Shown: positions 1 through 32,153 of the stretch, piece after piece | Layout of the letters: the number at the start of each line of letters is the position of its first letter | Numbering within the stretch: the stretch's first letter is position 1 | Source of the DNA: Bradymonadales bacterium | GTDB taxonomy: Bacteria; Bdellovibrionota; UBA2394 | Length of the DNA stretch: 32,153 bases | Direction: 5' to 3' | Assembly (NCBI GenBank): GCA_007693605.1 | Contig: REDG01000037.1 | Span: 1-32,153 of the forward strand | Notes under the pieces: generated by a model | Seen by the model: only the letters and a program-made list of their open reading frames with translations | Databases searched by the model: none | What the model was told of the DNA's origin: nothing | Made by a program: the position numbers and the translations under genes

Positions 1-55
1 ACAGAAAGTTCCGAAAGACCTAGAGCTCAGTCTGGCCAGAGCGCCACGCGCTCAC

Positions 56-179
56 GGGAGTGTCGCTAAAGGCCCATCTGCTTCGGCGGCTGCGTCTCTG
101 CGCTTCTCGAGTGGAATTCGAGCCACACTGCGATGCTCGCTCCTTGCCTTCTCGCATCTGGACCCTTATCGACACTCCC
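56..179. repeat. 124 bp imperfect palindromic intergenic element (ERIC/MITE-like), copy A1
   Basis: Perfect 10 bp terminal inverted repeats GGGAGTGTCG (56-65) / CGACACTCCC (170-179), extending imperfectly inward. A closely similar copy lies at 17929-18052. Confidence 0.9.
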
Positions 180-237
180 ATAATCTAGCGCTCCTTCGGA
201 GCGACAGAACTGCTCTGAAGGCAGTGAAAAAACTGAA

Positions 238-1962
238 TCAAATCCCGATTTCAAGACCTGCGGGACGCAGGTAGTTGTTTCGATAGTACTCGATCGCGGC
301 TCGTACCTCTGAGAGAATGATGGGCTGGTATTGGTGGGCCTCTTGCCCCTCAAATCGCTTGACCGCCTTGCCGTGCGGCTCGACAGTCACCTGCCCAAAC
401 TCGCCGTTCGGAAGATAAGCCACCCGAAGGGTCCCCACATCTCTTAAGCTAATGGAACTAGGTTTTCCTTTCCAGTACTCGAAGGCTAGAGCCTGGTTTC
501 TGGTGTTGTCGATCATGAAGGATGGGCGACCCTTGTCATTGTTTCTAAGCTCAATCTCTCTTGTGACTTTGTCTCCCTCTTTCTCAACGACCCGAGTTAA
601 GTTGCAGCGGGGATCAAATCGAAACTCAATCTCAATCGTTGGACGACCTTCTCTCTTTCGATCCATCCCAGTGGGAAACTGACATCGGTCTCCGTAACGA
701 AACACCAGGGTCTCTCCCGATGGAAGCGCCTCTCTTTTGGTGACACGCCCAGTGGCATCATACTCAAAGGCAAAGCCGCGACCCTGCTGATCGGTCTCAC
801 TCGCAACAAAACCCGTGGTGGGAGAGAGCCTTCGAGTCGTTCGAGAAACCTGCTCATTCTGAGCATTGTAGCGGCTGACTTGCTCAAAGTCTTCGAGCTT
901 AAACTCATGCGTCTCTCGCCGGTCACGGGTCTCTCCGTTAAAGTAAACTACCTCGGTGATTGAATGATTTCGATCCTCTCCCACAAAAGTTCGTGTAAAG
1001 CGAATCACTCGATTGCCAGGCCCGGTCTTTCTCTCAACTTCTTGAGCCTGGTTGTAGGCCAGTTCGAAATTGTGTTTAGCCTCGCTGGAATCTGTGAGCC
1101 TCGTCATATTGCTTTGGGCGTTGTAGCGAAAGCCTCGAGTTCGCCCATCAGGGCCGTTGACCGCAATCAAATGTCTCGCTTCGTCATATTCAAAGCTGAC
1201 TTGTCGCTCGAGACTGTCGGTGAGACTTCGAATCAGGCCGGCTCTTGGCCCCTCAGGATAGTAATCCAAGCGAACCCAACCCCCACAGCTGTCATTAATT
1301 CGCACAAGCTGGTTGCCTTGATAGATAAAGTCTAAGCGATTTCGGTTTCGATCTTCGCTTCGAACCAATCTTCCTTGTCGATCGAAAAACTGCCGAGATC
1401 CATCCTGAAAATCTCTCTCAAAGCTTTCGTCCTCTTTTTTCACCAAGCTCGAACGGCCTCGCGCCAAGCTGTAGTAAGTTCCTGGGCCCAGAGGCCTGGC
1501 GGTGGTGATCAAGCGCTGTGCCTCTGCCTCTCGCATGGCTCGATCCGAAAGCAATCGAGTTCTCATCTCTTCGTAGACTCGGTTCTCTCGAAGTGAACCT
1601 CTTTGGGCGTCCTGCTTTCTGACCTCGACCAGAATCGTCTCAACTAGAGCGCGGTTGGCCTCTTCAAGATTCCTTTCTCGATTGTAGCGGTTTCGAAATC
1701 CGTCTCCCTCAATGATCTCAAAGAAACTGATGCCAGGTTCGACCTTCACATTGTAGTTAAAGGTCCATTTTCTTCCGAAAACACTTTCTGAGCCTGCGTA
1801 AGAATTATAGGCCCCGCGAATTTCAATCTGAGCATCACAAGGCAAACTCAAAAACTCAGCGGGCAAATAGAAGTTCAAAGTGCGCAGGTTGGGCAAGGGA
1901 GCATCCGCCCTCGAAAGTGAGGGCAAGACCAAGGCCACAAGAAGCACAAAAACCCAGGGCAT
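238..1962 (-). CDS. Secreted YD/RHS-repeat protein without toxin tip, resembling Bdellovibrio Bd0109
   Basis: Signal peptide (MPWVFVLLVALVLPSLSRA), RHS N-terminal-like motif YNS...FGRKW, and many YD-type repeats (FDRQGRLVR, YDEARHL, YNAQSNM, YDATGRV). No PxxxxDPxG motif and no toxin domain. Confidence 0.85.
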   Translation of the reverse strand: MPWVFVLLVALVLPSLSRADAPLPNLRTLNFYLPAEFLSLPCDAQIEIRGAYNSYAGSESVFGRKWTFNYNVKVEPGISFFEIIEGDGFRNRYNRERNLEEANRALVETILVEVRKQDAQRGSLRENRVYEEMRTRLLSDRAMREAEAQRLITTARPLGPGTYYSLARGRSSLVKKEDESFERDFQDGSRQFFDRQGRLVRSEDRNRNRLDFIYQGNQLVRINDSCGGWVRLDYYPEGPRAGLIRSLTDSLERQVSFEYDEARHLIAVNGPDGRTRGFRYNAQSNMTRLTDSSEAKHNFELAYNQAQEVERKTGPGNRVIRFTRTFVGEDRNHSITEVVYFNGETRDRRETHEFKLEDFEQVSRYNAQNEQVSRTTRRLSPTTGFVASETDQQGRGFAFEYDATGRVTKREALPSGETLVFRYGDRCQFPTGMDRKREGRPTIEIEFRFDPRCNLTRVVEKEGDKVTREIELRNNDKGRPSFMIDNTRNQALAFEYWKGKPSSISLRDVGTLRVAYLPNGEFGQVTVEPHGKAVKRFEGQEAHQYQPIILSEVRAAIEYYRNNYLRPAGLEIGI

Positions 1963-2004
1963 AGGCCCATTTTAAGGCAATTTCGAGCATTTTACAGCCT
2001 CCCC

Positions 2005-3651
2005 CTAAGAAGCTTTTCGGAGCTTGAAGGCCGTGAATATTCCGACCACTCCCGTAAGGGGCCATAAGACCCAATTGAGGGGGTGCTGGGGCTGAAGAGC
2101 CAAAAGCAGCGCCGACGAAATCAGAAGGCCCGAAAGAATGACGCTTAAGGCTAGTGCACGGTTTCTTTTCTCTGAAGCCAGCAAGGCTTCTTCGATGCCT
2201 TTGAGTTGAGGAAACAAACTGTTTTCTTCGAGTTTCGTGAGAAGGTGTTTGAGTTGAAGGGGAAGATCTGAGCTTAGAGATCGCAGCCCATCAATCATTC
2301 TCAAAAAGTCTTTTGAGAGACTATCCAGCGAGAATCTCTTTCGAATCATGAGTCGAGAAAAGCTTCGGCCAAACTGACTAAAGGTAAAGTCGGGGTCGAG
2401 CCTTCTGCAACAATGCTCTAGGGTCACAATCGAGCGGTAGAACAGAATCAAGTCTTTCGGCAGTCGAATCTGATATTTGTGCGCAAGTTGAACACTATCC
2501 ATCATGAGCTGCCCGACATCCACCTCTTTGAGGGGGCGGCCTAAATTGGGTTGAAGCAGTCTTTCCACATCGCGCTTGAAGGCCCTTAAATTGAACTGAC
2601 CACCAAAATCTGCAATCTCAGAGTAAATGCGAACCAGTGACTGGTAGTCTTGAGTGACCAAAGACAAAAACAGGCGCCCGAGTTTTTCACGAAGCTCAGG
2701 GCTTAGTCGGCCCACCATGCCGAAATCAACGATGCCGACTCGGCCTTTGCCCTCTAGCGAGATCAAGAGATTGCCAGAGTGGGCGTCGCAGTGAAACAGG
2801 CCATTAAAAAAGATTCCTTCCAAGAAAAATCGAGCCACCGACTCAGACAAATAGGAGCGATCCACCGTCTCCGGAAAGACTTCAAGCCGAGACAAAGGGC
2901 TGCCCTTTAGCTCAGACATCGTTAAAACTCGCTTTGAGCTCAGGGGCCAGACGACCTTTGGGATTTCGACCCCCTCGATTTCTTTTGCGTGCTCCGAGAA
3001 GGCCTCGATGTTTTTGGCCTCTAAACTAAAGTCCAGCTCTTCGTAAATGCTTCGCTGAAACTCCTCAACCATGCCCGTGAGATTATATAGACGAAAGGCC
3101 TTTCGAAATCGCTCTAAAGCGCCGGCCACAAAGTAAAGGATTTGAATATCACTCTGAATGTCGCTCTCAATTCCGGGCCTTTGAACCTTCACGACCACTT
3201 CCTTAATTTCGCCTTCGGCAAGGCGTGCCCGATGAACCTGAGAGATGCTGGCAGCCGCAAGGGCTTCCTTTTCAAAACTTTCAAACACATCAGAGAGCGG
3301 GCGCCCCATTTCTGCTTCAAGAAGACTTCGAACTTCAGAAAATCCTATCGCAGGAATTTGGTCCGTAAGTTTTGAGAACTCCTTTATATAGTCGGCGGGC
3401 AAGAGGTCGGGTCTGGTGCTTAGAATCTGACCCAGTTTTATAAAAGTTGGCCCCAGTTCTTCAAAGGCTTGTCGAAGGTGAGTGGGCACCGCCTCTTCTG
3501 ATGGGGGGTGAGCTGACTTCAAGCCTTTCGGGAGGGGAAGATCGGTTTCCTCTAACCAAGCCGAAAGCCCATGCTTTGCAAGAGTTCTCATGATCTCCTG
3601 AAATCGAGACCAGTTTGAGATTTGCTTTCGTAGAGGAATGGCCCAGGTCAT
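2005..3651 (-). CDS. ubiB: AarF/ABC1/UbiB family atypical kinase
   Basis: ELGPTFIKLGQILSTRPDLLP, AAASISQVHRA, VVVKVQRP, FHCDAHSGN and DFGMVG motifs, with two C-terminal TM helices. Confidence 0.9.
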   Translation of the reverse strand: MTWAIPLRKQISNWSRFQEIMRTLAKHGLSAWLEETDLPLPKGLKSAHPPSEEAVPTHLRQAFEELGPTFIKLGQILSTRPDLLPADYIKEFSKLTDQIPAIGFSEVRSLLEAEMGRPLSDVFESFEKEALAAASISQVHRARLAEGEIKEVVVKVQRPGIESDIQSDIQILYFVAGALERFRKAFRLYNLTGMVEEFQRSIYEELDFSLEAKNIEAFSEHAKEIEGVEIPKVVWPLSSKRVLTMSELKGSPLSRLEVFPETVDRSYLSESVARFFLEGIFFNGLFHCDAHSGNLLISLEGKGRVGIVDFGMVGRLSPELREKLGRLFLSLVTQDYQSLVRIYSEIADFGGQFNLRAFKRDVERLLQPNLGRPLKEVDVGQLMMDSVQLAHKYQIRLPKDLILFYRSIVTLEHCCRRLDPDFTFSQFGRSFSRLMIRKRFSLDSLSKDFLRMIDGLRSLSSDLPLQLKHLLTKLEENSLFPQLKGIEEALLASEKRNRALALSVILSGLLISSALLLALQPQHPLNWVLWPLTGVVGIFTAFKLRKAS

Positions 3652-5546
3652 CGGCGACGCCTTTTGCTTCGGTGGCTTCGTCGGTCTCGTCTCGCCGATT
3701 TCTGGCGTTCAGGCTGCTTCTGCCGAGCTCCGCCCAAATGCCCAAGATATCGAAAATCGATCTGCTGCTTCATTCGGTTGACATCATACAGTTGAACCTC
3801 GATTTCGTCGCCTATCTCAAAGCGCAATCCGGCGTTTTTGCCCTCCAGCCACATCTCATAAGTGTCGAGCTGCCAGCGATCTCTGGGTAAGCTCCTCATG
3901 GGCACCAAGCCCTCTACCCCAATATCGGGCAATTCGACGAAAAAGCCGAAATCCTTGATCGAGACAATGCAGGCCTTAAACTCTTCTCCAATTCGCTCTT
4001 CCATATATCGGGCGGCCTTAAGGGCAAGCATTCGCCTTTCGGCTGACACGGCGCGCTGTTCCTTTTCAGAGCAATCGAGCGCCAGATCCTCCAGTTTTCT
4101 TTCTACACCGGCTAATTTCTGGGGTTTCCTTAAAAACAGGCTGTCTCGAAGCATCCGATGCACGATCAGGTCGGGGTACCGACGAATCGGGCTTGTAAAA
4201 TGAAGATAGGCCTTTGAGGCTAGACCAAAATGCTCCACCAAATGGGCCGAATAATGGGCCTGCTTCATCGATCGAAGAAGCAGGTACTGAAGCACCCGTT
4301 GGCGGGGGTGGTTTTCAAAAGCCTTCAAGCATTTCCTAAGAAAAGCTTGCGGATCTTTCAGTTCCCGTTTTTCGAAGTCAAAACCAAAGTGTTTGATGAC
4401 TTGAAAGAAGTGTTCCAGTTTTAAGGGGTCTGGTGCCTCGTGGACCCGAAAGAGAGTGGAAAGTTGAGCTTTCTTAAAAGCCTCGGCGACGGCCTCATTG
4501 GCCGTGATCATAAAGTGCTCAATCAGACGATGAGCATCGTTTCTCTCGATGCTCTTAATCTCTAAAACCTTGCCGTCAGCATCTGTTTTAACCTTTCGTT
4601 CTGAAAGGTCCAGGTCGAGCGCGCCCACTCGCTGTCTTTTTTTGCGCAAGCGCAGAGCCAGTTCTTGAGCGAGTTTTAGCATTGATTGAATCTCAGGCTC
4701 TATTTTTCGAGCGCTTTCATCCTGATCGAGAACCGCCTGCACTTGAGTGTAGGTGAGGCGGGCCTGACTCTTAATGCTCGACGAGTAAACTTCAGTCTCA
4801 AGAATTTCTCCTTGGGGGCCAAGTAGCAGTTCGGCCGTGAGACAAAACTTCTTCTCATTAGGTCGAAGACTGCACAAGTCGTTTGAGATTTTCTCCGGCA
4901 ACATCGGAATCACTTGGTCAGGAAAGTAAATGGATGTGCCGCGCAAGAGCGCCTCTTGATCAAGGGGATCTTTTTCGCGCACGAAGTAGCTGACATCCGC
5001 AATGCTCACCAACAGTCGAAAGTTAGTGTCTTCTTTCTTCACGAAAATGGCATCGTCAAAGTCTTTAGCATCTTCGCCGTCGATGGTTACAAAACTCAAG
5101 TTTTGTAAATCCTTGCGACCCTTAGAATCTTCAAGCTGAAGCCTCTTAGCGGCCGAAATTACTGATTCAGGAAACTCAGTGGGAAAGCCGTGACATTCTG
5201 CGACAAAGTCGAGTTCAAATTCCTTTGAGTCGGGTGACTCAAACTCTTCGATGATTCGAGCATCCCACCTCTTTCCTTTTTTTCGAAGCACTTCAATTCG
5301 CACAATTTTGTGCAAGTCTGAGCTTTGCTTTGCATAATTCTTCTGATCGATCAGAATGTTCTCAGTGACTTCCTTATTGAAAGGAATGAACTGGTAGTGA
5401 GAACGTCGTCGGGGATGGCGAGCAATCCAACCCAACAGAGTCACCAGATTTTTCTGGGTTTTTTTGCTCGACCTCGATGGAGTTTTTAATGTTGTATTGT
5501 TACTGGAGGTATTTAAATTTATGAAAACAGTTGTTCGCTTCTTCAT
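3648..5546 (-). CDS. rnr: Ribonuclease R (RNB domain + S1 + basic tail). True start uncertain, possibly GTG at 5444.
   Basis: TIDGEDAKDFDDA catalytic motif, HFTSPIRRYPDL, S1 domain (FGFFVEL...VEGLV) and Arg/Lys-rich tail. Overlaps the ubiB start by 4 bp. Confidence 0.93.
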   Translation of the reverse strand: MKKRTTVFINLNTSSNNTTLKTPSRSSKKTQKNLVTLLGWIARHPRRRSHYQFIPFNKEVTENILIDQKNYAKQSSDLHKIVRIEVLRKKGKRWDARIIEEFESPDSKEFELDFVAECHGFPTEFPESVISAAKRLQLEDSKGRKDLQNLSFVTIDGEDAKDFDDAIFVKKEDTNFRLLVSIADVSYFVREKDPLDQEALLRGTSIYFPDQVIPMLPEKISNDLCSLRPNEKKFCLTAELLLGPQGEILETEVYSSSIKSQARLTYTQVQAVLDQDESARKIEPEIQSMLKLAQELALRLRKKRQRVGALDLDLSERKVKTDADGKVLEIKSIERNDAHRLIEHFMITANEAVAEAFKKAQLSTLFRVHEAPDPLKLEHFFQVIKHFGFDFEKRELKDPQAFLRKCLKAFENHPRQRVLQYLLLRSMKQAHYSAHLVEHFGLASKAYLHFTSPIRRYPDLIVHRMLRDSLFLRKPQKLAGVERKLEDLALDCSEKEQRAVSAERRMLALKAARYMEERIGEEFKACIVSIKDFGFFVELPDIGVEGLVPMRSLPRDRWQLDTYEMWLEGKNAGLRFEIGDEIEVQLYDVNRMKQQIDFRYLGHLGGARQKQPERQKSARRDRRSHRSKRRRR

Positions 5547-6744
5547 ATCAACTACTGCTGGTGTAGCAGCTTTCGCAAGCTTCGCACTAGCAAATATGCA
5601 TCATCACGGTGAGTCCGCACATCACTTCTCAGGTGAAGTTCGTACTCGTCTTAATTTTACAAATAACGAGGCCTTGGTCAGTGAGGACCTACGGCATCAA
5701 TTCGAAAACCGAGCAAGGGTCAACCTTGACTTTATGCCCATGGATAGCTTGAAGCTCCGTATTGCTCCTCAGGCGACTCATATTTGGGGAACTCAGGACG
5801 GAGCAGGGGCAGATGTGGCGGCTCCAAATGCCTATCTCAAAGAGGCTTGGATGTCCTGGATGCCTTCACATATGCTGACAGCCTTCATTGGCCGACAAGA
5901 AATCAGCTACGGTGCAGGCCGGGTCATTGGTCGAAAAGACTGGAGCCAAGATGGACAGCATTTTGACTCAGCTCGTTTCCGAATCAATTACGATATGGGC
6001 TATACCGACATCTTCTGGGCCAAGCTCTTCGAGGGACAGAATGCAGCAGTGAGAACAAAAGATGCAGATCTTTTTGCTCTTTACACATCTCTTAATCTTG
6101 AAGATCAGATTGAGTTCGTCCGAACTTTAGATTTTCATGCGGCTTACTGGTATCAAAACGGTGACGGGGCTGCTGAAAATAAGAAGTTCTTCGGAGGTGC
6201 GAGAGCTGCAGGCGATATCGCGATGCTTTTCTACGACCTCGAGCTAATGGCTCAGTTTGGAAAGCTTGGTGGGGAGTCTGATACTGGCTTCGCTGGAGAG
6301 CTGCTTGTCGGAATGAACTTCATGGATCGTCATATGGCGGCCTTGAACTTCGCTTACGCCAATCAGCACTATGTTAACCTCTTGGGTGACTATCATCAGT
6401 TTCTTGGTGATTCTGACATCCTTGGTCGACAGAATGTTATGGCGATTGGCTTGAACACCAGCTTCGGCCTAACTGACGAGTTCAACTTTGATCTCGACGG
6501 CTACTATTTCCTGAAAGCTAAGAAAGAGGCAGATGTTTTTAATGCAGTTACCGGAGCTGCTGGCGGTACTGTTGCTCAGTCGGCTTTGGGAATGGAGGCA
6601 AATGCTCGTTTGGGATATCAGCCAAACGATATGCTTCGATTTGAGTTTGGCTACGCCCTCTTTGCGCCTGGCAAGGCTTTCAAAGATGCTGGTGATGACA
6701 AAACTGCACATCGTGGCTATCTTCAAGGAACCATGCAGTTCTAA
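5521..6744 (+). CDS. Outer-membrane beta-barrel porin, alginate-export-like family
   Basis: GGAGGT RBS before ATG 5521, signal peptide ending ALA, IGRQEISYGAGRVIG...W...GQHFD motif, alternating beta-strands and C-terminal Phe (YLQGTMQF). Confidence 0.8.
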   Translation: MKTVVRFFISTTAGVAAFASFALANMHHHGESAHHFSGEVRTRLNFTNNEALVSEDLRHQFENRARVNLDFMPMDSLKLRIAPQATHIWGTQDGAGADVAAPNAYLKEAWMSWMPSHMLTAFIGRQEISYGAGRVIGRKDWSQDGQHFDSARFRINYDMGYTDIFWAKLFEGQNAAVRTKDADLFALYTSLNLEDQIEFVRTLDFHAAYWYQNGDGAAENKKFFGGARAAGDIAMLFYDLELMAQFGKLGGESDTGFAGELLVGMNFMDRHMAALNFAYANQHYVNLLGDYHQFLGDSDILGRQNVMAIGLNTSFGLTDEFNFDLDGYYFLKAKKEADVFNAVTGAAGGTVAQSALGMEANARLGYQPNDMLRFEFGYALFAPGKAFKDAGDDKTAHRGYLQGTMQF

Positions 6745-6799
6745 GCGATTTAGAGTTTGAGTTTCCGGTCATTCGAAGGAATGTTGGAAGCGAAAGCTG

Positions 6800-6840
6800 A
6801 AAAAGGCCCCCCAGAGATAAACTGGGGGGCCTTTTTCTTT
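6800..6840 (+). terminator. Rho-independent terminator, potentially bidirectional
   Basis: AAAAAGGCCCCCCAG-7 nt loop-CTGGGGGGCCTTTTT followed by more T residues, downstream of the porin gene. Confidence 0.9.
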
Positions 6841-6921
6841 GGGGGTGACTGCATTGGCAGGGCTTCAGGCCTTGATTTTCCGCTGTCTGAGGATTATTTC
6901 TGTTTCAGGCTTCGTTCTGGT

Positions 6922-7336
6922 GAGCGCGGATGGGGGAATTAGGCCGAGCCCCTTAGAGGGCGAGCCAAAGAGACCAGTGGCGTCTAGCAATTCCGCTGGA
7001 GAGGAGTTGCGGGATGGAGTTAGAGTTTACCGAGATTCTTGTTTAGAGGGTTTCGGTTGTGAGCGCGGATGGGGGAATTAGGCCGAGCCCCTTAGAGGGC
7101 GAGCCAAAGAGACCAGTGGCGTCTAGCAATTCCGCTGGAGAGGAGTTGCGGGATGGAGTTAGAGTTTACCGAGATTCTTGTTTAGAGGGTTTCGGTTGTG
7201 AGCGCGGATGGGGGAATTAGGCCGAGCCCCTTAGAGGGCGAGCCAAAGAGACCAGTGGCGTCTAGCAATTCCGCTGGAGAGGAGTTGCGGGACGGAGTTA
7301 GAGTTTACCGAGATTCTTGTTTAGAGTTTCGATTGC
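6922..7336 (+). repeat. Tandem repeat of 3 units (139, 139, 137 bp) directly upstream of tRNA-Leu
   Basis: Units start at 6922, 7061 and 7200 with GAGCGCGGATGGGGGAATT. Units 1 and 2 look identical. Unit 3 has a T>C change at 7293, a 2 bp deletion and two substitutions in its tail. Confidence 0.97.
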
Positions 7337-7338
7337 GA

Positions 7339-7420
7339 GCGCGGATGGCGGAATTGGTAGACGCACCAGCTTGAGGGGCTGGCGGGTAACACCATGAGAG
7401 TTCGAGTCTCTCTCCGCGCA
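7339..7420 (+). tRNA. tRNA-Leu(GAG), CCA not encoded
   Basis: Acceptor stem GCGCGGA/TCCGCGC + A, D-loop AATTGGTAGA, anticodon arm CCAGC-TTGAGGG-GCTGG, long variable arm, T-arm GAGAG-TTCGAGT-CTCTC. Confidence 0.96.
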
Positions 7421-7541
7421 GAGCTTCTGCTTTTTCCCTCATGCATCGTCAGACTTCGTTCACTCCTCAGTCGAGTATGAGGAATACACTCCTTCGTCGC
7501 TTACTCGTCTTCCTCGCCTGAGGAAAAAATCATCGCTCTGC
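7418..7541. repeat. 124 bp imperfect palindrome (type B) starting within the tRNA-Leu 3' end
   Basis: Ends GCAGAGC/GCTCTGC, inner arms TTTTTCCCTCA/TGAGGAAAAAA and AGAC/GTCT. The minus strand shows regular GA/GA mismatches. Confidence 0.75.
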
Positions 7542-7597
7542 TTCTGATTGAACTTCTTTTTCCCTTTACTGTGTACTTGCTGGGAGTGGCGATAGGG

Positions 7598-7680
7598 GGC
7601 TCTACACCATTAAAGCCACTTGGGGTCGGGAGACGAAAGTGCCAGACTAGATGCGGCGGCTCTACACCATTAAGTGGGGC
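7598..7680 (+). repeat. Short REP-like direct repeat GGCTCTACACCATTAA x2, 60 bp apart
   Basis: Copies at 7598-7613 and 7658-7673. Reverse-complement relatives lie at 31477-31526. Confidence 0.75.
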
Positions 7681-7683
7681 AGC

Positions 7684-8421
7684 TTATGATCGCCCCTGGG
7701 AGGTGTCTTCGGCTTCTTGGGTCTTTTGCTTCTGCGACTTTTCTTCTTTCACTCGATCGGCAAAGAATCTGTCGATGTCTTGATGATGCCCAATCACCAG
7801 AAGATCATTGCTTAGTTCAAGTCGACTGTCGGGACCTTCGACCAGTTTAAAGCGCTCCTCCTGATAAAAGCCGAGAACGGTAAGTCCGTGCTGCTTTGGC
7901 AACCGAAGCTCACTTAGACTGCGCCCCACCCAGTTGGGGTGGGGATGAATTCTTACAATGCTATAGTTTCTTGAGACCTCAAAGTCTTCAAGCGCACCGG
8001 GTCGTGCAATCAAATTGGCCCAATGCTTTCCCATTTCCTTCTCAATAAACATGACCTCGTGAGCCCCAATTCGATTTAAAATCTGTGCTTCTGATTCTCC
8101 AGCGGCTCTTGCTAAAACCCTTGGAACCTTCATCTCTAAGAGCTTCAAGGTGACCATCACTGTTTCCTGAAAACTGTCGCCGATGCAAACCGCTGCCGCA
8201 TCCACTCGGTGTATGCCGTTTTGCTCAAGCGCTTCGGTGTCCTTTGAATCGAGGCAGACCGCATGATCAACAAAATCAGAAATTTCGTCGACTAGCCTCA
8301 GACTCTTATCGATCGCTAAAACTTGAATTCCAGCGGCGGTCAGCTCCTTGGCTAGTGAGGCCCCAAAGGTGCCCAGTCCAATCACCGCAATTTTCTGATG
8401 GATTCTGCTTTTAACCGACAT
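7684..8421 (-). CDS. ktrA: Potassium uptake RCK regulatory subunit KtrA/TrkA
   Basis: IAVIGLGTFG nucleotide-binding motif followed by a TrkA-C domain (WVGRSLSELRL). Confidence 0.93.
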   Translation of the reverse strand: MSVKSRIHQKIAVIGLGTFGASLAKELTAAGIQVLAIDKSLRLVDEISDFVDHAVCLDSKDTEALEQNGIHRVDAAAVCIGDSFQETVMVTLKLLEMKVPRVLARAAGESEAQILNRIGAHEVMFIEKEMGKHWANLIARPGALEDFEVSRNYSIVRIHPHPNWVGRSLSELRLPKQHGLTVLGFYQEERFKLVEGPDSRLELSNDLLVIGHHQDIDRFFADRVKEEKSQKQKTQEAEDTSQGRS

Positions 8422-10096
8422 AGAACTCTCCTTGTGCGTATCGATAATTTCGCCGTTTTCGTCTTATGATAAAGAAATAAATCGTCGTGAGAACACCAAT
8501 TCTTCCGATCATCATCAAGAGAATCACAATCAATTTACCCACCCGATCTAAATCACTGGTGATGCCCAAGCTCCACCCACAAACAGCCAAAGCAGAGAAT
8601 GTCTCAAACAGCAGCTCCATCGCCCCCAACGACTGAGTCAGATAAAGCCCGAGAAAGCCAAGAAAGCCTAGCACGGCAAAAAAGAAAACAATGCTTACTG
8701 CTTTGGTGAACAAAACGGCGGGAATGCGGCGGCCCGCAAAGCTCGCTTCCTGCTGCCCCCTCAAAAACGCCCAAATCGACAAGATAATCACGGCCAGGGT
8801 GCCGGTTTTAAGCCCTCCGGCCGTTGAAATGGGTGCCCCCCCAATCAGCATCATGCTCATCAGGCTCACCTGGCCGGGTAAGCTATAGGCCTCAATCGGC
8901 ATCGAATTGAAGCCAGTCGCACGCATGGCGCTTTGAATCAAGCTGTGGAGGCCAAGCGAGCCAAGGTTTTGGTGAAAGGGGTTTCCTAACTCCACCAAGA
9001 ACAAAAGAAGACAGCCTCCCAGCAAAAGGCCGCCAGCGATACAAAGCTCAAGTTTCGCATAAGCCGAGAGCTTTCGAAGTTTTGAGCGGTAGTCAAAATA
9101 CTTCACCAACTGAATGATGGTGGGCGCCCCTAAAGCCCCTAAACCGGCAATGAAGCCTAAAAGGATCAAGGGAAAAGGGGCGGCATTCAAGTAAAGCAGC
9201 CCCTGCGGAAGACTAGAGAGTCCGGCCGTGCAGATTGCCGAGACCACTTGAAACAAACTATGAAACAAAGCCACCAAAGGATCGTCAAACAAAACTCTCA
9301 TGCTCGGGTAGATCAGAATCACGCCAATCACTTCGACGACAAGCATAAACAGAGCTGTAAAAGCCGCGAACCTCTTCAGACTTCCTAAAAAGTAAAGCTT
9401 TTCTGTGTCGTCCTGTAAGACCTTGTCGTGAACGCCCAACTCCCTTCCGATGAACAGCAAAAGAATTCCGCTAAAGGTGATGATGCCGATTCCCCCGGCT
9501 TGAATGAAGACTAGAATGACAAAGAGACCAAAGAAACTGAAGTGGTCGGGAAGACTGACCGTCAGCAGGCCCGCACCAGATATGGCCGACACGCTTGTGA
9601 AGAGCGAGTCAAAGAGGCCCAACTCGATTCCTGGCTGAAGGCTAACGGGTAAGACAAGAAGCAGCGCACACAAAACAGCGGCCCCGGTGTAGACGCTCAC
9701 GATGAAGCGGGCGGGATGCGCCTGCAGGCGAGCGAGTAAGCGAACCCATTGGGCAGAACTTAGAGCCAAGACGGCGGCGTTTAGAATGACCCAAGCTTGT
9801 ACCAAGCTCAACCACTGAGCTGTCGCCCGTTGGCTAAGAATCTCTGGTTCTTGAAAAGATAGTCGCAAAATCAAAAGAAGATAAATGAAGCCCAGAGAAT
9901 AAAATCCCCAGCGAATCCACCGAAGGCTCGCATTCAAGGCCTTCCGAAGACAAACTCGTCCCAGCAAAAAGCTGAAGCCCGTCAGTGCCAACAAATGAAC
10001 CGCGGCCTCTCCCCAGTAAGGAGGAAGTAAAAACTGAATCACCCAGAACAGGAAAAAGAGCGGCCCAAGAACCTGAATTTTTGTTAGATTCGGCAC
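8411..10096 (-). CDS. ktrB: Potassium uptake membrane subunit KtrB/TrkH with extra N-terminal TM helices
   Basis: Four pore-loop motifs (SAISGAGL, SAICTAGL, MRATGF, SALAVCGWSLG), the intramembrane loop IGGAPISTAGGLK and MIGRIG. Confidence 0.92.
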   Translation of the reverse strand: MPNLTKIQVLGPLFFLFWVIQFLLPPYWGEAAVHLLALTGFSFLLGRVCLRKALNASLRWIRWGFYSLGFIYLLLILRLSFQEPEILSQRATAQWLSLVQAWVILNAAVLALSSAQWVRLLARLQAHPARFIVSVYTGAAVLCALLLVLPVSLQPGIELGLFDSLFTSVSAISGAGLLTVSLPDHFSFFGLFVILVFIQAGGIGIITFSGILLLFIGRELGVHDKVLQDDTEKLYFLGSLKRFAAFTALFMLVVEVIGVILIYPSMRVLFDDPLVALFHSLFQVVSAICTAGLSSLPQGLLYLNAAPFPLILLGFIAGLGALGAPTIIQLVKYFDYRSKLRKLSAYAKLELCIAGGLLLGGCLLLFLVELGNPFHQNLGSLGLHSLIQSAMRATGFNSMPIEAYSLPGQVSLMSMMLIGGAPISTAGGLKTGTLAVIILSIWAFLRGQQEASFAGRRIPAVLFTKAVSIVFFFAVLGFLGFLGLYLTQSLGAMELLFETFSALAVCGWSLGITSDLDRVGKLIVILLMMIGRIGVLTTIYFFIIRRKRRNYRYAQGEFYVG

Positions 10097-10111
10097 GACC
10101 TTGATTCTCTC

Positions 10112-11809
10112 TTAGCTCGAGCGGAGCATCCAGCAAAAACTAAGGGCATAATAGAGAATCAAGCTTGGCAGAAGAAGGGGGCTTAAGCTCAATACAATCA
10201 TCAACACACAGCTCAGAGCCATAAATTGCATGAGCAGTCGTTGGTCTCTTGCCCAAACCTCAGCTTGCCTGAAAAGCCAGCTCAAACTTGAAAGGTGATT
10301 TCCAAAGATTTGCACGGGGGCGTTCGTCTGCTGAATTCGATCCTTTTGATCGGTAAACTCAATGTCAAAACTCGTTTCTGGTTCCTTGTGGTCCCAATCG
10401 CCTCGTAGTTCTAAGAAGTGATCTGATCGTTCCTTCCAATGGGCCCAGGTGAGCCGCCTCTCAATCGGTAACAGAGAGTTTTGGCAATCTTGAAACAAAG
10501 CAGGAGAAATCTTTTGAGAGTGTTTCGAGGTTGAGCTAATTACGCACAGCTTCTTCTGAAGCCCCTTCATGTCCTGTAGAAACTCATCAAAAGAGTCTCG
10601 AATCTTTGTCTCGAATGAAAAGGCGGCGACAATTCGTTGGTTGATGGAAAGAAAGCAGCAGAGCCTTTTTTCCGAAGCCCAGTCTTTCCATTTTCTTTGT
10701 CCCTCTGGGCTCCAGTCGTAGGCCTTCATGACTTTATAGTCGATATTGCCAAGTTCGATTAACATGTTTCGACCAGAGTCATCTCTCGACTGGAGTCGAA
10801 GTCCAATGTGATCGGCCCTTTCGATTTGAGCGAGGTCGACCGGCATTTTTCCCCTCTCAAACAAGCTCTCTCGAAGGGATCGGCAAATGGGATGAAAAGA
10901 ACTGGCTGAGAGCTCGTAGATTAAACTCTCCAGGTCTTCCTCTTGCCAGCCCGAAGAGGGATCGTACCAACTCTCTTTAAACTGAAGCTGAGAATCAAGA
11001 AAGACCCCAAGCTGATGGCAGGCAAGATGTCGAACCTCTTTTAACTTCTGAAGAATGGCCAGATCCTTGAGATAAAGGCCGAGGCGCCCGCACTGATGCC
11101 AAAAGCGCGAGAGTCTCCAATGATAGGCGGGCAGACTGAGCGGAATGATCATGCCAAGAAAGAAAAATGGGCTCTCTTGCGCCAAACCCGCAATCCAAAA
11201 ACCCGCTCCCAGAACAAAGCAGAGCGCGAGAGGCAACAGCCGAATTCGAATCTCATGCCATTCAAAATCTTCCGTTCGAATGGGGGACTTCAGCCAATCT
11301 GGGCGGGGGCTGGCGCCAAAGGTGTTAGAGGCCCACCAAGCCTCTAAGATCTTGAGACAGATCCAAGCGGCGGCAAACAAACTCAAATTACTTAGAAACT
11401 CTAGATGTTGCAGCAGGTTAAAGCCTTCAGCTTCAAGTAAAAGAAAGCGAACCAAAAGGCAGGCGAGTAGCCCAATGGCAAACAAACTGTCCGTTTGAAG
11501 AACTCTTGCAAAAAGAGAACTGCGATAAAGCCAAGCCGCTCGAAAATGAAGCGGCAAGACCAGCAACAACAGATAGACCACCAAAAAGTAAGCTGCCGCC
11601 TGAAGACTTCTCTCAGGAAGCCATGAAAATTTTAAGCCAAGCCCAATGGCGACAGGTGCCAAGATCAAAAACACCAAAAGAAAGGCCACTTGAAGAGTTT
11701 TTCGTTTCCAGACTCTCAGAAGGCGGTAGAGGCTCTCTCCAAAAAATGCCGATTGAGAATCAAAGCGAGTCAAAAGTAGTTGTGTTTTGGAGGCTAAAGC
11801 TCTTTTCAC
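10112..11809 (-). CDS. Degenerate, probably inactive P1B-type (heavy-metal) P-type ATPase homologue
   Basis: Landmarks occur in the correct order: LQTDSLFAIG (~NMDTLVALG), LKILE, GLYLKDLAILQKL (~GILIK...LE), SFHPI (~SEHPL), KIRD, LLPIER (~LPEDK), RGD. The DKTGT, CPC and TGD motifs and the actuator domain are missing. Confidence 0.72.
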   Translation of the reverse strand: MKRALASKTQLLLTRFDSQSAFFGESLYRLLRVWKRKTLQVAFLLVFLILAPVAIGLGLKFSWLPERSLQAAAYFLVVYLLLLVLPLHFRAAWLYRSSLFARVLQTDSLFAIGLLACLLVRFLLLEAEGFNLLQHLEFLSNLSLFAAAWICLKILEAWWASNTFGASPRPDWLKSPIRTEDFEWHEIRIRLLPLALCFVLGAGFWIAGLAQESPFFFLGMIIPLSLPAYHWRLSRFWHQCGRLGLYLKDLAILQKLKEVRHLACHQLGVFLDSQLQFKESWYDPSSGWQEEDLESLIYELSASSFHPICRSLRESLFERGKMPVDLAQIERADHIGLRLQSRDDSGRNMLIELGNIDYKVMKAYDWSPEGQRKWKDWASEKRLCCFLSINQRIVAAFSFETKIRDSFDEFLQDMKGLQKKLCVISSTSKHSQKISPALFQDCQNSLLPIERRLTWAHWKERSDHFLELRGDWDHKEPETSFDIEFTDQKDRIQQTNAPVQIFGNHLSSLSWLFRQAEVWARDQRLLMQFMALSCVLMIVLSLSPLLLPSLILYYALSFCWMLRSS

Positions 11810-12216
11810 TCCTCACGATACTCCTCAGATTCAAGCTCAATCTGGCTTTCATCAATTTGCCTCTCAAAAATCTCTCGCAGCAGGCGCAGACTTCGATTGA
11901 TCTCGCCCCGCACAAACGAATCTTCCTCTCTCTCCAGTTGTTTTGACAGAGCTTGAAAGCTTCTCTCGTGGGGAATGCGTCCTAATGTCCACGCGATCTG
12001 ATATCGAAGACGGGGGCTTGAAGACTCAAACTGTCTGGCGATGGCGGGTATCGCCTCTGGAGGCTTGATGTCGCTGAGTCGTCTGAGCGCATTCAACTTT
12101 AACTCTTCTTGAGGAGCATCCAGAGCCCTCGTCCAAAAAACTGCATTGTGATTTTTCAGGGGCTCCAGAGGGCTTTGTACGCCAAAGATTCCAATAAGAA
12201 AAAAAACTAGCTGCAT
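11806..12216 (-). CDS. Small HEAT-repeat protein with N-terminal hydrophobic segment
   Basis: PBS-lyase-type HEAT repeats: ALRRLSDI..PEAIPAI, LRYQIAWTLGRI, EEDSFVRGEINRSL. Confidence 0.8.
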   Translation of the reverse strand: MQLVFFLIGIFGVQSPLEPLKNHNAVFWTRALDAPQEELKLNALRRLSDIKPPEAIPAIARQFESSSPRLRYQIAWTLGRIPHERSFQALSKQLEREEDSFVRGEINRSLRLLREIFERQIDESQIELESEEYREE

Positions 12217-12771
12217 TTACTTTAACTCCTTTTGAATGGACAAAGACCGACCGGCTTCAAGGCAGCTCGAGAGCCCTTCCCACAAAACAGCCTTCCAGTC
12301 TTCAGCCGTTCGATTCTGAGCCTGAAGTTGAGATCGGCGAACAAGAGCTTTCGCGTAAACGGTCTTTTCGAATGTTTTTTCAAGCTGACCCCGACCGTCT
12401 ACTGAGCGGGTCTTGGGGTCGAGTTCAAAAAGTTCCAAATAGACCGTCTGAATTTCAGGAAATTTCTGAAAGATTCCGGGCGCCCCTTCGCCAAGCCTTT
12501 GACCTCGGCCTCCCAAAAGCCAACGGTAGGTCAAACACTCCATTTGGTCGGGATTCGGGTTGGGGGGACGATCGTACCAAGCCCGAATCTCCAGCCGGTT
12601 GCCCCTAATTTCGATCTTCTCTTCTTCATGTCTCAAATCGGGCCGAACCAAAAAAATCTTGCTGATCTCTTCGATTTTCGCGGCATCGGCAAGGGCTGTA
12701 GAATTAAAGAACCAAAAGCCAAGAAAATTGGCTCCAAAGACGAAAAAAATGAGATAGGCTTTTAACATCAT
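12217..12771 (-). CDS. Hypothetical exported protein
   Basis: Signal-peptide-like N-terminus ending TALA-DA. Its stop codon directly abuts the ATG of the HEAT gene. Confidence 0.7.
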   Translation of the reverse strand: MMLKAYLIFFVFGANFLGFWFFNSTALADAAKIEEISKIFLVRPDLRHEEEKIEIRGNRLEIRAWYDRPPNPNPDQMECLTYRWLLGGRGQRLGEGAPGIFQKFPEIQTVYLELFELDPKTRSVDGRGQLEKTFEKTVYAKALVRRSQLQAQNRTAEDWKAVLWEGLSSCLEAGRSLSIQKELK

Positions 12772-14146
12772 GACTCAGTCTACTCAGGGCTTCTTAGAAT
12801 ACCGTAATCCTCTCACCACCCGATATGCAAGCACTGCCATGAGCCGGATTTTTTCGGAGCATCATCGGGCGAGCCTTTGGCGAAGGCTTTGGATTGTCTT
12901 GGCCGAGGAGCAAAAGAAGCTTGGGCTAAAGATCCGTCCGGATCAGATCGCCGAAATGAAGAAGCAAGAGAGCAAGATCGACTTCGATCGGGTAAGAGCC
13001 TGGGAGCTGAAATTAAAGCATGACGTCATGAGTCATGTGAAAGCCTTTGGCGAGGCCACCCCAAAGGCAGAGGCCATCATTCACCTGGGGGCCACCTCGG
13101 CCTTTGTCACAGACAACGCTGATGTTTTGATCATTCGAGAGGCTTCTGAGCTGGTTCATCAAAAACTCTGTGTGGCCCTCGCAGAGCTTAGAACTCTGAT
13201 TGAGAAGTGGAAGTCGGTGACGGCCTCTGGCTTCACTCATTTTCAGCCGGCGCAACCGGTGACGATGGGAAAGCGGCTCTCAGTTTGGGCTCAAGATTTG
13301 TGTTGGGATATCGAAGAGATTGAGTTTTGTTTAAGTCGCCTGAGGCCTCTCGGCTGTAAGGGGGCCACCGGCACTCAAGCCTCTTTTCTGACTCTTTTTG
13401 AGGGCGATTCCAAAAAGGTGGAAGCTCTTGATTTGGCCATTGCCAAGAGATTGGGTTTTGAGTCGGCCGTGGCTGTCAGTGGACAAACTTTGTCGAGAAA
13501 AGTGGACTCATGGTTTTTGGATGCCTTGTCCCACATGGCTTCGACCGCTTCTAAGTTGAGTTATGATTTTCGTCTTCTTCAACACACCGGAGAGCTCAAG
13601 GAGCCTTTCGGAAAGGCGCAGGTCGGCAGTTCAGCGATGGCCTACAAGCGAAATCCCATTTTGGCCGAACGACTGAGTTCGCTCGCTCGTTTCTTGATGA
13701 CTCTTTCGACCAATGGCGTTTGGACTCACGGAGTACAATGGTTGGAGCGGTCTTTAGATGACTCTGCTAACCGGCGCATTGTTTTGGCGGAAGCCTTTTT
13801 GGCGGCAGACGCGATGGCGGAGCTTTTGATTCGACTCTTCAAAAAGCCAGAAATCGATCGAAAGAGAATCCAAGAAAATCTTAAAAAATACGAGGCTGAT
13901 TTTGCGTCTGAAGCTTGGATGATGGAGCAGAGTTTGAAGGGGGAGTCTCGACAGAAAGCTCACGAGAAAGTTCGAGCCGCAAAGTTTTCTGGGAAGCTTA
14001 CTTCAAGCAAGCGATCAAAGGCTTTTGGCTCTGGTCTTGCCGCCAGACAGGTGGACTTGTTTTTGAAGCAAGAGCTCAATCCCTTTTTGAAACAACGACA
14101 AAAGCAGTTGAAAAAGAAAATGCCCTCTTCTGCCGCCGCCCTTTGA
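12770..14146 (+). CDS. purB: Adenylosuccinate lyase
   Basis: YRNPLTTRYAS, HDVMSH, IHLGATS, THFQPAQ and the fumarate-lyase signature GSSAMAYKRNP. Confidence 0.95.
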   Translation: MTQSTQGFLEYRNPLTTRYASTAMSRIFSEHHRASLWRRLWIVLAEEQKKLGLKIRPDQIAEMKKQESKIDFDRVRAWELKLKHDVMSHVKAFGEATPKAEAIIHLGATSAFVTDNADVLIIREASELVHQKLCVALAELRTLIEKWKSVTASGFTHFQPAQPVTMGKRLSVWAQDLCWDIEEIEFCLSRLRPLGCKGATGTQASFLTLFEGDSKKVEALDLAIAKRLGFESAVAVSGQTLSRKVDSWFLDALSHMASTASKLSYDFRLLQHTGELKEPFGKAQVGSSAMAYKRNPILAERLSSLARFLMTLSTNGVWTHGVQWLERSLDDSANRRIVLAEAFLAADAMAELLIRLFKKPEIDRKRIQENLKKYEADFASEAWMMEQSLKGESRQKAHEKVRAAKFSGKLTSSKRSKAFGSGLAARQVDLFLKQELNPFLKQRQKQLKKKMPSSAAAL

Positions 14147-14409
14147 GAAAAGCAGCGACGAAGCCGCCACTGCAACGCGGGCAAGGAGCGTTGCAGCCAT
14201 CCGCAAACCAAGTCGACCGAAGGTCGAGCTAAAACGAAGGGCAGGTGGGCCTCTAGCGCTTGATGGGCCCTTAGCGCCAGCTCCCAATAGTTGAGGGGTC
14301 GGATTGAGAGTGGTGTATACAACCAGACCAGGAATCTCCCTTAGGTCTTCTTTTGGTCTTATTCACTCTCTCTCCGACCCCTCCTTACCCCCTAGGAAAA
14401 CTTTATCGG

Positions 14410-15324
14410 TTAAGGAGCCGGTGGCCATTGCCCAAATAGAAAGCTCAAAATGTCATTGGGCTGGGGGAGTAAAACTCGCTGATACTGAACTTGTCGACCA
14501 ATACTCTGTTGAGAATTGATTCCCCGAAGTTGTGGGCTATCAGAAACTCGTACCACCAGGTATTGGGGGATCAGAGAGGCGGTTAAGCCTTTGTTCGGTT
14601 CAAACTCAAGTATTCTGAGCTGTCCGTTGATCCGCTTCGCACAGACTTCTCCATCGAGAGCCACGAAGCGCGTGTCTCCCTGGTTATTCAAGGGTTGCAG
14701 AATTCCCACCTGAAAAGCACTCGCAAAATAAGTGTAGGAGCAAAAGGCTTGATTGGGGTTCATACTCGGCGGGGCTGCGATGCTTTCGTTGAATTCCACT
14801 GCGATTCTATCGCCGGGTCGTATCTGAGAGCCCGTCGGAAGCTGCCGAACAATACGAAAAGCCCCTGAGTTGGCCTGGCTGCCTTCGGTTTGAAACTGCC
14901 AAGAGACGGCAGGGATAAACTGGTTCTCGGTATCTCTTAAAAATCGAGCATTCACCCGATAGGTGCTTGCAGCCCTCAAGACGGCATTTTCGCCTCCGAT
15001 TTTGGGCTGAAAACGAAGGGCGCTTCCCCCATTGTGAGAGCTGATCTCACCGGTGACGACCTGATTGAACTCATCGAGCACTCGAAAATTTGTAAAATTC
15101 ACACTGCTCCAGGCAACAGGCCGACTGAAGCGAAGCTCGATCGCAGCATTGGTGGGAACATTCCTGGCTAGTCGTTCCGGATAGTGAGAAAGCGCAAAAG
15201 TGCTTTCGCTCGTCGGCTCGCTCCGATTTAGGGCTGTATAATGGGTGTTTGGAGAAGAGGGCTGGCCGCATCCAATCAAGGAAATGGAGACACCAAGACT
15301 CGCTAGAATGAGAGTGAACTTCAT
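14410..15324 (-). CDS. Lipoprotein with SbsA/Big_5-type Ig-like domains
   Basis: Lipobox LIGC. VPTNAAIELRFSRPV...LRFQP...LRAASTYRV...WQFQT is typical of Big_5. A second domain begins IAVEFNESI. Confidence 0.82.
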   Translation of the reverse strand: MKFTLILASLGVSISLIGCGQPSSPNTHYTALNRSEPTSESTFALSHYPERLARNVPTNAAIELRFSRPVAWSSVNFTNFRVLDEFNQVVTGEISSHNGGSALRFQPKIGGENAVLRAASTYRVNARFLRDTENQFIPAVSWQFQTEGSQANSGAFRIVRQLPTGSQIRPGDRIAVEFNESIAAPPSMNPNQAFCSYTYFASAFQVGILQPLNNQGDTRFVALDGEVCAKRINGQLRILEFEPNKGLTASLIPQYLVVRVSDSPQLRGINSQQSIGRQVQYQRVLLPQPNDILSFLFGQWPPAP

Positions 15325-16511
15325 TGCCCTTCCTCCGACGCGCCACCCAACAGATCTTCAATGAAGTCGTTCAAAAAATTCACACGAGTAGAAAGCCCAG
15401 AGCTATGAATGAAGCCCCCAATATAGACAGGCTCTGCCAGATCTTCTTTGGTGGTCAAAGCCCTTAAATTTCCGATCATATAGATAATCATCTTCCCAAG
15501 ACCTTCGGGGTAGTCTTGAGAAGGCTGAAAGACCAGAGTTCTGCGATTGCTCTCGGAAGAGACTTTGCCCTGAATTCGATTATTATAGATTAAATGAGCA
15601 TTCTGCAGATTGAGTTGACCTGAAGAGTCGGTCGAGGTTTGAGCGTCAGAAAACAGAGCAGACAAATTGGTGTTTTGATCAAGAACGCCCACGACCATTC
15701 CAGGAAATTGGCTTAGACTTTTATTTTTAAAGTCTGGAAGGTTTTCGTCGGATACATCAAAAGCAGTGGGGTCAATTCCCTGAATGCGATCGATTCGATC
15801 ACTAAAGTCACAGCGAATGGGGGCCCGTTTGTTGATCACTAGAGAGCTTCGTGAAGAGAAAGGGCTGAGGTTATTTGCCAGGTTGCCGAAAAAGTCCGAA
15901 TTGTTTTTAAAATCTAAGACTTGGCCCGGGCTGCAGCCTAAAACTCGAAAACCTCCAGTCTTCGGAAACAGAAATTCATCTCCCACCCGAAACCGAATCG
16001 AACCTGCTCTGACAGGAATTTCTCTAACGGTTTGTAGGCCTAACAATTCTCTATTGATGTCTGGGTTGGTGTTTTGAAAAGAAGAGCCATGGCCGGCCCA
16101 AGTCAAGGTATAAGTGAGGCCCGGCATGAGTAGACGGTCCGGAAACTCGATGGTCACTTCAGTCACTTTTCGGCTGGGATCTTCAGGGTGATCAATCAGT
16201 CTTGAGGAGACAATTTTCTCGCCTCCAATATGCTCGCCGCTTGATGTGAGAAGTTGATATTGAAACTCGAAACCAGAGGCAAGATCTAAGGGATCGCTGA
16301 AAACCAGACGAATTCTAGGATCCCTTGGCACGATAGCAAGGTCTTGGAGCGGGTCGTAAGCCGGATCGCTTTGTAACAAGCGCCCAAAGTGGTTTTGACT
16401 TTGATTTGAAGACGGAGGTCTAAAGCTGTCAGGAGTTTGATTGCCGCAGCCGATAGAAAAGATCATCAGAGACAAGATGGAGAAAAAAGCGAAGTTTTTT
16501 GAGAGCTGCAT
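15321..16511 (-). CDS. Lipoprotein with Ig-like domains
   Basis: Lipobox SIGC, with VPRDPRIRLVFSDPLD...LMPGLTYTL and IRCDFSDRID...TLVFQP. 4 bp ATGA overlap with the next gene. Confidence 0.78.
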   Translation of the reverse strand: MQLSKNFAFFSILSLMIFSIGCGNQTPDSFRPPSSNQSQNHFGRLLQSDPAYDPLQDLAIVPRDPRIRLVFSDPLDLASGFEFQYQLLTSSGEHIGGEKIVSSRLIDHPEDPSRKVTEVTIEFPDRLLMPGLTYTLTWAGHGSSFQNTNPDINRELLGLQTVREIPVRAGSIRFRVGDEFLFPKTGGFRVLGCSPGQVLDFKNNSDFFGNLANNLSPFSSRSSLVINKRAPIRCDFSDRIDRIQGIDPTAFDVSDENLPDFKNKSLSQFPGMVVGVLDQNTNLSALFSDAQTSTDSSGQLNLQNAHLIYNNRIQGKVSSESNRRTLVFQPSQDYPEGLGKMIIYMIGNLRALTTKEDLAEPVYIGGFIHSSGLSTRVNFLNDFIEDLLGGASEEGQ

Positions 16512-16544
16512 TTGTCTTCATCCTCTTAAGTGTCCGAGTCCTCC

Positions 16545-16606
16545 TGAAGAGAGCCCTCCCTGCCACGAGAGCTCTCTTCAAGCCAGGATCTCGTAAGAGA
16601 TCCTGG
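16545..16606 (-). terminator. Two tandem intergenic hairpins (possible attenuator or mRNA stabiliser)
   Basis: TGAAGAGAGC/GCTCTCTTCA (16545-16580) and CCAGGATCTC-GTAA-GAGATCCTGG (16583-16606). No clear poly-T tract. Confidence 0.55.
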
Positions 16607-16620
16607 GCTCGATTGAAGTT

Positions 16621-17730
16621 TTAGCAAGGGTCGTTGAACCTAACCCAGTCGACAAAAAAGCCTGAATTCAGACGCAGGCCAGACTCTGATTCGAAACTGG
16701 GCAAGATATTGATCAATCCTGTGTTTATGCCACAGACCGCCAGACTCGACCATCCCCCGCCTTGAACGGTCAAGCCCCCGTTTATGTTTGTTCGCACATG
16801 AGTTGTATTGGGCGGAAAGATATAGAGTGTTCTACCTTGATCTCTTAGAATCATGCAAACATCGGCACCTGCGATCGATTGACCTTCCAAAACTGAGTTG
16901 TCATCAAAATCGCAGCTCTCATAGTAGTCGACCTGATTGACATGGGTGGCGCTCAAGGGATTGACGAGACCGCCAACCGGAAACAGTGCCCTCATGTTCA
17001 GAACTCCCATGCTATTTCTTAGGCTGCTCTCTTTCACCGGTCGGTTGAAACGGAGCACGATATAGTCTTGGTTGTTTGTCCCCTGAAACCAACTTGAGCT
17101 CATATTGCTCAGGAGCTGGTTAACTATACCAAAGGCCGTTTGACTTGTGGGGAAGCTCCAATCGCCGGTGTTTGGATCGACGCCTACTCCGTTGAAAAGG
17201 CTCGTAGCTTGGGGCTCCTGTTTAGATTCCGAACTTACAATTCTGAAGCTAGAACCGCAGTAGTTCGCCTCTGCGCCGCTGTAGACTTTAAATTCGCCCA
17301 CTGGCCCGGCCTTCGCGACCAGGTTGTTACCGTCGCCATCTGAGACGACCATTTCTTCCATTCTAACAGTGTAAGTTTCACCGACAGTTAAGCCTGTTGC
17401 CATAAACTGAACGATACAGGCGTCCCCGTCCTGATATGAATGAAAGCTGCTTGCTAGAATTCCGCCACTAGCGCCGGATTCAGTAGTAAGACTAAACCTG
17501 GCCCTTAGGGCCTCATTTCCAATGCAGAAGTTTCGGTCGCCCTTCGCGACAACTGGGACTTCTGCACAAGCCTTGTCATTTGCGTTCGGCCGAACAACTT
17601 CAATGCCCTGCCCAATAATATTCTGGTTGGGTGGAGGATTGAATCCTAGATCTTCGCTACCGCAGGCCGCCATCAGAACGCCAGTGACGAACGCGAGACC
17701 CAGCTGTTTTAGTCGTAATGAATTGTTCAT
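16621..17730 (-). CDS. Cys-rich lipoprotein with probable Ig-like domains
   Basis: Lipobox MAAC, several further cysteines, GLTVGETYTV and IVLRFNRPV beta-sandwich-like segments. AGGGG RBS upstream. Confidence 0.75.
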   Translation of the reverse strand: MNNSLRLKQLGLAFVTGVLMAACGSEDLGFNPPPNQNIIGQGIEVVRPNANDKACAEVPVVAKGDRNFCIGNEALRARFSLTTESGASGGILASSFHSYQDGDACIVQFMATGLTVGETYTVRMEEMVVSDGDGNNLVAKAGPVGEFKVYSGAEANYCGSSFRIVSSESKQEPQATSLFNGVGVDPNTGDWSFPTSQTAFGIVNQLLSNMSSSWFQGTNNQDYIVLRFNRPVKESSLRNSMGVLNMRALFPVGGLVNPLSATHVNQVDYYESCDFDDNSVLEGQSIAGADVCMILRDQGRTLYIFPPNTTHVRTNINGGLTVQGGGWSSLAVCGINTGLINILPSFESESGLRLNSGFFVDWVRFNDPC

Positions 17731-17788
17731 AACTAAACCCCTTTTTCTATTTTCCTATTCGGAGATCATTCTCCTCAGGCCTAGTGAT

Positions 17789-17804
17789 CGCAATTGCCGT
17801 GCCA
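17789..17804 (-). promoter_or_regulatory. Sigma54 (-24/-12) promoter for the lipoprotein operon
   Basis: Minus strand TGGCAC-GGCAA-TTGCG matches TGGCAC-N5-TTGC, about 60 bp upstream of the ATG at 17730. Confidence 0.8.
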
Positions 17805-17928
17805 ACACCGTCCCTTGGGGAGGGGTCTCTAAGGCTTTGAAATCATGGTGTTTTTACTTTGGCCTCAAAGGATCACTCGTCCGATGGGACTTGCTTGCCC
17901 CAGGGGATGGGGCTCAGCCTCCCCTTGG

Positions 17929-18052
17929 GGGAGTGTCGCTAAAGGCCCATCTGCTTCGGCGGCTGTGTCGCTGCGCTTCTCGAGTGGCATCTAAACCACA
18001 CTGCGATGCTCGCTCCTTGCCTTCTCGCATCTTGACCCTTATCGCCACTCCC
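17929..18052. repeat. 124 bp imperfect palindromic intergenic element, copy A2
   Basis: Same length and orientation as 56-179, with substitutions concentrated in the central loop. A partial re-start TCGCTAAAGGCCCA follows at 18059-18072. Confidence 0.9.
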
Positions 18053-18081
18053 CATCCATCGCTAAAGGCCCACCAACTCTG

Positions 18082-18372
18082 TCAATCTCTACAGTCTTGG
18101 GCGCCTCTTGGCAGCCTGGGCCACAAAGAGTTGTCAAAATCAAAGGAGATCTGAGCTTCTGGGTAGAATCGATTCTGATCGCGAGCTTCTCGACAAAACT
18201 CTCGGCCCCCTGACTGGAGGTCCGATTGATGGAGCTTCAACTGCCACTGCCTTGCAAGCCTTAGACCTCGAAAGCTCTCTTGATAGAACTGAAGCAAAAA
18301 CAGAAAGAGAAAGCTCAAAAGAAAAATGGGCAAGAGCATCTCAAAGCTGAGGATCGCACGAGAGGATTTCAA
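18082..18372 (-). CDS. Small pilin/TadE-like membrane-anchored protein
   Basis: Short basic leader, then RA|ILSFEMLL (Glu at +5) and a hydrophobic helix. 4 bp overlap with the upstream gene. Confidence 0.5.
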   Translation of the reverse strand: MKSSRAILSFEMLLPIFLLSFLFLFLLQFYQESFRGLRLARQWQLKLHQSDLQSGGREFCREARDQNRFYPEAQISFDFDNSLWPRLPRGAQDCRD

Positions 18373-19115
18373 GTCATTCGCTCCACTTCAAAGTTTTCGT
18401 TGATCCAAAGCACTCGACAGGCCGAACTGAGGCTTGCGCCAAAGAAGCTTCGATGCTGATCGGCCCGATATCTCTGTGGCCTTCGCTTTGCCGAGAGTTG
18501 ATAGACTTGAGATTCTTTGGTTTGCAGAGCATAGGGCCATCGAATATGAAAACCAAAAAGAGCCTGCACTTTTCTTTGAAGACTCTTGTCTCTCTCTGAC
18601 AGAAAGCGATCGAAGGCCTCAGGAATCATTTGTTTCGTGTGAGAGTCCCATTTTGCATTCAGTTTGTGTCGAACGGATAGACTGAGAAGCTGTACTTCAA
18701 TCTGATTTTCAATTCGAAGCTGCTCTCGTAGGTTGAAGTGATTGGCGGGCCAAAGCACCAAGATTGAATGGTTTTGAAATTGCTCCAGCAGCTTGCCTGC
18801 TTCACTGAGGGCGCTGAAGCTCGCCAGGCATTTGGCGAAGAACTTCTTGCCTAAAACGGGCAGCCTTGAAAGCCCAATACAAGGGGGCGTGAGTATATTC
18901 ATGCTTGTTTGTAGGCCCTGAATGCCTCGATTTCCCCAGAAGTAAGACTGAGAGACGGCCTTGGTGGTTTGATGGCAAAGGCTCCAGCTCAAACTGTCGA
19001 GCTGAGTCTGTTCAATGGTCGAGCGACGACTGTGTGCCAGCTCGTGTAAACTCCACCACAAGAGACTGATCGCCAGCGTCCCAATGACGACGGCTAGGGC
19101 AAGACTTTTAAACAT
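18369..19115 (-). CDS. Hypothetical protein with N-terminal TM helix, weakly TadG/pseudopilin-like
   Basis: TM helix followed by EQTQLDSLSWS (resembles the LQxAxDxAA motif of Tad domains) and paired cysteines. Confidence 0.5.
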   Translation of the reverse strand: MFKSLALAVVIGTLAISLLWWSLHELAHSRRSTIEQTQLDSLSWSLCHQTTKAVSQSYFWGNRGIQGLQTSMNILTPPCIGLSRLPVLGKKFFAKCLASFSALSEAGKLLEQFQNHSILVLWPANHFNLREQLRIENQIEVQLLSLSVRHKLNAKWDSHTKQMIPEAFDRFLSERDKSLQRKVQALFGFHIRWPYALQTKESQVYQLSAKRRPQRYRADQHRSFFGASLSSACRVLWINENFEVERMT

Positions 19116-19279
19116 GACAAAGAGGCAAGCCTTGCAATGAATGGGCTGAGGCTAGAGTGCTTGAGGATGGGGCATAGGCTGGTCTTTGAGGCCGGAAAGC
19201 GAAAGAAATTCCGGCCCCCCCAAGCATTGACAGATTGCTGAATTCTGGTCACTTAGAGCTACAGAAAAGGAGAAGGTCC

Positions 19280-20374
19280 GTGATTATTGGAGTTCCAAAA
19301 GAGATTAAAGACAACGAACATCGAGTGGGCTTGACCCCCGCCGGGGCAACTCTGTTGACTCAGGATGGTCACGAAGTGATTGTTCAAAAGGCCGCTGGGT
19401 TGGGCAGTGGATTGAGTGACGAGCAATACCTTCAAGCAGGTGCGAAGATTGTGGATTCCGCTGCGGATGTTTTCGAACGGGCTGAACTGGTCGTTAAAGT
19501 CAAAGAGCCTCAGATGAATGAGGTCTCTATGATGAGAGAAGGGCAAATCTTATTCACTTACCTACATTTGGCTCCTGTACCGGAGCTGACGAAGGCCCTT
19601 CTGGGGCAGAAGATTTCGGCTGTCGCCTATGAAACCATCGAGCTGCCCGACGGGTCGCTTCCCTTGCTTCGCCCCATGTCAGAAGTGGCGGGTCGATTGT
19701 CTGTGCAGATTGGGGCCCAATACCTTCAGAGAGACAAAGGCGGCAGCGGCGTTCTGCTTGGGGGTGTGCCTGGCGTTAAACAGGGTCGAGTAACGGTGAT
19801 CGGAGCGGGCATTGTGGGAATGAACGCGATCAAGATGGCGGTCGGCTTGGGTGCCGATGTCTCGGTTTTTGATTTGAGTCCGTTGAGACTGGCTTATTTG
19901 GATGATATCTACGGTGGACGAATCACGACCATTGTATCCAATCCAGAGGCGGTGGCCGAAGAAGTGGCTCTCTCTGATTTGTTGATTGGAGCTGTTTTGG
20001 TGACGGGGGCTCGGTCTCCAAGAGTGGTCACTCGCCAAATGCTTTCGGAAATGCGACCGAACTCGGTGGCAGTCGATGTGTCAGTCGACCAAGGGGGTTG
20101 TTTTGAAAGTACGAAGCCCACGACCCATACCAACCCCACCTATTTCGACAGCGGAGTTTTGCACTATTGTGTTTCGAATATTCCAGGAGCCGTCTCTCGC
20201 ACGAGTACTTTTGCTCTCACCAATGTGACTTTGCCCTACTTGAGAAAACTGGCGGGCTTAGGCCTGAGAAAAGCCTTGAAGGATGATCCCGCTCTCGCAA
20301 AGGGCCTAAATGTCCACGCCGGTGAGATTACTCAAAAAGCCGTGGCCGAAGCCTACGAAAACTTCCAAGATTAA
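19280..20374 (+). CDS. ald: Alanine dehydrogenase
   Basis: AAGGAG RBS then GTG at 19280. Motifs [36 protein letters not shown] and DVSVDQGGC. Confidence 0.96.
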
Positions 20375-20438
20375 GGGTCGGGGGTCGAAAGTGACCCACA
20401 AGACAAGGTTATTATTGCACATTAATCTCCCGACCCCT
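20375..20438. repeat. Short inverted-repeat-bounded element after ald
   Basis: Left GGGTCGGGGGTCGAAAGTG and right (reverse complement) GGGGTCGGGAGATTAATGTGC. A related motif GGGGTCGGGAGACGAAAGTGC occurs at 7622-7642. Confidence 0.55.
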
Positions 20439-20509
20439 CATGCTGCGCTGCAGAGGGGCATTTGGCCACAATTCTCAAAGCTGATTATAATAAGAGTGGG
20501 TGATGCTAG

Positions 20510-21277
20510 GTGGATTCTTCACGAATACTCTTTTGTGATTATGACGGTGAGTTTGAATTCGCCGATAAGCTGACGAGAGTGGGTTATCTGGTCGATCAGA
20601 TTCGGCCAGAGGCTTTGCGATCGGTAACAGTGGGCGAGCACGCCGTCTTCATTTTGTCTTTTGTTGAAGAAGAGAGTTGTAAAAAAGCACTAAGGGTCTG
20701 CGAAAAGCTTAAAGAGGCCGAGCTGAACACCCCTCTCGTATTGGTTTATCGTTCTGGCCAAGACCCCAGTTTTTTGAATCATCAATCAGAGAAAAAGGCG
20801 GCCGACGCTTATCTCTTAAATCCGGTGTCAGAGGCCCCCTTGCTGGATTCTTTAGCAGAAAGAATTGGGCTGCCACCCGCAAGGTTTTTAGCCAAAGAAA
20901 AAAAGATTCTGATCGAGCGAGACGAAGAATCTGAAGAGAAAATCAAGGCGCTTGAAGAGGAGCTTCATCGACTTCGAGGCGAGGCCACTTCACTAGATAA
21001 AGCTCTCGAAGCTCAAAGAAACTTCTATAAGCCGAGATTAAAGGCCTTGCTAGAGGGTCAAAAGGCCGAGAAGCAAACCGAGGCAGAGAAAATGCAGGTT
21101 CGGCTCTCTGAACTGGAGGCGAAGTTGATGGATCGAGAGGCCAGGCTCAAGGAGCTTGAGCAAAGTCGAAAGTCGAGCCAGATGAAAATCGAAAAGCTCA
21201 TGGCCGCCCATCAGCAAGCGCAAGCAAGCCTGCGACAGTTCTATCAGAACAAGATCAAACTTCTTTCGAAAAACTAA
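20510..21277 (+). CDS. Atypical (pseudo)receiver domain plus coiled-coil protein
   Basis: Receiver-like pattern RILFCD...VFILS...LRVCEKLK...TPLVLV...ADAYLLNP, then a long heptad coiled coil. TATAAT at 20486-20491 upstream. Confidence 0.75.
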   Translation: MDSSRILFCDYDGEFEFADKLTRVGYLVDQIRPEALRSVTVGEHAVFILSFVEEESCKKALRVCEKLKEAELNTPLVLVYRSGQDPSFLNHQSEKKAADAYLLNPVSEAPLLDSLAERIGLPPARFLAKEKKILIERDEESEEKIKALEEELHRLRGEATSLDKALEAQRNFYKPRLKALLEGQKAEKQTEAEKMQVRLSELEAKLMDREARLKELEQSRKSSQMKIEKLMAAHQQAQASLRQFYQNKIKLLSKN

Positions 21278-21315
21278 TTGTGAAGAACCAAAACTTGTCT
21301 TAGAGCCAGCAAGAA

Positions 21316-22005
21316 GTGTGGACGGCTTTGAAAGATTTTGTTCTCCCCCTGTGTGGAAACTGTGAGTCTGCGTCGGCTTCTTATTTTTGCCAGCCCTGTC
21401 GAGACAGGCTGGCCTTCAAAAATGTCTGTCCTCTTTGTGGCCAAGAGGGTTTGGCCCATTGTCAGAGCACTTGTCTTTCGTGCCAGAATGAGACGACTCC
21501 TTGGGACAAATTGAAGATTTCCTTTGTTTATCGTGACGGCGTGATTCAATGGATTCGAAAGATCAAAGATCAGTCTCGGCCTGAGCTTTGGCGGGTTGTG
21601 TCGAAAGAGGATGTGATGGAGTTTCAAGATCGAATCGATGCGGTGCTGCCCCTGCCGAGCGATCCCTTGAAGCGACGAAAACGGGGTTATGGGTCTTCTG
21701 AGCTTTTGGCTCGTCGTATTGCGAAGCTCTTGAACAGCGATTTCATTGAACTTTTTGATCGCAAACCGAGCTTTAAGAGTCAACGAGATCGAAGCCTCTA
21801 CGAGAGATATGCCGAGCTTCGTTCAGAAATCTCCCTGAAGCCTCATCAGAAGATCCCCCCTGGCAAGCTCCTTTTGGTAGACGATGTGATGACCACGGGG
21901 GCGAGTCTTTGGATTTGTGCCGAGATTTTACAAGCCAAGGCCGTAGAGCTTGAGGCCTTTGTGGTTGCCCGCGTTCCTAAGGCAAAGCCTTGTCATTTTT
22001 CTTAA
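21316..22005 (+). CDS. comF: ComF family protein (double zinc ribbon + PRTase domain)
   Basis: Four CxxC pairs, LPLP, RKRGY and LLLVDDVMTTGASL. Confidence 0.9.
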   Translation: MWTALKDFVLPLCGNCESASASYFCQPCRDRLAFKNVCPLCGQEGLAHCQSTCLSCQNETTPWDKLKISFVYRDGVIQWIRKIKDQSRPELWRVVSKEDVMEFQDRIDAVLPLPSDPLKRRKRGYGSSELLARRIAKLLNSDFIELFDRKPSFKSQRDRSLYERYAELRSEISLKPHQKIPPGKLLLVDDVMTTGASLWICAEILQAKAVELEAFVVARVPKAKPCHFS

Positions 22006-22024
22006 GATGGAAGAAAAAGGAGGG

Positions 22025-23437
22025 ATGTCAGCTGAAAGAAAATGCCGAGCCATTGTGATGGCTGCTGGGGCGAGCACTCGAATGAAGTCTGAGCGCTCTA
22101 AACTTTTGCAGCCGGTGCTGGGTAGGTCGATGATTCGGCGTGCCTATGATTTAGCGGCCAGCATCAGTACAGAGAAGCCTTTGTTTGTTTTGGGTCATCA
22201 GATTGAGCCGGTAAAGAGAGACTTAGAAGAGTATTCTGCTGATTTCGAGTTTTGTGAGCAAAGGGAAGCTCGGGGCACTGGAGACGCCGTTCGCGTGGCA
22301 ATGAAGTGGCTTGAGAAGAACTCAAGTCAAGACGAGCAGCTTTTCATCTTTGGTGGAGATACGATTACGATTAAGCCAGAGCGGCTTGCTGAACTTCAAC
22401 AGCTTCACGACAAGTCAAAGTCTGTCTTGTCTTTTATCACGGCGGAACTTTCTGACCCCAGGCATTATGGTCGAGTCTTGAGATCAGAGGCTGGTGTGCC
22501 TGTCAAAATTGTTGAATACAAAGACGCCTCGCCCGAAGAGAAGAGAATCCCTGAAATCAATGTTGGATTTTATCTGGTTGCGAAGTCCAATCTGATTCGC
22601 TTTCTGGACAATCTCAAGGCGAGCGAAAAGACAGAAGAGTTTTATCTCACAGATATGCTCGAATTTTTTAGTTCGAAGGCTCAGTTGATTCAGGCGCATT
22701 GTTTGGCAGATGTCACTGAGGCTCTGGGCATCAACTCTTTTTGGGAGTTGGCTCAAGTAGAAGAGGTGCTTTTGAGCCGATGGTTGAAGACGCTCTCAGA
22801 GTCGGGCGTTCGTTTTTTGAAGCCCGACTCTCAGTATATTGAGGACTCTGTTAGGATTGAGGCCGGCGTAGAGATTGGGCCGAGCTGTTTGCTGCGGGGG
22901 GATACCAAGATCGCGTCCGGAGCGAGAATCGGTTCAAATTGTGTGATTGATAGCTCGAGTATTGCCAAAGGGGCTCAGGTCCTAGACTTCTCCCATTTGG
23001 AGAAGGCTCGCTTAGGTCCAGACTCTCGGGTGGGGCCCTATGCGCGACTTCGGCCAGATTCCGTTCTTGAAGGCTCGGCTCGGGTCGGAAATTTTGTGGA
23101 GCTAAAAAACACCAGGCTAGAGGCAGGAGCGAAAGTAAATCACTTGAGCTACGTCGGAGATGCAGAAATCGGAGAGAACACGAATGTTGGGGCCGGCACG
23201 ATTACTTGTAACTATGACGGTTTCAAAAAATCAAAAACCCTTCTGGGTAAAAATGTTTTTGTGGGGTCGAATAGTTCTCTAGTGGCTCCGCTAAAGGTTG
23301 GCGATTCAGCGATCATTGGCGCGGGCTCTGTGATTTCAAAAGATGTCGAGTCTGGCGCGCTGGCGGTCGAGCGCTCAGAGCAAGTGAACCGACTAGGCGG
23401 GGCCGACTCGTTTCGAAATCGAAGAAAGGAAGTTTAG
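22025..23437 (+). CDS. glmU: Bifunctional UDP-GlcNAc pyrophosphorylase / glucosamine-1-phosphate acetyltransferase
   Basis: AGGAGG RBS before ATG 22025. Motifs AAGASTRMKS, GTGDAV, EFYLTD, hexapeptide repeats, GNFVELK, HLSYVGDA and ITCNYDG. Confidence 0.96.
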   Translation: MSAERKCRAIVMAAGASTRMKSERSKLLQPVLGRSMIRRAYDLAASISTEKPLFVLGHQIEPVKRDLEEYSADFEFCEQREARGTGDAVRVAMKWLEKNSSQDEQLFIFGGDTITIKPERLAELQQLHDKSKSVLSFITAELSDPRHYGRVLRSEAGVPVKIVEYKDASPEEKRIPEINVGFYLVAKSNLIRFLDNLKASEKTEEFYLTDMLEFFSSKAQLIQAHCLADVTEALGINSFWELAQVEEVLLSRWLKTLSESGVRFLKPDSQYIEDSVRIEAGVEIGPSCLLRGDTKIASGARIGSNCVIDSSSIAKGAQVLDFSHLEKARLGPDSRVGPYARLRPDSVLEGSARVGNFVELKNTRLEAGAKVNHLSYVGDAEIGENTNVGAGTITCNYDGFKKSKTLLGKNVFVGSNSSLVAPLKVGDSAIIGAGSVISKDVESGALAVERSEQVNRLGGADSFRNRRKEV

Positions 23438-23440
23438 AGC

Positions 23441-25273
23441 ATGTGTGGAATTGTAGCCTATGTGGGAGAGAGGGAGGCCAGCCCAATTGTTCTGTCTGCT
23501 TTGCGGCGACTAGAGTATCGAGGCTATGACTCTGCTGGAATTGCCGGCCTTGTGACTCAAGGGGGCCTGCCCTTTGAGGTGCGCCGCTGTGAAGGAAGTA
23601 TCGACCGACTAGAAGCACTCATTTCGAGGCAACCGATTTTAGGGACGGCTGCGATCGGTCATACCCGCTGGGCGACCCATGGGCGACCCTCCGAGCGAAA
23701 CGCACATCCTCATCGATATCAAGAAGTGGTGGTGGTTCATAATGGCATTATTGAAAACTACCGAAAAATCAAAGAGTCCTTGAAGGGGCATCGCTTTGAA
23801 TCGGAGACAGATTCTGAGGTGATTGCCCACTTGTTTCAAAAGGAGCTAGATCGCTCGGGCAGTTTTGAAGAGAGCTGCTTTCGGGTGGTGAAGAAGCTCG
23901 AGGGGGCCTTTGCTTTGGCGGTGATGTGGACAAAGGCGCCCGGAAAATTGTTTGTCGCCAAGAATCATTGCCCTCTTTTGTTGGGCCTCGGAAAGGGTGA
24001 GAGCTTTGTGGCCTCTGATATCCCCGCCCTCTTGGAGTACACCAGAGACTTTGTGATTTTAGAAGACGGCGAACTAGCCTTTGTCGAAAAATCGGGGGCG
24101 AAAGTTTATGATTTTGAGGGGAAACTTCTTACCAAGAAGACTCGCAGAATTGAGTGGTCCTTAAAGGCAGCTGAGAAAGACGGCTATGAGCACTTTATGC
24201 TCAAAGAGATTCATGAGCAGCCCCGAGTTTTTCAAGACTCGCTGCGATCGCGAATTGCCAAAGACTTAGAGTCCGTCGTTTTTGATGAATTGTCTTGGAA
24301 AGATAAAGATTGGAAGTCATTCAAGCGGGTGAGTTTGGTGGGGTGTGGCTCTGCTTGGCATGCCGGCTTGGTGGGCCGCTATTGGATCGAGCAGATTGCG
24401 AAGATTCCGGCCGAGGTCGACTTGGGCTCCGAATTTCGATATCGACAGCCCGTACTGCCTGAAAAAACTTTAAGTGTTGCGATATCGCAATCAGGAGAGA
24501 CCGCCGACACCCTCGCGGCCTTGCAAGAGGCTAAAAGAAGATCGGCCAGTTTGCTGGCGATCACTAATACAGTCGAGAGCTCACTGTCTCGTCTTGCAAA
24601 AAATGTTTTGTACACTTACGCCGGACCAGAGATTTCGGTGGCTTCGACAAAGTGCTTCACGGCACAACTTTCTGTGCTTTTGCTGGTCGCTCTGAAGCTG
24701 GCAAGCGTTCACAAAACTCGTTCAGCGAGCTGGATGAAAAAAGCCTTGAAGGCCGTGCATGCATTTCCTCGAAGCATTGAAGAGCTTTTGAAGTCTGAGC
24801 TAGAGATTAAAGCGGCAGCTGAACACTTCAAGTCGGGTTCGGAGTATTTTTATCTGGGCCGAGGCCTTCATTACCCGATCGCTCTGGAGGGGGCCTTGAA
24901 GTTAAAGGAAATTGCCTATATCAATACTCAAGCTTACCCGGCAGGAGAGATGAAGCACGGGCCGATTGCTCTGATCTCTAGTGCTTGGCCGGTGGTCTGT
25001 GTTGCTCCCAACTCTGAAGTCTTGCCGAAATTCATTTCGAATATTGAAGAAGTGAGGGCGCGAGGCGGAAGAATTCTTTGTTTCGGAACGGCAGGAAATC
25101 GAGAACTGGAGTCCCTATCAGAGGTCTTCATTCCGATACCGGAAGTGAGAGAGGAGTTGAGCCCGATTCTCGTCAATATCGCGTTGCAGCTCTTCGCTTA
25201 TCATATGAGCGTTCTAAGGGGCTGCAATGTCGACAAGCCAAGAAATCTCGCCAAGTCCGTAACGGTGGAGTAG
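23441..25273 (+). CDS. glmS: Glutamine-fructose-6-phosphate aminotransferase
   Basis: MCGIV, LEYRGYDSAG, GHTRWATHG, SQSGETADT and the C-terminus PRNLAKSVTVE. Confidence 0.98.
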   Translation: MCGIVAYVGEREASPIVLSALRRLEYRGYDSAGIAGLVTQGGLPFEVRRCEGSIDRLEALISRQPILGTAAIGHTRWATHGRPSERNAHPHRYQEVVVVHNGIIENYRKIKESLKGHRFESETDSEVIAHLFQKELDRSGSFEESCFRVVKKLEGAFALAVMWTKAPGKLFVAKNHCPLLLGLGKGESFVASDIPALLEYTRDFVILEDGELAFVEKSGAKVYDFEGKLLTKKTRRIEWSLKAAEKDGYEHFMLKEIHEQPRVFQDSLRSRIAKDLESVVFDELSWKDKDWKSFKRVSLVGCGSAWHAGLVGRYWIEQIAKIPAEVDLGSEFRYRQPVLPEKTLSVAISQSGETADTLAALQEAKRRSASLLAITNTVESSLSRLAKNVLYTYAGPEISVASTKCFTAQLSVLLLVALKLASVHKTRSASWMKKALKAVHAFPRSIEELLKSELEIKAAAEHFKSGSEYFYLGRGLHYPIALEGALKLKEIAYINTQAYPAGEMKHGPIALISSAWPVVCVAPNSEVLPKFISNIEEVRARGGRILCFGTAGNRELESLSEVFIPIPEVREELSPILVNIALQLFAYHMSVLRGCNVDKPRNLAKSVTVE

Positions 25274-25303
25274 ATTCTTTGCTTGTCCTTTAGAAGCGTT
25301 TGA

Positions 25304-25732
25304 CTAGAGCAGTTTCTTTGGCTGAGAAGAGCCGAAAAACTCCTCAATGATTTTCTTAGAAACACTAATGATTTGCTTGTTTCTAAGGTAAACGACATAG
25401 GCGTCGAGAATTTTTTTGGTGCCATCATTGAGGTCTTCAAATTGCACGCCAAACCCGAGTTGGTCTCGATTCTTTCGGCGACTAACCGCCCAATTGACTC
25501 GAACGACCTTGGCCTTCAGCGATAAATCTCCCAAATCCCCTGGCAGCTTAATCTGTACGCGGAGATCGGTTTTCGGGGCTAAAACTTGTTCGGTCTTCAA
25601 AAACATTCCTTCAGCGGTGATATCCCCAACGCTGGCTTCTCTCATCTCTGAGTCCACAAAATAGTGCAATTTCTCTGATAACAGAGGAATTCGAATTCCA
25701 GCTCGTTTCTCTTTTTTTCCCATGCTTTTCAT
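25304..25732 (-). CDS. PilZ-domain (c-di-GMP receptor) protein
   Basis: RxxxR (RAGIR) and DxT/SxxG (DITAEG) motifs and the ending FGVQF. Start re-called at ATG 25732 (alternatively 25723). Confidence 0.85.
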   Translation of the reverse strand: MKSMGKKEKRAGIRIPLLSEKLHYFVDSEMREASVGDITAEGMFLKTEQVLAPKTDLRVQIKLPGDLGDLSLKAKVVRVNWAVSRRKNRDQLGFGVQFEDLNDGTKKILDAYVVYLRNKQIISVSKKIIEEFFGSSQPKKLL

Positions 25733-25809
25733 CTTATTCAACCCCCGATTCTTCGAGTCATAACCTGAATTTGCTCTTGTGTTAATTCGTTTCTCTTCTA
25801 CTAGCTTAT

Positions 25810-25825
25810 TGCAAAGCCCGTACCA
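25810..25825 (-). promoter_or_regulatory. Sigma54 (-24/-12) promoter for the PilZ gene
   Basis: Minus strand TGGTAC-GGGCT-TTGCA (GG-N10-GC), about 80 bp upstream of the re-called start. Confidence 0.65.
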
Positions 25826-25959
25826 GGCCCAAAAGGCCAATAGTCCCCGAAATTCGCAACTTGAGACATCTTTGCTGCGACATGGCAGGGCGTTTTTTGC
25901 GACAAACTTGCTACACTTTTGCATAGAGGAAGGCAGGGGGCTCAAGCTAAAGTGGGGGA

Positions 25960-26829
25960 ATGATGAATGCGATGCGCGTCCTTTTGGCAGATGAGTCGAT
26001 CACCACCCAGAAGTTGGTCAATGTGACTTTGGCGGGCAAGGTGCAAGAAGTGATCTTTGCCAACGACTCTCAGGACTCTCTTCTAAAGGCCAGAAGACTG
26101 AGACCGGAGCTTGTTCTGGTGGACTCGCAACTCCCGCCTGAAAGGGGTCTGAGCCTTTGTGAAAAGCTGAGGTCTGAGGGTCTGAAGGCCAAGTTTATTC
26201 TGATTACAAGAGAGGAAGAGGAGGGGCAGTTTCGAGGCCATCCTTTATTGGATTCAGTTCTGCCGAAACCCTTCAATTCAGATCAGTTGATGCATTCCAT
26301 CGCAGAAGCCTTGGGTCAGGAGCTGCCGCAAGATGAGGCTGAAGAAGTCACTCATGTGGCCGCAGCGTCTGCGCCTGAGACGGTAGCGCCTTCGGGGACT
26401 TCCGATTCCTCTCAAGGCTTGAGGCCAACGCCTGGTCCTTTTAGCTCGTTTCGCCAAGCAGAAGAGGGGGGGCGAGGGTCGACCCTGGCAGTAGAGCCTG
26501 AAATTGCCGGAGGCCTTTCAGATAAGTTGGCAGCCATTGCTTCAGAGGTCTTTCCGACAGCCTCTACAGAGAGTGAAGAGCGAGAGGATTTTGTTTCGAA
26601 AAACCCTTTCGAAGATCTCGAGCGTGAGTCTCCGAAACCTCCTGCATCGGTCGAGCCGAGTTCAGAGGCCGCTCCTATCGATGAGGCACCGGCTCTTCCC
26701 AGCTTTTCAAAGGAAGAGTTGGTAGATCTAGCCACCAAAGAGATTCAATCCTGGATTGAGAGAGAGCTGCCTCGACTCGCAGAGAAACAATTGAAGGCGG
26801 TGATTGCCGATAAAGTTCAATCCCGATGA
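25960..26829 (+). CDS. romR: RomR-like polarity response regulator
   Basis: Receiver domain starting RVLLADESITTQK with the phospho-Asp retained (LVLVD), an acidic Pro-rich linker, and a C-terminal helix ELPRLAEKQLK. This is the RomR architecture. Confidence 0.7.
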   Translation: MMNAMRVLLADESITTQKLVNVTLAGKVQEVIFANDSQDSLLKARRLRPELVLVDSQLPPERGLSLCEKLRSEGLKAKFILITREEEEGQFRGHPLLDSVLPKPFNSDQLMHSIAEALGQELPQDEAEEVTHVAAASAPETVAPSGTSDSSQGLRPTPGPFSSFRQAEEGGRGSTLAVEPEIAGGLSDKLAAIASEVFPTASTESEEREDFVSKNPFEDLERESPKPPASVEPSSEAAPIDEAPALPSFSKEELVDLATKEIQSWIERELPRLAEKQLKAVIADKVQSR

Positions 26830-27515
26830 GACGAAAGATTCCTAGCTTTTATTTGCAGTCGGTTGATTCGACACAGACGGAAGTGGAGAGGCTTCTCGGT
26901 AGCGGGCTTCGACCCCCTTTTTTTGTGTATGCCGATCATCAGACTCAAGGTCGAGGAAGGCTGAATCGAGACTGGATCTCTTCGCCAGGAGCATCCTTAC
27001 TCATGAGCTTTGCTCTGCTTGTGGACAGTGAAGGGCTGCGAGGACTCAGTCTTCTTGTCGGCTATTCGGTTGTGAAGATTCTAGGAAGCGACCAACTTCT
27101 CTTGAAGTGGCCCAATGACATTATGTATGAAGATTCCAAGGTGGGCGGAATACTGATTCAGTCTCGAAGTCGAGAGTTGCAGGCAGAGGTGATTGTGGGG
27201 CTCGGCTTAAACCTGCGAGATATTGAGGGCAGTCCCTATCGGGCTCTGCCGGATTCGGTGGCCGCTCTTGAGCCAGAAGATTTTGCATCTCGACTGATTG
27301 GCCAGATCGAAACAAATTTGGAGCAAGGCTTCTCGGCTTTAAAGCCTTCCATTGAGGAGCTTCTTTGGAGGCGTGGCAAGTGGATTCAGCTTGCGCTTTC
27401 GGATGGTCAGATTGAAGGGGAGTTGAATGGGCTCGATCAGCATGGCCGAATCGTTTTATCTCGTGGGCAGATTGTTCATGTGAGTGCTGACGGGGAGATT
27501 CAACTTGTCTCGTAA
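26826..27515 (+). CDS. birA: Biotin-[acetyl-CoA-carboxylase] ligase, without HTH
   Basis: DSTQ, QTQGRGR, W.S, KWPND, KVGGIL and GLGLN motifs. Confidence 0.93.
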   Translation: MRRKIPSFYLQSVDSTQTEVERLLGSGLRPPFFVYADHQTQGRGRLNRDWISSPGASLLMSFALLVDSEGLRGLSLLVGYSVVKILGSDQLLLKWPNDIMYEDSKVGGILIQSRSRELQAEVIVGLGLNLRDIEGSPYRALPDSVAALEPEDFASRLIGQIETNLEQGFSALKPSIEELLWRRGKWIQLALSDGQIEGELNGLDQHGRIVLSRGQIVHVSADGEIQLVS

Positions 27516-28230
27516 CGGGGACAGATTTTTCTTGAAGATCGGGAATTCTCGCATGGTCCTTTGGGATGGAGACGCGAGATGGCATAGCCTTCCTTCAACC
27601 GCGAGTTCGCTGTCAAGGCTGATGTCGAAAATGCCAGTGAATACTCGTCTGGTTTATATGAGTGTTCAGCCAGCAAGGGCTCGTGAGCTTCAGTCTGTGG
27701 CAAAGAAGAGGAAGATTTGCCTTTCGAGACCTTCGAGTTTAAGGCGGGGCCTGCGCTTTGCTTATCCAAGTCTTGGCGAGGATCGTCGCTGGAACTTGAT
27801 TGCCGGTCGATTCAAAACCAAGCGAGCTTTTGCTGTGATGGACTGTGGCTCTGCTGTTACAGTGGACTTTGTGAATTCTTCGGGAAAGCATTTGGGAGGT
27901 TGGATCTGGCCGGGCACAACAATGATGCGTGACTTGCTTCATCTCAAGACGGCTCAGCTTCCGCTACTTTCAAAAGAGCCTTTGAAGAAGGGCTTGGGTC
28001 GATCTACGAGGGATTCGATCTTGGTTGCGCCGATCCATGCACTTGAAGCCTTTCACGCTTATGTCAGAAAGTATTTGCAAAGAAGTCTGGGTTCGGGGGC
28101 GCGCTTGTTTTTGACGGGGGGAGATTCTCGACTTCTTCTACCTTCAAGTCGCTTTGACCCTTATATGGGCTTGAAGGCCTTGAAACGAGTCGATCAAGAG
28201 AGGTTGCAGAAGAGGGGAGGTAGACTGTGA
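27505..28230 (+). CDS. coaX: Type III pantothenate kinase with an atypical first motif
   Basis: IGNS, SV, LGEDR, DCGSAVTVD, HLGGWIWPG, TAQLP and LTGGD. Probable TTG start at 27505 after GGGGAG. Confidence 0.88.
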   Translation: MSRNGDRFFLKIGNSRMVLWDGDARWHSLPSTASSLSRLMSKMPVNTRLVYMSVQPARARELQSVAKKRKICLSRPSSLRRGLRFAYPSLGEDRRWNLIAGRFKTKRAFAVMDCGSAVTVDFVNSSGKHLGGWIWPGTTMMRDLLHLKTAQLPLLSKEPLKKGLGRSTRDSILVAPIHALEAFHAYVRKYLQRSLGSGARLFLTGGDSRLLLPSSRFDPYMGLKALKRVDQERLQKRGGRL

Positions 28231-29273
28231 GTCGTCCTCGATATGAAGATTTAGCTCCGAAACTTCAGATGATGGTGGGAGATCAGAATCCGAAACAGAA
28301 GTTGATGGTTTCGAAGGGGGTCGCGCCAGCTCCGCCGGAACTTTTGATGTCTGCTTGGGTTTACTTGGCGGAAGATTCCGATCCGATGATCTCTGCAGCC
28401 GCAAAGAAGAGTCTTCTTGAATACCCAGAGGCTGCGGTCTTGGGGGTTCTACAAAAGGACTTGGCCGACTGGGTTTTGGAGGGAGTTGGAAGTCAGCGCC
28501 AAGAGGAGAGCATTTTAGAGGCCTTGATTTTGAATCCTCGGACGCCTGCAAGCTTTCTTTTGACTCTTGCGCCCCAGTGTTCTGAGAGGCTGACTCAGTT
28601 GATTGTCGAAAACCAAGAGAGAGTGATTGAAACCCCCGAGTTGGTTCGAGCTCTTGAGGCCAACCCAAAGAACTTGAAGAGCAATACCGACCGACTGCGT
28701 CAGTTCTTAAAGTTGGCAGGCATTTATATTCCAGGAGATCCTACGACTTCTTCTGCTGCGGAAAAAGACGCGAAGGCCGATGCGGCCGAGGCAGAGACCG
28801 AGAGCCGCTCTGATTCTGCCAGCGCGGAGACGACAGAAGAAGAAAGTCTGGGAGAAGAGCAAAGAATGACGCTTCAAAAGCTCATTTTTTCTTTAAACAC
28901 CGGGGGAAAAATTAAGTTGGCGCTGAAGGGAAACAAAGAGGCGAGGGGGATTTTGATTCGGGATACGAATAAACTGGTTGCCACCTCCGTTTTAAAGTCG
29001 CCTCGAATCACAGAGAATGAAGTGGTTCATTATTCGGGTCTGAAGAATCTGAGTGAAGATGTCGTGCGAGATATCTCAAAGCATCCGGGTTGGACAAAGA
29101 ACTATACGGTGAAGGTCAATCTCGTACAGCACCCCAAGACCCCGCTCACGGCTTCGATGCAGTTTTTGAAGTTTCTGAATCTACGAGATCTGGCGCAAGT
29201 TTCGAAAGCTAGAACTGTGCCCGCTCCCGTGAGAAAAGCCGCAAAGCAACTTTTGAACACCAAGAGACGATAA
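28227..29273 (+). CDS. Hypothetical alpha-helical repeat protein
   Basis: Repeated L..NP.TP-type motifs (LILNPRTP, LEANP, VLKSPRIT, LVQHPKTP) and KIKLALKGNKEARGILIRD. 4 bp overlap with coaX. Confidence 0.8.
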   Translation: MSRPRYEDLAPKLQMMVGDQNPKQKLMVSKGVAPAPPELLMSAWVYLAEDSDPMISAAAKKSLLEYPEAAVLGVLQKDLADWVLEGVGSQRQEESILEALILNPRTPASFLLTLAPQCSERLTQLIVENQERVIETPELVRALEANPKNLKSNTDRLRQFLKLAGIYIPGDPTTSSAAEKDAKADAAEAETESRSDSASAETTEEESLGEEQRMTLQKLIFSLNTGGKIKLALKGNKEARGILIRDTNKLVATSVLKSPRITENEVVHYSGLKNLSEDVVRDISKHPGWTKNYTVKVNLVQHPKTPLTASMQFLKFLNLRDLAQVSKARTVPAPVRKAAKQLLNTKRR

Positions 29274-29289
29274 AGTCTGTATTCCCGAA

Positions 29290-29318
29290 TAGACAAGTTT
29301 CTCATCCGCCCTTATAGT
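29290..29318 (+). promoter_or_regulatory. Sigma70-type promoter for the HiPIP gene
   Basis: TAGACA-17 bp-TATAGT, 60 bp upstream of the ATG. Confidence 0.65.
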
Positions 29319-29378
29319 TTAAGAGTTGTTAAACTCTGTTGCGCTTAGGTTCTTTTAAGACAGGAAAGGTGGTGTTCT

Positions 29379-29702
29379 ATGAAAGCGAGTCGTCGCACTT
29401 TTTTGACTTGGCTTGGATTGCTTCCGGCGGGTTTTCTCCTTTTTTCGAGAAAGTATCCAGTAGAGGCTGCTGGTCCCCTCAAGCTGGATGATCCAACGGC
29501 GCAAGCCTTATGCTATCGCTTGAAGACTTCACAGGTCGACAAGTCTGACCCTCGGTGTTCTCGTTTTGAGCCGAGCCAGAACTGCGCAAACTGTAAGCTG
29601 TATTTGGCGGCACCCACGGCGCCTCAAGGCCCATGCCAGATCTTTCAGAACAAGATCGTTCCTGCAGAGGCTTGGTGCAATGCTTGGGTGCCTAGGGACT
29701 AG
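29379..29702 (+). CDS. High-potential iron-sulfur protein (HiPIP), Tat-exported
   Basis: Twin-arginine SRRTFL, DPTAQALxY, and QNCANCKLY...GPCQIF...AWCNAW supplying four 4Fe-4S cysteines. Confidence 0.9.
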   Translation: MKASRRTFLTWLGLLPAGFLLFSRKYPVEAAGPLKLDDPTAQALCYRLKTSQVDKSDPRCSRFEPSQNCANCKLYLAAPTAPQGPCQIFQNKIVPAEAWCNAWVPRD

Positions 29703-30789
29703 GGGCTGCGTTTTGGTTTCTTCGAGCCTGAGAGTGCTTGATTAGTCTTTGAATGGCATCCGCGCGAGAGCTTAGTTTGCCAGACCGCTCTGTCAGGTCA
29801 GAAAAGAATTCATACCAGCTGTACAAGACGGCAGCCTGGTGATGGTTAGAATTCGTCAAGCGAATATTATAGAAGCCGTTGATGGGGCGCCCACTTAAAA
29901 AGTCTCTTCGTTGGTAGAAGTGGTAAGTGACTCTCGGCGTCTCATTGACATCAAAAAATTGAGTCATCGGAATCACAAAGGGTTGCTGAATGGCATCTCC
30001 CAAAATGATCCAATCCAGATCGCGTCCCGTTTCTTCAATCAGTCTTCGCCGAAAGTTTCGGAGCTGGTGGGCGCCGTGACTGCCGCCCATCCCGACCAAC
30101 ATGGTCCTATGAAAGTTGGCTCCCTCAAAGCCACCAAAGAGGCTTGAAATGTCATCGAGAGCAGCTTGGGGAGAGACCGAGTGTCGAAAGCTCAATTTGC
30201 CAAGAAGAGGGTCATTTTCGTAGATCTCAAAATTTCTTCTTCCTGTGGTGAGTGTGGGTGCAGTTGTTGATGTGGAAGAGTGTCGAGTGAAACTAAAAGC
30301 TGAACCGTCCTCTAGTTTCCACTGGCTCAGGGCTGCTCGTTTGTCGCCGATTGGAATGTCTCCAAGGTGCAGAGTATTTGAGACTCTCAATTGATTAAAG
30401 TCATTTGGCATAAACTCAATAATGAAGATTCGTTCGTAGTTTCCGGCCTTCATGCTTCGGTCTACTCGTTCAATCAATTGCGGCCTGTGATTTTGAATAT
30501 AAGATCGAATATCGGTGGATTGCTTGTAGTTTGAAGTTCCCAGGTCTGGCCTGAAACCCAAAGAGCTGCAGCCGTTCATGGCACAACTAGCGGCCAGGAG
30601 GCTAAGACTGCAGAGTGTCTTGGGAAGTGAGGCCCGGGCCTCAAGTTCGCTCTCAGGTAGAATCACAAGAAACAGGATGCAGAGGGGAATGTGGCGGAGT
30701 AGTCGCCAAGCTCGGTCGAGTGTCCCTCCAAAACGACTAGAGACCGCCTGCGCAGAGAAGGACCTAGATCCTATCCAAAACGCTGACAT
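29692..30789 (-). CDS. Putative exported alpha/beta-hydrolase-like protein, start uncertain
   Basis: GxSxG-like elbow GGSHG after a beta-strand, WIILGDA, FYQRRD and a late His pair (NHH). Hydrophobic, lipobox-like segments near the N-terminus. Confidence 0.55.
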   Translation of the reverse strand: MSAFWIGSRSFSAQAVSSRFGGTLDRAWRLLRHIPLCILFLVILPESELEARASLPKTLCSLSLLAASCAMNGCSSLGFRPDLGTSNYKQSTDIRSYIQNHRPQLIERVDRSMKAGNYERIFIIEFMPNDFNQLRVSNTLHLGDIPIGDKRAALSQWKLEDGSAFSFTRHSSTSTTAPTLTTGRRNFEIYENDPLLGKLSFRHSVSPQAALDDISSLFGGFEGANFHRTMLVGMGGSHGAHQLRNFRRRLIEETGRDLDWIILGDAIQQPFVIPMTQFFDVNETPRVTYHFYQRRDFLSGRPINGFYNIRLTNSNHHQAAVLYSWYEFFSDLTERSGKLSSRADAIQRLIKHSQARRNQNAAPSP

Positions 30790-30944
30790 ACCAAAACCCC
30801 CACAACTCGGATTTAGGCGATCTTTTTTGCAGAGACAAGACTTGAGTGAAGAGGCCTATGCCCATGGACCCAAAAATGTCGGATCGCCTATGCAGGGAAA
30901 GGCAGAGGCTCTAGAAAAGTGGAGGAGTTTCCGTGGCTTATCGC

Positions 30945-30960
30945 TGGCACTCTTCTTGCG
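30945..30960 (+). promoter_or_regulatory. Sigma54 (-24/-12) promoter
   Basis: TGGCAC-TCTTC-TTGCG matches TGGCAC-N5-TTGC, 13 bp before ATG 30974. Confidence 0.75.
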
Positions 30961-30973
30961 GTCCTTTAAGCGC

Positions 30974-31462
30974 ATGAAACAGATTCGTTCAAGACTTCAA
31001 GCCTTCACCCTCTTCGCTCTCCTTCTCGTGGGGGTAATCGGTTGTGGGAGTGCTGAAAATTTTGGCCTTGTTGGTGACCCGACTGGGGCTCCTCAAGGGA
31101 GTCTTGTTGACATTTCACCTGTGATCCCTCCCGGAGAGGAAGAGTCGGAGTCTGGTGGAGAAGAAGGTTCTCTGCCTAAGCCGGTTCCGATGCCAGAAGT
31201 GGGAGACGGATATCTGATTACCTGCCCAAGTCCCAAGGGAGAGGGCTCAGCCTTTCAAGAGATTCTTCAGATTTCTGACGGGAAAGTCGCCGTGCTGGAT
31301 GCAAAGTTTGTTGAAGCTCCTCAGAATGCAATGGGTTCTGGAGCCATCGGGCAAAGTAATGTGGGGCCCAGCGCAGTCATCAGTTACGACGACGCCGTCA
31401 TCGGAGGCCAGGACTTTCAGACTCTTGCCAACAGCTTTCTCTGTCGAACAACTTACTATTAA
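30974..31462 (+). CDS. Hypothetical lipoprotein (162 aa)
   Basis: MKQIRSR + hydrophobic stretch + lipobox VIGC, an acidic/Pro linker, and a small C-terminal domain with two cysteines. Confidence 0.75.
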   Translation: MKQIRSRLQAFTLFALLLVGVIGCGSAENFGLVGDPTGAPQGSLVDISPVIPPGEEESESGGEEGSLPKPVPMPEVGDGYLITCPSPKGEGSAFQEILQISDGKVAVLDAKFVEAPQNAMGSGAIGQSNVGPSAVISYDDAVIGGQDFQTLANSFLCRTTYY

Positions 31463-31476
31463 AGTTCAGTCTTATC

Positions 31477-31526
31477 TGGTGTAGAGCCGCCAGCCCCCAC
31501 TTAATGGTGTAGTGCCTGTAGAGCCC
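31477..31526 (-). repeat. Cluster of REP-like motif pieces downstream of tRNA-Ser
   Basis: TGGTGTAGAGCCGCC, CCCACTTAATGGTGTAG and TGTAGAGCCC are reverse complements of the 7598-7680 motif. Confidence 0.7.
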
Positions 31527-31638
31527 ATTTGGCGGAGGAGGTGAGATTCAATGTCAACCGGAGGTTGAAGGGGATAAGGACACGAGTTCGTGAGTTCGTT
31601 CGAGACGACGACGCCATTTGGCGGAGGAGGTGAGATTC
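31525..31638 (-). repeat. 25 bp direct duplication of the tRNA-Ser 3' end (89 bp period)
   Basis: CCATTTGGCGGAGGAGGTGAGATTC at 31525-31549 and 31614-31638. Confidence 0.92.
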
Positions 31639-31708
31639 GAACTCACGAAGGGGTTCCCCCCTTGCCGGTTTTCAAGACCGGTGCCTTCAACCACTCGGCC
31701 ACTCCTCC
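31619..31708 (-). tRNA. tRNA-Ser(TGA), CCA encoded
   Basis: Minus strand GGAGGAGTGGCCGAGTGGTTGAAGGCA-CCGGT-CTTGAAA-ACCGG-long variable arm-GTGAGTTCGAATCTCAC-CTCCTCC-GCCA. Confidence 0.97.
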
Positions 31709-32153
31709 TGATATTGGTGCCAGCTGAGCTGGCACATTGCAATCGAGCCTACCGGTATCGGCGACCTTATCCAAGGCGAGGCCGCCTCCAACCGTTCACA
31801 ACAAAGGCATTTCTATCGAATTTCAAGAATTTTGCACCCCTAAATTTTAGAAAAGGAGGGAGGTATCATGATCTGATTGCATGCCTTGTCCCGAGCACCG
31901 AGCACAAATTCTTCTTCTGTAGCGATGCGAGGTCATTTGGCCGGGTTCTAACGAGCTAAAGACTGCACTAACGAGGTAAATCGAAACGCCCCGTTTGGCG
32001 ATTAAACCGAGGGTCAATCATGAAGTCTCTTATTTCGGTCGGAAGGGGAAGCACTGCTCCTTCACCATCGAAAAGTTCGGGATACAAGCCGACTACTTTG
32101 GAGTGCGGTCGAAAAATTGGAGTTGAAGTCACTTAGTTTTATTGATCTCGGAT

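Follow-up and report, generated by a model that had tools for sequence, protein, structure and literature searches.

The window analysed here, that is the whole 32,153-bp contig, belongs to a genome of 2.19 Mb in 79 contigs (90% complete, 49% G+C). The sole array that Tandem Repeats Finder reported in it lies at 6920-7355, with a period of 139, 3.2 copies and 97% matches, and its 3' end continues into an intact tRNA-Leu(GAG) gene on the plus strand (7339-7420), recognised by ARAGORN, by Rfam (tRNA, 53.7 bits) and in the inverted-repeat analysis. Repeat and inverted-match analysis together with folding delimited the units, all on the plus strand. Unit 1 (6924-7062, 139 nt) opens with a sense copy of tRNA nt 1-17, which we call S1 (6924-6940), and continues with a bulged GC hairpin (6942-6966), an A-rich spacer that ends in the short sense piece AGAC (6967-6979), an antisense arm (AS, 6980-6996) that is the reverse complement of tRNA nt 10-26, and a tail of 66 nt (6997-7062) that itself opens with a degenerate, sense-like copy of the D-arm. 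Unit 2 (7063-7201; S1 7063-7079, hairpin 7081-7105, AS 7119-7135) is 100% identical to unit 1. Unit 3 (7202-7338; S1 7202-7218, hairpin 7220-7244, AS 7258-7274) has 137 nt, 2 nt fewer than unit 2, to which it is 97% identical (BLAST), and its tail is the working leader of tRNA-Leu(GAG). Genome-wide comparison showed the 139-bp unit to be confined to this locus.

A first-pass annotation of this DNA had claimed that each unit combines a sense 5' fragment of the tRNA with an antisense copy of its D-arm and carries a hairpin in the 39-nt insert between them, and all three parts are confirmed. The sense copies of nt 1-17 begin at 6924, 7063 and 7202, 2 bases later than annotated, and each matches the tRNA at 16/17 positions; the two bases GA ahead of them are shared with positions -2 and -1 of the tRNA, and nt 1-17 of tRNA-Leu(GAG) constitute the fourth copy of the direct repeat. 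The gapless repeat families contain the AS arms as 17-nt inverted matches (94%, 16/17) to nt 10-26 of the tRNA (7348-7364), the common partner of all three, and the hairpin inside the insert is predicted by folding.

Upstream of the array lies an outer-membrane gene of the Alginate_exp type (5464-6744, Pfam). A perfect 16-bp inverted repeat with A/T runs at both sides (6799-6837, plus strand) forms the terminator hairpin of this gene and sets the left limit of the tRNA locus. The 86 nt from there to unit 1 (6838-6923, plus strand), designated L0, are likely, judging from their sequence, to be the ancestral promoter and leader: they contain TTGATT-17-TATTTC, and by eye the orthologs in another genus have TTGATT-18-TAGATA at the same place. 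A consensus promoter scan gave no site in L0 and none inside the array units, and promoter candidates picked by eye in the unit tails were dropped as weak. The last ~27 nt of L0 are loosely similar to the unit tail, but the alignment did not rise above shuffles. The old, putative promoter in L0 now probably drives the whole array as a leader of ~440 nt of pre-tRNA-Leu. At the tRNA-Leu(GAG) loci of relatives the same gene end and terminator are followed by about 75-90 nt and then by the tRNA, and no unit is present.

On the other side, a terminator-like hairpin with a T run lies at 7418-7440 (plus strand), overlapping the 3' end of the tRNA. The other neighbours (Pfam) are trkA and trkH, downstream on the opposite strand, and genes for an RNB exoribonuclease and an ABC1 kinase further upstream; no mobile-element or integrase gene was found among the six neighbouring ORFs (Alginate_exp porin, TrkA, TrkH, RNB, ABC1 and one ORF without a Pfam match). 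Coding by the ORFs at 6839-7081, 7059-7220 and 7198-7374 was rejected, as their reading frame changes from unit to unit because 139 is not a multiple of 3.

The number of units was examined by read depth. In one DNA run holding the locus, the unit contig had a depth of 25.9 (bins up to 33.7) compared with 14.4 and 12-16 in the flanks, and therefore the unit is multi-copy, at about 2-3 copies for a short-read assembly with no long read across the array. No insertion polymorphism was seen in this single DNA run containing the locus. That the array is an artefact of a short-read metagenome bin, with one unit at the true locus, we regard as very improbable, and it would affect the copy number only. 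Such an error would be eased by units 1 and 2 being identical over 139 bp, longer than many assembler words, and the array is spanned by no read or contig; against it, the depth of the unit contig is ~1.8-2.3 times that of the flanks, the assembly of this genome contains six further such arrays and those of relatives contain others, and unit 3 differs from units 1 and 2 at several sites and joins the tRNA, so that at least two kinds of unit exist.

Folding of 7255-7420 as RNA predicted a cloverleaf-like tRNA and an antisense arm masked by a local hairpin, in which AS 7259-7272 pairs with the degenerate sense-like stretch 7281-7294 over 13 bp, two of the pairs being G-U. In folds of longer RNA stretches and in the DNA fold the antisense arm is paired with the true D-arm over 17 bp, a predicted interaction by which the array could interfere with tRNA folding. 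The earlier suggestion that the leader folds onto the D-arm is physically possible: when the leader is folded as a whole, its last AS arm is paired with the D-arm at minimum energy, but the local 13-bp hairpin can sequester the arm instead. In the two metatranscriptome runs from the same study, 0 and 2 reads mapped to the locus and none to the organism-specific rRNA spacer, the organism being absent at the depth read.

The design at other tRNA genes

All 32 tRNA genes of the genome were scanned against their own flanks for 13-mers with at most one mismatch, and the upstream design was present at nine of them. Six (Leu-GAG, Pro-TGG, Ile-GAT, Phe-GAA, Leu-CAG and Arg-TCT) have both the sense 5' copy and the antisense D-arm copy at this threshold, and three (Arg-ACG, Asn-GTT and Ala-TGC) have the antisense copy with worn, degenerate or gapped sense copies. 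An antisense 13-mer of the tRNA's own first 36 nt, with at most one mismatch, occurred within 200 nt upstream of 8 out of 29 tRNAs, compared with 0/29 when reversed or complement-only sequences were used as a chance control. Furthermore, 13 tandem repeats in the genome score at least 100, and the seven with a period of at least 95 all adjoin tRNA genes. The first-pass annotation had proposed to look for similar architecture at other tRNAs; this check was run with a clearly positive outcome, and since the design recurs at other tRNAs, a general system exists. The Leu-GAG and Leu-CAG units share some sequence beyond their tRNA-derived parts, which suggests a recent spread, specific to this lineage, between two tRNAs whose D-arms are almost alike. 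tRNA-linked repeats are, roughly, usually 3' and sense-only; 3' sense-only arrays linked to tRNAs occur in this genome too, as a second and different family.

The order of the parts is constant: sense tRNA from nt 1 to 16-20, a hairpin (P2), a spacer, a piece of the D-stem, a turn, the antisense arm, the leader and the tRNA. The sense part stops just ahead of the conserved GG of the D-loop and often takes in some leader. P2 is a GC hairpin of 5-7 bp closed by C-G and capped by a loop of high stability, and it is followed by an A- or purine-rich spacer and by a short sense piece of the 3' strand of the D-stem, which mostly reads AGAGAGC. After a turn of 3-7 nt comes the antisense arm, the reverse complement of 11-25 nt of the local D-arm within nt 4-33, and 11-66 nt of leader separate it from the tRNA. 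The arms match the local tRNA in every case. Among 25 tabulated units, P2 has a 3-nt loop (GAA, GGA, AAA or TGA) in 17 and another loop in three, namely both Leu units and Asn; one is a mini form without P2, and four were mis-delimited by the script, which had picked an outer array unit. In other genera the GNRA tetraloops GTAA and GAGA were found, and overall most loops belong to the GNA triloop or the GNRA tetraloop class.

Sixteen units were folded, and at minimum energy most of them adopt a three-way junction, its helices being formed by the sense copy with the antisense arm, by P2, and by the D-stem piece with the antisense arm. In alignment A3, P2 is 100% paired and 5/6 pairs have changed on both sides; in alignment A4, with 43 distinct rows, it is 99.2% paired and all six pairs have changed on both sides. 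Both pairing percentages lean high, and the compensatory changes are the informative part, because the rows of A3 had been filtered for five complementary pairs and A4 had been fitted to the model. The hairpin structure is under constraint and is kept by compensatory changes.

The design also occurs in mirrored form behind tRNAs. In the window, one such member (31530-31618, plus strand) lies behind tRNA-Ser(TGA), which is on the minus strand at 31619-31708. Read towards the tRNA on the plus strand, it consists of a copy of the reverse-complemented tRNA 3' end (31530-31549), a hairpin with a GGA triloop (31555-31567), a purine-rich spacer, then a short copy, a turn and the T-arm complement (31581-31597), and finally a trailer copy. 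A relative has the same mirrored layout at tRNA-Ser(TGA) and tRNA-Cys, and the mirrored form or a remnant of it was found at 3 of the 13 tRNA-Ser(TGA) loci. The mirrored form retains the grammar and the loop type; it is read on the other strand from the tRNA and points into the gene. As read from these layouts, the polarity belongs to the element rather than to the tRNA transcript.

Occurrence, retention and turnover in the family

To follow the design across genomes we aligned 17 cores (alignment A3) into a covariance model, R1, built from units of class I tRNAs (AGAGAGC...GCTCTA). At E<=0.01, R1 matched 13 of the 14 genomes of one Bdellovibrionota family, with 0 to 19 matches per genome; the family genome with zero matches is 95% complete. 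At E<=1e-4 it matched 11 of the 13 other family genomes and none of the 137 genomes that represent 24 other families of the phylum. The fetched loci contained 47 matches, and 41 were examined; those left out were a duplicate locus, a truncated match and four matches that were weak (E>=0.005). Thirty-six of these lie 21-247 nt upstream of a tRNA on the same strand and bear the sense and antisense sequence of that very tRNA; of the remaining five, four are at contig ends and one is a weak match without a tRNA. Among the host tRNAs are Arg (three anticodons), Met, Ile, Pro (three anticodons), Asp, Val, His, Thr, Phe and Lys.

A strict pattern of P2 plus turn matched 5 of 401 genomes of the phylum, four of them family members, and its reversed control gave four matches in four genomes; the fifth strict match looks like chance, having no hairpin and lying 263 nt upstream of a tRNA-Gly. 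A tighter pattern, applied to one genome each of 185,579 species, returned nine loci. Eight of them, belonging to family members, are in three records (Bacteriovoracaceae bacterium, Bdellovibrionota bacterium and Deltaproteobacteria bacterium CG11), and the ninth, in a Kiritimatiellae record with no tRNA nearby, is a chance match.

The Leu-GAG array itself gave no R1 match in 6900-7340 at E<=1. That the model misses this unit is expected, because the D-arm of the class II tRNA-Leu lacks the AGAGC/GCTCT core of a model built on class I units. The unit nevertheless has the sense copy to nt 17 and the antisense D-arm at the expected spacing (40-60 nt), and its hairpin is in the expected place, but with a bulged stem and a loop of 6 nt, followed by the A-rich AAAGAGAC, the turn and the antisense arm. 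Judged by this architecture, and not by the R1 model, the Leu-GAG unit is a member of the element family. Leu-type units were found in one of the 14 family genomes, this one.

Comparison of loci revealed both turnover and retention. At tRNA-Phe, two of the first three genomes compared are filled and the third is empty, with a tRNA identical to that of one of the filled genomes, and an R1 match shows a fourth genome to be filled. Some copies have decayed sense parts. Identity of hairpin plus spacer is 0.66 within the richest genome compared with 0.52 between genomes, and in the richest genome near-identical non-tRNA cores occur at different tRNAs (Thr and Val; Arg-TCT, Met and Pro-GGG). Pro-GGG, Arg-TCG, Met and Phe carry the element in four or five family genomes, a pattern that agrees with vertical retention over a long time. 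Between genomes of the same genus, the core has changed less than the leader, and the sense copy often still agrees fully with the tRNA where the leader beside it has diverged.

The direct repeat ranges in length from 16 to 63 nt, and 11 of 19 examined cases consist of the tRNA start with 0-5 additional nt; at one tRNA-Met it reaches into the leader over 63 nt with one mismatch, and at one tRNA-Ile over 54 identical nt. Because the repeats take in leader or trailer DNA, the copies derive from the gene and not from the mature tRNA.

Relation to known systems

In a thin full-text literature search the design was not found described. The closest array is that distal to E. coli tyrT (the rtT region), a tandem array whose units reportedly copy the 3' end of the tRNA, in sense only, and lie 3' of the gene. 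Both comprise units of roughly 100-180 bp beside a tRNA gene, each starting with a copy of a tRNA end, in about 3.1-3.2 copies. The present array, however, is 5' of its gene, its units copy the 5' end and also hold an antisense D-arm and a capped hairpin, and the layout was seen again at more than 15 tRNA species across 13 genomes. For integrase-type insertions, sublocation classes of att sites in tRNA genes are said to have been set out by Williams in 2002. The att-site fragments left by integrase islands and prophages represent the 3' part of the tRNA (anticodon loop, T-loop or 3' end), and the inserts are kilobases long and belong to one tRNA each. As in those islands, the target tRNA gene is rebuilt here and a partial end copy remains as a direct repeat, whereas the copied part is the 5' part up to the D-loop, the unit has ~100 nt, no integrase is nearby and the arms are re-matched to many tRNAs.

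Gene-less hairpin repeats such as REP/RAYT and the Rickettsia palindromic elements keep one fixed sequence wherever they are located. The NTS/SRM hairpins of Ssn nucleases (PMC11893778) are small hairpin repeats of fixed sequence that are associated with an enzyme of single-stranded DNA, and they serve here as an analogy only. The present element resembles all of these in being gene-less, hairpin-forming, lineage-restricted and present in many copies, with an action on single-stranded DNA likely. It differs from them in that two thirds of each copy are derived from the neighbouring gene and that every copy examined lies at a tRNA end.

A stretch complementary to the target is also found inside group II introns (EBS-IBS), in the IS110 bridge RNA and in the guides of IS200/IS605, which encode their own enzyme (a reverse transcriptase, recombinase or transposase) and use guides of 4-14 nt. 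Here the antisense arm (nt 8-28) spans the break point of the sense copy (nt 17-19) in the tRNA, but there is no ORF and the arm has 11-25 nt. T-boxes precede aminoacyl-tRNA synthetase or amino-acid genes, pair with the anticodon and the acceptor end of a tRNA and have a conserved core. The likeness lies in a structured leader whose specificity for one tRNA is given by complementarity; in contrast to T-boxes, the partner is the D-arm of the adjacent tRNA gene and the downstream gene is the tRNA itself. No T-box was matched by Rfam at the locus at E<=10, nor at 12 other loci at E<=1.

Several other identities were considered and rejected. In Rfam searches at E<=10 over 6000-8500 and at E<=1 over 12 other loci, only tRNA (and 16S) reached threshold; matches to leader and miRNA families were terminator look-alikes. 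No ribozyme family was among these matches (E<=10 at the locus, E<=1 at the others) and no CUGANGA core was seen by eye, as a self-cleaving satellite of the hammerhead type would have. The antisense arm of class I units looks boxA-like by eye, but the stretch is base-paired and the mirrored T-arm form has no boxA-like stretch, which speaks against antitermination of the boxA/boxB kind. A MITE with fixed terminal inverted repeats does not fit arms that change with the tRNA.

Origin and possible function of the element

We give an even chance to the reading that the array represents three tandem copies, grown by slippage, of a gene-less DNA mini-element that copies its target and rebuilds the tRNA gene. 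For the element family as a whole, with units of roughly 100 nt at tRNA gene ends in one Bdellovibrionota family, it is likely that it arises and spreads as DNA. Three readings had been offered at the outset: a leader folding onto the D-arm to control maturation, a source of anti-tRNA small RNAs or decoys, and a record of repeated action of a tRNA-targeted hairpin-copying mechanism. The last is the best fit, since units are gained and lost, re-matched to each tRNA and mirrored behind tRNAs. With the tRNA gene single-stranded, its first hairpin loop would be the place where the element inserts or is built, whereby the end of the gene would be duplicated, an intact tRNA gene rebuilt and the displaced fragment left behind. 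The antisense arm may serve as a target finder by base-pairing, or may be the product of fold-back copying of the target. Subsequently, the direct repeats and hairpins would allow replication slippage to generate arrays such as that at tRNA-Leu(GAG), and in the ~440-nt array leader the sense copies would mask the antisense arm. Against the mini-element stand the absence of insertion polymorphism in the single DNA run, the enzyme searches described below, and the fact that a direct and an inverted copy joined to a foreign hairpin fit no worked mechanism yet.

A more specific version, possible but doubtful in our view, is a mobile DNA of ~100 nt that bears its own guide and no gene: the antisense arm would locate, by pairing, the hairpin loop that comes first in the single-stranded tRNA gene, which is the D-loop or the T-loop depending on the strand, and the element would copy the gene end, restoring the tRNA, and rewrite its arms on moving, with the help of a putative trans-acting enzyme of the host or of the element. 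Reverse transcriptase and Y1 transposase were rejected as the driving enzyme, as neither gave a pattern in its favour: RVT_1 was found in 5/14 family genomes, this one not among them, and Y1_Tnp, found in 10/14 and absent from a 97%-complete genome with 4-6 elements, does not follow the element.

The hairpin that covaries and has GNA or GNRA loops, and the three-way junction that most folded units prefer, could also belong to a leader RNA of the host, acting in cis and transcribed with the tRNA, whose junction would control pre-tRNA folding, RNase processing or yield. The antisense arm may then trap the D-arm and the sense copies may release it, and the predicted folds of the Leu locus do switch between pairing of AS with the D-arm and a masked AS beside a cloverleaf. 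Because a promoter-like site appears only ahead of unit 1, the array would be transcribed as leader RNA, and the retention of the element at the same tRNAs across genera, with a core that beats the leader in same-genus conservation, agrees with a role of this kind. Indeed, retention at the same tRNAs, core conservation, unchanged sense copies and the RNA-typical GNRA loops favour a useful RNA over a purely selfish element. We nevertheless hold a host leader RNA to be unlikely, as loop type and purine-rich spacer are kept in the mirrored copies too, which run antisense to the tRNA transcript, copies per genome range from 0 to 19 with none in one 95%-complete family genome, orthologous tRNAs manage without the element, and tandem amplification and decayed copies resemble the dynamics of repeats.

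A further reading is a by-product of replication that neither moves nor has a function: serial template switching (fold-back and return) at the first hairpin of a tRNA gene would yield a sense-antisense-sense series, the arms would stay matched through quasi-palindrome correction, and the arrays would result from slippage. tRNA genes are hairpin-rich and highly transcribed, the Leu unit zigzags from sense to antisense to degenerate sense, the turns are tight (3-4 nt), the direct repeats take in flanking DNA of variable length (16-63 nt) and the design is symmetric on both strands. Template switching leaves unexplained, however, the foreign GC hairpin, with its position constant in nearly all copies, its conserved closing pairs and loop classes and its covariation, as well as the near-identical non-tRNA cores at different tRNAs and the restriction to one of 25 sampled families in the phylum, and we judge it quite improbable.

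In practice, arrays of this kind break short-read assemblies at tRNA genes; four of the 41 examined R1 matches were at contig ends, and this 90%-complete bin yielded only 32 tRNA genes. With R1 as a search model and about 70 instances from 13 genomes, the question can be tested in any family member that can be cultured. In this lineage, a structured, self-matching element systematically occupies the ends of tRNA genes. If it is mobile, it would represent a transposition-like process without fixed ends that copies its target in both orientations and regenerates an essential gene, and its complementary arm of ~20 nt would be of interest as natural programmable targeting. If it is a leader RNA, it would be the first bacterial family of pre-tRNA leaders with specificity written as sense and antisense copies of the tRNA.

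A second array family behind tRNA genes

Distinct from the upstream sense/antisense elements, a second array family was found behind tRNA genes in the source genome, G000, at L024 (C46:16748-17208), L027 (C18:26851-27187), L025 (C18:1600-2300), L028 (C61:23500-24150) and L029 (C75:40800-41018). The tRNAs bearing these arrays are Gly-GCC, Ser-GCT, Ser-GGA, Cys, Arg-TCT and Arg-ACG, and the Gly-GCC array has a period of 143 bp in 3.2 copies. The arrays have in common a core of ~100 nt with two stems, which vary through compensatory changes from one variant to another; after the core comes the 3' part of the respective tRNA, copied in sense from the T-loop onward, and there is no antisense arm.

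Repeats downstream of tRNA-Leu(GAG)

The tRNA-Leu trailer (7440-7530) holds an imperfect inverted repeat of 23 nt (7464-7486 / 7502-7524). Comparable trailers, of the form CTTCGT...CACTCCTTCG, occur behind other tRNA arrays in this genome and behind the tRNA-Leu of a relative (L007). Further downstream, a short element at 7584-7700, with two 19-nt direct repeats (7595-7613 and 7655-7673), occurs again at 31463-31525 and reaches a depth of up to 734 in the DNA run, compared with ~14 for the genome. It is also present after tRNA-Gln on contig C78, where it immediately precedes the sole Y1_Tnp (IS200/RAYT-like) ORF in G000 (C78:26470-27132).

Upstream units in other settings and at contig ends

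In the relative G005, a mini form of the upstream element lies only 11 nt before tRNA-Arg TCG (L044), running from a sense copy of nt 2-16 through a 4-nt turn to the antisense copy, without the GC hairpin. In G000, one unit lies in the spacer that separates the 16S gene from tRNA-Ile within the rRNA operon (L034:456-532, contig C28); since the depth of its contig is 28.9, against 14.4 in the adjacent spacer, this unit may truly be tandem too. Contig C49 of G000 begins inside an array of units (L130, C49:1-139) belonging to a tRNA with the start GCGACCGTAGCTCAGCTG that is missing from the assembly. As 4 of the 41 matches to R1, the covariance model of the element core, end at contig ends, the arrays seem to interrupt short-read assemblies at tRNA genes.

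Follow-up and report, generated by a model that had tools for sequence, protein, structure and literature searches.

Directly 3' of a tRNA-Ser(TGA) gene in the window (the whole 32,153-nucleotide stretch of Bradymonadales bacterium DNA that was analysed) lies an 89-bp segment holding a second copy of the 3' end of the gene, a short hairpin, and an inverted copy of part of the T-arm. The question raised by this locus is what kind of element produces such a unit, and whether it is confined to this gene. The unit has a single copy in the source genome (G000), which is 2.19 Mb in 79 contigs and 90% complete. The parts of the unit are listed here; G005 and G011 are relatives that belong to two other genera.

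31619..31708, minus strand: intact tRNA-Ser(TGA), the target gene (ARAGORN; Rfam RF00005).
31525..31613, no strand assigned: the T-loop unit in full, 89 bp, equal to a single period of the direct repeat (sequence comparison).
31525..31549, minus strand: copy of tRNA-Ser nucleotides 71-90 plus 5 nucleotides of downstream flank (a 25-bp direct repeat of 31614-31638), with its break in the T-loop.
31550..31580, plus strand: non-tRNA insert of 31 nucleotides in place of tRNA nucleotides 66-70 (5 nucleotides of T-stem/T-loop), made up of a hairpin and a purine-rich linker (sequence; alignment with the G005 and G011 units).
31554..31568, plus strand: 6-bp hairpin TCAACC-GGA-GGTTGA, ending CC-GGA-GG.
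31581..31585, minus strand: T-arm fragment from the 5' side, in sense (tRNA nucleotides 61-65), beyond the insert; it forms a fold-back with the antisense arm over 31581-31592.
31587..31598, plus strand: antisense copy of tRNA nucleotides 60-71 that spans the 5 nucleotides absent from the unit's sense copy; a candidate guide, with a 19-nucleotide exact homologue in G005.
31599..31618, no strand assigned: 20-nucleotide spacer from the antisense arm to the tRNA 3' end; the 5 flank bases that are repeated belong to it (sequence).

Read along the tRNA strand, the order is a 20-nucleotide spacer, the antisense copy of nucleotides 60-71, a short turn, the sense copy of nucleotides 61-65, the 31-nucleotide insert, nucleotides 71-90, and five flank bases. 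The insert sits where nucleotides 66-70 would be. The unit is a partial copy of the tRNA with an insert in the T-loop, preceded by the unbroken arm in antisense. It adjoins the tRNA 3' end directly, contains no gene, and has 64 bp between its two direct repeats.

The original prediction had described the 25-bp direct repeat (31525-31549 and 31614-31638, spacing 89), the exact 12-nucleotide inverted pair (31587-31598 and 31638-31649), and the hairpin at 31554-31568, and all three are present as described. It had also described a 37-nucleotide insert. An insert is there, but only 31 nucleotides (31550-31580) are non-tRNA sequence, while five (31581-31585) are the T-arm piece that folds back. A 9-nucleotide match to the D-loop, GGTTGAAGG, noted within the hairpin, does exist, but its length is no more than chance would give (at least 9 nucleotides match in 76 of 930 wrong pairings), and it is missing from the G005 and G011 homologues. 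It was rejected as a second antisense element.

Folded alone, the 89-bp unit is about as stable as its shuffles, with z values of -0.16 and -1.06 as DNA and -0.05 and -1.30 as RNA. The better-kept G005 homologue folds beyond shuffles as DNA (z of -2.3 and -2.5). The Ser copy looks eroded, with a 12-nucleotide arm against 19 nucleotides in G005, and may have lost the capacity for further movement. A contig from a second assembly, made from run X1, covers the whole unit with 0 differences, and this assembly, whose run may be the source sample, is not independent. Run X1 contained no empty site or joint at the unit, and tRNA-Ser reads in the RNA runs X3 and X4 came only from other organisms.

Two features adjoin the unit. 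A short repeat at window positions 31495-31521 abuts its 3' copy; the same repeat is found at 7595-7613 and 7658-7679 and 3' of several tRNA genes of the source genome, and starts with the complement of the conserved 3' side of the D-stem. Two open reading frames beside the unit (29692-30789, minus strand, and 30578-31462, plus strand) overlap by approximately 210 bases on opposite strands, have no Pfam or NCBIfam match, and are given with their start calls as predicted.

The original prediction also held that one layout recurs at tRNA loops, and this was borne out. Related units lie upstream of tRNA genes, with the break in the D-loop, or downstream, with the break in the T-loop, and each arm is matched to its own tRNA. 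The tRNA-Leu(GAG) gene of the window carries three of the upstream type.

7339..7420, plus strand: intact tRNA-Leu(GAG), the target of the D-loop mirror units.
6924..7338, plus strand: three tandem D-loop units (139, 139, and 137 bp; starts at 6924, 7063, and 7202), each with a copy of tRNA nucleotides 1-17, a hairpin insert, an antisense D-arm, and a spacer.
7257..7274, minus strand: antisense copy of tRNA-Leu nucleotides 10-26, with one mismatch, in the unit nearest the gene; further copies are at 6979-6996 and 7118-7135.

Upstream D-loop units of the source genome are found at Leu(GAG), Pro, Ile, Phe, Leu(CAG), Ala(TGC), and Arg(TCT), and also, in a more eroded state, at Asn and Arg(ACG). 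They are composed of tRNA nucleotides 1 to about 18, a hairpin, a purine linker, often a piece of nucleotides 21-29, an antisense copy of about nucleotides 10-27, and a spacer, and occur in one to three tandem copies. A second T-loop unit of the source genome belongs to tRNA-His and is displaced by 1.6 kb by an IS110 element. This IS110 (L388, G000 C64:40014-41760) is inserted in an ERIC-like repeat and separates tRNA-His from its T-loop unit. More copies of the His unit are found at C64:44765-44806 and at the end of C43.

Several other repeats of the source genome were recorded. A second class of downstream unit, 142-215 bp long (C18, C46, C53, C61, C75, and C42), has a body common to different tRNAs and a copy running from the T-loop to the 3' end; it has no clear antisense arm, and similar ones are found in G011. 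Window positions 14100-14290 hold a dispersed repeat of approximately 190 bp with terminal inverted repeats of about 26 bp, an internal CC-GRA-GG hairpin, and 31 matches in the genome. It is sometimes tandem, and one copy lies directly upstream of tRNA-Met on C76. The Ser insert was considered as a homologue of this 31-copy repeat and rejected; only the CC-GRA-GG hairpin is common to both, and the insert is absent from the 25 best hits of the profile. A second tRNA-Ser(TGA) upstream region (L028, G000 C56:781-978; 93% over 198 bp) continues into tRNA nucleotides 1-41, is broken at the anticodon loop, and is followed by other DNA. This 5' half is either an island junction or a strain variant.

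The presence of the Ser unit in relatives is patchy. The tRNA-Ser(TGA) loci of 12 relatives contain a homologous insert and 3' copy in two (G005 and G011) and none in ten; the flanks of these ten are not homologous to the source locus. The G005 unit has a 19-nucleotide exact arm, and the G011 variant has no clear arm. The Ser inserts of the three genera align, with the hairpin kept and two of its six pairs changed on both sides. With three sequences, and 66 of 500 shuffles scoring as high, these two-sided changes are suggestive only. Both homologues are as gene-less as the source unit. T-loop units are also found at Cys (G005 and G010) and Trp (G011). A CC-NNN-GG hairpin is present in 10 of the 21 D-loop units of the family (0.05 in shuffled sequence).

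The match between arm and tRNA was assessed as the longest antisense match within 160 nucleotides, for every tRNA against every flank, with tRNA genes masked. One ARAGORN call that does not look like a tRNA (Glu CTC) was left out, and the relatives were represented by 30 loci each, out of 38, 40, and 38 matches. In G000, antisense matches of at least 12 nucleotides occur in 9 of 31 own pairings and 8 of 930 wrong pairings, and none of 20000 permutations scored as high. The corresponding values are 4/32 and 4/992 in G005, 9/31 and 17/930 in G011, and 2/29 and 1/812 in G010. The wrong-pairing matches mostly involve tRNAs that share the same arm. For the tRNA-Ser flank, no other tRNA of G000 gives a match longer than 9 nucleotides. 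Antisense matches of a tRNA to its own flank are thus more frequent than chance would give.

The arms also cover the position of the break. Among the 21 D-loop units of the family, collected with no motif filter, tRNA nucleotides 16-18 are covered in 21 and nucleotides 15-23 in 20, and the arms include loop bases that are absent from the unit's own tRNA copy. Between genomes the arms are near-exact while the hairpins and spacers diverge. Where the unit's own tRNA copy is mutated (the Leu GAG and Ala TGC units), the arm follows the intact tRNA. Arm mismatches favour sense-strand wobble by 8 to 2, a bias compatible with RNA as well as DNA. In 29 of 78 loci the duplicated stretch starts 4 or more bases before tRNA +1, the outcome expected of an event at the DNA level.

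Units of this build are not confined to the family. A D-loop pattern scan of one genome per species covered 120 loci out of an estimated 350, and 55 of these 120 contain a D-loop unit of approximately 60-140 bp, mostly 87-123 bp. The records are named Gastranaerophilales, Saccharibacteria, Peribacteria, Oscillospiraceae, Cyclobacteriaceae, Roseivirga, Limnohabitans, Bdellovibrionales, and Heliobacteriaceae; one further unit is on a Methanobacteriaceae contig of doubtful origin. The other scanned loci are mostly chance matches or different repeats. A scan of metagenome and viral sequences added 14 units in 80 loci. No gene was found inside a unit at any of the 55 or 14 loci, so coding versions were discarded. 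Across loci the units form tandem arrays of one to four.

The viral contigs gave 0 D-loop pattern matches and 1 chance match. They also gave 33 T-arm pattern matches among which no complete unit was recognised; L541 resembles one. A strict T-arm pattern, which misses the tRNA-Ser unit itself, matched 5 of 301 genomes across the phylum, and two of these matches are true units. Among the best 10 of 162 plasmid records, only tRNA matches were found.

The combined set has 93 distinct units, of which 83 with an arm of at least 8 nucleotides were kept; many are kin, and for the non-family set the pattern itself forced part of the arm. The first hairpin loop of 81 D-loop inserts is a GNA triloop in 29, its complement in 0, and UUCG in 0. 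GNA triloops are very stable in DNA. The word TTGA[ACT]A is present in the spacers of 32 of the 83 D-loop units, many of which are kin, compared to 4.6 in shuffled sequence, and mostly lies 18-23 nucleotides upstream of tRNA +1. This is too near +1 for a simple promoter.

The insert can be followed outside tRNA genes in the Cytophagales. Nine D-loop units of Cytophagales type, at Thr and Gly genes and including one betaproteobacterial MAG, have one insert in common, with 9 of 28 pairs covarying. Of 101 genomes of the family searched for this insert, 31 contain it, with up to 12 copies among the matches listed. It lies mostly away from tRNAs (a tRNA is present in 5 of 30 loci). Of 96 copies in 90 loci, five are beside a called tRNA, and these consist of one D-loop unit with the insert in sense and four T-loop units with it in antisense. 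The mirror relation put forward for the two unit types therefore holds for this one insert, but not for the E. coli repeats described below or the G005 Cys unit, which have GNA loops on the sense strand.

Elsewhere, an antisense match of at least 7 nucleotides accompanies 7 of 91 copies, compared to 2.1% of mismatched pairs, and six of these seven lie at tRNA-end copies missed by ARAGORN. At L442, L487, L488, and L501, which come from at least two genomes, CRISPR-like arrays contain the insert at several positions, together with a shared linker and a duplicated half of the array repeat. We read these arrays as CRISPR. The target is duplicated in these copies and no antisense arm is present. 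Since copies away from tRNAs have no fold-back, the insert appears mobile in its own right and the arm specific to tRNA sites; movement at ordinary sites would then need no guide. A terminator-like hairpin lies between the tRNA and the unit at five Cytophagales T-loop loci and at E. coli lysQ, lysV, and serX.

As a check, the original prediction named a search for Y1 transposases, integrases, or reverse transcriptases that co-occur with the pattern, and no such enzyme tracks it. Among 78 neighbouring proteins, chosen from the 98 listed, one is a Y1 transposase, none is GIY-YIG, and no family is shared. G000 has one Y1 gene, one IS110, and five tyrosine recombinase matches; no integrase lies beside the Ser unit. 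It gave no match to mini GIY-YIG, reverse transcriptase, or DUF559 with a local profile of low sensitivity that also missed UvrC, and mini GIY-YIG was found neither in G000 nor in 13 relatives. No Y1 gene was found in G005 or in three of five other unit-bearing genomes. Thirteen of the 31 tRNAs of G000 are within 600 nucleotides of a contig end, and because assemblies often break at tRNA arrays, the absence of an enzyme is weak evidence.

In the Cytophagales, mini GIY-YIG is present in 13 of 18 element-positive genomes and 46 of 61 overall, and Y1 in 15 of 18 and 51 of 61. Neither tracks the element. Of 30 Cytophagales loci with a mini GIY-YIG gene, 21 show it linked to a tRNA, and the Cytophagales insert occurs within one such module (G304). 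Mini GIY-YIG, Y1, DUF559, reverse transcriptase, and IS110 were each rejected as a resident driver because their presence is inconsistent.

Three observations concern these enzymes in their own right. At L374, L378-L381, and L389-L418, mini GIY-YIG genes form tandem arrays together with tRNA copies in which a hairpin replaces the anticodon loop. A 29-bp repeat present in dozens of copies (window 7622-7650) is inverted around the sole Y1 gene of the source genome (G000 C78:26348-27161) and is TIRYT/RAYT-like. At L094:1798-2334, a RAYT-type gene lies between tRNA-Phe and a degenerate 3'-end copy, and two D-loop units are found upstream. The gene comes with a palindrome of its own, is the sole such case, and was rejected as a driver of the units.

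Repeats that lie downstream of a tRNA gene and finish with a duplicate of its 3' end are already known from E. coli as tRNA-linked repeats (TLRs), named RtT at tyrT/tyrV, lys, arg, serX, and rrA/B/F (PMC8144298). They have been known since 1978 and, in the sections of this source that were covered, no function or origin is established for the family. A survey of 28 E. coli K-12 genes in eight stretches identified a TLR-type repeat at 12, and all 12 contain a CC-GNA-GG hairpin. Five (tyrT, tyrV, lysQ, lysV, and serX) have the inner build of the Ser unit, with an antisense T-arm, a fold-back into a sense T-arm, an insert, and a 3' copy. The antisense T-arm is an exact 13 nucleotides at lysQ and lysV and matches 17 of 20 at tyrT, tyrV, and serX; the other 7 of the 12 retain at most 8 antisense nucleotides. 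Preference for the own tRNA is modest in E. coli (17 vs 16, 15 vs 15, and 17 vs 15) because the T-arms are alike. Most of the lysQ unit, which PGAP labels 'RtT sRNA', is held by 3243 of 5426 E. coli genomes.

These observations bear on what the unit is. An RNA-level host device would be co-transcribed with the tRNA, the 3'-end copy acting as a processing signal and the arm setting pre-tRNA folding or making a decoy small RNA. We consider this unlikely, though several observations favour it. The E. coli TLRs are transcribed and processed, those of rrA/B/F bind Hfq and CsrA (PMC8144298, in the part covered), the lysQ unit bears a small-RNA label, the hairpins covary, and the wobble bias falls on the sense strand. 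Set against these are the terminator-like hairpins that precede several T-loop units, the purine-rich loop on the strand opposite the tRNA in the Ser unit and its G005 and G011 homologues, the absence of UUCG among 81 loops, and the patchy presence of units, including that of lysQ. A strain without all 22 TLRs is listed as built (PMC8144298 supplement, as far as covered), and the Cytophagales insert is a dispersed repeat. A similarly low probability is given to a by-product of repair, where a hairpin MITE enters a tRNA gene, only template-switch rescues survive, and the fold-back is a relic with no later role. The movement of the insert elsewhere without a guide, the eroded arms of the Ser copy and of seven E. 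coli TLRs, and the failure of any enzyme to track the units would all agree with it. It does not account for the absence of fold-backs at ordinary and CRISPR-like sites, the near-exact arms between diverged hairpins and spacers, or the arms that match the intact tRNA where the unit's own copy is mutated.

A plain attL/attR scar, left by an integrative element that entered the T-loop and has mostly been deleted since, is very improbable. A direct repeat from T-loop to 3' end does correspond to a known integrase sublocation (PMC8371274, in the part covered), and G000 has both tyrosine recombinase matches and an island-like break in the 5' half of the second tRNA-Ser (C56). Such a scar would leave unexplained the antisense arm, the fold-back, the hairpin of three genera, the D-loop mirror units, and the tandem arrays, and the Ser unit has no integrase beside it. 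The own-tRNA pairing statistics and the alignment of the insert across three genera largely refute it. An assembly or amplification fold-back artefact has a negligible probability. Some metagenome contigs (L300, L318, L320, L321, L329, L330, and L336) do contain perfect palindromes whose centre is a tRNA anticodon loop. These palindromes are probably amplification or assembly fold-backs, but they have no inserts and reach into the flanks. The Ser unit is unchanged in the second assembly, its diverged homologues are found in other genera, and the same build is present in the finished E. coli K-12 genome.

The reading we prefer, and of which we are about half convinced, is that the 89-bp unit is a tRNA-linked repeat and likely a non-autonomous single-strand DNA element. 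Its antisense arm would be a guide or splint carried by the element itself, and the enzyme would be provided in trans. The tRNA gene would become single-stranded at a replication fork or transcription bubble, and an HUH-like or Ssn-like enzyme, a nuclease or transposase that binds the hairpin, might nick at the base of the CC-GNA-GG stem. The arm would pair over the intact loop and so hold donor and target aligned. Joining of the strands and repair synthesis would then insert the unit and duplicate some 15-25 bp of tRNA end, in many cases with a few bases past the mature end. With its end duplicated, the gene would stay intact and offer a fresh target. Arrays may form by repeated insertion or by unequal crossing-over between direct repeats. 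Precedents are found in IS200/IS605 and REP elements, whose cleavage sites are picked by pairing with a 4-nucleotide DNA guide (PMC8266576, in the part covered), and in SsnA, whose cut falls on only one strand, a few bases 5' of the hairpin (PMC11893778, likewise).

A broader proposal is put forward only tentatively. The units may represent a class of gene-less DNA elements of bacteria, and perhaps archaea, that carry a re-programmable 12-20-nucleotide antisense DNA guide and home to tRNA D- and T-loops while rebuilding the gene. They would be moved by an undiscovered single-strand recombinase, and the E. coli TLRs would be their resident relics.

The build common to several TLRs and to the units of multiple phyla opens the long-standing question of the TLRs to experiment in E. 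coli K-12. If the arm is a guide, the units would belong to an insertion system that uses long guides on single strands, and its enzyme would be a candidate programmable tool. If the arm is an RNA switch, it would represent a widespread and overlooked control of tRNA supply.

Several known systems resemble the units in part. The bridge RNA of IS110 is non-coding and contains both sense and antisense matches to its target. Unlike IS110, the tRNA units have no recombinase in or adjoining them, and IS110 is present in one of five unit-bearing genomes. We know of no long target duplication in IS200/IS605 or REP systems, whereas the tRNA units have a 15-25-bp duplication and an antisense arm of 12-20 nucleotides. 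The likeness to IS200/IS605 and REP/RAYT (TnpA-REP) systems, as far as described in the parts of PMC8266576 and PMC3733652 covered, lies in small non-autonomous hairpin DNA, tandem arrays, and a DNA guide near the hairpin. The Ser unit has no GTAG tag at the foot of its hairpin and is single-copy, and the Y1 gene of the source genome is flanked by another repeat.

The Ssn GIY-YIG enzymes and their NTS/SRM repeats (PMC11893778, in the part covered) are strand-specific hairpin systems whose cut 5' of the hairpin would fit the unit geometry. They differ in that the SRM motif is present in 0 of 83 units and absent from the Ser unit, and in that GIY-linked tRNA fragments are sense-only. Integrative elements with tyrosine integrases and a T-loop sublocation (PMC8371274, likewise) also break a tRNA loop and restore the gene with a duplicated end. 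In contrast, the tRNA units are about 100 bp, have neither integrase nor cargo, contain an antisense arm, occur in D-loop/5'-end versions, and can be tandem.

The closest relatives are the TLRs, which are gene-less, lie directly 3' of a tRNA gene, and end in a copy of its 3' end, as the Ser unit does. They follow a tRNA or rRNA gene and are defined by an 18-19-bp copy of that end (PMC8144298, in the part covered); the Ser unit adjoins its tRNA and ends with 20 nucleotides of tRNA and five flank bases, and agrees with this definition. The TLRs are 90-180 bp long with a copy of 18-20 nucleotides and are often tandem. The Ser unit is shorter and has one hairpin instead of three, with the flanking hairpins absent; it contains the CC-GNA-GG motif with the GNA loop on the opposite strand. 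It has no match to the Rfam RtT family at the gathering score or at E up to 1. Units of the Ser type further differ in having upstream D-loop mirror versions and in occurring in many phyla. In the sections of PMC8144298 covered, the antisense arm of the TLRs is not mentioned (the word 'inverted' is absent), and the freely accessible literature, which leaves the subscription papers and with them the primary TLR papers of 1978 and 1999 outside its scope, gave no account of antisense arms in tRNA-linked repeats. The original prediction of an undescribed system consequently holds only in part. The downstream repeats themselves are the known TLRs. Four features were not found described in the literature covered, to which the primary TLR papers do not belong: an antisense arm that bridges the loop break, mirror units at the D-loop, occurrence in many phyla, and an insert that is itself a dispersed repeat.
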